DNA of 64,000 nucleotides from Pelomyxa schiedti. Taxonomy: Eukaryota > Protista > Evosea. Shown piece by piece: positions 1-64,000 of this stretch. Made by a program: the position numbers and the translations under genes. The stretch covers positions 1-64,000 of the forward strand of contig JAHLWZ010000790.1 in NCBI GenBank assembly GCA_020536535.1. The letters are read 5' to 3'. The notes beneath the pieces are model-generated. The model saw nothing but the letters and a program-made list of their open reading frames with translations, did not search any database and had not been told where the DNA came from. Numbering within the stretch: position 1 is the stretch's first letter; the number at the start of each line of letters is the position of its first letter.

Positions 1-555
1 TCTCGCACTCCGTTTTAGAATCAAAAAGGAAAAAAAAAATTCGGTTCGTTAGAAGTGTAGGGGGGAGGCTGTCGAATTTTTTCTAAGCTAAAACCTCGCG
101 GTCTGGTATTGAAAAAATTTAGCCACATCTTGGAAATTAGATTTTGCTCTTCTCACTGGAACTTCTTGCTTTTTTGGCTTTATTCCTATTACTCTATGGG
201 CAGTTTCTTGTTGTGGTGGTATTTGACGGCAAACTTGGCACCCCTCTTTGACAAAGAAACCAGATTCTTCAATGTAACACAAACACGAGGAACAGTAACC
301 ACGGACAATACACCACCCCTTCAGCGCCAAAGAAGGCACCTCCACCTCTTCACCAGTTCCGCGGTCGATTTTTAATTCGTGCAAAAGAAAGAAAATGGAC
401 AAATGACATGGTGCAATTCATGAGTGAATGTTGTTGGTTTTTGCTTTGTGTACAAAATCTCACCCCATTGCGCTAAGGCAAAGGTGTATAGTACTAGTGA
501 TAGGGTAGGTATGGTAGGTATCACCGCTGTGCTAAAGGGGCGATGCGTGTGTTTC

Positions 556-949
556 TTAGTAATGTTGTGTGGTAGTGGAACCACTTGGTGGAAGGTCCGT
601 CCGAGGTCGGCGGAAAAGAAGTATATGCGGTTCGGGCTTATGCACACTGTACTCGTATTACAACAAGAGGAGGGGAAGGAAGGACGAGAAAAACAAAAAA
701 AACTCACAGGTAGTGAACCCATCCAAGGCTCTGTTGAACTCCAACAGCTCTCCATTCTGCTTCGGACAACAGTCTGTCCTTCGGTAACAACCGAGATATG
801 TCCGGCGGTAGTGTTACGTGCCTGCGATTGCGCGGCGTTGGAAGGTGCAACAAAATGTACGTAAAAACAACGACAGATCCGCTCTGTTACCTGTACTCAT
901 ACACGTCGTCGTAGTACTTATCACTGTATTGTATGTCTTCGATCGGCAT
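556..949 (-). CDS. CKS1: Cyclin-dependent kinase regulatory subunit Cks1 (3 exons)
   Basis: Splicing two GT-AG introns gives [20 protein letters not shown]|[38 protein letters not shown]|[16 protein letters not shown]...HY*, matching the Cks signatures (YSDKY.D..YEYRHV; W..lGVQQS.GW.HY; [12 protein letters not shown]). Absent from the ORF track. Confidence 0.97.
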
Positions 950-1331
950 CTACGTGATCAATCGATGGACTGGCGCCTTTTTTTTTTTTTTTTTTTTGTT
1001 TTCCCTCTGGAAAATGAAGGAAGTTCGTTCGGTGATCTTTTTTTTCGTCTTTCTTTCGTTTTTTTTTGTCGATGACAGCCGGGCCCGGCTCTCACAACAA
1101 ACTCCAAATTCCCTAACGTCGTCTCTAAGATCCCTAACTTAATTCAATTCGTTTCCCCTTCAACACGTCAGAAACTAGCAAATAAACCTGAGGACGTAAC
1201 GTGTGGTGCAGTCGGCTACAACACAAGGGGGCACGATGCAATGCAGATCTTGGTGTGTTTTGTGCAGAGGATTTGAGTGAGCCAAATCAAATTGAAGAGA
1301 TTAGTTAGTATTTGAAACCGAATACAATACG

Positions 1332-3179
1332 ATGGCCACCGACGCCGACAAAGTGAGAAATTACGACAAGTTGCCTGTCTCTTCCTCATCCTCGAAACTA
1401 TTTCCTTCGTCGTCATCGAGCACCGCGACTTTCCCGAAGAAGGGAGTGTACAGCCCCGTGACTGCTACTTCACAAGCTCCTGAAATTCCTTGTGAAAACC
1501 CTTTCACTGTAGACAGGAGGAGTTCAATGGCAAAGTCGCAGTTTTCATCCTCGTCAACCTCAATGTCTGACTCGGAATTGGAATCGGAATCGGCGTTTGA
1601 CACTAAATCTGCATCTTTGTGGTTTGTGGGCACTGCTACATTGTTATACAGCGCAACTGAACTGGGGTTCGCGGTCTACACTGCCTCCCTCACATTGTTG
1701 TCTGACGGGTTCCACAATCTGTCTGACGTTGTGTCTATATTTGTGGCACATTGGGCAAGAAGAGCTTCAAAGAGAGACCAGACTTTGTCAATGTCTTATG
1801 GATGGGCGCGCTCTGAAGTTCTTGGTGGACTGACCAATGCGTGCTTCTTATTGGCTCTATCAATGTATGTGTCTCTGGAGGCTATTCCACGATTCTTTGA
1901 AGCTTCTCTAGTCAGTTGTATGTTGTCTTCTATGGAAATTTTTCACTCGTTAAATTTTCAAGTTCTGGAATTTCCACTAATTTTGTTCCTCTTGGTGGGT
2001 ATCATATGCTTGATTTGGACTTGGGACAGCGGCCTCACCCCAAAGCAGAACCACGTCAATCGCATTCATAGTTGTGGCTGGAATAGGCCTTGTGCAAAAT
2101 TTCGTGGGGACTGTCATTTTTGCTGGTAATTGGACCTTAGTGCACCTAAAACTTGTAACCAAAATAAAGCTGTCGGACTTTCTCATCTGTCTGAGATGCT
2201 TTATGGTGGTGATGCCCATGTGAAAGTGCACGTACACAGGCGCAAACATTCCCACGAACATAGTGGCAGAAAAGATAGCATTGTGGTACTTCCTCTGACG
2301 ACTGAGCACACCCGTGTCGGTCCTGTTAATAAAAGTGTAAGCATTACTTTAAGGATTTTCCTCATGGCCACTCAGACGACTATGGATATTAATATGCTAG
2401 CCATCCTCGTACATTATGCAGGGGATGCTGTATCGTCGTTGTTCATCGTTTTAATTGGTGTGTTAATGCTATCCTTTGAAAAAGCTGCCTGGGTGCGATA
2501 TGTTGACCCCATTGCTAGGTAACATTCTCTACCCACGATACATTTCTTATTTCCCGTTTAGTTTGCTTATTGTAGCCTTCATTTTAATCACAACTTTCCC
2601 TGTGGGTACGCTGTTCTTTTAGGAAAGTCATGGTTAACCTTTCAAAGTGAAGCGTTGCACCACAATTCTTTTGCAAGGCGCCCCTTCTGGTATTCAACTA
2701 GATGCAATAAAGAAGCAAATTGGAGAGGTATTCATATTAAAATTTCCTAGCTCAATTTGCACTACAGATTGCTGGGGTAGTCAATGTTCACGACCTCCAT
2801 GTATGGCAACTTGTGGATGGCATGATAATTGCTTCTGTTCACGTTGTCTGTGATGAGAAGTCAAATGTCAATTACACAATACTACAGGTGTTCTGTCTTT
2901 TTTCCTCCGCTACCATTTATGGTTTCAAGGTGAAGGAAGTTCTTCATAAGCACAACGTGCATTCCGCCACTGTGCAGCCAGAGATGATACAGAGGACCTC
3001 TTCCTATGTGACTTTTGATTACAATCCTTGAATACCACTAACGTCACTTTAAGGGAGACGATTTCTATTGCAACCAAAACTGCATTGGAAATTGTGCTGA
3101 GGCGTGGTGTTGTGGGCAACCTGCTGAAAAGCAAAGGCGAAAAAGTGTTGTGCCACAAAAAATACTTCAACAACCCTAA
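1332..3179 (+). CDS. Cation diffusion facilitator (SLC30/ZnT1-like) zinc exporter, multi-exon
   Basis: [14 protein letters not shown] (TM2), [19 protein letters not shown], His-containing loop, [13 protein letters not shown] (TM5), [31 protein letters not shown] and a Cys-rich tail; HD/HD zinc site. Confidence 0.93.
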
Positions 3180-3244
3180 GAAATAGGAATTTGAGTATTT
3201 TTTTTTCTTTTTTATGAAACATGTGACACTAGAAACAATCTTGG

Positions 3245-4756
3245 TCAGTCCAAGTCAACCAGAAAGTCTTTGGGAATATGTGTGAGCTGAACGTGTGTGG
3301 CAAATCCAAAAAAGTCAGTAAGAGGCACCTGAGTAAGAAAGGGAACTGTTAAAACACTAAAACGATTTTGGTAGAAGTACTTGGTCTAGGGGCCTGTCAA
3401 AAAGATCAGTTCTCCATCCAGGGTGGGACTGAATCTGGCTGAACTGATAGCTGCTGTTCTGTAGGTTTTTTTACAAACAAAAATAGTTAAAAAAGCAAGG
3501 CAGTACCAGGTGGGCAATCGTTCCCGATTTTTCCTTGCTCTGTCGTTCAAAGAAATCTAAAGTGTAGTATGTAAAGCGGTCACTGAGAGATAGGCCTATT
3601 TCAGAATCTACACGATACTGCAAGACAATCAATAAGCAGAAAGGCCTTGTCATAGAACCTAACATACCGAATAAGCATTTTCCCCCAATAAGCTTCCACC
3701 AACAGCTAAAACATTGGGAGAAGTTATCCTTCTGTGCAATGTGGCAGCTTGGCATGTATCGACCATAAAGAATATTTCATTGTATCTTCGATAGTAAGAT
3801 AACCGAAAACACGATGTGCTAAACCTCTTTTGCTGGTACATGTGTGAGAGAGCTTCAGAAATATCTAGAGCAGACAGCTCTTCTGAATCTTGAAATTTGA
3901 TGAATTCATCCCCACCATGGCCTGACTTGAAAGGTTGTTAGGTTGAAGGTACAGATAAAGTAGAAAACCATGTAAATGAAAATATTGGAGTTAGTATCGC
4001 TCAGCAATCGTTTGGAGCGGGGTGTGTCTCCGTCGTGCCTTCCTGGTAGCAAAAAAAAAAAAAAAAAGTTAGGGAGAGCATTACCCGTGGAAGAAAACCT
4101 GTTAAAACTCGCAAAAAGTTTTCAACGGTAACTTCGTATCCCCGGTAGTCTACCTTCATAAATTAATTCCTTAATTCAAGGAATTTGGGACTATTTTTAC
4201 CTCTACATCAGTGCCATAAAGATCGATCTTATGCGCATCACTGGCAAAAACCCTTCCAGGGAATACATTCCTGAGAACGATGCGTATTTGTTACTGAGGA
4301 TTTTAGAACACAACTTGAACAACCTTGGGTTGCATGCCATGTCATCAGCTAGCATCAAAATAATGTTGCTGTCAGGAATTCCCATTCTCTTCACACTCCT
4401 AAATAAATACCACAAACACTTGTTAGCATTATGGTTCAGGTTGAACAACTCATTACACTATCTACATCCATCAATTCAAATAAAGCATTTGGCAGGGAGA
4501 AAACTGCCAACATAACAAAGACAACACACAACAAACTAAAAACCTGCCTGTACACTGCCAAAGTGTTAGCAGGGTGCCTATAATTGAACCAAAACCGCGA
4601 AGTGTCAACCAACACCGCCCAGTTGTTGGTGTGCCCCTGTTGGCTTGCCCCATAATGCCCATCCCTCTCTGCCCCTCCTTGCTTGATAAACACGCCTACG
4701 GCCAGTAACACCACAACACATGTCGCCAAACGACGGTGGGTGAATGGCCACGGCAT
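3245..4756 (-). CDS. GPI8: GPI-anchor transamidase catalytic subunit (peptidase C13 family)
   Basis: Signal-peptide-like N-terminus then [71 protein letters not shown]; ends VPLTDFFG...DLD*. Confidence 0.95.
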
Positions 4757-4857
4757 CAAAAAAAACCTCTTCAATGAAGCTTGCCAAATGAAAGAAAAAA
4801 AAGAGGGAAGGGACTAAAAACATGGTTGTTTTGTTCTCTGAGGAACTTTAGGAGTTG

Positions 4858-5927
4858 TTAAACTCGTCGTCTCGAATGGCATTCTCGCCGCTGTTCCACT
4901 GGCCTGTGGTATCGAGCTCAAACGGTGCGGTCACTTCTACTCCTGATGCAGTCACGGTGCCTATTTGAATCTGTGGGGTACATAAGGTGGAGGAAAGGAG
5001 ATACTAGTGCAAGAGGGGGATTACTCTGTTTATTGTCCTGGCGTCGCGGAAGAAGAGAACTACCATAGCCTTCTCCAGAAGGGCCCGTGCTTCCTCCTTG
5101 GTGAGGTCGGGTCTCCAACCGGCCCTAAGAAGAGGAAGAGACATGTAATTGCCATATCCAGTGGCAACATAGTTATCCTCATATGCTGTTCCAACTTTGT
5201 CAAGTAACCCAAGGAAGCTATTGGAAAAGAACCGTAGTTATACAGTGATTTTTTTTTTTTGGATTGGTTATTTGACAAGTTAATTACCTGGATTGCTTTG
5301 TGTGGTCCCAGCCAATTACTACAATGTCGTTCCATAACGGGTCAAAACGAGACCTCCTATTGTAAAGAACCCGGTTCAAGTAGCTGAACATTTCCTTTGG
5401 GGTAAGGACAAAACCGTCATCTATACAGTAGTCCTCACGTCTGTTATTTGGATTATTACAATTATTTTATTTGTGTTGTAGAGTACACAAGTCCTTCGAG
5501 AGTCTTCGTGATATGCTGGAAGTCACTCATTTCTCCAGACCCACCAATAACTGTGTGGTTTCCAATTTTCTTGATTCGCTCCATGAACATGAACCTAGCG
5601 AGTGAACCATAAGACCCTGAAGCATAAAATTTTAGTTGGCACAGACGACACCATGTACTAATCACCTAATGTATCAGCAGCAAGCATTACACCACCATTG
5701 AACTTCAAACCAAGCACGGTAGTTCCGGTAACAATGGGATCCCTTAGTGCATCGTGTTGGGGGAAGGGGAAAAAAAAAAAGAAAAGGAAAAGCAACCCAG
5801 ATCCCTTGCGCTGCACAGCACAAAACAACACAATAACAAACAAACAAACGAGATACGTTGTGCGGGTCCTGCGGTCCCCCGGTTGTGCACACACTGGCCT
5901 CTGTAGTAACAAATCCGTTCCCTGCAT
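4858..5927 (-). CDS. PSMB4: 20S proteasome subunit beta-7 (PSMB4/Pre4)
   Basis: DPIVTGTTVLGLKFNGGVMLAADTL|GSYGSLARF, GGSGEMSDFQ, RVLYNRRSRFDPLWN, ATGYGNYMSLPLLR, FFRDARTIN. Confidence 0.95.
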
Positions 5928-6122
5928 CACCTCCACTTTATTTTATTTTTCTTTTGTTTTCTTGTTTGTTTTTTGATGTCTGAGGGCATGAGCCCCAAGA
6001 TCTCAGGTACTGCTGATTCTTTCATTTTCGTCGCCCCGGATGAGTGACATGAGCCATTTGAGAAGGAAGTTGGGAGTCATTGGTACTCTAAACGACGATC
6101 AGAACGAAAAGGAATCTGTTCG

Positions 6123-9100
6123 ATGTCTCGGGTGAAGTCTGGTCAAGAGGCGTTGCTGAGTTGGTGTAAAAAGTGCACAGAAGGGTACAAAGATGGTGAG
6201 TTTCTTGGCTAGATTCTTGTTTGTTGTTTGTTAGTGTTCTAACGCGGGTTTTCCTACAGTTTCCGTGACAAACTTCCACACTTCGTGGCGTGACGGTATG
6301 CTGATGAAAATTGGGTTATGGGTGGAAGAGACCAACGAAATCAAACAGGGCTCGCGTTCTGTGCCCTCATTCATCATTTTCACCCAGAAGCCATTGACTT
6401 CTCCAAACTTAAGAAAGAGGACATCGAAGAAAACAATAGGGTACATTTTTTTTCCCCCTTCTTGTTCCTTTCTTTATTTGACTTGAACTTTCAAGCTTGC
6501 GTTCACAACTGCAGAAAAGCTGGGAATACCTGCCCTTCTTGATGTTGAAGGCACTCCTAAATAAATAAGAAACTGACTTTACTTAAATTCTTTTAGACAT
6601 GGTTGCCCTTGTCAAACCAGAACCTTTCTCTATAATGACATACCTGAGCCAATACTACCGTCAATTCGAGCAGACTGAAGGAGGTGTTGCTGGAGCTAGT
6701 TCAAGTGCCCCCCATTCTCAACATCGAGCACCAGGTACAAAATTTTGTTTGGAGGTGCCTATCATGATATTTTCCAGAGAGCACAACTGCAAAAATCCCT
6801 GTAACACCACCTCAGCAGCTCCATGAACCGCGAAGACCAGAAAACCCCAGGTTCCATCATTGTCCTTTAGCGTGCATACCCTAAAACATGATAAGGACCA
6901 ACTCCCAACCCATTAAAAAATGCTTTAAATGTGGGAGCAATCTTTCTGGAGAGGTAGTGGATGCCGGTAATGACAAGATGTTTCATGCTCGGTGCTTCAC
7001 CTGTGCAGGCTGCAAAACCCTTCTTGGGGACCGATTTGTAAATGTAGGAGGAAACATCTACTGTTCCAGGTACACATTTAAACACTAATATTCTCTCACA
7101 TACGCCAGCACATCTCACTCAACAAATGTGTTCGACAACTGCAATTTCGCTCTAAATTGACATAAAGTTGCGGAAATTCCGCGTCTATGAGAGCACTGGC
7201 TGACAAAAACAAGAACGAGAGGCCAACAACCCATGAACTGCCACAAGAAGAAACTAGCAGAAAAGAAAACGAAGAACGAGAAAGGAAAGAAAAACTGGAG
7301 AGGGAAAAACGGGAAAGGGAAGAGAAAGAAAGAGAAGAACAGCTTAAGCAAGAGAGATTGCAGAAACAAACAAGAGAAACCTCTACAGTCACAGGGGAAG
7401 CAGATCCACAATCACAAACAGCGCACCCCGCCGGCATAACTTGTACTCCACTTCAGCAGAAACCGTCAGGAACCATTTCCAGTACGAGAAACACCACCAC
7501 TTTACAGAATCCAAACCCCCCAACTCAAGGTACCATCCCCCTTTGGAAGCAACGAGCAATGGAAGCAAAGGAAAGAAATCTACAGAAAGAGAGAGAGGAG
7601 CAAGAATTGCGCCGAAAGAAAATCGAAGCCTGCACTCAAAACAAGTCAATTACTGAGTCGGCACCACAAAAACCCCTGCCCACACCACCGGAAAAACCAC
7701 TTCCCACTCCACTCCAAAATCCCCTGCCCGCACCACTCCAAGACTCCCTTCCTGGGCGTGAAGAACGAAGAGAGCCGGAAATACATCACAAAGGGAAGGA
7801 AGAAACAGAGAGAACTCAATCAGAAGGAGGAAAGGAACGAGAAGCTCAAAAAGACATGGAAGCAAAACCAACTCCTGAAATTGAGCAACCTGAAGAACTA
7901 GCACACCAAGAACAAAATAGAAGAAACGAGGAGACTAGTAATAAACAAGCACGCAAGCGCGAGAAACTGGCCAAGAGGGAAAGACAACAAAAAGAGAAGC
8001 AAGAGCGCGAAGCTAGAGAATTGGAACGGCAGGCAAGAGAAAAGAAGGAGCGTGAGGCACGTGAACAACAGGAACGGGAAGAAATGGAAAAGAAAGCTCG
8101 TGAAGAGAGAAATAACCAAGAGAGAGCTGAACAGGCAAGACGTGAGCAGGAGATTCTAAGGCAACAGGAGCAAGTTGAAAGAGACCTGTTAAAAAAAAAA
8201 GAAGAAGAAAGGCTCCAACTCGAGGAAAAAGAAAAATTGGAAAGAGAAGCTTCACAACGAGAGTCCTTAAGGATGCAAGAAGAGAGAGAGAATGAGAGGT
8301 TGGCAAAAGAAGCTCGGGAAAGGAAGGACAGGGAAGTTAAAGAAAGAGAACTATACGAAAAGGCGGAGCGAGAGCGTATCCAAAATGAACAAAAAGAACG
8401 AGAGGCACAAGCCCTCAGAGACCATGAGGAGAAAATCCTTAGAGAGAAAGCCGAAATAGAAAGGAGGCAGGAGAGGGAAGAGCTTGAGAGGAACGCTGCA
8501 CAAGTACTGGAGGCAAAAAGTAAAGCACATGTAGAACCAAATACCAGAGAAGCTAATGAAGAGAGTATTAGTCCGGTGGGCATAGAGGAGAAGTATGGTA
8601 GAGACATTGCTCAGAGTAGGAGTACCACCACAACCGTACCTCTACAACCTTCCGCAATGCCATCAACTTCTCCACTTATTATTACCTCTACCTCTGTTGG
8701 CGCCGAGGAAGTTCCATCGAAGCCCGAGAAGCCATTGTCTAGCAACACAGTTTTCTTCCATGCTTTGTAGAAATTTCATAACAATTGTGTAGAGTGCACA
8801 ATGTCAAACATCTATCGTTCATACTACCTCGCCTAGTCCTGACCCTTCTTCCACCTCCGCCACTATTCATGAGAAAACTGCGTTTTCTGGATTTCTTATG
8901 TGTCATGTGTGTAAAGTTTCCTCATCACACTTACCAACGTCCGTAACAGTGTGGGAGTGTATGGAAACTATGGTATTCTTTAACTTGTTTTTTCTCCTTT
9001 TTTACCATCCCAACACTTTCAGGTGGTTTGTGTTGCAGGATACACAGTTGGCTTTCTATCCAGATTCAACTTGCACTTCACAGGAAGGTGCAATTCCTTT

Positions 9101-9807
9101 GTCAAATATCAGTGCTGTTGGTATACAAACTTATTATGTGGTAGAGTTAATTACTTATCAGATATCACACTGAAGAAGGAGTTCCAATTCCAAATCACCG
9201 AAAGGAATAATACTCTGCATGCACTCCAAGCTGGCTCTCAACCGGAAATGGAGCAATGGATTTCTCTTATTAAACAAAAATGCGGTCTACAGCAGTTGGA
9301 GGCAAGGGATAAGACTTTTGTCATGGGAAAAGGAGAACGGAAGCACACAGTAGTTGTTAAAAAGGGATTGTACGAAGTATGTGAACAGTCAATTTGGCTC
9401 AACTAACAGTCCCACAGAGACGAGAAGGTTGGCTGGAGGAACTCAATGAAGGGCTCTTTTCAAGCTCATGGAAGAGGAAGTGGGCCGTTATGGGCGGCGG
9501 ATTCTTGTATCTCTACGCGTCTAAGGTGAGCTTCACTTATATTTACTCCGCTCAAGCATCACTACAGGCGGAAACCGGCCAGCGAGTCACATTCCCTCTG
9601 TACCACTGCAAAATTGAAATGCACATGGCAGAGAAGTTCGAAGGGCGCGCATTCCGCCTCACCAGCGAGCACCCTGACAACAAGTCCTCGCGCACAATAA
9701 TCCTCCGTGCTTCAGAAGAGCTGGAAATGCACCACTGGCTCAACGCCCTCACGGTCCAGCGCCTCGACATTGACAGCCTCATTGATGGAATTTCCTTCTA
9801 TTTGTAG
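6123..9807 (+). CDS. Cytoskeletal scaffold: CH domain - LIM domain - E/K/R-rich coiled coil - two PH domains
   Basis: CH: ALLSWCKKCTEGY, VTNFHTSWRDGLAFCALIH, LGIPALLDVEDM, IMTYLSQYY. LIM: CFKC...FHARCFTCAGC...IYCSSC. Long charged-helix exon at 7187-8770. PH1: RWFVLQDTQLAFY...EMEQWISLI. PH2: REGWLEEL...WKRKWAV...EMHHWLNAL. Confidence 0.85.
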
Positions 9808-9904
9808 AAGGGACGAACCCCATACGAAATTCCGAGTTTCACCTAACCCCATACACATAGTTGCAACACACCCACACAACACGAAAACTAAAAAGAAAAG
9901 AAAA

Positions 9905-11018
9905 ATGGACCCCACTGCGAGATGCATAAGCACCCCAGAGACGGCCGTCAGTATGTCAGACATCAACGCTGACGTGGCAACGATCAAGGCCCTCAGAGAA
10001 CAACTAAATGCTACCCTGACCGCCGCACCCCCTAAATCACAAGTGCATAAACACCTCTTTCCTCTCTCGATTCATTCCATCCTTACTTGAAACCACAACC
10101 ACCACAACAACAACACCCACTTACAGATATGTGAAGGAGAAGGAGTACTGGAGAGTATTGCCCAAATTGCAGAGAAATACGGGGTGAGGGCTGTTGGGTT
10201 TGCTGACGTTGAGCCCTTGGCGTGCAGGGACGCGAAAACGAGAGTGGAGCCGGGGGGCGTGACTGAGTGGCTCATCAACAAGGCGGGGATTCATTTCCCG
10301 CACTGCATTGTGATGTCTATGGAAATGAACAAGGAGGATATTGACAAGGCTCCTGGTCCGGAGGCCCAAGCAGAGGTACTTAATTCGCTCGCAGCTATTT
10401 CTGTTCTATGTACCATCTATTTTAATGAGGGGCTGCCACCTCCATTCCACAATACCAACAATTTGTTGTACCAGGTTACGCGTGTGTATTACAAGCTTGG
10501 CCGTGCGTGTATGGAAGTTGCTGAATCACTGCGTTCACAAGGATACTATGCCACTGTTGGGCATCCTCTGGGTGGGGACACTCTTTACACAGTTCTGGCA
10601 GAAAGAGCCCACATGGGGACACCCGGCCGGCAAGGCCTCATTATGGCACCTGGTGTGGGGCCAAGGCACAGACTTGGTGTTGTTTATACCAGCATCACTG
10701 ACCTTCCCACACCGCAGAGGACCAACTCCCCTGCACCGGAATACTTCCCAATATTCCAGCAAGTGTGTGCCAAGTGCACTCGCTGCTCTGTCAACTGCCC
10801 CGCCGGCGCAATTCTCGACCAAACAGTCACATCCCCTAACGGGAACGTGACCAGAATTGACCCTGTCAAGTGCAGAGCATATTTCTCAACTCACGACAGG
10901 TCTGATTTTTTTTTTTTCCCCATCCTAAACTAACAAACAACTTAGTTGTGGTGTTTGTTTGAGGGAATGTTCTCTTGTTGGTGTGTCAATTGAGGATTTG
11001 AAGTCTCGAAGACTCTGA
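9905..11018 (+). CDS. Reductive dehalogenase / epoxyqueuosine reductase (QueG)-fold cobalamin and 2x[4Fe-4S] protein
   Basis: GVRAVGFA, CIVMSMEM, YYKLG...VAESLRSQGY, HPLGG, LAERAHMGTPGRQGLIMAPGVGPRHRLGVVYT, CAKCTRCSVNCP and (after splicing 10900-10945) C-x9-CGVCLREC. Two clear introns plus a probable in-frame 99-nt intron at 10376-10474. Confidence 0.85.
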
Positions 11019-11109
11019 CAAAATACCAATAACAGCCTGATTCTAAAACAATCCTTTTTACTTTGCCTTCATATGTATTTATTATTCGTTATGGGTGTAG
11101 TGGCTATTT

Positions 11110-13510
11110 CTACTCGTCTCTGTGATAGAGAAACTTCTGGAGATGACTGTACACAAATGGTGGAAGTTCAAATGACTCTTGTGGCTGGAAATTACTGATA
11201 AGCGATTGTATAAATCGGCCCGGATTTCGTATTGTTTTCCACTCATTCGAAAGCAGTTGGGTATGAAGTTGATCCAGAATGCTCCAGAATCCTTCAGGGT
11301 CACGTTCTTGCAGTTTCTTTAAATGAATTAAGGACTCAATAAAAACCGAGAGTAAAAGAAATACCTGCAAGTACTGCTTGTGTCTGTCATCAAAGTGGAG
11401 TGTTAAGCCCACCTTTCTGAATACATCGTTCTCTATGTAGATAAGAATATCGAGAACTTGCTCCCAGGGGACCTTTGTAAGGTCTAATGGTAGTGGAGGT
11501 GATAGAGATCCAGATTTGAAGCGATCAGAATTCCTCGACTCCACATAACTTAATTTACTATTCTTTCATCATTACATGGAAGAAGGAGTTAGCAAGGCAC
11601 TTACTCTTTGAAAGTTCTTTTCGGCGTATAGTCACTGATTTCAGAGTTTGTAGTGATGGGAAGGTAAGGTGCTTGGGGTGATGATGGGGGTGTTGTGTTC
11701 GTGGGTGAAGAGTAAGAAAATGACGTAGATGTTGGAGAAGTACTAGGTTGTGTATTTGAAGGGTCTTGTGATGTGGATTGCGTAGATTCCAGAGCTAAAA
11801 GAATCTCAGCGGGCAGTAGTGACTTCATCCAAGGAGAAAGTGGCTCAGAGTGGTAGTCATAATGATTAACAAGGGATTGAATAAAACGACGTGGCTCCCG
11901 TATCGTTTTCCAGTCAGCATGTATAAGACGGTCGAAAATTTGGTCTAAAATCCCATAGATGCCACTGGGATTCTTTTTGATCTTTTAGCCCATGTAGTAT
12001 TTGATTCTGTACCTTCTTCCAGTGGTGCTGAAGATGTGTCTTGTGCTTGTCATCAAAAATCACTTGATTTCCGGATGTCTCAACAGTAGCGACTTCCATG
12101 GCATGAAGAATGTTTAATACAGATTCCCATGTGAAAGTATTTAGTGCAACAACAGTCTGTTGCTCTCCGCTCTTCGGCGTAGGAGGAGACTTAAAAATTT
12201 AAGAGTAAAAATGGACAAAAGGAATAGCAAACCATGCAGGGAGATTGTGCAGAGTAAAGCATGTGAGGGGGCATTCCATACGGCACAGCAGGATGTGCCG
12301 GAATGAGTTCCGACATAAAATCAGATAAAGGCAAGTCCACAGGCTCGAATTTGTGGAGAAAAGATTGAATGAATCTCCCATCATGCCTTACATTTGACCA
12401 ATCAGCCTGGATGAATTTACAAATCATTACAAGATACTCTTTCTTACCTGCATCATTTTATCTTGAATCTGATCTATTACACTCCAGAAACCAAGGGGAT
12501 CCTCTTCAAATATTATTTTTAGTAGTTGTTTGTGCTTTTCATCAAACTGTATGTTCCGCCCAAAACTTTCAGATAATCGCATTCCAATGAGATCCATGGC
12601 AACTTGAGCTGATGCCCAAGTGTACACTGAAGAAAGGGGCGGTTGAATTACAGTTTTCCCGATAAGTCCTTGCGGTTGGGTCGATGGAGATGTGGAAACT
12701 TGTTGTGACCTCGCCTATGAAAAGAAGTTAGAGAAGTGCACACAGTACCACAAATCGCCTCAGAACAAAAAGACGAAATACAAAGGAGGGAAAAAAAAAA
12801 AAAAAGCACCCTCACTGACACTCAGTCACAGAAGGGTACCAGTGACTCACTATTCAAGTTTGGAGGGGGTACTTCTGGTGGCCATAGTTTAAGAAGAAAC
12901 TGTTCCACAAATTCCCCCTCACCCATTCCAATTGGGACTGGCTTGCATTTTAATATTACAGAGTGAATGAACCCCCCAAAATCTCGGACTGTGTTCCAAT
13001 CGCATTGCACAAACGTCTAGATGCAACTTAATTTCGTGACAACTTAAAAAAAAACCCAAAAACCCAAAAAAGCCTGAAGAAAAAAACAGCAAAAATAGAA
13101 AAAGAAGAAACCTGATACAACTGCTCTACCACAGACCAGAAAGCCATTGGATCCCGTAAAAACATCGTGTGCAAATGCGCGATGTGCCTACAATCAAATT
13201 CCACAGCAACGGATGCACCGCGAGACACTCTCTTCTGCACCAGATCCAAAATGGCCTTCGCCGTATGCCACGGCACCAATCGATTTACGCAACACGAATA
13301 CGAAGAGGCCTGTTGTTGCTGTTGCTGTTGCTGTTGCTGTTGATGCATGTGCACGCCAACCCCACCGCCAACAGACAACCCACCGGAAAAAGGCACCGAT
13401 GGAGGTGACGACGACGATGCACCGAATGACGTCGCAGGTGTCGCGTGATGTGACTGCAGATCTTGCGTGGGTGATGTTCCATGAAGACTGCTGTACCGGT
13501 GGCTCATCAT
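11110..13510 (-). CDS. Hypothetical protein with polyQ and four tandem copies of a ~80-aa helical domain
   Basis: Spliced exons give four aligned units with W...FD.(R/K)H...L....(D/N)P.(G/A)(F/I)(W/Y)S..(D/E)Q...W..(I/V)R..(G/R).FI.S; Ser/Pro-rich linkers. Confidence 0.8.
13310..13342 (-). repeat. (CAA/CAG)n coding microsatellite, polyQ x11
   Basis: ctgttgttgctgttgctg... on the + strand; encodes QQQQQQQQQQQ in the minus-strand gene. Confidence 0.85.
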
Positions 13511-14586
13511 CGTCCCTTTTGTTATTCCTTTGAGCAAAGATCAAACCCGCCAAAAAAACAAAAAACTCATCAAGTCGAGACACACTAGGTCTGGACCTCT
13601 GAAACGGTGCCAACAGCGTGCCCGCACTCAAACTGTATCGGTTTCTCGAACTAGATTGTTCGATTCCCAGACCAAACTGATCTGGTTCGGCATCAAAACA
13701 CTGTATTCACGAATTCCGGGACTCACTTTGGATCTTGCCATGTGATGCTCCTCAGACGCTGGAAAGACTCACCACGAAACTGTAGAACGTGTCTGGTCCC
13801 GATGTGGTCCAGACATTTCAGAATTTTCCCTTCACAGAGTATCAGAACCAGGACATTTTCTGCCCCGTTGATGCCAAAAAGTGTGGGTTGTTAATGTTAT
13901 GTAGGCAGAACAACAACGGTGTCCCCTTTGTCTCGTTCTCCTTCATGTTTTGAGATGAAGTGACACCATTGAAAATCACTTGAAAAAGAAGACATTTTTG
14001 ATCTTGGTGGTTGTTTGTTTCTTAATGGCCTGTGGGGCTGTTGTGCCGTCTCAGCTGTCCTCGGAGGTTGTAGGCAGTGAGGAGTTCTTGTCCATATGGC
14101 TGTCGTGCCCATGGTTGTCGTGCTCCCACAATTCCAACAACCCCATCCCAAATATTGTCAGAGTGTGATTCAGTGAATCCACAGGTGCCGAGTCACCAGA
14201 GAGGCCTTAACGAATTTATGCTTGTGGGCTTCCAGCTCAAGAACCACACTAAAAAACTCAAACAAACAACAAACATAAAGAACATGATAACCCTTTATTC
14301 AATTAAATTCATCTCTTTTTGTCTTTTATGCTGGGTATCAACACAATACACAGAATCATACAAACTTGACACAACCAAATCAGACGTACCCTGTGTATGT
14401 TCTGTGTATTGTGTTGATACAAATAGGGGATACTCAGCAATAGAACAAAAGGGTTCTATTATTGGAGATTTCCGTCGTTGAAGGCCGAAAGCAAAAACAC
14501 CCAGCGCAACACCGGGTTTTTTTTTTTGAACTACAGCGTTCTTGCTGAGTGAGGAAGTCTTGACATGCACAATAAGTGGAAAAAAG

Positions 14587-15669
14587 TTAGAAGAAATGGT
14601 CTCTGTTGGAATTTCTTGGAGTGGTGATTTTTTCCATGTTTTTGGTTATCAAATCGTGGAGAATGGCGTAAGTATTTCTGGCTCAGGTTAGTATGGAATC
14701 TTGTAGCAGAAAAGCGAACCTGAGTTCTCTGTATGCATAGCGCATGTTGATGTATTCCTTGCGGTCCAGTTCGATGATGCTCATACGGTAATCTGAGAGG
14801 TGAGGATATTTCTGGCACTATAACCACATAGTTAAGCAGAGCAAGTTGTTTCACAAAAGAGTAACCTTCACCACAAGTTTCCCTCTGGCAAGGTGATACT
14901 TGTATATATCTTCCATTGCGGTGTAGGCATTATCTTCAGCTCGTCCGAGCTCGCTTACTGTATCTTCCTGAATATCGACGCCTACAAAACATGAGTTTGT
15001 GTGAGCGTACTGGAAGCAAGCAGACCAAAATTGTTTCCATCCTCAATTCGAGGTATATTCAGCTGGATCCAGAGCTTCACACAACAAACAGTCTCTATCA
15101 TTACCAACAGTTCCTTCTTTAGTTCGGCTTGAAGGTCCATGACGTCCTGTTGTGTTTATCAGTCACTCAAGATTGCATAAAAGGGAGGGTGACCTGGTTG
15201 CATGGGATAACTAGATCACTTGACGCTGATGAGGGGACAGTCGAAGACCCTCCACTTTCTGGTTTGGCTGTGTTGTTATTAATAAATCAGCCCAATACTA
15301 TAAACAAACACACCCAGCCTCGGCTTCTTGGTTGGGTGAGGGCACTCGGAGGTCTCGTTAAAAATCGCCAGGGTCTCAGGGCACAGTCTTTCTTTGTACC
15401 TCGCAATAATTTGCTCCCCAGTATAAGAAAACCTCGGGTCTGTCTATAGAAAGTAAAAAAAAAAAAGGCATGCCACTCAGTCACATAAAAGAAGTCCTCA
15501 CAATGAAGGTGTTGTGCAGGGCGACAACTTTCTGTGGCATTTTGTCTCGCACTGCCTCGAGCGCATTCGCCCTCACATCATCTTGCATTTGGTTGATCTC
15601 AGCAAGCATTTGCTTTCGCTGTTGCAGTTGCGCTGCAGAGTGGGGGTCCGGCTTGCTCTTGGTCGCCAT
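14587..15669 (-). CDS. PSME3: Proteasome activator PA28/REG (11S), gamma-like
   Basis: MPQKVVALH in the N-terminal part; activation loop LNIPRIEDGNNFG|VDIQEDTVSELGRAED; DYRMSIIELDRKEY; RNTYAILHDLITKNMEKITTPR. Confidence 0.93.
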
Positions 15670-15797
15670 CTCCACACAGCCGATTTTTTGTAATTTCTGG
15701 TTAATTAATCTCTTATTGGCAACTGCAGATCTACTTTGACACCCTTCACAGCACTGGCAGTAATTCCCCTGCGCGTTGAGTTTGTTTGTCGTTCTAC

Positions 15798-16310
15798 ATG
15801 TCGGCAGGTTGCAGCACTCATTTCTCAAATATAAATGCACGAACGACACGTTCCGCCGCCACACCAAAGATCGTCGGAACAAAGAGAAAACCGTCGTCAC
15901 TGTTTGGGAGTCCAAGGGATGTTACATTGGACCCTCCCAAGCCGAAAGCAACCAGACTCGCTGCTACAAATCCGCCTCTACGCAACAAAAATGAGTGCCA
16001 GTCCGCCGACGTATCACCACATCCTGACGACGGCACCGAAAATGTGGCCACAACAGCGGGTGGATCACACGGCCTTTCGGAGGAGGAGAAGCTCAATGAG
16101 CTAGTGCGTGAAGTGGAGATAGAAGTGGTGGCCGAGATACGAAGACGCATTGGCAATTTCCAACCTACAAAGCATCGTAGGCGGGACCCCAAATTGCATG
16201 TACTAGTCGAGGCACCGAGTTTGGCCAACAAACCACAAAACAACCTCAACGACGCACAAACCAAACCACCAACTCAAGAGGATGACTTCATTGGACTTGG
16301 AAATTACTAG
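15798..16310 (+). CDS. Hypothetical, mostly disordered protein, divergent from PA28
   Basis: Single uninterrupted 170-aa ORF from ATG 15798 with a basic motif (KRK) and a short amphipathic helix (EEEKLNELVREVEIEVVAEIRRRI). No family recognised. Confidence 0.55.
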   Translation: MSAGCSTHFSNINARTTRSAATPKIVGTKRKPSSLFGSPRDVTLDPPKPKATRLAATNPPLRNKNECQSADVSPHPDDGTENVATTAGGSHGLSEEEKLNELVREVEIEVVAEIRRRIGNFQPTKHRRRDPKLHVLVEAPSLANKPQNNLNDAQTKPPTQEDDFIGLGNY

Positions 16311-16542
16311 CAGCATGCCTCTCCCAGCCACACTCACAAATAAGAACTCCAGCGGGTGGGAGTGCTGAATAAGCCTCCCCACAGCTTAATTGTACAGAAA
16401 TGACGGAGTGCCGTGCTCATTGCATTCTCCCTCAACTCCGTTGTTTTCTTACCCAGTACTAAATACGAGGTGAAGAAAAAGACAATTTGAATGGCAAACG
16501 AAAAATAAACTGTTGTTTTCTTACATTTGGCTACATTTCGAT

Positions 16543-19500
16543 TCACTGTAATCTGGTAAGGCAGTAGGGCTCTTGAAGTGGTGCCAGTGTGGTTATTGGG
16601 ACAATCTGCGCGACTTGGATGTAGCCTGATCCTGGGTAATCTGTGAACCTGTGTCGAGTTTTAGTCGGGAAATTGTGGGAGGCATGTAATTCTGTGATGG
16701 GCTTACTTGGCTGCTTTGAGTTTATCCCAAAGCCTGTGAGAGGAACCAAGGATCATAGACCTCAGCGAGACTGTGCAATCTCCCAGGAAGTCGGGTTCTC
16801 CATCAGGGTCATAGTCAAACACAGCTAAAGTCAGCTTCGTGTCAAGTCCCCCAATTGCCGCCACATCGACCACGAAGGCGCCAAAGGTTGGGCTGAGATC
16901 CTGTGTGTGAATCTCGCTTGTGAACACAGTCGCCTTATCAGTCCTGACGACCAGGAACGGATCTGTTGAGTTTGTTTGGTTTGGTGCGGATAGGAATTGT
17001 GGGAAGATACCAGAGAGTCCTGTGAGTGTGTCACTTCTGGGAAGGTCCGTTGCGTGAAGTGTTATCTGGTACCCTGGGATGTTAACAGTGCGAGGGACGC
17101 AAGACTCCACTGACACAGTGCCGAGCGCGGGCCTAATTATGGGTGAGCGTGTTGTATTATTGTTTATAATACAGGGGATTTTGGGGGTAATTTACTTAGG
17201 GTTGAGAGGATTTGGAATGGTGATGAGATCACGAGGCATTTTGACAGAGGCACGGTATCCTGGAATTGCCAATTGTCTCAAGCACATTGGAAGCTTCAGC
17301 CGGCATGTGTTGTACTTGGAGAAGCGAGAATCTGTTGAGAAGGAGAGTTTCATGTGGAACTGCGCATCAAGGCCACAGACTGCCTCGAACGGAATGACAA
17401 AGTCTAAAGCAGGGAAACGGAGTGCTGGGAGGATGCATTCACATCCGGTTGCGGTCACTGATTCGAGGCACACAGAGTAACCTGAGCAAAAAAGTTCAAT
17501 GAGAGTGAAGGAGAACTGGAACAGGAATACATGAAGAACCCTTGGGCACGGAATCAAGTTGGAATCTGACAACATACTCGGTTGCAGGAACATCTGGGGG
17601 CATAGAAGGAGGCAGTGGTGCCGCATTGGCCTTGAGCCCCCCACTGTTGAAATATACTGGGTTGCTGTTGTTTTGTTGTTTAAGTTAAAAGAGAAAATAA
17701 GGCATTGCTTGGTACTGTTTCTTCTTCCTCCCATTGATTACTGTGCCGGTCCAAGAGCCAAAGAGTAATTCCTGGTAACTACAAATCACTTTTCCGACGT
17801 TTTCTACTTTATGCTTGCCTTCGTTCCAACCAAAGAGGCGGAACTTGAGACATGTCAATAAAAGAAAGGAAGGTGTTGTTTACTTGGAAAATGCTTCGTG
17901 CAAGCAATGCACTCGGTACAAGTTTGCCTGGCCATACATTAACTGGCCTCCATTCAGGAGAAGCAGAGGATATCGCTTCACTACGATACAAAAATATCTG
18001 TGTGGTCTCAGGTGCTCTCAGCCAGATTTCAAACCAGAGGCCAGTGTCCATGTCAATCTTCAACCCTGATACACTGCGCATGTCAACTAGAGGGCAAAGG
18101 GAGTTGGGCATACTTCAAACTAATTCCCAGTGGAAGAATAAATGGAGTTGCAGTTGAAAGAAGTACGGATTTTGATACAATAAATCCGCCAGCTGATTTG
18201 AAAAGAGGAATAGGTATTTCTGGTTTAAGGCATTCAGTATGGGGTGAAAACAACCACTCCCGCATGGTTGATGTAAATCGTCCAATTAAATCATGTGTCC
18301 CATCCTATGTTTGGCCAAGACATGAGGAAAAACGCTTCGAAGCATAGGAAACCTTATCCCAGTTGTAACAATTCACAATGAATGGTGTATCCCACCCAGC
18401 AACTCTATCAGGAGACAATTCGAACGGTTCCCATGAAGGATTTACTTCATCGGCATCAATCTCAACATTGTAGACTTTGCTTCGGTAAACAAGAGCATAG
18501 CCTTCCTGCCCGGTGATGGGAGCAAGGATTTCGAAAAAGGGTGCTATTGTTTACTGATTAGATTTTGCAAATTGACACATAAATACTAGATCGTTTTTGA
18601 ATAAGCCCGCTTTTGGAGAGAGAACAGCCTGCAGGGTGGACCTGAATGGCCATAGGAAGAGTGCGACTGCACGTTGTATTGATAGGTGATACATTGTTAA
18701 CAACAAAAGCACCAGAACTTGTGTAACCCGGTCTAGGAAATGGTGAGTATTTTTTATTGAGAAGGTTGAAATACACTCTATGCTGATGGTTCTTGTTTAC
18801 AAGGCGTGTGGAAAAGGGACATGCAAAAGACCACTCCCGAAGCGTTGTTTTAAGTTTCCCAATTAAATCGTGATCACCTTTATCAGAGAAGTTCCAGACC
18901 CTACAATTTTTTTTGGTTTTTACGGGAAAAAAGTGTTCAAACCATATTGTAAACTGCCCGTCCATCCCCTTGACATCACTAAAACTCAGAGTAAGTGGTG
19001 CCCATGCAATATTATCTCCTTTACAAAGTTCTGTGGAATTGTCAAAATAAGTTTAAAACAAAGTGAAAAAGACATACCAGATCGGTACAACAGTTGTTTT
19101 GCTTTGTTATCGCCCTTGACTCGCACTTCAAAGAAAGGAACTGGAAACAGTTAATGAAAGTTATTCCTTTTTACTGATATGCCTTTTGCCCTCGTAATGG
19201 GGAAATGAAGCTTCACAGCAGAAGGGTGAACTGTAATACCAAGAGCCGAAATTGGTTCTTCTATGTATTGCGCAACTGTGACGATAGCGAATTTGAAACC
19301 CCCTGAGCTCTTATACCCAACGCTTTGTTTCTAAATGAGACAAAACAAGTTATATGAAGGGAAGTGAACCTTAGGATTTTGTTGGTATTTTTAAGAGCTC
19401 GAGTGAATGAACCAAGACATAGGTCACGAAAAGTGGTGATGAAGCTTCCTATCAAATCGTGGTGACCGTCAGAGTCCTACTTCAGTAAGTGCTGTTATAA

Positions 19501-22500
19501 ATAGTTTCTTTAATACCCAATCATAGCAACTAAGTTCCACAGGAACATCAAGTCCTCCAGCAAGTTGAAGGCTGTGAATATTTGAATGAGTTTGCTTTGG
19601 AAAAAACACACCTTAATGTAAAATCTTTCCATGAAGGACAGTCATTCTTAGAAATAACCTCAGAACGATATAAAAGTATCTTGTTAAGTCTTCGAATTTC
19701 AAAGAAAGGATCTATTCTTCACCTTAATCAAACATCAAAATAGGAAAACCCACCAGATTTGATGAGGCCACCGGCATCCTTATTTTCTAATTCAAACCCG
19801 GAGCAAGAAAGTTGAAGTGCAGCAGGATATTGCTTGTGGTATTCATTAAAAAGTTCTAACAAGAAAATGTACCCTCAAATCAGAGACAGTAATTGCAGAA
19901 TTATTAATAAGCAAAGCGCCAGGTCGCGTTGGTCTCAACCTGTGCTGAACTGTAAGATGGAAAGATTGCTTGATAGGAAGTAAACATATTCAATGTAGAC
20001 GGATCATTGAGCCCAACAAGATACGGACCAAACAGAACACAATCACGTATTGTAGTTTTGATATCCCCAATAAAAGCATGGGCTCCATTATCCCGGAAAT
20101 CGAAAACACTGATAGTGAAGGGGTTATCCACGCCTCCAATTTCCCTCAGCGACAGTGGAAAAGGTTGCCAATGTGGAGTGGAGTCTGAACCAACTTCACT
20201 CCGGTACATAACAACTGCTTGAGGTTCCCTTGGAAGGCAACATGTCACTTCAAAGAATGGTGCTAGAAATGTTGGCCAATGTAAATAGAACAAAGGTTAA
20301 CACACCAGAGACTGAAGAAATGGATGAAGCACAATTTAACTTTGCTCCCGAAAAGGTGAAGCAGTATGCTTCAGCGATAGAGGGGCGTACTTCACTGGGT
20401 AATGCCTGGATTGAATCAACAGAAAAGCAACCTCGGCTAAAGTGTGTCAAGGCAAAAGAATGACTGTTGGACAACAACCTTCCCAGAATATTTGGAGGTT
20501 TGTAAAGTCCGAGTTGGATATCTCCAAAAGACAGTTCCCGCAGTGTGGTCGTTGAACACCCGATTAAATCATGCCCGCCATCTGTTTGAGTAAGTAAGCT
20601 GCAAACGGTCACTGCTGCAACCATCATCAGCATCCCAAACGGATATTTGGAAAGGTGCGTCAAAAGGAATGTCAGACGTATTGATGGAAAAAGCCTTCCA
20701 AGATGGGTTCAAATTTTTGGGGATAATCTCAGATCGGTAAATTGTGATTGGAGTTGAAAATCCAGCTGGTTGTGCCGTGATCACAAAGAATGGGTCTGAT
20801 ATCATGCTGAGAAAATATAAGAACAAAAATTGTAAGTACCTGATTTTGCATGAATCCCAATATCCATTGCAGCCAACTTTCTACCACTCACGGAGAGTTG
20901 GAAAGCTGGGGAACTTTTCTGGCGTTGTGCTTCTCTTTCCAGAAGTTCTGGTTTACAAAAAGTGAAGCCACCGCTATTCAACCCAACTTTGGGACCCCTT
21001 CAATGGTTTAGTGGAGGCCAAGAACGAAAATCACAACTTAAGAGGCACAGTGCACCCATTTTGAATGAAATCAAATAAAGTAACTTCGGCCTCTCCAATT
21101 TTATCATGTCCGCCGTCTGTGATTGTATTTAAACGCTGAGAGTAAGGTAATGGGACTTGCCTGCATCCCAGTCCCACACAACCACAGAAAAGGGAGTGTG
21201 AAGCCCTCGAATATCAGCGAGGTTAAGTTCAAATGGAGCCCACTTAGGGTTCAAATCATTTTTCATTGCAACTGATCTGAGAGGGATTAAAAGTGGATTG
21301 CCAATGGGAAATCCACCTGTACAATGTAATGGGGTGAGTAAAACCAGCAGGCGTAGCTACAATCTTAAAGAAAGGATCTGTGTGAAAGTCATCACATGTG
21401 CGCCACACTCGCGAATGAAACCTGATTTGCCTGCAACATCTTTTCGGGACAACTTGGAAGCGTAACACTGAACACTAAATGCAGGTGAAGGTTCATCTGT
21501 TGGAATTTTATTTCTAATAAATCTGTGTATATATCCGGGCCTAGATTCTACATTGTTTACGCAAAAGGCAGCATTGCTTTTGTTTTGGGTTGATGTATTA
21601 GAATTGTCGAGGAATGGAAAAAAAGCACCTGTCAGTAACTTGAAGTTTCTTGGTCAGAGCAAAACGGAAGGGACCGAATGTGAGATCCCGGAATGTTAAT
21701 GAGCAATCCCCAACTTTGTGGTGATCTCCATCTTTTGCCCGATTGTACACCCTAGGGCAATATTAGAGTGCAGTTACCAGGATTAAACTCACTTCAAAGT
21801 GAAGAATGAGTCAATCCCATTTACATCCGAAAGGTTAATGGGGATTGGTGCCCATGTGCCACTGCTGTTATTGTAGTTCTTGCAGACTTCACTTCGGTAG
21901 AGCATCTTACTGTCACTTATCCAGAGTTCGAAAAATGGTTCTAACATCAAGTGAGAGGACAAGAAAAGGAAAGCAAATCCTTTCACAAAAAAAGAAAGAT
22001 ACGAACTTGTCTTCCCCAGTAGGGTGGTGACTTTTGCAACTCCAGTGTGAAGAAGGTACGCTGGAGACATTGGTTTTACTTGAGTATACTCAAGACCTTC
22101 TAAGCAAGATACACCGAAGGCACCTTGACTGCAAAAGTGGGAGACTGTTCAATTGACCTAGCGACATACCACAAGATTGCTCCTTTAGCCTTTAATTCAA
22201 TTCTATGCTCCCCAAAAGTCCATTCTCTCATAGTTATTGTCGATTTCCCAATTAAGTCATGTCCTCCATCCTTGTTATTTTTGAATTAATTCACTTTTGT
22301 TTTTGGAAAGGTACTTCATCAAAGTCATAAACAAAGATGTCAAATGGTGAATCTAAATCACCAATCACTTCCATTGACAGCTCAAAAGGTTTCCAGGTGG
22401 GATTGAGATTTCTTGAAATAACTGGAGGAGCATTGGTGATGTGTTGAGAACGAAAGCTGATAACCTTCACTGCGGTAAACAGTTATATATTTCTGGGGGC

Positions 22501-25500
22501 ACCCTGGCGGAGCTTTGGTTCTTATTTCAAAAAAGGGATCTAATGATTTGTAAGATTTCGTTGGAGATTACCATCAACCAGAAGAGGCAGTGACATCCTT
22601 CCTTGCAAGCTTCGCGCCAAAAGGAAACATACGATATGCACTGAACCGTTTTTTGAGAACTCGGTCAGGCAAAGGAGATACTGTATCAATACAAAAAGCG
22701 CCAGCATCAGTACTAAGGATAGCACTTGTGAGTCCTTCGCGGAAAGGACCGAAACTCCAAGAGCGGAGAGTGGTGTGTAGACTCCCAATAAGTTTGTGCT
22801 CACCATCAGGATGATAGTTCCATACATGGATGGTAAAAAGGGTATCTATGCCTCGGACATCTTTTTCCCACTTCCTCAATTTTTAGGCAGATGTAAATGA
22901 AGAATACCGTCGACATTGAGAGAAAAGGAGTCCCATCTGGGTTGTCTACCGCCTTCCTTGGCAACTTCACTACGGTAAATTGTTATGGCTGTCTTGGAGC
23001 CAGGAGGAGACGCCTTGAGCTCAAAGAATGTGGGTCCTGGAAAAAGAAGGGATTATAAAGTGCAGATATACAAATATATTCAAACCTGTTAATAGAGGCA
23101 ACTTATCTGCAGATACAGAAATCTGGAAAGCTGCAGGTATTTCTCTCACTTGTGAAAATGAAAGAGGCGTAACTTCATCAACTGAGAATGCACCTTGATT
23201 CAGGCCGCCCTCCAGCAACTCCTGTTGGTAGGGGCCAAATGTCCATTCACTGTTTGTGTGAGCTAAAAAAAAAAAAAGATGTCAGGGATCCTACCGTAAA
23301 GTTGTTTGCAGGGAACCAATTCTGTCATGCCCTCCATCACGATCCTGTTGTCATAAGTCTTTGGGAAAGGGTACAAGTTGCATACCCAATCATAAACAAC
23401 AACAGTAAAGGGGGAATCGAGACCTCCCACCATAGAGACATTAAACTCAAAGTCATCCCAGACTGGTTCCAGACATTTCATCACAACATTAGAACGATGG
23501 AGGAGTATAGGCTTCTCTGCTCCAGGAGGAACTACAAATACCTCAAAAAACGGATCTAAGTGCGGTTAGGTAAAGAATGTGCATGATAGGTGGACCACCA
23601 GAGGAAAGAGACACATCTTTCCGGGGAAGTTTCAGTGCACTAGCTTTTATTCTGTATGCTGCAGGTGCTAATTTTATGAATTGTTGAGACAAGGGCATAA
23701 CAGAGTCAACGGAAAAAGCCCCTGATGACCTGAAATTCTTGTAAGGAACACAACTGGGGACTGGACAGTAGGGGTGTACTACATAATAGAAGATGTGCTT
23801 GTTCTGACCGAGAAAGAATATGGTGAGAAAAGCCATTCACGCATAATTGTTTGTGCTGTTCCAATGAGGTCATGTCCTCCATCTTTACTCATGTTATGTA
23901 AATCTCCTTCGAAAAGTAGAGAAAACCTTTATCCCAGTCATATATCGAAACTGTGAAAGGTGTGTCTAAATTTGTAATGTCACTTAAATTTAATGTGAAG
24001 GGTTTCCAGCAGGGGTTTAGGTTTCTCATGATGACTTCTGAGCGGTAAAGGGTTATTTTACTCTTTCCTGGCGGTTCTGCCTTAATCTCGAAGAAAGGAT
24101 CTGCATTAGAAGTTTAAACTCAGAGAAGAATTGGGAGGAAATACCTGAGGAGCCACTTATGTCTTTTCGATCAAGTTTCCTGGCACTTGGAGATATTTGA
24201 AAAGCTACTGGAAGAGGCCTTCGATACTGTGGAGCCTCAGCCGGAGGAATGAGGAAAACGCGATCGACAGAAAAAGCTCCTGAAGACTGGTATCCAATAC
24301 TGCGCAAGTTGAACATAACTCATATTTACCCTCAAATGATGAGTTACCAATTCTTGAGGTTGGGGTTAATTAGAGCTTGTTGATATGAGCCAAATGTCCA
24401 TTCACGGAAGGTTGTTTCAAGTTCTCCAATAAACTCATGGGCTCCATCTAGGACAAAATAAAATTTATGTGTACCAGTTTTTGATCTCACCTGCATCCCA
24501 ATCATATACACTAATCTTAAAGGGCGAGTCTACACCACCAATATCCTCAAGGAATAGTACAAACGGCTTCCAGTCTTTTTTGGTTTTTGTTTTGTTAGAG
24601 GGTTTTAGGGAGACTGACTGGAAGACCAGGGTTGAGATTCTTCATAATGACTTCACTTCTATAAAGTGTAATTGGGTGTGTGAAGCCTGGAGGTTGTCCT
24701 GAAACAACAAAAAAGGGGTCACTTTTGGAAATAGGGCCATCCATATTTGTCAGTTTTTGAGCAGAGGTTTTAACCTGCGAATCTTGGTATTTTTACATAA
24801 AAGGAAAACGAATGCCAAACCTCAACGGCAATAGGAACAATCTTTTTTTCAGCTGGCTCGTAGACTGGTGTAATGTCATCACAAGAGAAGGCACCTGAGC
24901 TGTCATAACCAGGCCTTATTGGGGTTTAAAAAACGCATCAAAGTAGGAAAAATGACTCACAAGCCCACTTTACTAGGGTTAATAAGGGCTGACCGGTATG
25001 GTCCAAAGCTGGAAGGAAGAATTACATTGAGTACAACTTAGAAAAGACGTACCACCACTCTCGCACAGTCATTGTGCAACGTCCAACCTAGGATGAAAAC
25101 TTAGAACAAGTACGCGGATATGTGCAAACCAAGTCATGTCCACCATCAGCATCCCAATCCTAAGTTCACATGAGAGAAGAGAGGGAAAAAAAAAGGAATA
25201 CCATGACTTCAATTTTAAAAGGTGAATCCAAGTCTAAAAAGACAACTAAGCCAAAAAAATAGAGAAAAGGCAAGGTAAACGAACCTCCAATTAAAGACAT
25301 ATCCAGAGTAAAATAGCCCCAAACAGGATTGTCAGCTTTCATAACCACTGGAGACCTGTACACAGTGATCTCTTTATCGTATCCCGGTGGAGTAGCCCTG
25401 ATAGTGAAGAAAGGATCTGAAAGGTTTACTTCAGTTCAGTTCAGTGCCGAGGAAAAGTTAACCAGAAGGTTTTGCCCCAGTTGGTCCAAAGTCGAGGCGG

Positions 25501-28500
25501 GCTATTTTGAAACCACTGGCATGAATACGATACGAAGGAGCATAAGTGGGTAGAGTAACATGTCCAATTGGTTCGACACGGTCGACTGAAAAGGAACCCA
25601 TGGAACTACTGTCCTTGTATAGAGCTTGTTGGTAACTCCCTGCCGATAGGATTAGGAACCAAATGATGAAATAGTAGAAACCAAAGCTCCATTCTCGGAG
25701 AGTTGTTAACAGTTCTCCAATTACCTGTTACCTAGTGAGTTGCATGCCACACCAACCTGCAACGTACATCGTGGCCACCATCCCGATCAAAATCGTAAAC
25801 TTGAATTCTAAAAGGAGCATCAATATCACCAATGGCTTCCACACTCAAGTCAAATGGATTCCACTGGGGAGCTAATTTTTTGTAAACCACTTCGGATCTA
25901 AGTTCTGTGAATGAAGCAGGTTTTTTGTGAGCTCATACCTATAAAGAGTAATTTCACCACGGAATCCAGGTGGTCTAGCTTTTATGACAAAGAATGGATC
26001 AGATGAAGCCAAAGGGCCATCCATCCGAGCAAGCTTTGCTGCACTACAAAATACTCGCAGTCCCGCAGGCGTTGGAGGTACATCAAGTGGAGCAATTGCT
26101 TCAGCACTTTCAACTCCAAAGCAGCCTTGACTACTTTGGTGATTACATATAGTGTGAAAGACAGCATAACTAACTTGTTTCCATCACGCTCAAGGCCCTG
26201 TTCATACCATGACCACTGTAAATCCCGCCAAACTATATTGAGCTTTCCAATTAAGTCATGTGTCCCATCTAAATATGACTTAGTAAAAAAGATATGACGG
26301 AAAGAAAAGAAAACCTTTATCCCAATCATAGACCTATTTTTGGATAAGTAAATATAGAAGAAAATTCTGTAGTACTTACAAGTACATCAATGGTGTCATA
26401 AGGATTTTTAAGAAGGGTAAGAGGCAGATAAAAGGAGTCCCATCGCGGTTTCTGTGTTTTTCTCAATACTTCAGAGCTGAAATGTTGTTATGGTTAAGAG
26501 AGATTGGAGAATGAGTAGAACCGGTAAATTGTTATTTCTTTCCCAACAGTAGGAGAGAATTTGCGAATCACAAAGAACGGGTCACAAGACATGGTGGAAA
26601 CATCCATTATTGGCAATTTCTTAGCGTAGCAAGTCATTCTACAATTATCAGCAAGTCTTCTCCCCACAGCTACTTCTTACCGTGTAGCGGGGGGAAGCGT
26701 GTCTGAAGGAAATGTCAGATCCAGCAGAGGAACAACTTTATCAATGTTGAAGGACCCGGCACTTTCTCCACTTGGTTTGTATATCCCAGAGGAGAACCAG
26801 CTGAATGTCAAATCTCGAGCAACCATGGAGAAAGAACCTGATGATGTTTTAGGTGTTTGACAAAAGTGGGAAAAAAGTACCCATCATATCATGGCTTCCA
26901 TCTGCATCCTTTTTTTTTGTTAGTCTGAAGAAGGATCTGAGAATGTGTACCCAGTCAAAGACTCTAAAGGATGCTTTTGTATCAAGACCGTAGTCTAACC
27001 TCAAAATGAAGGGTTCAAAAACAGGAGCAAGTGATTGCATTACAATCCCCGATTTGTATATTTTTAAATCACTTTGCCTCCCATCAATATTAGCTTGTAC
27101 CCAAACTTCGAAGAAGGCATCTTGCAACTGTTAGGAGCACTTTTCCTACAAGATTGCAACCTGTTTTCAGAAGTGGATTGTCCGCACGTTCCAGCTTGGA
27201 TATGCTTGTACTCAATTGTAATCCTTTCAGCCTGACCAACGCAGGTGCTTCACATGGAACAATGTCTTTAATTCCAAACGACCCATTCCTAAAATATTGT
27301 GCACAAGAAATAAGAAACAAGTAAAGTACGTTGAAGTTCCAGCTCTGATTGCTTCTTCAAACCAGCTCCATTGCAACTCACTAAGAGACACTGAAACTAT
27401 TCCAATGGAATCGTGGGTGCCATCTTTGTCATAATCAAAAACCTCTGTTCCTTATATTGGACACATTTTAAACGGTACTGGTTGTACCAATGATAAATGT
27501 ATCTTGAGGTGCAGTAAACATATCCAGGGGAACTATGCATTCAGCCCACGATGGAGAGAAAGTCTCCAGTAACAATCAGAATTAAGAATGAAAATTGTCA
27601 AGCAAATCAACCTTTGGGTAAACCTCACTACGATATAGGGTAACATTGTTCTTTTTCATCACAAAAAAGGGGTCTATTGACATGGTGGACACATCTTTGA
27701 TAGGTAGTTTTCGCGCATAACACTTCATCCTTTGCATGTAAGTGCATTCAAAATTTGAATACAAAGTTGCAGTACTTGAGAGCAGGTGGAACAGTTAATT
27801 TCACACGGTGGAGATCATCAATAATTGTGTATCCAGAAACAATAAAGCTGCCTGATGTCCCTCCACTTTTCTTAATTGCACTTGAAAACCAACTAAATGT
27901 GAATTCCCGTGGTGTACATGTAACTTGGCCATAGTATTCGTGATCCCCTACAGGGGTCAATAGAAAGGAACTAAGGCAAGGCAGTACCGTCTTTATTGTA
28001 GTCATACACTTGAATGGCAAGTTTAGCATCGAACCCTTTATCCAGTGGTATTTGGAATGGCTTAAACTCTGAAATTAACTTGAGATCAAGGATACTAGAA
28101 GTTTTTTACTTGGGTTGAGATTGCCCATTACCACTTCTGACTTGTACACTGGAGGCCAATCAGAACAAAATGCAACATAAATTAAATACCCTTTGACAAA
28201 CCCGTTGGGGTATCAACAGCAACAGTAAAGAACGCGTCTTATGTAGAGTTAAAGTAAGTAAAGGTAGTAATGGCTTGAGTACCACACGATCCAACTAAAC
28301 CAAGGGATCTTACAAGATTTTCACATCCACAGTTTATTTCTAGTGCCGAGGCGGATGCTAAGGCAGCTCGTTCCACCCCGGGCTAACGGCCAGTTAACAG
28401 TTGAAGTAAAGGGAATCATAAGTCACCTCCACACTGGCGACATGGAAAACCCCGTTAGAATCAGGAATATTGTATTTGACTACAAGAGATCCAGATGATG

Positions 28501-31275
28501 AACATTTCCTATCCATGGTGTTAGAGTTTTCATTAATACTGTATCTACCCACGATGCTGGAAGAAGTGGGTACTGAAAAGGCCCTGCAAGAAGTTCATTC
28601 AAGGTGGTAAAATACTTTCCAATGAGTCTGTGATCACCCTTCTTCTCCCAGTCCCACACTGACTAAAAATATAATTGATACATTCTTTTTTTAGGTAGTG
28701 AATAGTACCAGCTCAAAAGGTTCGTTGATGCCACCAATTTGGGCTATGTTTATGGTAAATGAATCCCAGTTGGGGCTATTGGTATTCACTAAGTGCTCTG
28801 AGCGATACAGCAAGAGGTTATCCCGTCTTACTTCAAAAAAAGGATCAGCACGCTCCTATTCTAATTATTAAAAAGAAAAAAAAAGGAAAGTAGATATCAA
28901 ACCAGAGACCCAGGAATGGACAATTTCTTCCCGGTTGCTTTGATCTGGAAAGCCACAGTGGAAGTATTATAAGGTGGTGTATAGGTAGTTTCAGCAACTA
29001 TTGAATCACATATAAAGTTCCCAACACTAGTTAAGCTAGTTACAGTTTATTTGGCTGCTGTGGGAATTACATGTTGGACCCAGCATAAATTGGGAAATTC
29101 AAATTTGGGAAGCGGCGCAGTGTCCATGTGTCAAAGGTAGTAGTGCCTATAAGGCTATGACTTCCATCAGCATCCCAGTCATACACATCAATCTGAGTGA
29201 GTAAGGAAGAAGTTACAGTAAAGTTGAAGTAACCATTAATAGTTCCCTTGCACTGCAATCCCATAAGGAAGAAGGCAAAGAAAACTGTGGCCAATCTGGA
29301 GAAGTTGTACTTTTGCACACTGGAGAGCGATAGATGGTTGCCAGACGAGTGGAAATTACAAAGAATGGATCTAATCAATGTTACCCATGAGTCCAATGCA
29401 ACAAGAAGAAACCTGGTCTCCGAGCAATCATGTCTCTCCGAAGACCAGAAGCACGGAATTTGAGAGAAAAAGAAACTGGGTCTGCTGCAAACATATTGTC
29501 CTGTGGTATTCCCACTTGACATGAAACAACAGTAAAATAACCAGAATTATTGTAACCAACATTTTTCCTAAAAACCACTGGTGAAAAATGCAGTTGTAAC
29601 TTCCATTCATACACTTTTCTATCAAGCCGTACAGGGTAGGGAAACCCAGGGAATTTTAATAAAGACAAAGTTGTATCAAAGTGACCGATTTCTTCCCAGT
29701 CTCCATCCAGGTCAAAATCATAGACTGTTATCCTTGTAGGGCTTTCCCATCCTATTAGGAATAATTAGGTTGCGTACTCAAATGCACTAACCTGTCATTC
29801 CAGGAATTTCTCTAATGTCAAGCGTAAAATCGTGCCAAGTGCAATCAAGAGATTTGCTTACAATCTCACTTTTATAAATTGTATACCCTGCCACATTTAT
29901 TGTAAAAAATGGGTCTGACTTCCCAAGAGGTCCATCTTTTTTATCAAGATGTTTAGCTGCACACCGGAATCTTGGAAAAATTAGATATTGGTGTGTCTGT
30001 GTCATACATACATGTAAGCAAGAGGCTCAGGCGGTATTGGTGCATTTTGTTGTTGTGCACTTACCACTTTCAACGTACTGTTTTTATGTGGCAGGCTGAG
30101 GGTTTTATTTTTTTCCAGTAAACTCCTCACCTAGTAATAGTCAGTTCACAACTCTTTTTGCAATGTGGAAATACCTCAAATGAAGTAAAACCCATGTAGT
30201 CATGACCACCATCCTTGTCCCACTAAGATACGTTAGTGAAATTTTAGGGTTGAGATAGAACATACATCAAAGCAATCAATCTTTAGTGCACCACCTGGGC
30301 CCCCTGACTGGTGTAGCCAGAGGCGGAATGGAGCCCAATCTTATGGTATCAAAAGTTCAGAAAAATGTTGACTTTGAAGGTGCAAAACCTGGATCTAAAG
30401 TTTGTCTAATAACCTCTGACCTGTGAAGCACCCGACCATAATCTGTTGATAACAGAAAGAACGGATCTGCAGGAAGAGTTAATTGGCAAATGAGGACAGG
30501 AAACTTACCACTTTTCCTGAAAGGTCCCATATCCATTTTTGGTAGTTTCCGACCACTTAGTTGCAAATCAATAGCGGTGTTAGTCTCGTTTCTTTGGGAG
30601 AGGGGACCCTTTCATCCATTTTGAGCTTGTTTTTCCACAAACAAACAAAAAATACCACTGAAGGGGTAGCATCAACTCTTCTTGTGTTTCCAATAACAGA
30701 GAGCCATTTTGACTTTGGTTCCCCCTATACATTTCCATACACTTAAAAACAAAAACAAAAACAAAAACAAAAAAGGTTCATAAATGCAATGATACATTCG
30801 CAGCGGCCAGGATCCTTGACCTTCCAGATACACAAACTTCGAAAGAATCCCAACGTAATCCAGTGCCGTTCCTCGGCTCAACAACCGACGCCGCCGAAAC
30901 GTCGAAAGCGTCGAACGGCGGCCTCCCCCCAACCGCCTCTGCCGTCTGCCCGTCGAACAACAGCAGTTGCATCGGCGCCTGCTGGCTCCCAATTGTGGGA
31001 GTCGCGCCGCCGCCCCCACCACCCGCGCCGATCTGCATCACCGCGCCGTAGCATCGCTTCCACCGCCTCGGGTTGGGCTCGCGCCTCGCCGCCGACGCCG
31101 ACAACGAGGACGCGGCGCCCAGCTTGGCCGCCGCGTCCACCAGCTTGGCCGCCGTCCGCGTGGCCGCCCCCGTGCGCCTCACCAGCAACGGCCCCTGCAC
31201 CACGATCGTTGGCGCCGGGCCCCCTGAAGTGGCCGTGGGCGTGGCAACCGCTGCTGCTGTGTCTCTGGTTGCCAT
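16543..31275 (-). CDS. Giant PH + ~25x copine-type C2 tandem-repeat protein (estimated ~3,500-3,700 aa, many introns)
   Basis: N-terminal PH domain (VVQGPLLVRR, RRWKRCY, LLLF, SKWLSVI) splices in frame to repeated C2 units with (S)DPFF...YRSEV...LNP.W.PF...V(Y/W)DWD.DG.HDLIG...T.REW.FG...SSG.F.V. Frame continuity checked by eye at several junctions; no intergenic-like gap seen. Confidence 0.85.
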
Positions 31276-31444
31276 ACGACGTTTCGCCGGCTGCTTGGCG
31301 TATTATTCTTCTTTCTGTTTTTTTTGTTGTCTTCAAAAGGGATTTTAACCGTTGTCCTTCTATGAGACTTTCTCCTAACTTGCAGCGGTGGAAATGTGTG
31401 TGCCTCTGAAAATGGCTTTTTTTTTTTACGTTTAATACAAGAAA

Positions 31445-33414
31445 CTAGTACTGCTCGTCACCACTTCCGCACTCAGCGATGGCATCACTGATCAAGGAAA
31501 AAAGGGATGCTTTGGACAAGGGGGGATTTGGGGCATTTGGTGTGGAGTTGGTTGTGGAAGTTGTTGTTGTTATTGCTGTGGTTGATGTTGTTGCAAAAGC
31601 TGTTGTGTCAGTTTCTTGGTATGTTTGGTCACTAGGCTCGGCTGGTTCATTGACAAATTCATCAACTCCAAGCTCATCATCCTAGAACTGTGTTAAAGCC
31701 CAAGGAAAGAAAAGACCAAGCTTACATTTGCTGGTAGGTTCAAGTCCGTTTCCCCATTGTCCCCAGCAGATGCGGTTTCTTCGGGGATAGTGCTGAGAGT
31801 AATGTAAGTTCCAAGGCACTTCTGAGGGATAACCAACCTTTCGGAATCCAAACTAGAGTGTTTGGGAACTTCGAATTGAGTACCACCCACACTCTGATCT
31901 TCTATTTGTGCCGGTTGCTCTCTCTGGTGCTTATCAGTGCCAATTTGATCTTGAGACGGCCGCTTGGCTGGAGGAGACCGAGAATCGATGGAGTTTTGAG
32001 GAGGACGTTTGCTGGGTGTCCCGTTTTCTGCGTCTCCATTGCCTTTCAAAGCCATGATTTCCTTGAAAGAAAGAACATATCTAGTGCTATCCGATTTGGA
32101 GTCTGAAGCTGGAATATCGGTGGCAGAAACATGTCTTTCTAGAAGAGTGTTAAATAAAGAAGGAGAGAATAGGATTTACCGCTGGAAATTTCAGAGCTTG
32201 CGTTTATACTTGTAGTGTGGCTTTTCGACTGAAAGTAGTGAGTTCATTGAAAGGGACAGTAGTTCATACTTTTACAGATGCACCCGGAGCAGATGATGCC
32301 CAAGTTGCGGGTACTTTCTTCCGTAGGCCAGGTTTGTCTGCAGCCAAAGAAGGTTGTTGTTTTACTTGGCTCAAGCTGATTTTGCGCTTTAGGGGTTTCT
32401 GTTGAGCAGGAGCTTGCTGCTGTACATTCTGATCTTCAACTTGGGCCCAAGTCACGACTGCTTGGTGTTGTGCTGTAACCGGGCGAGGTACGGGCAAGTG
32501 TAATGTTTGCGATAAGGGTTTATCAGCAACGTCCTTTAATTTGGGTCTGGACACAACTGTACGCGCCGTGCGAATAGGTTTTGGTTGTGGTCGCGGATTC
32601 TCCTGGGGTGGAGGAGGAGAGGGTATTTGCTGTTGAGGTGTGAATTGTGATGCCGTATGTTGTGGAATTGGTTTAGGGGACTGTGCCTCTGCGTGTACCT
32701 CAGTCTGTGCCTCAGGCTGTTGTTGAGGCTGTGGCTGGGCTGCAGTCTGGGGAATGATTGTTTGTAGAAGCAATAGTGGATTATAATTAACAGAGGGCGA
32801 CAGGATAGAATCTGCTATGCAGCACGATGGACTGCGTGGGTGTAGAGCTGAGTGTTGTGATGTGGAAGATGCTAGTTGGTAAGTTTTTGTGTGATTTATT
32901 TTACATGTCATCAGATTTAGATTGTGTGAGAGAATAAACTGAGTGTGAGAGTACCTGGACGTTAGGGGTGGCAGCAGGCGGTGATGAATGCGAATAGGGA
33001 CAAGCACTGCCTTTATTGCAACCAATCGAAAAGTAGAAAGCGCATGGCCGAGTACTGAGAGGAGGTACTGTTGTAGTGGGTTGGTCAGCCTGCTTACGGA
33101 GGGTGAGATTGGTGGTAGAAAACAAAAAAACTAGGTACTTGAGCTTTCTGGGGATGCCGATAAGCACACGAGGGATTGGTGCAATGCCCAGATGTCCAAA
33201 ATTTGCACACAACAGGATTGGAGAAAGCTGGCATACTGTGTCGATATTGACAATAATGACCCTGCACAGCACGTCAACGCGATACGAAGGGAAAAAAAAA
33301 AAAGAAAAAGAAAAAGAAATGCAAGCAAACCCGCGAACAACCACCAGCAAAAAAGTAACGGCAGTCCGTGAGACTCTTTTCTTGGTCACTGGACGCTACG
33401 GGTGGTGTCGTCAT
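31445..33414 (-). CDS. Triple CCCH zinc-finger protein (ZC3H11-like N-terminus) with long disordered tail
   Basis: Spliced: DCRYFFAGGCSR|GHYCQYRH, VCKFWTSGHCTNPSCAYRH, PCAFYFSIGCNKGSACPYSH; then a P/Q/S/T-rich region ending ECGSGDEQY*. Confidence 0.85.
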
Positions 33415-33570
33415 TTGCGGTTTCAGATGCACGCACCAAACAAATGGTTTTTTTTTAACCTTCTGATTTTGAAAAGATCTGGATAGATCTTCGCCCAGGC
33501 TTTTGAAGGGTGCGCAGTTGCACTCTTTCTTTTAGAAAATTAGCTCTTCTGTTTAACACACGGCCGTCAA

Positions 33571-34245
33571 TCACGGGTTCTTCTGTGTTGGTGGGGCGGA
33601 GGGGGCCAGTCTGCCGGTCGTTCTCCTAACGTCGTTGTTTCCGTTGATGCCGTCATATCTTTGCAACTGCTTTTTTTTTCGCCCCTTGTGACGTGCAGCC
33701 CTGGCCTGCTGCCTGAATCTGAGCTGTTGCAGCCTGATGAGCCTACCCACTCTCTGCCCCTCGAGAAGCCGCGAGTTGGCCAGTCTGCCCTCTGGGGTGC
33801 TGTCCCTCCCGTGGGTCACGAATGACACGCCATCGCAGCACAGCGACCCTCCTAGCTTCTCCACCAACAGCTGTTTCACACACCCTCGTGGCCGACCACT
33901 ACACAAACTTCCTCTCATCGTCGCAACCAGGTAATCACCCTCCACAACCGCACTCGCAGTTCTCTCTTTTTCCTCCTGCTCCTCCTGTTTTCCCATCGTC
34001 GTCGCGGCGTCCCCGTCGATGTCGGTTGCCGTCGTGGTGGTGGCGGCGGTTGCGGCGCAACGGCCCTCTAGTCTCGCCCTCTTTGCAGCCGTTTCTTTAC
34101 ATCCAGTCCACAGTCTGTCACGTGCGGTCCTGTGCTTCGCTGCGGCGACGGCTTCAGCCGCCATCTCTCGTGGGGGCGCGGCCTTACCCACGAAATTGGC
34201 CGCTCGCAGGCGCTCCTCCGCCCCGGAACTGAACAGCGTCGCCAT
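33571..34245 (-). CDS. Hypothetical protein, 224 aa, single exon
   Basis: ATG-initiated GC-rich ORF with the poly-Thr/Ala linker typical of 5' exons in this window and a basic C-terminus; divergent from the sirtuin gene. No family recognised. Confidence 0.55.
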   Translation of the reverse strand: MATLFSSGAEERLRAANFVGKAAPPREMAAEAVAAAKHRTARDRLWTGCKETAAKRARLEGRCAATAATTTTATDIDGDAATTMGKQEEQEEKERTASAVVEGDYLVATMRGSLCSGRPRGCVKQLLVEKLGGSLCCDGVSFVTHGRDSTPEGRLANSRLLEGQRVGRLIRLQQLRFRQQARAARHKGRKKKQLQRYDGINGNNDVRRTTGRLAPSAPPTQKNP

Positions 34246-34618
34246 GACCCAGTCCTCGAAAAGTCGAGTAGAATCTTCTCCGAATTTGTTTTGTTTTCGT
34301 TGTCGTGCTGCGTACTCAATGCGTTGTGTGGAATGAGAGAAACAGTATCCAGGTTGTCGCCAACACTTTTCTCTTTCGTAAGATCAAATGGATGTGCACA
34401 TATCACTCAGCCTGGAGGCGGACACAAAAAATCTCTGAGAGTTCCATCCTGGGATCAACTCCGCCTCGTACTTAGAACTCCTCGGGACGAGAATTCAGTC
34501 TAACAAATCATACTCCACTACTAGTTCTGCAACTGCCCAGGCTTGGCCCTCGGCTCACTCTCCTAACAATAAAAAAAAGCAAAGGCCCGGAAACTCCAAT
34601 CACCATCAAACAAAAAAA

Positions 34619-37353
34619 ATGTCTAGCGAATCGCCAACCGCCACGGTAACAGCGGTGCAAGAAACACACGTAACAGAGCCGGCACCCGACAATGCCCCCC
34701 CAACAACAACTACAGAACTTGCTGTAACTTCTGTTGTTACAACTACTCCGTCGTCGGCGTCGGTTGTAACGGAATCGCCCGAGCCAAACGGCAGCCCCCT
34801 GGTGCCTTCGTCCTCGCTTGCTGCGCCGCCGCCTCCCACAATCACCACTACGCCGACCGCTACGGCCGCAACATCCACGGCGTCGAGCGTCCCATCATCG
34901 GCATCGGCAGCATCTACAAGTGCGACGACTACCACCACCACCACGACGACGAGCTCGCCCAACGCGGTGACGCCCGCTGCGGAGGTCGCAACGTCGGCGG
35001 CGGTTCCGAGAACGCCTGGGGCTTTCGCCGCGGTGCCAAAGAGAGTGACCGTTTTCGAGGAAACAGAGGGAAGTTTGGTCAGGATTGGAAGGTATTATCA
35101 TGTATCTTTATCTGTGGGACTCGCTCTATTTGCTTTAATTAATCTCGTTTGCTTTGGTAGTGGCATTTTCTCACTCGTTGGGCTTTTCCTGGGTGTTTTT
35201 AACTTGTATGTAAAGGTGTTCCTCTAATGATGTTGTTCTCATTACGAACACGGTTGGGGGCAACTTCACTATTGTGCAGAATCAGGTTTACCTGCCACTA
35301 TGTTGACCTCATCACTAAGCTATTTTTGTTCACAGAGGATGTCAATGGTGCTTTGTACGGGCCTGAGAAAATGTAAAGTAAGCATCCTGGATAGTGCAGT
35401 TGTAACATCTCGGACAATGCGAATAGTTGATTGCTCGGAGTGTGAGTTCATTGTTGAGGATGTGGATGTAAGAAAGGTTTTTCCTCTGGGTAACCACTGT
35501 TTCATAGTGAAATTGTTTCACCAGATTGAATGTTTTTTGACAACAAACTGCCGCTTTGTAATTATTGGAGACGAGGCAGTTCTAGAAAATGCCAGAATTT
35601 TGTGGAGAGAGGGATGCGCAGGCAACCAAGTCATTCGTGGTGAAATGAAAAATACGGAGATGTCTTCCTTTATAAGTGTTGGACTGCCTCCTCTCCTTCT
35701 TTTTTGAAACCACTTGCAGTACAATACCTTGGTATCACTGGAAGTTCCATTGAGCATAGCTTCCAAGCAGTATTGCACATCATTCCATCCTGTGCAATAT
35801 ATACACAACGTTGAGATAGTATCACAAAATTCTGGCAAGCACAGAGTAACTACGAATAAAATGACTGAAATTTCTGTTAGATGGCGTAGCGACTATTACT
35901 AGAGAAGGCTTGCAGATTGCAAGCGAGTTGGAACCATTCACCCTGCCTTGTCTTCCTGATGATAAGAAACTCAATGCACCCTCTGTAATTCCTTCGAGTG
36001 TGGAAATAGTGCAGGTGATAACAATAAATACTTTGTGGTGAGACTAGTTGTGGAATTAATCGCATTTGAAGAGCCTCACAGATCTCCGCGAGATACCTTT
36101 TACTCTGACTGATGATGATCTCAAAGCTGCCTACGATTTGGAGAGAGTTGAATACGAAGACCCCGAAGAAGTTCTCCTGGCTAAAGTATGGTTTTTTATG
36201 CTCTTCTTAATGCATTCATTTTTCTCATTTTTCGAAGGTGAAAGAAGTGGCTGCGGCACTGAGATCCGCCAAGCACGTTGTCCTTTATTCTGGGGCAGGA
36301 ATAAGCACTTCAGGTGGTATTCCCGATTTCCGAGGGCCCCAGGTTTTTGTTTTTGTTGTGTGAAGTTTCTTGAAGTAACTCAAAACAAAGGGTGCATGGA
36401 CAATGCGAGACAAAGGCAAGTTTGTGGTTGGAAAGGACTTAACTGGAGCTTCTCCAACCTTTGCCCACTACACTGTCACAGAACTTGTTCGGCGACATTT
36501 CGTCCATTTCGTTGTAACAACCAATATGGATGGTAACATCCCTTCCGTGGTTTTTTCTGTCACTTTTAACTCGTTGACAGGCCTCCACCTTCGAAGTGGG
36601 CTTCCTCAGCACTTGCTCGTGGAGCTGCATGGTTGCTCCTACAAAGAGTTCTGTGAAGGTTGTGAGAAGTTCTGGTTGCGAAGTTTTGATGTCTTGGATG
36701 AGTACCACGGCCGGTCACATTACACTGGTATTACTTCCTTAATTTATTATGTGCACCAAAGTGCCACAAGTTCTAATGAAGTATAGGCCGCAAGTGCAAA
36801 TGGTGTGGAGGAAAGCTTAAAGACACAATTGTGCACTTCTCGTGAGGATTTTACATTCCTTCTCTTCTAGAAACTCACCACAGTATCAGGGATACATACC
36901 GCTCGCAAATGGATCCAATAACTGCGCTTTACCACGCCCGAAAAGCAGATGTTGCCCTTGTTATGGGCACGTCTATGAATGTTCAAGGTGCGGCAAGTTA
37001 CCCCGACAAAGCGCTTCGGAATCCCAACGGGAAATTAATCATTGTCAACCTCCAGGTAACTTACACCCAGCCCTTACTTACTACATCAAGATACTAACAC
37101 CCATCTATGAATATAGTACACTCCCTATGACAGCCTCGCATCCACGAGGGTATTTGCACGGACCGATGTCTTCATGAACGCCTTGGCACAGGAACTCGGA
37201 ATTGGAGAGTTTGACAGGACCACTGACATGGTGGACACTTGGGATGATGAGGATGATGCCAATCCAGAGTTACCTGATGCACCCTCAGCAACCAATGGGA
37301 CCCCATCCTCTGTGATGGCATTCCTCAAAAGAGCAATGCCAAGTTTGTTTTAG
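34619..37353 (+). CDS. Class IV (SIRT6/7-like) sirtuin with N-terminal S/T/P-rich arm and CAP C-terminal-like beta-helix domain
   Basis: Sirtuin motifs [42 protein letters not shown]...[26 protein letters not shown]. Upstream exons (35300-35680) show repeating beta-strand/Cys pattern and can be joined in frame via ...VEIVQ|SLTDLRE. Confidence 0.85.
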
Positions 37354-37683
37354 AGGTCAATTACCACACCAAAAAAATAGAAGGAGTCCCAAGATTGCAG
37401 AACCATTTTTATATGAAAAAACGAAACGATGCATCGATGAATCGGCGGCCAAGCAATTGATGTTAATTTCTGCCTTTCTGGCTTACCCTTACCCGTCTCA
37501 CATACAATATGACAGCTTGCAAAAAAAAAGAAGTCCAATAAAAACCCTTTCCTTTGAATATTACAGCGAGTAACCAGGCATTTTTTCGTTGCTTAACTTC
37601 ATGTTTACTTTGATGGGGAGGGGATTCGGTCACGACTCTACTAAAATCACAATCAACTTCACACTTGGTGCAAGTGAGCCGTT

Positions 37684-38960
37684 TCATCCAGAGTACAAAG
37701 ATGAGGATGAAGATCTGGGGTGCAAAGGAGGGAGAGTGTTTGAAACAGAATGGAAACAAACAAGAAATGGAGCTACTTACAATGATGGGAATTCTGTTAC
37801 AAGGTCAAGTGCAAGGTCCACTGTGAGAATACCAAAAAATCCAACAAAGAACCACATGCATATCCAACACTTGTCTCCCCCTGCTATTTTGTGTGCATCC
37901 AAAAGCTGGGTAGGTAGTTAGTGATTTTGACTTCCAAACCAGGAATATTACCAGCTCATCTACAACGAGGAAGAGCAAGTTCGCAATTCCAAACGAATAC
38001 AGGAGTAGTGTTACTTCATCCCCCATGAGGGGAATCAGGACTGCACCAGGAATTCCGGCAATCATGAGTAGGAGGGAAACACTCGAGCATATAACAAACA
38101 CAATCCCGCGTGAGTAACCAGCCAGTGAAGTCCCGAGAGATATCCCAACAAAGCACATTTCAAGTGCCAGGGCGGCAGAGACTATGATACCAGTAGATAT
38201 ATCCGCTTCAGCTGTATATGATATACTGATAAGAAATCCATCCAGTGCTGCATTTACAGCGATGCTGGCTACTACTCCCCATGGTAGATTCTTCCACCCT
38301 TTTTTCCTCACAATTAAGCGACTTTCAATATCGAGATGTTCCGTATAGTGACCAGTAGAAGTGGGAGGTGGGTCCGGATTACATCCAGCATCAGGAGGTT
38401 GTTCGACAAGAATTGGTCTGTACTAATATAAGAAATGCCACTAAAAAAGGGAGACGTGCATATGCCTCCAAGAGCCTGTGCAATCAAAATCCTTCTCGCG
38501 GGCATTTGAAATGTGGTTTGAAACAATTTCAACTGCAAACATCACAACTACACCCAGGACAAACCCGAGGAGCTTGAAGGCATAAGCCACAGCCTTCCCA
38601 AAGCCCAATCATTAGTCACAGTTTTCCAAGAGAAATGAAGAGGTTACCTCATCACGGGCTGTGGGAGCAGCTCCGTCCAACTCCGGAGTCAATGGTGCCA
38701 TCAGAACTGATCAAACAAAGTGAGTACCCAATTATATCACACTCACCCAGAAGAAGGGGAAAAAAAATTTAAATAGACAAAGTAAACATACCGGGAGTGA
38801 ACTCAGTGGCAATTGCACAAGTGACAACTCCAGAGGCAAGTTGCAAAAGTGCAGCTGTGAGTTTTGGGCCAGGCGGAAACCACACTACGACCAAGGAACC
38901 CACCATCATCGCAATTGTGGGAACCAAAGTGAGCAAGCACACTACGGCCAAGTCATGCAT
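37684..38960 (-). CDS. ZIP-family (ZupT/GufA-like) divalent metal transporter
   Basis: LLQLASGVVTCAIATEFTP (TM2), VNAALDGFLISI (TM4), ALALEMCFVG (TM5), SFGIANLLFLVVDELLLDAH (TM7). Stop is at 37777 if the last GTAAGT intron is not spliced. Confidence 0.8.
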
Positions 38961-39473
38961 TTTGATCTGAGAAAGATGTGTCCAACAAGTGCCTCACGTA
39001 ACACAACGAACAGAGACTCTTTCACTTGGTGTTTTTTTTTTTTGTGGGTTCTTCTTTCTCGCAGAATTCCGCGTAGCGGCTCTACGGCGAAACTGGAACT
39101 AGTCGTTCAATCTTCATCTTGAAAAGTGAAACAATTCGCCACGTGCATCACAGATCCATGGATTCCCCAATACTTCTATCGGTTATTCACTTGCTCGGTC
39201 TCAAGGAGTTCCTCACGGAGTTCTTCGGAAATTGGCTTTCCCTTAGTTTTCAATCTTGTGCATCTCTAGCATCACACAACCCCAAGAGAAACCCAAAAGG
39301 ATCACGCTCACTTCCTCTAAGCCAGGAATAGTCTGCAGCAAAAGTCAAAACAAAAATCAAAAAAGGCCCTCTCTTGCATCACGCGTCGTGTAAGAAGGGG
39401 CACACGAACCCAAAGCAACAGCAGCCACCAAACAACAACAACAAACAAACCGAACCCATAATCCCGGCACGCC

Positions 39474-42400
39474 ATGTCCAAGCCCATGGTACCACCACCA
39501 GCGCCGGCGTCGTCTACGCCGGCCACGGCCCCAGCCCCTGCACCGTCGAAAAAAGACAAAGAGGAGCCGGCATCTACTGCTGCCAAAGCGAATCTGCCGT
39601 TAATCGCGAGCATAAGCACCAGACACGCGATAAAAAAGAAGGGGTGGCACGGGGGATGGTACCAGAGATCTGTGTGCTTAACTCCGACTGTCATTATCAC
39701 GTTAAACCCTGCCACAATGGAGGTCACAAACACGTGGGAGTATAGAGACGTCCTCTCAATCGTACCAGTGACGGGAAAGGTTGTTCATTGAGCCCTTTTT
39801 TTTTTTTTTTTTCTTTCCCCCCCCCCCCTTTCTTTTTCTCTCTATCCCTAAAACAACCAATAGACAGAAGAGGAGTTTCAATTAACTATTCGAAAACCCA
39901 ATAACAAACCCGACAAAATGTCTTTTTCCTCACCATATCGCGCACAAGTACTTTCAGATTTCGCAAGAATGATTTATGCCGTAACCTCCAAGTAGTCTGT
40001 GATTTTTTATACCCTTTGTATTCACCCCACTCCTTAACTAGAAATGCCAAAGAAATCCCACCTGAGCTTCGGTTTCCAGCGCAAAAACTGAAGCGGAGCA
40101 GTGAACGCAAGGAAATCCAACTTGCTGTTATGCCATGGGGTTTGTGTCAAGTAAATCCCATCACTGGAGCTCCTTTTGCAACCTACCACACTGTTAACAT
40201 TGATAAAATCGCAATAATATCCGATATTCCTGGTGGATTTGCTGTATTTTGTAGGGACCTTTCCTTGTAGTTTTTAGACTCACTTGCTTCCAGATGGCCA
40301 CCAAGATAAAAGAATTTACGTTTTCATTTGCCCAGAAAGAGATAGACTTCTGGACACAATGGCAAAATCTGCTTTATCAGTGTTGGGGATCAAGCTTGCA
40401 AGTGGAAAAGGCGAAACGGGTGTGCACATGGTGACTTTAGATTACGTTCAGTACGAATCACTTCCCTTTCTCCTGTGAGTTCTTCCCAACCACAGAGAAT
40501 TGATACACGCAATTGAAGGAGATGACCAAGTGGCACAAACCTTAGTAGAATTTCAAGTTTTGAAACACTCCCCTCGAAGACATCCTGATCCACAACAACG
40601 TATCATAACATTAAGGTTATTTTTATTTTTTTTGTGACCAGCTGTCTCAACTATTTCTCCAAAAAAAAACCCTAGTGATAAGTGGCTTGTTGAGAGGCGC
40701 CCAAACACATTTGCTGTGGCAACAATGCGAACTCTAGAGAGTATCAGCTGGCTTATACGTGTTCCTGATGACCCCCAGGCATTGTCTGTTTACTATCGGG
40801 ATGCCACAGAGGCTAGATATTCTTCAACTGCACGTGATAACTTACTGTCATGCATTATTGATTGTGCAAAAAGTGCTGGAAATAAAGATATATTTGTTGC
40901 AAGTGCTCCGGTTTGTTTGTTTTGTTTCCACTCTCCCACTTATTTGTTCATAGTTAAGACGAGGCATGAGACAGACTCCATTTTTTATTCCTTTGGACCT
41001 GGAAACTGAAACCAATATCCTCAAAAGCCTTGCCAGCTTTTCTCCAGCTGAATGCAGTAGTCCAACAGACCCAACTGGAAAGGAATACCTAAACATGCTT
41101 CTCGCAACCTTTAATGCCAATGTCCCCGCCAGTGGTTTTCAGGTTTATCACACACAACTGGTACCCAGTCTAAACTCTGTAGTTCCTTGACGCTGGTCGG
41201 AACTATCGAGTTATCATACAAGCCCTCACCAACATTCTTACTCATGCCAAACCAACTACCTCAATGCTGCATGCTGTGCGTAGATTCATCATCAGCCGAG
41301 CTGGGTTTGAATCTTTCAGTGATGTTCAAGCAGTGAGAGACAAGCTTTTGACTGTAAGCATTCTCTTCTACTTTTCCCTCATTCTCATACTTTTAGCTTC
41401 TTCAACAAGCTCTACAATCGACAGATGAAATGGCAAGTTATGCATCTCTGGAGATTATGGTCGCTCTGTTACTACCACATTTCGACCAGGGTGACAACCG
41501 AGCAGTAGAGACTACAAACAAAAAGTACTTATTATCTTGTGAACCTCTTATGATGGCTTTCATGAACTTGTACACCGCCTATATTAAAAAAGGTGTTTTG
41601 TCGGGAGTTCGCATCACACACCTTATGTACTTTAGGAACTGGTGCACTATCACTAATGGTTTGTATGGAGTTTTTCACTGCATGTCTGTGTGAGCCTTTT
41701 AGTGATACCACTGAAGGAGCTCAATTTGATTGGGTACTTTGTCCCTCGGCATTGCATTTCATTTAACACTCTGACTAGTTGATACAAAATATCGCAAAAA
41801 TTGGCAGAGATTATTTTAAACTATTCCATCAAAATCACTGTATTTCTGTTGTAAGAAGTGCGGGCATGGTTATGAGAACCATCATTGAAGAAGGTAAGAA
41901 AGATGCAAACCATATGCAATGATTAACATAGAAATTCAGGTGACGTTACGGATATTGTTAGTGTCATGCAGACTTCAGCACTGGTGGAGGGTGCTATTTT
42001 GCGACATTTGCATGCAGCCCTCTTCTCAAAAGCAACAAACCAAAGACATGTTATTTTTAAGGATCTCAGGTATAGCCACTTCTTCAAAAGAAATTGTACT
42101 TAGAACTGTAGTTGCCATTTGGTAAGCCTGTGGACTTCTGCTCACGAAGACGCTGAAATTATGCTGAAGCGGATTTTCCCTGTGTCACTACTTGCCTATT
42201 TGGATGCCACTGAGGAGCCGCCTGAAGAAAAGGTTTATTTTAAGAGTAATGCATTCCATTGTTGTTCACCTCTCTGCCAACAACCAAAGGAGATTTTAAG
42301 TGATGCAAAGATGGCCCAGAAACAGGTCCAATTCTCTGTCAAAACGTGGTTGAATCAATGGCAGTCACACAGACAAATCCCAAAACGGTTAGAAGAGCAA

Positions 42401-45400
42401 TTCAATGCCTTTACTTAATTGATAAAAAGAAAACCAGTACCTTTGCGCCAGAAAAGACCCCCGTGGGCTGGAGCCAAGAAGAACTGGCCAATGTTTTTCT
42501 TCCAATTTAAACAGGATCATGCCCGTCCTGATCTTATATGGAACAACCTCACACGAGATGAACTACGTGAAGGTTTGTGGGCTTCATTTTAATTTTCTAC
42601 TTATAAATTTCAGCATTGGAATCTGAGCTGAGAGTTTTCAAGCAACAACAAGTACATTGCCTCAGTTTAGTCTTACTGCACCCACCTTTCAACAGGAATT
42701 AACCCACGACGGGTTTGTTTCATGGAATCACCAAGAATTTATTGTTCCCTATGATTGTCTGAGCCGTGAAGTTTGTGTTGCAGGTAAGGCGATTCCGGCC
42801 TTATCCAAGTGACATTTGTAAGGTTTCTACTTGAGGTTACTGCTGAATATGCAACCCGGACAGAAAGCAAGAAGCCTGGCCAAGGGGGAGGCAGCAGAAT
42901 TTTTCGATATGTTGTTCCACAGATGCCTACTGGAGCAGGAAATAGAATTGAAAGCCCTATGCATACAGGCAATAGCAACTGTCTACAAGTTTTACAAGGC
43001 AGAAATTCCTCAGTTTAGGTATACCACTTACCTTGCATTTTTTGAAGTAATGTGCCTCAGAGATCTCCCTCATATTGTAACGATGCTTCGGCAAACATCA
43101 AATCGTCTCATCCGCGATCGTCTTCTTCAGTTCATTTATGTGCTCGTTGAAAATGAAGACAATGCCAAAAGCTTCATTGACTGTGGTGGAATTTACACTA
43201 TGGTGGAACTGATAACCTTAGTTCATCTGCAGGCTGAGCACATTGTAGCACCTTTAAAAGGCAATTTAATTACTTGTGGAAAAGAAATGGTACATTTTTG
43301 TTCCTGCACTTTTACAGTTTACTAACCCCCTCTCAGTTAGAGGGTGAGTGGTACTACAGTAGAGTAATACCTGGAGAAAAACATGACGATGGCACACAAG
43401 ACCCCCCTAAAAAGGAGCGCGTTGGGCCACTTAACATCTCTGAGATAGGAACACTCCGAGAAAAAGGTGAAATAGATAATGCCACTCTCTGTTGGGCGCA
43501 GGTATTCCTTATTGACTAGTGTATTTGATAAACATCTCTCAGGGAATGGAAGATTGGAAACCTCTGCAAGATATTTATCAGCTCAAATGGTGCTTCCTTG
43601 CTAATGGCAATGGATTATTTGACTATTACCAACTCGGGGCAATTGTCTTAGATATTCTTACACAATTGTGTTCATTGTACCCAATCAGGGATAAGGATGG
43701 TGGAATTATAAGACCAATTCCCAGGTACTCCTTTTTCTACACATTCAAACAGTCACTTTGGGATTAGGCCCAAGAGACAACTTTCCAGTCCCCAGCTTCT
43801 TCCTCATATAGTTCAAGTGCTGCTGACAGCTGATCCCACTTTGATTGACAAAACTGCTATTTTACTCAGAGTACTAATGGAAGGCACGTAGAAGCCCTTA
43901 GACCACAGCGAAAACCATCCCTAATGGTTCTTTAGATAATGCTGGGGCTGTTCTCAAGCTGTATCTTACTGGTGTCTTCTATTTCATCATGCAATATGGT
44001 GGGAGCAATTTCATGTCGATAGCAGAGCTACTAAAAAGTGTACACATGGTACAACGTTTCAAAGAAGAAGAAAGCTCTGGTGATATAGCTGCAAGGTCTA
44101 TTTTAGGTGGAATTGTTCCCTCAGCGATGATCCACTTACTTGAGAGGCGGGGTATGTAAACTTTGAATCTGTATTTTTTGTAACTTTTTCCAGGGGAGGC
44201 AGAATTCACCAAAGTGTTCCTGGGAAATTTTGATACACCAGAAGCTATTTGGAACCGAGACATGCGCATGTTCTTGATAGAAAAGATATCCGTGCACATG
44301 GGGAATTTCCCTCAACGACTCAATACAAATATCAAGGCACTTACATGAGCTTACTTTCTTCTTCTTACGTTACTAAGGCTGTTTACTCTTTTGTGCCGAT
44401 GGCTCCAGTTGTTTACAAGCAGTTGGCGGGAGAATTGTTTTGCCACCACTACTATCTTCGAAACTTGTGTGATCTTACAAGGTTTCCTCTGTGGCCCATT
44501 GAAAAAGAGGTTCGGAGTCCGGTTTATTCTAGTTTTAACTCCTTATTCAGGTGGAGCTTCTTCAAGCCGTTCTTGTGGCTTGGAATAAAGAAGCTGATAA
44601 AAAGCCACCCACAATGACAGACGACGAAGCAATTTCAGCCCTCGAGCTTAGTAATAAGGAATTTTCTGAAGAGGAGCTGAGAAGAGCTTACTTTAGAAAA
44701 GCTGCCAAGTTCCATCCAGTTGGTGTTTGCCACTTTATACCCTCTTACATATACTTGATGTAGGATAAAAATCCTGAAGGCAGGCCTATTTTTGAAAAGA
44801 TCCATGAAGCATACCAATTACTTTCTCAGAGTCGCTCTGCAGACTCAGGGTTTCGGTCTCAGACCTTTCCATTGTTTTAACTTTTTTTTTCCCTCTAGGC
44901 GGAATAACGTAAACCTTATCCTCAAAGTTCAATCAATTTTGTATACACGGTTCAGAAATGAATTAGCCCCATTTAAATATGCCGGTTATGGTCTTCTTCT
45001 GCACAATACTACACAGTATCCGCCTTCTCCTTAGGTTTTACATTAACGAGTTTAGTGCTTTGGATATTGATGATAAGGAGTTACTCTTGCTTGCAAGCGA
45101 GTTGTGCTTAAGGACTATTCAGTCAACTACTTTAAATGCAGAGGAGCTAAGAAGGCAAAATGGCATGGAGATCCTCTCCAATGCACTGAGCAAGTCAATT
45201 GAATCTGTGACACAACAATCATCGCCAAAAGGTTTGAAAACTATCTTCCCCTACGTCTGAAACCACTTCTAACTTGCTTAAAGCAATTGCCTGTGAGATA
45301 TGCAGTTACCTTGTTCGTACATTTTCTAGTGCCTCCGCATATGAGAAGTGCCGTGAAAAAATAGTTGAGAACGAACAAATACTCAACAACGTCTGTTATT

Positions 45401-48139
45401 GCCTCAAGCTCAACAATATCCCATACCTCGTCGAAGCAGCTTTGGAGTGTGTTTGTTCATTTGCATTGGATACAAACTTGCAACAAGTAATCCACTGATC
45501 TCTTTTCTTTTCTAATATCCGTTTTTCAAGATGATGTTTGATCGGAATGTCGTTTTATTAGTTCTTCCTCATCTTCTGCACTACGATTTCACACTCAACG
45601 CTGCTGGTGTTGACACGACAGAGAACAATTCTCAAAATATGCTCAACATCCTTGCTGGGTTGGGAATCCTGGCTATTGGGAGACTTGGAGGGTGCGCCCC
45701 TAAGTTGTCAATGCAAACGCCTAACCTCTGCAAAAGATTTGACCCGGCTGCCCCAGTTCACGAAGAAATGCAAGCTTGCATCCTAGCTCTTCTCACACCA
45801 TCTATTGCCAACCAAATATGCAAACGGTCAATGGAGGACGTTCTTAAGGACATAAACAGCAACGTCGAGACACCAGGCTGTATATGGAATAATGCCACTC
45901 GTCAGGAACTTGTTAGTTTTCTTGAGTCACACCTTTCTTCTGCTTCGGGCCTGGTATGTTTGCCTGTTGTATGCCAGCACTAACAATTTTTCTTAAGGAC
46001 TTCTCACCAGCTGAAGCAAAGAACTTCAAGTACTTATCCCTTGAGTCTGAACTTCACATATACAATGTCTACATTCGGCCTTATAATGAGCAGCCCAAAA
46101 CACATGGACAAGTAGATGACCCCAGGGCTTTCTGTGCTGCACTTCTGAGCTTTTTAGCCGAGAGCCTTCCCTTGCTGAAAGAAAAGCCTGCTGCCGATGC
46201 GCCACCTGTATGAGATCCCAACATACCCCTTCTCATTTTTTTTTTTTAGGAAGACCCAGCTGTAACAAATTACAAAAAATTGGTAGGAAATGCCACAATT
46301 ACATCCACAGCCCTCCTCAATCTTCTCCGTGCCGTCAAAGGGCTAGAACTCATTGTTGCCATAAGAGAGCATTTGAATACCTTGTTTTCTCTCATTGCTC
46401 TCGTAGCTTCTAACGACGTACTTCGTCATTTAAAGCAAATTTATTCTCACTGGAACAAGCTAACCAAAGAAATCCTTGGTGTCGTTTCTCATCTGACCAA
46501 GAATCTGGAGTGCGTCAATTCAATCGCTGAGGCTGGTGTAATAGGATTATTCTTACCAGTTATTTTCAACTCTCCAGCTTGCCAAGTTGCATCGATTACT
46601 GTTCTCCATAGTCTCATTTCTAACTCCAAAATTGTAAATGCTGTTATCAAGTAACGAACCCCTCCCCCCATCTCACCACTCACTCTGTGAAGCCAAGGAG
46701 GCATCCTTTATTTATTGCGAGCATTCTGTGCAGCCACTGACCGAGGAGGTGATAACTCTGCCCGTGTACAAGCGGCGTTAACGATTGCCAAAATGACTGT
46801 AGACCAGGTAATGGTGGTCTTTATCCAACAGTTTATTGACTTTGTCAGGTTCAAGGGTCACGATCAATGCTGGCTTTGCTTAAGTTTATCCCCTCTGCTT
46901 TCATCACAGCCATGAAACAAGACGGGGAGACAGCAGTTCATATATTTGACGCCATACATGAAAATCCAGAGCTTATCTGGAATGCTTCAACTAGGACACA
47001 ACTGCGTGACGTTATTGAAAAGTACTTGCCCCTCTTGAATATTTCTTTGCAAGAACACTTTCCAAATAGGTTGTCAACCGAGTTCGTTGCAAAACAACTA
47101 GTCAACCCACATGAGAGATGGAGTATTACAGATGACTTCCAAGTGAAATTTGATGAAACGAAGGGTGTGTGAGCATTCTTACTTTTTAATCCTAAAACAA
47201 TGCAGATGAATTACAAATTGGTGGAGTGTTTATTCGCCTCTTCCTCAAAAATCCAACTTGGGCTCTCAGCAACCCAAAGAGCTTCGTGGAAGCTCTCCTT
47301 TCCAAATGTACTCCTTTTTGTTTTCGTTTTGCTACTGATACCTTTCAACAGATATCGAATTGTACACTAAACTTCCCGAGAATAATCCTGCTATAGAAGA
47401 TTTACTTAAAACAGTTACAAATGCAACTGTGGCACTTCTTCAAGCACAACCTGCGATGTGCGATCATGGTGCTAAGACTGGCCACTTGGCCAAAATATTT
47501 CAACTTGTTGGGGGACCCATCAAGCACGCAAGTGCTGCCGGAATTATTTACCAGATGTCGGGAAGTACGGTCAGTACCACTCAACTTGTTTCTGCTGTTT
47601 AACTTGTCCCAGCTTTGTGTGGAGGCTATGGTTTCATTCCCTTCAATAAAGCCACTTGTTGACCTCATGCAAGCAAGGCCGTCCACTGCCCCAGTCGTAG
47701 TAGAAGCGCTTGAGAGAATGCTCAAGAAGAATGTTTGCAAGCTAGTTGAATGCCTTGTTAAGCAACTCTTGGACTGTCACGCCGAAGTGTTCCTCCTGAG
47801 CATACTCGAAGGCATTCCTCTCCTCTTCTATCAAGGAACTAACCATCAACCCTAGGAACCCTGGACTCTATGCTCTCGTCTGACGCAGCCCAAGTGAAAG
47901 CGCGTGTGGTCACTGCGTTGCAGTCGGCACTCACGGATGCAACACACGGCATTCACCTCCGTGGAATTCTCGAGAAGTCCACAGTGTGGTCAAACTACAG
48001 TGGACAGAGGCACGACCTCTTTTTGGCGGGAACTCAAGTTGTGGGATTGCTTACTGGTGGACCTTCTCCTGTTATGGGGCTGCTTACAGACACAGCCCAC
48101 GCCGCTCCTTTGTCTGACACACCTCCGGACTTGATATAG
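39474..48139 (+). CDS. DNAJC13: RME-8 / DNAJC13 endosomal J-domain protein
   Basis: KKGWHGGWYQR...ITLNPATMEVTNTW; IWN repeats (LIWNNLTRDELRE, IWNRDMR, IWNNATRQEL, ELIWNASTR); GYF_2 segment (WAQGMEDWKPL...QLKW); J domain RRAYFRKAAKFHP|DKNPEGR; C-terminal YSGQRHDLFL. Confidence 0.96.
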
Positions 48140-48354
48140 GGGGTGTTACAACTTACTGTTTTGTTTAAAGAAAGAAAAAACCTAAAGTGAAAAAAGTAAT
48201 TTTTGTCTGGTTTACTCCATTTCACCTCCTTTTCCTTTTTGCGTCCTTTCTTTTTGGTGTTTTTTGGGGTATTGTTAGTTTTGTACTTCGGTTACTTTTG
48301 TTTCACTTTATTTCTGTAGAATGAAAGTAAAGGGTGGATGTATACCTCTTTTTT

Positions 48355-50678
48355 TTAACAACCACACGCGGTTTTGTATCTCCAACTGACAACGAACCTC
48401 ATGGCGGGCAACGTATACCTCATCAGAGGTATCTTCATCACTGGATAACTGCATGTGCTTAGATGATTCAAACATAGTTCGCGGTTAAAAGACCTCTGTG
48501 GGAGGAGGTTTTGAATCGACAAGCTTCCATGATGGCAGTGGTATTGGCTTGGGAATAGGAGCCGGTTCATACCTACATATCTTGATAATACACTTAGAGA
48601 GGAAAAAACGGAGAAATGTGCTACCGGCGTTGTCACAATACGGTCAGGATCATATAGAGAGACAGCTTTAGCTTTGGCTTTTCTGGCACGTTTGTTGAGT
48701 GGTTCCTATGATTGGAAACATAAACGCATGACTGTATCTAGAAGAGGCTATACTTTTGGCAGGTAAACAGAGCACTGTAAACCCGTGGGGGTTCGTAATT
48801 CAACATGAATAAGGAACACGGTGTCAAAATTCCTTGACAAAGCGACTGGGAGGTGGCTAGGTCTTTCCCATGAGTGCCATGTGTCAGAAGTATTTTCATA
48901 TGGGTAGCGGTTTATCCATTCCACAAGATATCTAAAGCGAAGATCAGAGAGCCATAACAAGGTAGAGATGTACTCGGATATTCCAAGAGATTTATGACAA
49001 GCAAGAACAGTTTTTGGTTTAAGACATGATTGGAATTCGTATTCATTCTAGAAAATGTCAAATGCAGCATTAAAGTTCGCCGTACCATTTCATTCAGGAG
49101 TATCAGCCACAAGTACCGCGCAAAAATCCTAACTCGTTTTGACCTGGAAAAGCACATCATTCTTCTTGCCAGGCATACATGCTTAAGTAAGTCTTTTAGC
49201 TTTGGATCATGTTCCTCCTCCTCTTCTTCAAGCTCCTCAACCTCTTCCTCTTCTGAAAGTACAAGCTCTTCATCCTCCTCACTACTACTTATCTCGTACT
49301 TCCTTCTTTTCTTCTCAACAACAGCCTTATGTGAGCGGGGCCGTGGTTCTGCTGGAATGTTGCGTCTTCTTCTATCACACTTCGAGCAGGAACATAAATT
49401 GTTGCATGTTAGGCACACATAAGTGTGCATACAAGCATCGCGATTGAGGATCGGGTAGTGGTTCCAAAGGCAATTGACGCATAGGGCACCCAAGCATTTC
49501 GTGCAGCACATATACATAGCATGCCTGTTTTTGGTGAGGGAAAAAAATAATTGTTTTCGGTTTGGCAAACTTACTTTTGGTGACATTGATGACAAGTCCT
49601 CCCCCAAGTTGGGTTCTGGGTACTTTGTTTCTTAGAGAGGATATTAGGTTTCACGTACATGTGTTAGTGGATGGGCACCCCACGGATACTATCCTCATGT
49701 TCTTGATCAAACTGATGCAACAAGCTTGACCATCCAACTTCAGAAGCATCTCTCCACACAGGTGAAGTATCATTTTCCATCACAATGAGGTAGCGCATAC
49801 GCCCATTCTACATTCCTCGTCAGGCACATTCACACACAAACACGAAACACAGAAGCACAGGAACAGTCACAGGCACGCATTCAAAAAAACAAAAACCAAA
49901 AAAAAAAAAAAAAAAAAAAACGAAAGAACAGAATTGGAGGGAAGCCAGTAACCGCGTTGACTTTCTTGCATATAATGTTGTCTATCTTGGACTTCTTCCA
50001 CTTGCTGGGCGTGCGCGGGGGCAAATGGTAGCTCTCCCTCTCGTCCACAACGTCGACGAAGCCAGCGCATTTGCTGCACAGTCCCTCCTGCGCCTGGGTG
50101 GCCTGGGCCGCCTGCGCCACGACGCCGCCCTCGTCGTCGTCGTCGTAGCAGCAGAACCCGCCGTCGCCGCTGCCGAGGCCGGCCTCCTCGTCGCTCCCAT
50201 AATCGGCGCTGCTGACCGCGGAGACGCCGCCGCAAAAGGCGAGGCCGGAGGCTGCGCCGCCGCCGGGCGATCTGCTGTGGGTGCGCCTGTCTCTTGCGCC
50301 CCCCCCTGCCCTCCCACAATGGCCGTGGCGGGCCCCTTGCAGCTGCGCACAAGGCCAATCTTCGCGGTAGTATTCCTCTGCGGAGTTAGAAGGCGCAGTC
50401 GTGGCCGTGGTCGTGGTCGTGCTGGCCGTCGTAGTCGCCGTCGTAGCCCTCTTTGTGTGGGTGGTCGCCTCCGACGCGGAGCTCGTGGCCCGCGGCACAA
50501 CCACAACGCAATTGTGGGACGTAGGAGGGGCAGGCGGCGGGCTGTCGACGCCAACCACATCCACCAGCAGCATTTCACCCGACGGCGGCGCGACGCTGAC
50601 GTTCGACGCACGCGGCACGTGCACCTTGACGCGCACGTGGTGTGCCCCTGTGGTGCTGTTACCGTAGCCGTTCTGCAT
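48355..50678 (-). CDS. Chromatin protein: chromo-like domain + zf-4CXXC_R1 finger + second chromo-like domain
   Basis: IDNIICKKVNA|NGRMRYLIV...VWRDASEV; GRTCHQCHQK|HAMYMCCTKCLGALCVNCLWNHY...CLTCNNLCSCSKCDRRR; acidic stretch; RYLVEWINRY...HSWERPSHL. The 3' exons are uncertain. Confidence 0.72.
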
Positions 50679-50850
50679 CACACCGGAGGGAAAAAAAAAA
50701 CGTGTTTGGAAAATATGCTATCTTATTAGAGCAGACTGTCAGTCTTTTATCAACAACGATTCGTGTGACTGAGAGAATCTCTGTGCACCAGCGGGAGCAT
50801 AAAATGCGTACTCGTTTGGGTTGGCTCCCAACAACCCAAACGGTTGCGAG

Positions 50851-53800
50851 TCAGTTGGTGTCAGTTGCCACAGCTGACTCAATGACCACCTCTGAAAGCT
50901 CTGTCACCTCCACGGCATCACTTTTTTGTTTGTGGGAAGTGGTCGTGCTCGTGGTCGTGGTAGTCGTAGTTGTAGTCATGGCTTTTGGTGCAGTTGCTTC
51001 TGCAATTTTGGGTTTTGTGTGGGTGGACTTGCCAACGTGTTCCTGATCACTTGGGGTAAGAACTTTCATCTCTACTGGCGCGTGTTGGAGTGTATGTGCA
51101 TTCCCAGTTTCGGTGTCATGTTCTTTCTTCACTGTGGGTGGAATAACGGAGTTGTGGGAGACAATCACTTGAGTGGGAGTGAAGGCTTTCACTTCCCTTT
51201 GAAACATGATGCTTGAGTTCCCGTTTATTAAAATGTCGCGGAAATACCAAACCAGCACTAAAGAAACTATCTCTGAACACAGTGTTAAAACCAAATAGCT
51301 TCCAGTGAGAAAGAATCGACAACACACTTTTTGCCACTTGATTACCAGCATGGACAATAATGTTCCGTGTATTCTCGTCAATGAATCCCTCTTCCAGAAG
51401 AGAATCGAGCTTGGCTTTTCGGTGCTGCAGAATAAGACTGACAGCAATACTGTTCACTGCTAAATTGTATGTCATGTGCTGTTGTTGCCTTAGGTTATGG
51501 AGTTCATGGCTGCTGTCCCGTTGTACAACTTCCAACTGAGTCTGGGTGAGAGAACAAAATAATATCCCGTATATGAGTAAACCTGGTGCTGAAATGAAAC
51601 TCCAGTGTGCTTTTCGACAGTTTCAATGGAATGCCGAAAGGCTTTAAGAATACTTTGTGTCCTTAGAATCACCCAATTTACCCGACTAAATGCAAAATAT
51701 ATTGTGAGAAATCTGAAGACTGAAGTGCACGCCAATCTCTGCATAAATTTCTGTGGGAAAATGAGCTTCCACTAGAAAGATGAAAGGATACAAAGCATGT
51801 GAATCGTGGGTGAAACTGCCTGAACAGAAATTGCCAAGTTTTTCCAAATAGCTTATCAGGTTGTTCGGAAGTCCCTTCCACTACTGAGGTGAGGGTAATG
51901 AGGTTACTTGGTGTGACACGAAACATTGTTTCGTGCTGTTCGATGATATCTGCTCTAACATGTCTTACCAGTAGCTCCCTTGCCTTACCAACAAAAAATA
52001 TGAGAGTCAGCCGAGGGGAAAAAAAATTACTTCGTACTTCAATTGTCTCTTCATTAATCTCCCCTTCTTCTACAAAGATGGAATCGCCCATCGAGTAGGC
52101 TTGAGTTGGGTCTTCTTGGAACTAAGTACAGTCAATAATGGCGAATTGAACTCTCAAACTTACATTATCATCACGCATGTTGGCCAACGTAAGCTTCCAA
52201 AAAGAAATCCAGTCAGTCAGCTCCATTACAACCTGGTTGGGGGCCACTTGAATTATCGGAACAGCCGAGTCCACAAGCTCCCAGTTCACATGTTTGAAAA
52301 CAGGGTCTTTCATCATATCTTCTCTTAAGTCTTTGGACTCTCTATTGGAAATTAGTTAAGTAAAGTATCACTCAATGAGAAACCTATTCATGTGCGCTAA
52401 TGCCATTGCGAACATATGTACACTCTTGGGTTCTGACTTTGGGAAGTTCAAGAACTGATAAATCGGCTTTGCAAATATCCCGTTGATGAGGGATGTCAGA
52501 AGGACAGTTCCAACGACCTAGGGCGGTAAGAGTTCGTAGGGCCTTACATTGTTCGTACCTGAGTTACAAACTCACGCCGGAAAGGTGCTTCATAGTTTCC
52601 ATTAGCGGAGACAAAAAGTGCAATAGATAGAGAGACTCCTCCTCTAAGCCCTGCACTCCAGAGCATGAAGAATTTCTTAAAATCAAATCCGTATCCTGTA
52701 CGAATCAGGACTGGGGAGCACAGTAAGAGGGCTATTCCGCGGGCGACCTAAAGTAACAATGAAAAATTTTCCGCTTAATGTGGAACTACTGTGATCGACA
52801 GAAAAGTCAAAACCATGTTGAACCAATCCCAGGCAGTTGAATGGTATAAATCGTGGAAAACAATATCTCCAGTGAAGAAAAATATCAGAGAGTTAATAAT
52901 AAACTCCAGTTGTTCCCAAAAAACAAAGTTTGGCTGCAAGCACGTGAGATGAGATTCAAGTAAGATTAACAGGGGAACCTCGGTTGCATTTGGGCTGAAT
53001 CCTAACTTTCCTTGGTAGGCAAAATATAGCCCAAAAGTAACCACTGCTAAAACTCCGGAAGTTCCAATGAGTTCTATGAGGATTAACCTTATTATGCAGC
53101 AAGACGCCGGAACCAGATAAAAACATTGTACTGAATACGGCAGTTACAACTATGGTAATTTCCAACACTGGCTTTGAGTGGATTGTACGCAACCAATAGT
53201 AACAGAGGAAAGCAGCTATGCCACCAAAAAGAGGGCCACCTCCAGTGAGCTAAAAATGAAGTCAAACGCCTATTTAGTTTCACATCAATTACATACCCTA
53301 ACAGCGGCCCATACTGTGGTACCAAAAGAGAAGCTATTATGAATCAAAACTCCTTGTATAACGAAAAACAGCACGTATGCCGTTCCGTCATTTAGTAAAG
53401 CCTCGCCTTGAGGAAAGAAATTAGGTTGCGCTAGCGTGTTCATAGTGAAAGTAACCTTCAATCAAAACACTTAGTTTAGGAGAGGCGCCAAGTTTCTTTA
53501 CAGTGGCAATTGTGGCCACCGGGTCAGTGGCTGACAGTGCAGCTCCCTAATTAGGTACCGTGAGGAGAGTTCTATAGGGGCGTGGGATCGGCTACAAGCA
53601 GAAGGGCCTCACTCCAACTCCAGGCATGTCCTTTTATCGAATTGGCATATTTACCAATGACACCGATAACAGTTGCTGATATAATTACCGCTGTTACAGC
53701 CGTTATTGTGATTGCAATTATGAATGAGTATTAATTATGTGGAATGAACCTGGCCCAGCAAGAAGCAAGCATTGCCAGAGCAACTTTTTGAATACATGCC

Positions 53801-54177
53801 AATTTATTCCCAGCCCAGCAACAAAAAGAATCGGGGGGAGAAAAACAAGAACAATTATCTCAGGGTCAAGATGGGTAGTAATCTCCATCACTCTCAAAGT
53901 TGTTGGTGCCAGTGCAATTCCTGTGCAACGAGGTAACAAGTTCACAAGGGGAAAAAAGGGCAAGTCCAAAAAAAACAAAAAAAACAAAGAACATACCAAA
54001 CAAGAAAACTGGGATGTTCCAAATGCGATACCTCTTTGGCAAGAAATAACTCATAAAACTGTAACACCCACAGGAAACGATGAGGGCTAAACAACATAAT
54101 TCCACGAGGCCCGCTACAGCACCAGTCTCCCCACCCTCAGTGTGCGATGAAGAAATAGAAGACAATGAACATGACAT
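50851..54177 (-). CDS. CPA1 Na+/H+ antiporter (SOS1/NHX7-like membrane domain)
   Basis: DPEIIVLVFLPPILF, QCLLLAGP, GAALSATDPVA, LGASPKLSVLIE|GEALLNDGTA, FWEQLEFIINSLIFFFTG, WSAGLRGGVSL, LTSLINGI. Confidence 0.92.
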
Positions 54178-54506
54178 CTCTCGCTGCTTTGTTTTTTATT
54201 TCGTTAACTGCTTGGGGCTCGTAAGTTACAGAGAAATTTTTCTGGAACGTTCCTCATCGAGAACCATCTAGATGGGTCTAGATAGAGCATTCTCATCACA
54301 GAAACAACCGACAAGGTAAAACCCAAGTAAGTGATACAACCCCAGGAAAAGGCTCACGAGAGCGGGCAAACAAAAAGAATGACGAATCCCAGTTCCGGGA
54401 GTGAAAATCCTCGTCCAGGTACTCCCACTCCACAAAGAAGCAAAGTTTTGAGAAGAAAAAAAGAAAATAAATTCTACTCTTCTTCACACCAACGACCAAC
54501 AACAAA

Positions 54507-57384
54507 TCAAGGGTTCATGATGGCAGCTTGGGCAGCAGCAAGTCGGGCAACTGGGATACGGAAAGCAGAGCAAGAGACATCTAAAGAAAAAAAGGTGAGT
54601 GTGACCCAAGTGGGAACTTACAGGGGGAGGCATACAGGTAAGTCCAATGATGTGGCACCACTCAATTGAGGATGGCTCTCCACCGTGCTCACCGCAGATA
54701 CCGCACTTAAGTGTCTTGCGGGTTGAGCGGCCCTCATCGACGGCAATCTTCATTACGCGGCCAACTCCTGGTCGATCCAAAATCTCGAAGGGATTTGCGG
54801 GCAAGATCTTAAGGTCAACGTACTTGGGCATGAACTTGTTCTCAACATCCTCTCGGGAGTAGGAGAAGGTTCCTGAGATAATCAGACGAATTGTAAGTGA
54901 GAAATGAAAGATTATTACCTTGAGAAAGATCGTTGGTTCCGAAGGAGAAGAACTCGGCAACCTCAGCGACCTTGGCGGCGGTAAGAGCAGCGCGGACACA
55001 CTCAACCATGGTGCCGTACATGAAGGGGATCTTCATGTTGTGCTTGGCCTCAAGTTCAGCAACAACTCTGTTCATGACGTTCTCCCTCATCCAGATGAGC
55101 TCGTTCACATCTGTCAAGTTGGGAAGCATGAGCTCGACGTGGACCTCCTTGCCGGCCTTGATGCACTCGGCAGTGGCGTCGAGGATGGCTCGTGCTTGCA
55201 TCTCGTAGATCTCGGGGTGGGTAACTCCCAACCTGATACCACGGTGGCCAATCATTGGGTTGACCTCCATGAGCTCCTTGACCTTCTTCATGACGCGGGT
55301 CTTGTGAATGATGACGGGGGAGGTCTCTGGCTCACCCTTGAGGCGGAGCTCGTAGATCTCACGCATGACAACCTCGAGAGAGGGAAGGAACTCGTGAAGT
55401 GGGGGATCAAGGAATCGGACTGTGACTGGGAAGGGGGACATCACAGTGAAGATGTCAATGAAGTCTTTCTTCTGGAGTGGCAAGAGCCTGTCAAGGTGAA
55501 CCTTTCGCTCTTCAACAGTGTCTGCCATGATCATGTCGACGACAATTGGGAGTCGGTCAACAGCGTTGAACATACGCTCTGTGCGGACAAGTCCAATACC
55601 CTCAGCTCCGAACTCTCTTGCCTTCCTGGCACCGTCGGGAGTATCAGCATTGGCGCGAACTCCGAGCCTGCGGACGGAGTCGCAAAGGGACAAGAACTTG
55701 CCGAAGTTTCCGGTGACCTCAGGGTCGATCAGAGGAACCTCACCCTGGAAAATGTTTCCTGATGTTCCATCAATGGTAATGATGTCTCCCTCGCGGAGGA
55801 TGGTCTCTCCAACAACGGCCTGCTTGAGGTGAACATCTACTCTGATGTCTTCAGCACCGGAGACACAGGACTTTCCCATACCACGGGCAACGACGGCAGC
55901 GTGAGAGGTCTTGCCACCACGGGAGGTAAGAATTCCTTGAGCAACGAAGAAACCGTGAATATCCTCGGGCTTGGTCTCCTCACGGACCAAGATGACCTTC
56001 TTGCCGGTCTTGGCCTCCTTGACGGCATCATCAGCATCGAAGACGCAAGCACCAGTTGCAGCTCCGGGGCTGGCGTTAAGTCCCTTAGCAAGAGCCTTGC
56101 CCTTGAACTTGGGGTCAATGCACTTGTGGAGGAGTTGATCAATCATCTCGGGCTTTACTCTCATGATTGCTTGCTCCTTTGTGATGAGTCCCTGCTCGAA
56201 CATCTCAATTGAGCTTCGTACGGTAGCCTGAGCATTCATCTTTCCGTTGCGGGTTTGGAGCATGTAGAGCTTGTTCTTCTCAATGGTGAACTCGAGATCC
56301 TGAACTTCGTGGAAGTTAGCCTCCAACTTTTGTCGGATGTCCATGAGCTGAGCATAGGATGCGGGCAAGTCGACTTGCATCTCGGCAATTGGCTTGGGGG
56401 TTCGGATTCCAGCCACGACATCTTCACCTTGAGCGTTGGTGAGGTACTCGCCATAGAAGACGTTCTCGCCAGTGCCTGGGTCACGGGTGAAGCAGACTCC
56501 AGTTGCGCTGTCGCCGCCCATGTTACCGAAAACCATGGATACGACGTTGACTGCAGTTCCGTCGGCCTGCTCGGGGGTGATCTTGAACTCACGGCGGTAA
56601 GCAACAGCGCGGGCGCCCATCCAGGAGCCGAAGACGGCCTTGATGGCGATTTCGAGTTGCTCCATTGGGTCGGTGGGGAATGGCTTGCCAGTGAACTTCT
56701 GGGTGATGGCCTTGAACTCCTGAGCGAGTTCCTTCATGGCGGTGGCATCGAGCTCAGTGTCGAGCTTGACTGATCTGGAGGCCTTCTTCTTGGCCATTGC
56801 CTCATCGTAGTGCTCGTCTGGAACCTCAAGGGCAATCTTGCCGAAAAGCTGAACGAAGCGGCGATAAGCATCATAAGCGAAGCGGGGGTTGCTGGTAAGA
56901 GCAGCAAGACCCTCCACGGTGGAATCATTCAGACCAAGGTTGAGGACTGTGTCCATCATACCGGGCATGGACATAGCAGCACCAGACCTATAAATTGATT
57001 AAAACACAAAATCCAAAAGATACACAACAGCAACCAAGACTCCCCAAAAAAACACAAGTTATATGTAAAAAAAAGGGAAATAAAAAGAAGGAAAACCAAC
57101 CTGACGGAGACAAGAAGGGGGTTAGCAGCATCGCCAAAGATCTTGCCTGCCTTTCCCTCAATGTAGTGAATATGCTCGGCAACCTCAGCCATGAGACCGG
57201 ATGGCAAAACCTTGCCGGCAGCGTTGAAAGCGCGGCAAACCTCGGTGGTGATGACGAAGCCGGGGGGGACTGGGAGGCCGATTGACGTCATGTTGACGAG
57301 TCCGGCACCCTTGCCGCCGAGAAGTTGCTTGTTCTTGCCGTCACCGTTCTCGAAGGTGTAGATCCTCTTGTTTGCGCTTGCCAT
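54507..57384 (-). CDS. ppdK: Pyruvate phosphate dikinase
   Basis: LLGGKGAGL, PVPPGFVITT, PLLVSVR|SGAAMSMPGMMDTVLNLG, GGKTSHAAVVARG (phospho-His), FSFGTNDLSQ, GICGEHGG; three introns; strong C/G-ending codon bias. Confidence 0.99.
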
Positions 57385-57823
57385 TTGTTTTTTTATTTGT
57401 TGTGTGGTCGCTTGTTGGGTAGGTAGGGTAGATCTCCTTGGTTTTGAGTAATGATTTTAGAAAAAAAATGAAAAAGTTGGTTTTTAAGCGTTGAGTGATT
57501 GATTTTTCCCGAACGTTTCTTTCGACGTAAGGTTTGCAACTCAAATCCTTTCGAAGCCGGTGTTCCACGGAAAAACCAGATCCCTTCTTATGAATCCTCC
57601 TGCCATGCATTATGCCCACATTCCGAAGGACTGGAGTGAGTGCAGCACATATTCATCTGCTTAGAGATCCCAGAAATTCCGTTTTAATTCCACTGAGAGC
57701 TCTTTCGTGCTATTCCTGAATAGTCACACCGAAAGCAGAAGACAGGAAAAGTTTGTTGTTTGACACCATTCACCGGACACGAACAAAAAAATCACAAAAC
57801 AAAAAAAAAACAGACCGAACAAG

Positions 57824-59729
57824 ATGGCTGCAGCAGCGAAGGTAACACAGGCGCAGATGGGGGAGTGGCAGGAGATCACACGAAGATGTTACGCTGACCA
57901 GGCCATTTGGTTTGCTTTTTTTCTTTCCTTTCCCGTGTACATACATGTTGTAACTTTTGTTTGCGTGTTAGGTTCCTCAACGGTTTTTGGGAGCAGGGAC
58001 TGGAGGGCGAAGCCGAGAAAGTGTGGGGTTTCGCTCACAAGTTTGGCGAACTTGATCCCGAGAAGAAAGCAGCGGGAACTGAACTTGATGGTTTTTCTAT
58101 AGATGCACTGAAATTCGTTCCAACATTGTTACAGAATTCTGGAGTCATAAGTTTTTGGAGTCCCTGGGTGAAACTCAGACAGTCATACAACTACGAGAAA
58201 AGTTGCGTGCTATTGATGTGGACAACAACAAGAAAATGAGTCTCATGGAGTACGGTTTTTTTGTGTGTAAATTACAGTTTAACTTCTCTGAAGGTACCTT
58301 ATCTGGAGATATAAGAAGACCATTGCTGCAGTTCTGAAGGCCCCTCAGGGTGATAACAAGGCGGAAATTGATGAGGCGCAATCTAAGGTGGATTCTGCCC
58401 AAAATGCTGTCGAGGAGATGATGACTCGCCTCGAACAACAAAAAGAAGCACTCGCTCATGCTAAGCAAGCAGCAGAGGAAGCTAGGCAGACTCTGGCCGC
58501 AGCCGAGGAAGCAGAACAACAGGCTACTGCAGCTAAGGAAGAGGCTGACACTGCTGCTGCACACTCTAAAGCCAGGGAGGAGGAGGCCCGAGACATGGAA
58601 GCTAAATCCAAAGCCGCCGCTGCTGATGCCAAGGAGAGGGCCGAGGCTGCCAAGGCCGCTGAGGAAGAAGCAACAGCGACTGCTAAGGCAGCTAAAGCTG
58701 CCGAGGAGGATGCAAAAGCAACAGCTGCTGAGGCTAAGGCCCGTGAAGCTGATGCAACAAAGAAAGCTGCGGCAGCTAAATCAACTGCCGACGAGTCCTC
58801 TGCTCGTGCTGCTGAGGCTAAGGCCGCAGCTGACGCGGCTGCAGAGGCTGCCGCCCCTTTCAATGCGGCTGTTGCAGAGAACGAAGCTGCTCTCAAAGAG
58901 TTAAATGCACAGGAGAAGGCCATTGCTGACCAGAAAGCCGCATTGGAAAAAACAATTGCTACAGGATCTTTGGTAGCACGCAACCGAGCAACCAATGAAC
59001 TTGAGCAACTTAAGAGCAAAGACCCACTTCCTCTCGGCAGGGCCAAGCTGAACCAACAAGCTGCTTGCCGTAAGATGGAGAAGGCTGCAGCACCCTTCAA
59101 TGCCGCCAAGGCCAAGTCAGAAGCTGCAGCAGAAGTTGCCGACGCTGCCGCAAAAAGTGCAGCGGAAGCATCTGCCCTATCCGAGGAAGCTAAGGCGGCT
59201 GCACAGGACTCAGCTCAGGCTGCCATTGCCTCCGAAAAGGCTGCGGTTGAAGCCGCTAATGCAGCCACTGCTGCCGCTGATGACGCCGTTGCCAAGTCCC
59301 ATGCCTCTCAAAAGGCTGCCAAAGCAGCAGCAGAGGCTGCCCGCGAATCGGAAGCGGCTGCTGAAGCTGCTTCCCAAGCAGCTCGCGAAGCGGAGAAGGC
59401 AGCAGATGCCGCGGCTGAGGCTGCTGAGCACGCACGTGGGGAACGACTCAAGGCAGATGAGGCCAAAAGGGAGGCAGAGTCCGCTGCGGAAGCCGCAGAA
59501 CAGGCTGCCCGTGAGGTAGAAGCCGCCGCCCAACAAGCCGAACAAATGCTCGCTGATGCCATGGCTTTCCTTGAAGCCGCCAAGAGCAAAGGTGGTGTTG
59601 CCCACGGTGCTATCTGGTGGATGGAACGGACAATCCAAGAAAAGGTAATTCCCATCAACGTGGTGTATTGGTTCCTCACAAGTGCCACAGAAAAAGTACA
59701 TGCCCCAGAGAAGAGTCACCAAGTCCTAG
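57824..59729 (+). CDS. Ca2+-regulated actin-bundling protein (ABP34/AbpB family) with long Ala-rich coiled-coil extension
   Basis: YADQAIW|FLNGFW, EF-hand-like IDVDNNKKMSLMEYL, ARNRATNELEQL, C-terminal GAIWWMERTIQEK|KKYMPQRR, matching Dictyostelium ABP34 motifs as I recall them (QQAVHFLNAYW, DVNFDGRVSFLEYL, GAIWWMNRDLEEKKK). Confidence 0.85.
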
Positions 59730-60707
59730 GCTCACCCCCTTCCTGCTTTGTGCGAATAGAAGATAACAAAAGAATCAATTCCCTGAAAAAACTGTTGCTT
59801 CTTTGTCGGCCGGTCGAGGGGGTTTTTTTCTGTGTCAACGCTTTTTTTTCCGTAACGACCGACCGTTTCTGGTATCTTTGATCTTGCAAAGTGAACCACC
59901 AACCCACGACCTTGAGGTTCTTGGCAAGGCAAGGAGAAAAGATGAACAGTTGCCACTCGTCTGAAATATAAAATAAAATAGCAACACTGTGCCGAGGTAG
60001 ATTGGGTTTGGATAGTGACCACCACACTGTGAGGTGTGCTGGGGTGTTGATGGTTGTTGTTTTACTTGTGTAGTAAGGGAGAAAGAAGCCCGAATACATA
60101 CACAAGAGTTTATTGTTTATTACTTTAGCTTTTGCTTGGAATAACTACGATGGTGTTGTTCCCGCCTTATAAAGGCGCTAGAATCAGTTCTAGGTGTCGC
60201 CTGAATCTCCTCAAGGTCAGACTCAGCAGGGATTGAAAAAGAGGCAGACAAGTCTGTGTGATGGACAGTGTTGTTCCACCAATCAATAGCTGCCCTGGAT
60301 CTCCCTCAGGGTCCCAACAGATTCGCGGTAGTTTTCCCAGAAATCCATCAGTGATTAGAACCGTACTTAGAACTATTCTCAGACTTACCTGAGGAGTATA
60401 AAATGAACCCAGCGGCGTACCAACGGACTGTGTTGGAACCTTCCTTCTCCAAGGTCAAGTTCCCAGGACTTTCATTCAAAACAAAAAGGTTCTCTTCCTG
60501 AGAAGCAAGCTAAGCAGCGCTGTTGAGAGGATGTGCTCCTTTTTGACCAAGGATCATCTGAAAAACGATTATAACAAATCTCTTTTGTCTCTCTTCGAAA
60601 ATATCCAAGAATTGGCTCCCCAGTGAAATGAATTAGCATTCCTATGTGCATTTGCTGACCATGAAAGTGAACCACAGCGGTGGCAAGCGAACGGAAGTTT
60701 CTTTTTT

Positions 60708-62300
60708 TCATAATGCCTCAAACAAGCTCTCGTGCTGAAACAAGAGAACTTGATTTCCCCAACTAGTGAAGCCTTTCTCCAAATGCCTTGCAAATAACTC
60801 ACAGAACCGGGGTTGTTGTTCGGTCGTGGAGCCGTCGCCCTGGTGTAGTTCTGTCCAACATTGCCTCATTGGGAGCCTGAGGGACGGCTTGCGAGAATGA
60901 GGTCCCGGGACACTGCATAAGGTGATGGATGGTGCTGTAGTAGACGGGAGATTTGAGGAGCACTTCGTGCAGGTCGGAGCGCCGCACGGGGTAATTCCAA
61001 CGACCACTGGTTCATAGGGCTTCTTGTGGGGGGATGACACCGGGCAGACTAATTCCGCGAAGGAGGTTACTTTGACCCAGAGCCACGTAGTGTGGTACTG
61101 CAATCCCCATTGAGAAAAGAGTGTTTGGGTAGTGAGCTTCCAGAGCCTGGGGTCATTTGTTACCCACACAGCCACAAGAGAGTGTGGTTTGAGCAGACCG
61201 GCTACAGGCAGTGCCGAGAGTTCGTCATCAGACAGGGTGTGGTAAACATGTGCTCGCTGGGCACTTTTATTCTTCCATGGTGGGTCTATAATAACACAAT
61301 CGAAGCCATTGGGGCCAACTCGTGGTTGTAGTGATTCTGGGAGTTCGATAGTGGACTGAAGGAGCTCCTTTACAGCCAACTTAAAGGAACTCGCATCAGT
61401 CATTACAAACGCGGATTGTGGTGGCATTAAGTACCTGTCATTTCCAAGACAGATAGTTGCTTCTGCCGCATCTCGGTTTTCAACTAGCCGGTGAAAGGCA
61501 GAGCCCAAAGAACTCATTCCCCCACTTGGAGTTGTGGTGATTCCACAGCTAGATAACTTCGCGGAACTCACAAACAACGGTGGTATCCGCTCTGAATCCG
61601 CAGTGCCGTGGGCACCAACGACCATCGAAGAGCAAGCCTCGGCGGTATCAATCTCGCATAGAACTTCCGGCCACTTTTGTCTGACAAATACCTCCTCAGA
61701 GTCAGCTAAATTCCCCCCGCTGTTTCGCACCAATTGAGCCTCGGCCGCGGCCCGGGCTGCGCTGACGCACTCGCCCACTCGGTCTATAATCCCACAATTC
61801 GGTAGCTGCTGCTCCCTGCTGACCCTAGGCCGTTTCCTGGCCGGCCTCCCTCTGCCTGGGCGCGTGGCGGCTCCCTCCGAGACCCGCTCACTGGCCCGAG
61901 CCCGCGCCTGATCCTGATCCCCATCCTCCGCCGCACCCGTAGTCGACCCTGTGGTGCCTTCCTGTTCGCATTTGACTACATCGTGGGGAGATGGCGTCGC
62001 TGTAGTAGCAGATGTAACGGTCGTCATCGTTGATGATGATGTTGTTGGTGTGGTGGGGAGGGCGGGGCTCCGCGGCGACCTCGTTGATGGGCCAAAGTAG
62101 GGCTTGTGCAACGAGAACCACGATGGGTTGCGCAACCGGTGCCCCACGAGTCCCTCGTCGATCTGCTCGACAGCATCCACGAAGAGGACAACATTGTGGG
62201 ATGTGGCGGGTGGCGCAAGGGACGAGGAACAAGAGGTAGCAGTAGGGAGTCCCCCAATTGGGTGGTCGGCGTTGTCCTCCTTTTCGCCCCCGCTGCTCAT
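60708..62300 (-). CDS. METTL4: MT-A70 family N6-adenine methyltransferase, METTL4-like
   Basis: FDCVIIDPPWKNKS, LVAVWVTN, WLWVKVT...PHKKPYE, CSVPGPHSRKP, ELFARHL...SWGNQVLLFQ; single long ORF. Confidence 0.92.
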   Translation of the reverse strand: MSSGGEKEDNADHPIGGLPTATSCSSSLAPPATSHNVVLFVDAVEQIDEGLVGHRLRNPSWFSLHKPYFGPSTRSPRSPALPTTPTTSSSTMTTVTSATTATPSPHDVVKCEQEGTTGSTTGAAEDGDQDQARARASERVSEGAATRPGRGRPARKRPRVSREQQLPNCGIIDRVGECVSAARAAAEAQLVRNSGGNLADSEEVFVRQKWPEVLCEIDTAEACSSMVVGAHGTADSERIPPLFVSSAKLSSCGITTTPSGGMSSLGSAFHRLVENRDAAEATICLGNDRYLMPPQSAFVMTDASSFKLAVKELLQSTIELPESLQPRVGPNGFDCVIIDPPWKNKSAQRAHVYHTLSDDELSALPVAGLLKPHSLVAVWVTNDPRLWKLTTQTLFSQWGLQYHTTWLWVKVTSFAELVCPVSSPHKKPYEPVVVGITPCGAPTCTKCSSNLPSTTAPSITLCSVPGPHSRKPSLRLPMRQCWTELHQGDGSTTEQQPRFCELFARHLEKGFTSWGNQVLLFQHESLFEAL

Positions 62301-62358
62301 CACTTTGGGTTTCGCAGAAACCAGTCACTGGCACGTTTTTGGTTGGAATCGTAGAGGA
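62301..62358. promoter_or_regulatory. Putative ultra-short bidirectional promoter between METTL4 and calmodulin-like genes
   Basis: Only 58 bp separate the two divergent ATGs; contains the near-palindrome CCAGTCACTGG. Confidence 0.45.
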
Positions 62359-63054
62359 ATGGCCAGTGCAACGGCAACTTCAACGGCAACAACGAGCGGG
62401 CGCCGTGCGCATCAGATCAACGAGGACCAATTTGATGAGCTAAGGGAGGCGTTTATGTTGTTTGATGGGGACGGTGACGGCTCTGTGGATAAAAAACAAC
62501 TTCACTCCATAATGCTCTCTTTGGGTTGGTTTTTCTGCTTTTGTTTTGTAACTTACAAAGCTGATGGTGGTCTCAACACCAAATGACAAATGAAAACTAG
62601 GACAGATTCCTAGTGAGAGAGAATTGAATCAGATGATCCAAACTGCTGTTCCCGCCGATGCTACGCAATACACCTTTGACGAATTCCTCACAATGATAGA
62701 AAAGAAATTGCAGACTGAGAACACTGACGAAGAAATCAAGGAAGCATTCCGGGTATGTAATTACTATTATAATTATACTGTGTGTGAAGGCAATTAGTGA
62801 CTCCACCCAATCAACACTTACCCTAAAAGATATTCGATAAGGACAACAGTGGGTCAATATCATCACAGGAGCTGCGTAATGTATGTGCTTCATTTGTTTC
62901 CTGTTGCCACTGTAACTTTTTTCCACAGGTTCTCAACAACCTGGGTGAAAACCTTAACGAGGAAGAGATTGAAGAACTTGTTAAAGAAGCTGATGTTGAC
63001 GGGGATGGTCAAATAAACTATGAGGAGTTCCTCAAGCTCCTCAATGTCAATTAA
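62359..63054 (+). CDS. Calmodulin-like EF-hand protein (4 exons)
   Basis: [36 protein letters not shown]|[17 protein letters not shown]|VLNNLGENL...[15 protein letters not shown]; EF2 degenerate. Confidence 0.92.
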
Positions 63055-63133
63055 CACTTGTTTTGAAAGATTAAAGTAAAGAATCCACATGTACTCTTTT
63101 TTTCTTTTTTTTTAGATTTGTTGAAGTGATTAC

Positions 63134-64000
63134 TTAGTGACCAGTTGAAGTTGAACTAGGTTCTGAGGGTGTCGAGATTGTAGTTGTAGTTGTGGAACTT
63201 GTTGTGCTGGTGTTTGATACTGAGTTATTGCCTTCTAGGGCTAGCTTTGCATGCTTTTCCTTGGTAACAACATGCCTCCTAAAAGTGAACCCCGTTTTAA
63301 TCTGATCGAGAACAACTGCTGGGGGAGGACCTTCAAAAAATGAATGTGTGACCATAAATTGGGTGAATACCGTCGTCGGCCATTGTAGATACATTGTACT
63401 TTCTCATTACATATTCAGCATCAGGGTCTGGAATTAGCCTGGTATACTCCCGTTTAACCATTTCCTCATCCACGGCTGTTGAGAAAGCAGGAACAATTAT
63501 CCCCAGACGATGCATCAGCTTCTTCATGAACTCGTCAATGTCTGAAAATACACGGACGCCTCCAGAACTGAGGCAATCGGCATCATAGCTGGTCTTCTGA
63601 AGATTCACAATCTGTAGCCAAAATGAACACATTAATGGATAAATTGAAGACCATACACAGAACTTTCCTCCATTATCGTAAGACAGTGAAGGTAGTTCAC
63701 AAGCTGGTGATACCCTCATGCTCGAGCCAAGGACAACTGTAAGGTCGGCTATTTTTGATTCTTCTGTGGCCTTTTCCAGAGTTGCGGGTGGCAATTGTTC
63801 TCCAAAGTTAATAATCGAGTCTCTCAGCAAGCCCCGGCAAGGTTGTCCATCGGCCTATATATATATCTTTGGCTTCAACCCAGAAGAGAGGTGTCTGATA
63901 CCTTTATTGACTCACATAGCCTACCTGTTAGCCTTTTCAACTGAACAAATTGACGTTTGTGAGCACCTCGAACATCAAACAAGCGCAAGTGCTCATCACC
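63134..64000 (-). CDS. Second class IV-type sirtuin, 3' part (5' end outside window)
   Basis: CRGLLRDSIINFGEQLP, VLGSSMRVSPA, IVNLQKTSYD, VFSDIDEFMKKLM; a 40-nt GT-AG intron extends the frame to ...STGH* at 63134. Confidence 0.85.

What the first reader, a model, noticed from the sequence alone, without database searches (positions are those of the whole stretch)
16543..31275. Giant PH + ~25 tandem copine-type C2 domain protein without vWA or membrane anchor
Seen: one minus-strand gene where a PH domain is followed by C2 units about every 500-700 nt. The DPFF-type strand lies near 30465, 29915, 29370, 28845, 28235, 27675, 27120, 26580, 25998, 25415, 24720, 24100, 23555, 23030, 22538, 21940, 21376, 20795, 20260, 19710, 19138, 18540, 18035, ~17475 (degenerate) and 16960. 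Known: copines have 2 C2 + vWA, extended synaptotagmins/tricalbins 3-5 C2 and ferlins up to ~7, the latter two with a membrane anchor. I see no vWA, SMP or TM segment here. Inference: a soluble ~400 kDa multivalent Ca2+/phospholipid-binding chain that could act as a membrane tether, patch or repair scaffold in a large amoeba. This is my best candidate for an undescribed system in this window.
Basis: partly seen in the sequence, partly recalled or inferred. Interest (0 to 1): 0.85.

Follow-up and report, generated by a model that had tools for sequence, protein, structure and literature searches.

The report
Giant 25-C2-domain amoeba membrane-binding protein
An anaerobic amoeba has a single gene for a ~400 kDa protein that is almost entirely a chain of 25 calcium/membrane-binding C2 domains, about three times as many as in ferlins, and similar unstudied proteins occur in several other single-celled eukaryotes.

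Summary
Window 31275..16543 (minus strand) is one gene of Pelomyxa schiedti with 87 short introns. NCBI's model Pelo_9897 ('hypothetical protein', 3601 aa) maps onto it exactly, and 80 of 87 intron positions are shared with a 55%-identical paralogue. The protein is a degenerate PH-like domain plus 25 copine-type C2 units (24 by profile, one by predicted fold). There is no vWA, SMP, Fer/DysF or transmembrane segment. Fifteen or sixteen units keep the Ca2+-binding aspartates, and the pattern of loss is conserved in the paralogue. The genome has four such genes, two without PH; this scan noted those three paralogues before. The architecture also occurs in Pyxidicula (complete transcript, PH + 26-27 C2) and on a metagenome contig (PH + ~28 C2). 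Shorter PH-poly-C2 proteins occur in Carpediemonas and Thecamonas. I found no paper describing the family. Most likely it is a soluble, Ca2+-triggered, high-avidity binder and cross-linker of anionic membranes, working like ferlins or copines. It belongs to neither family. The cellular role is inferred only. Read-level splicing could not be tested here.

The parts
16543..31275 (-). Whole gene (Pelo_9897): 88 exons, 87 introns of 39-71 nt, ~3600 aa, ~399 kDa
   Evidence: exact map of P0155; independent DP; 80/87 intron positions shared with paralogue Pelo_11264
30689..31209 (-). Divergent PH-like domain (aa ~23-172) with Ala-rich and Gly-rich inserts; the basic beta2 arginine position is Cys
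   Evidence: ESM Atlas PH neighbours; alignment to PH of homologues; weak hhalign E 0.008, probability 4.9%; no Pfam hit
28998..30605 (-). C2 units 1-3; Ca2+ aspartates intact; units 1 and 2 group with units 1 and 2 of Pyxidicula
   Evidence: AlphaFold pLDDT 83-96 for units 1-2
27813..28986 (-). C2 units 4-5; Ca2+ ligands partly lost, as in the paralogues
23155..27798 (-). C2 units 6-13; Ca2+ ligands intact (unit 7 intact only with my alternative splicing at 26951/26908, which matches the paralogue)
19270..23167 (-). C2 units 14-20; 14, 16 and 19 have lost Ca2+ ligands, 15, 17, 18 and 20 are intact
17606..19240 (-). C2 units 21-23; Ca2+ ligands lost
17090..17579 (-). Degenerate unit 24: C2-like strand pattern by prediction, no acidic loops; an equivalent unit sits at the same penultimate place in the paralogues, Pyxidicula and Rhizamoeba
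16582..17086 (-). Terminal C2 unit 25; Ca2+ ligands intact; followed by about 12 residues and the stop, with no transmembrane tail
   Evidence: (PF00168 E 1e-8)

Best explanation
A real, soluble poly-C2 protein of an undescribed protist family that works as a Ca2+-switched, high-avidity binder and cross-linker of anionic membranes. Shown (sequence level): one gene, 25 copine-type C2 units spaced ~125-150 aa apart with short linkers, no anchor, no enzyme domain; 15-16 units carry the loop-1 and loop-3 aspartates and nearly all of these have an aromatic residue in loop 3. From knowledge of copines and PKC/synaptotagmin C2: such loops bind 2-3 Ca2+ at micromolar levels and then dock on phosphatidylserine-type lipids. 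Inferred: when Ca2+ rises locally (wound, phagocytic cup, vacuole fusion), many units engage at once, so binding is steep and tight. The chain is long enough to touch two bilayers or to close up on one as ferlins do, and so gathers vesicles or holds a membrane edge. The Ca2+-blind units at fixed positions act as spacers or protein-binding modules. The PH-like domain is an optional targeting module. About 0.85 for Ca2+-dependent membrane binding; about 0.5 for the cross-linking/tethering role as the main job.
For: Copine BON1 is the best solved relative by sequence and for the N-terminal model by fold; ferlins and BON1 top the fold search of the C-terminal model. The aspartate pattern is kept in 15/24 aligned units here, 15/24 in Pelo_11264, 16/24 in Pelo_10634 and 16/26 in Pyxidicula. 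Unit order and the loss pattern are conserved 1:1 with Pelo_11264 at 47-74% identity. Array length converges on 25-28 in Pelomyxa, Pyxidicula and contig L020 although the middle units were reshuffled. Copine C2 chemistry: PMC10968396. Ferlin ring closure on membranes: PMC12264198.
Against: There is no localisation, binding or knock-down data for any member. The AlphaFold models do not fix the arrangement of the units (pTM 0.56-0.58). Some arrays (Phalansterium 2/18, Pyxidicula P0016 3/13) have lost most aspartates, so a long array need not be Ca2+-driven. RNA support for this gene is only a word share of 0.20 and 0.17 against 0.53 expected for full exon cover.
Confidence: 0.5

Rival explanations
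1. A constitutive structural scaffold: a long beta-sandwich chain lining the cortex or a vacuole, where length and unit-specific partners matter more than a Ca2+ switch.
For: Units have individual identities kept between paralogues. Mean identity among units is only 32%. Nine of 25 units are Ca2+-blind in a conserved pattern, and some relatives have lost nearly all aspartates.
Against: About two thirds of the units in the closest full-length relatives keep the full aspartate set, which suggests selection for Ca2+ binding. There is no actin-binding, coiled-coil or dimerisation domain in Pfam.
Confidence: 0.25
2. A single-membrane Ca2+ sensor/adaptor or Ca2+ buffer, like a multiplied copine: it translocates to one membrane and recruits partners or soaks up Ca2+, without bridging membranes.
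For: The units are copine-type. Smaller amoebozoan relatives combine four such C2 units with C1, PH or proline/glutamine-rich tails, typical of adaptors.
Against: There is no effector or vWA domain to carry a signal. A 400 kDa chain is a costly way to sense or buffer Ca2+ (inference).
Confidence: 0.15
3. A polyprotein cut into small C2 modules that act separately.
For: Linkers are short and rich in Pro, Ala, Ser and Thr. Calpain release of a C-terminal C2 fragment is known for dysferlin (own knowledge).
Against: No repeated cleavage motif is visible in the linkers. Units are divergent and position-specific, not homogenised.
Confidence: 0.07
4. An annotation artefact: several short C2 genes joined by gene prediction.
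For: Read-level joints could not be seen here. NCBI splits the C650 paralogue.
Against: No gap longer than 71 nt lies between exons. 80/87 intron positions are shared with the paralogue. A transcriptome-derived ORF of 4016 aa in Pyxidicula and single uninterrupted ORFs of 1824 aa and 2429 aa in other genomes have the same build.
Confidence: 0.03

Closest known systems
Copines (CPNE1-9, Arabidopsis BON1, Dictyostelium CpnA)
   Same: Soluble; the same C2 subtype (best PDB hit by sequence and fold; copine clusters top the Atlas shape search, though at weak TM ~0.28); Ca2+ aspartates; short inter-C2 linkers.
   Different: 25 C2 units instead of 2; no vWA/Copine domain; N-terminal PH-like domain.
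Ferlins (dysferlin, myoferlin, otoferlin)
   Same: Large multi-C2 protein mixing Ca2+-binding and Ca2+-blind C2 domains; top fold hits for the four C-terminal units.
   Different: Ferlins have up to eight C2 domains, Fer/DysF modules and a C-terminal transmembrane helix (PMC12264198); none of these extra parts is present here, and the units are copine-like.
Extended synaptotagmins/tricalbins and MCTPs
   Same: Several C2 domains in series that act at membranes.
   Different: No SMP or PRT_C domain and no membrane hairpin or helices; five to eight times as many C2 domains.
Uncharacterised database proteins: Pyxidicula EP01125 P016135, Rhizamoeba EP01130 P008101, Carpediemonas KAG9393611, Thecamonas AMSG_10679, Phalansterium EP01116 P022497, Trichomonas XP_001302514
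   Same: Arrays of the same C2 type; PH in front in Pyxidicula, Carpediemonas and Thecamonas.
   Different: Only Pyxidicula and Rhizamoeba share the array ends with this gene. The others are not colinear (9-18 detected units) and may be separate expansions. None has a name beyond 'C2 domain' or 'hypothetical'.

Membership tests
C2 domain (PF00168), copine-type | Profile match and eight-stranded sandwich with loop aspartates | tested here: met
Copines | Exactly two N-terminal C2 domains | tested here: not met
   25 units
Copines | C-terminal vWA/Copine domain (PF07002) | tested here: not met
   no hit at E<=1 on P0155, whereas it is detected in P0141; the protein ends ~12 aa after unit 25
Copines | Ca2+-dependent phospholipid binding | not testable with these tools
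   ligand residues present in 15-16 units; binding not assayed
Ferlins | C-terminal transmembrane anchor | tested here: not met
   hydropathy max 1.63, not at the C-terminus
Ferlins | FerI/FerA/FerB/DysF domains | tested here: not met
   no Pfam hit; 90% of the chain is covered by C2 units
Extended synaptotagmins/tricalbins | SMP lipid-transfer domain plus N-terminal membrane hairpin | tested here: not met
MCTP | C-terminal transmembrane region and PRT_C | tested here: not met
PH domain | PH fold at the N-terminus | tested here: inconclusive
   Atlas 0.91 with all ten best family hits PH/clan; the homologues have Pfam PH; but no Pfam hit, hhalign probability 4.9%, pLDDT ~30
PH domain, phosphoinositide-binding type | Basic beta1-beta2 motif with the key arginine | tested here: not met
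   the arginine of Pyxidicula and Thecamonas aligns to Cys here; motif definition from own knowledge
PIP2-binding C2 (PKC-alpha type lysine cluster) | Lysine pair equivalent to PKC-alpha K209/K211 (PMC3999146) | tested here: inconclusive
   units have R/K then mostly E at what I take to be these positions; the equivalence rests on my recall of the PKC-alpha sequence, not on a displayed alignment

The most novel reading that the evidence does not exclude
These proteins are an ancient, unrecognised class of soluble Ca2+-activated membrane tether or wound-patching polymer of phagotrophic protists, a functional counterpart of ferlins built from copine units. The PH + long-array plan would go back at least to the common ancestor of Tubulinea and Evosea, and possibly further (apusomonads, fornicates), with selection keeping about 25-28 units.
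Probability: 0.3. Interest if true: 0.85.

Novelty: new variant of a known kind. Interest (0 to 1): 0.66.

Why it matters
The characterised multi-C2 proteins I could check stop at about eight domains, and the larger ones are membrane-anchored. A soluble chain of 25-28 C2 domains, kept across distant amoebae with conserved ends and a conserved mix of Ca2+-binding and Ca2+-blind units, is a new design. It points to an unstudied Ca2+-triggered membrane process in protists, such as wound sealing or vacuole handling. It also offers a natural series (4, 9, 15, 18, 25-28 units) for testing how C2 valency sets the Ca2+ threshold, avidity and membrane bridging.

Tried and rejected
These lie inside the intron 28902-28856. 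My own joined spliced model was used only inside local scripts and was not searched against databases; database searches used exon references or public protein ids. PH by Pfam, hhalign and AlphaFold: negative or weak. Weak Pfam hits on P0155 (PI3K_C2, Gmad2, DUF4528, FG-GAP_3) are below cut-off and overlap C2 units; rejected. Regular C2A/C2B alternation: identity by lag is flat, 0.33-0.37; only units 5-8 and 9-11 look like pair duplications. A ciliary role (C2CD3/RPGRIP1L-like) was rejected because the closest full-length relatives are in Tubulinea, which lack flagella (own knowledge). A role tied to giant cell size is weakened by small flagellates with 11-15-unit arrays. Literature: searches for tandem/giant C2 proteins in protists and for the named genera gave no description, and the genome paper never mentions C2 domains. 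The library lacks most subscription journals. Absence from Dictyostelium, Entamoeba or Acanthamoeba is not shown: none appeared among the long hits I identified, but the searches are clustered or word-limited.
Full report
Observation. A self-trained exon-intron search gave one stop-free frame across the region. Single exons hit Pfam C2.

Identity of the gene. A profile built from exon references was run against 1.84 billion representatives and returned long multi-hit proteins. A follow-up search found Pelo_9897 of Pelomyxa schiedti, P0155. It maps exactly onto the window from the same start to the same stop, with 87 introns of 39-71 nt, 76 of them identical to mine. That genome was annotated with Augustus, PASA and EVM using transcript data (PMC8887013). 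The paralogue Pelo_11264, 55% identical, shares 80 of the 87 intron positions, which supports the model independently. One NCBI splice looks wrong: in unit 7 my alternative (donor 26950, acceptor 26909) restores the loop-3 motif seen in the paralogue.

Expression. Two single-cell RNA runs hold 0.20 and 0.17 of the sampled words of 22000-28000, where complete exon cover would give about 0.53. This fits expression but does not prove continuity. My own joined model was not searched against databases.

Anatomy. The protein is 3601 aa, 399 kDa. A unit profile finds 24 units, E 4e-17 or better; Pfam passes 20. The gap between units 23 and 25 is predicted with the same strand and helix order as the neighbours, giving 25 units. 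There is no vWA, SMP, Fer/DysF or PRT_C hit and no convincing hydrophobic helix. The closest solved relative is the copine BON1, by sequence and by fold for units 1-2. Ferlins and BON1 lead for the last four units. The N-terminal 170 residues are PH-like by language-model features and by position against homologues with clear PH. They fail Pfam, are weak in hhalign and fold poorly, and the key basic arginine is replaced.

Calcium sites. Fifteen aligned units have all four core aspartates, sixteen with the corrected unit 7. Units 4, 5, 14, 16, 19, 21, 22, 23 and 24 have lost some or all, and the same units are affected in Pelo_11264. Almost all intact units have Trp, Phe or Tyr within the loop-3 DxD. 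In PKC-alpha these aspartates and the K209/K211 PIP2 site are separable functions (PMC3999146). The lysine pair seems not to be kept here, though that equivalence is from my own knowledge. Copine C2 domains bind two or three Ca2+ at 1-10 micromolar and then anionic lipids (PMC10968396).

Family in this genome. Three further arrays lie on contigs C812, C800 and C650. Pelo_11264 is colinear unit for unit, at 47-74% identity. Pelo_10634 shares units 1-10 and the last units but has four copies of unit 12. The C800 and C650 genes start directly before C2-1, with no PH. Sixteen units of the window gene share a phase-1 intron in the same aspartate codon, as expected from tandem duplication of an intron-bearing unit, although parallel gain is not excluded. 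This scan had already noted three other poly-C2 genes in this genome.

Family elsewhere. Pyxidicula operculata has a transcript-derived 4016-aa protein with PH and 26-27 detected units. Its first and last units match ours, including the degenerate penultimate unit, while the middle is rearranged. Rhizamoeba and Arcella have fragments. Metagenome contig L020 carries PH followed by about 27 units plus the degenerate one. Carpediemonas (PH + 14-15 units), a 47%-identical relative in GCA_002919055, Thecamonas (PH + at least 11), Phalansterium (18) and Trichomonas (9) have arrays that are not colinear with ours; several Phalansterium units group with each other. A long array with these ends therefore probably predates the split of Tubulinea and Evosea. 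A single origin beyond Amoebozoa is possible but not shown. The tree was a quick FastTree on 130 columns, and only small clades are supported.

How it most likely works. Shown: a soluble chain of copine-type C2 units, two thirds of them with Ca2+ ligands, without an enzyme or anchor. From established C2 chemistry: Ca2+-dependent docking on anionic membranes (about 0.85). Inferred: many units engaging together give steep, tight binding, and the chain can bridge two bilayers or close up on one, as ferlins do on Ca2+ and lipid binding (PMC12264198). It would then gather vesicles or stabilise membrane edges at wounds, cups or vacuoles (about 0.5). Rivals: constitutive scaffold 0.25, single-membrane sensor or buffer 0.15, cleaved polyprotein 0.07, annotation artefact 0.03. 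The predicted models do not fix how the units pack (pTM 0.56-0.58).

Comparison and novelty. It works like copines and ferlins by inference, but fails the defining tests of both, and of E-Syts and MCTPs. Ferlins have up to eight C2 domains and a transmembrane anchor. The proteins sit in public databases only as 'hypothetical' or 'C2 domain', and five literature look-ups found no description, within a library that lacks most subscription journals. Verdict: real, a new variant of a known kind, and an undescribed family with an extreme architecture; function untested. Interest 0.66.

Noticed in passing
window 26881-27000: The NCBI model Pelo_9897 probably mis-splices C2 unit 7; donor 26950 / acceptor 26909 restores the loop-3 motif seen in the paralogue.
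   Followed up: partly
G000:C650 ~14.2-29.3 kb (L017-L019): A fourth poly-C2 gene (about 26 units, no PH). The only NCBI protein I found for it is a C-terminal 1210-aa piece (Pelo_8290), so the annotation seems to split it.
   Followed up: partly
window 14590-15670, minus strand: Proteasome activator PA28 gene directly downstream (PF02252, E 8e-11 on one exon).
   Followed up: yes
window 15786-16310, plus strand: Uninterrupted ~170-aa ORF converging on the 3' end of the C2 gene; no Pfam hit.
   Followed up: partly
P0014, P0021, P0036, P0019, P0029 (Physarum, Pyxidicula, Flabellula, Protostelium, Nolandella): Smaller amoebozoan proteins with four C2 units of the same type, some with PH or C1-PH in front and often proline/glutamine-rich ends; possible small relatives of the giants.
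   Followed up: partly
P0015 (Protostelium nocturnum): EF-hand pair + 6 C2 + 3 LIM domains in one 1749-aa protein.
   Followed up: no
L023:264-8818 (Logan SRR23998775): Another array of about 21 shorter C2-like units (~110 aa period) filling a whole 8.8-kb contig; organism unknown.
   Followed up: no
P0012 (Thecamonas AMSG_10679): Only 39% of the 3282 aa is covered by the unit profile; the long unmatched stretches may be further degenerate C2 units.
   Followed up: no
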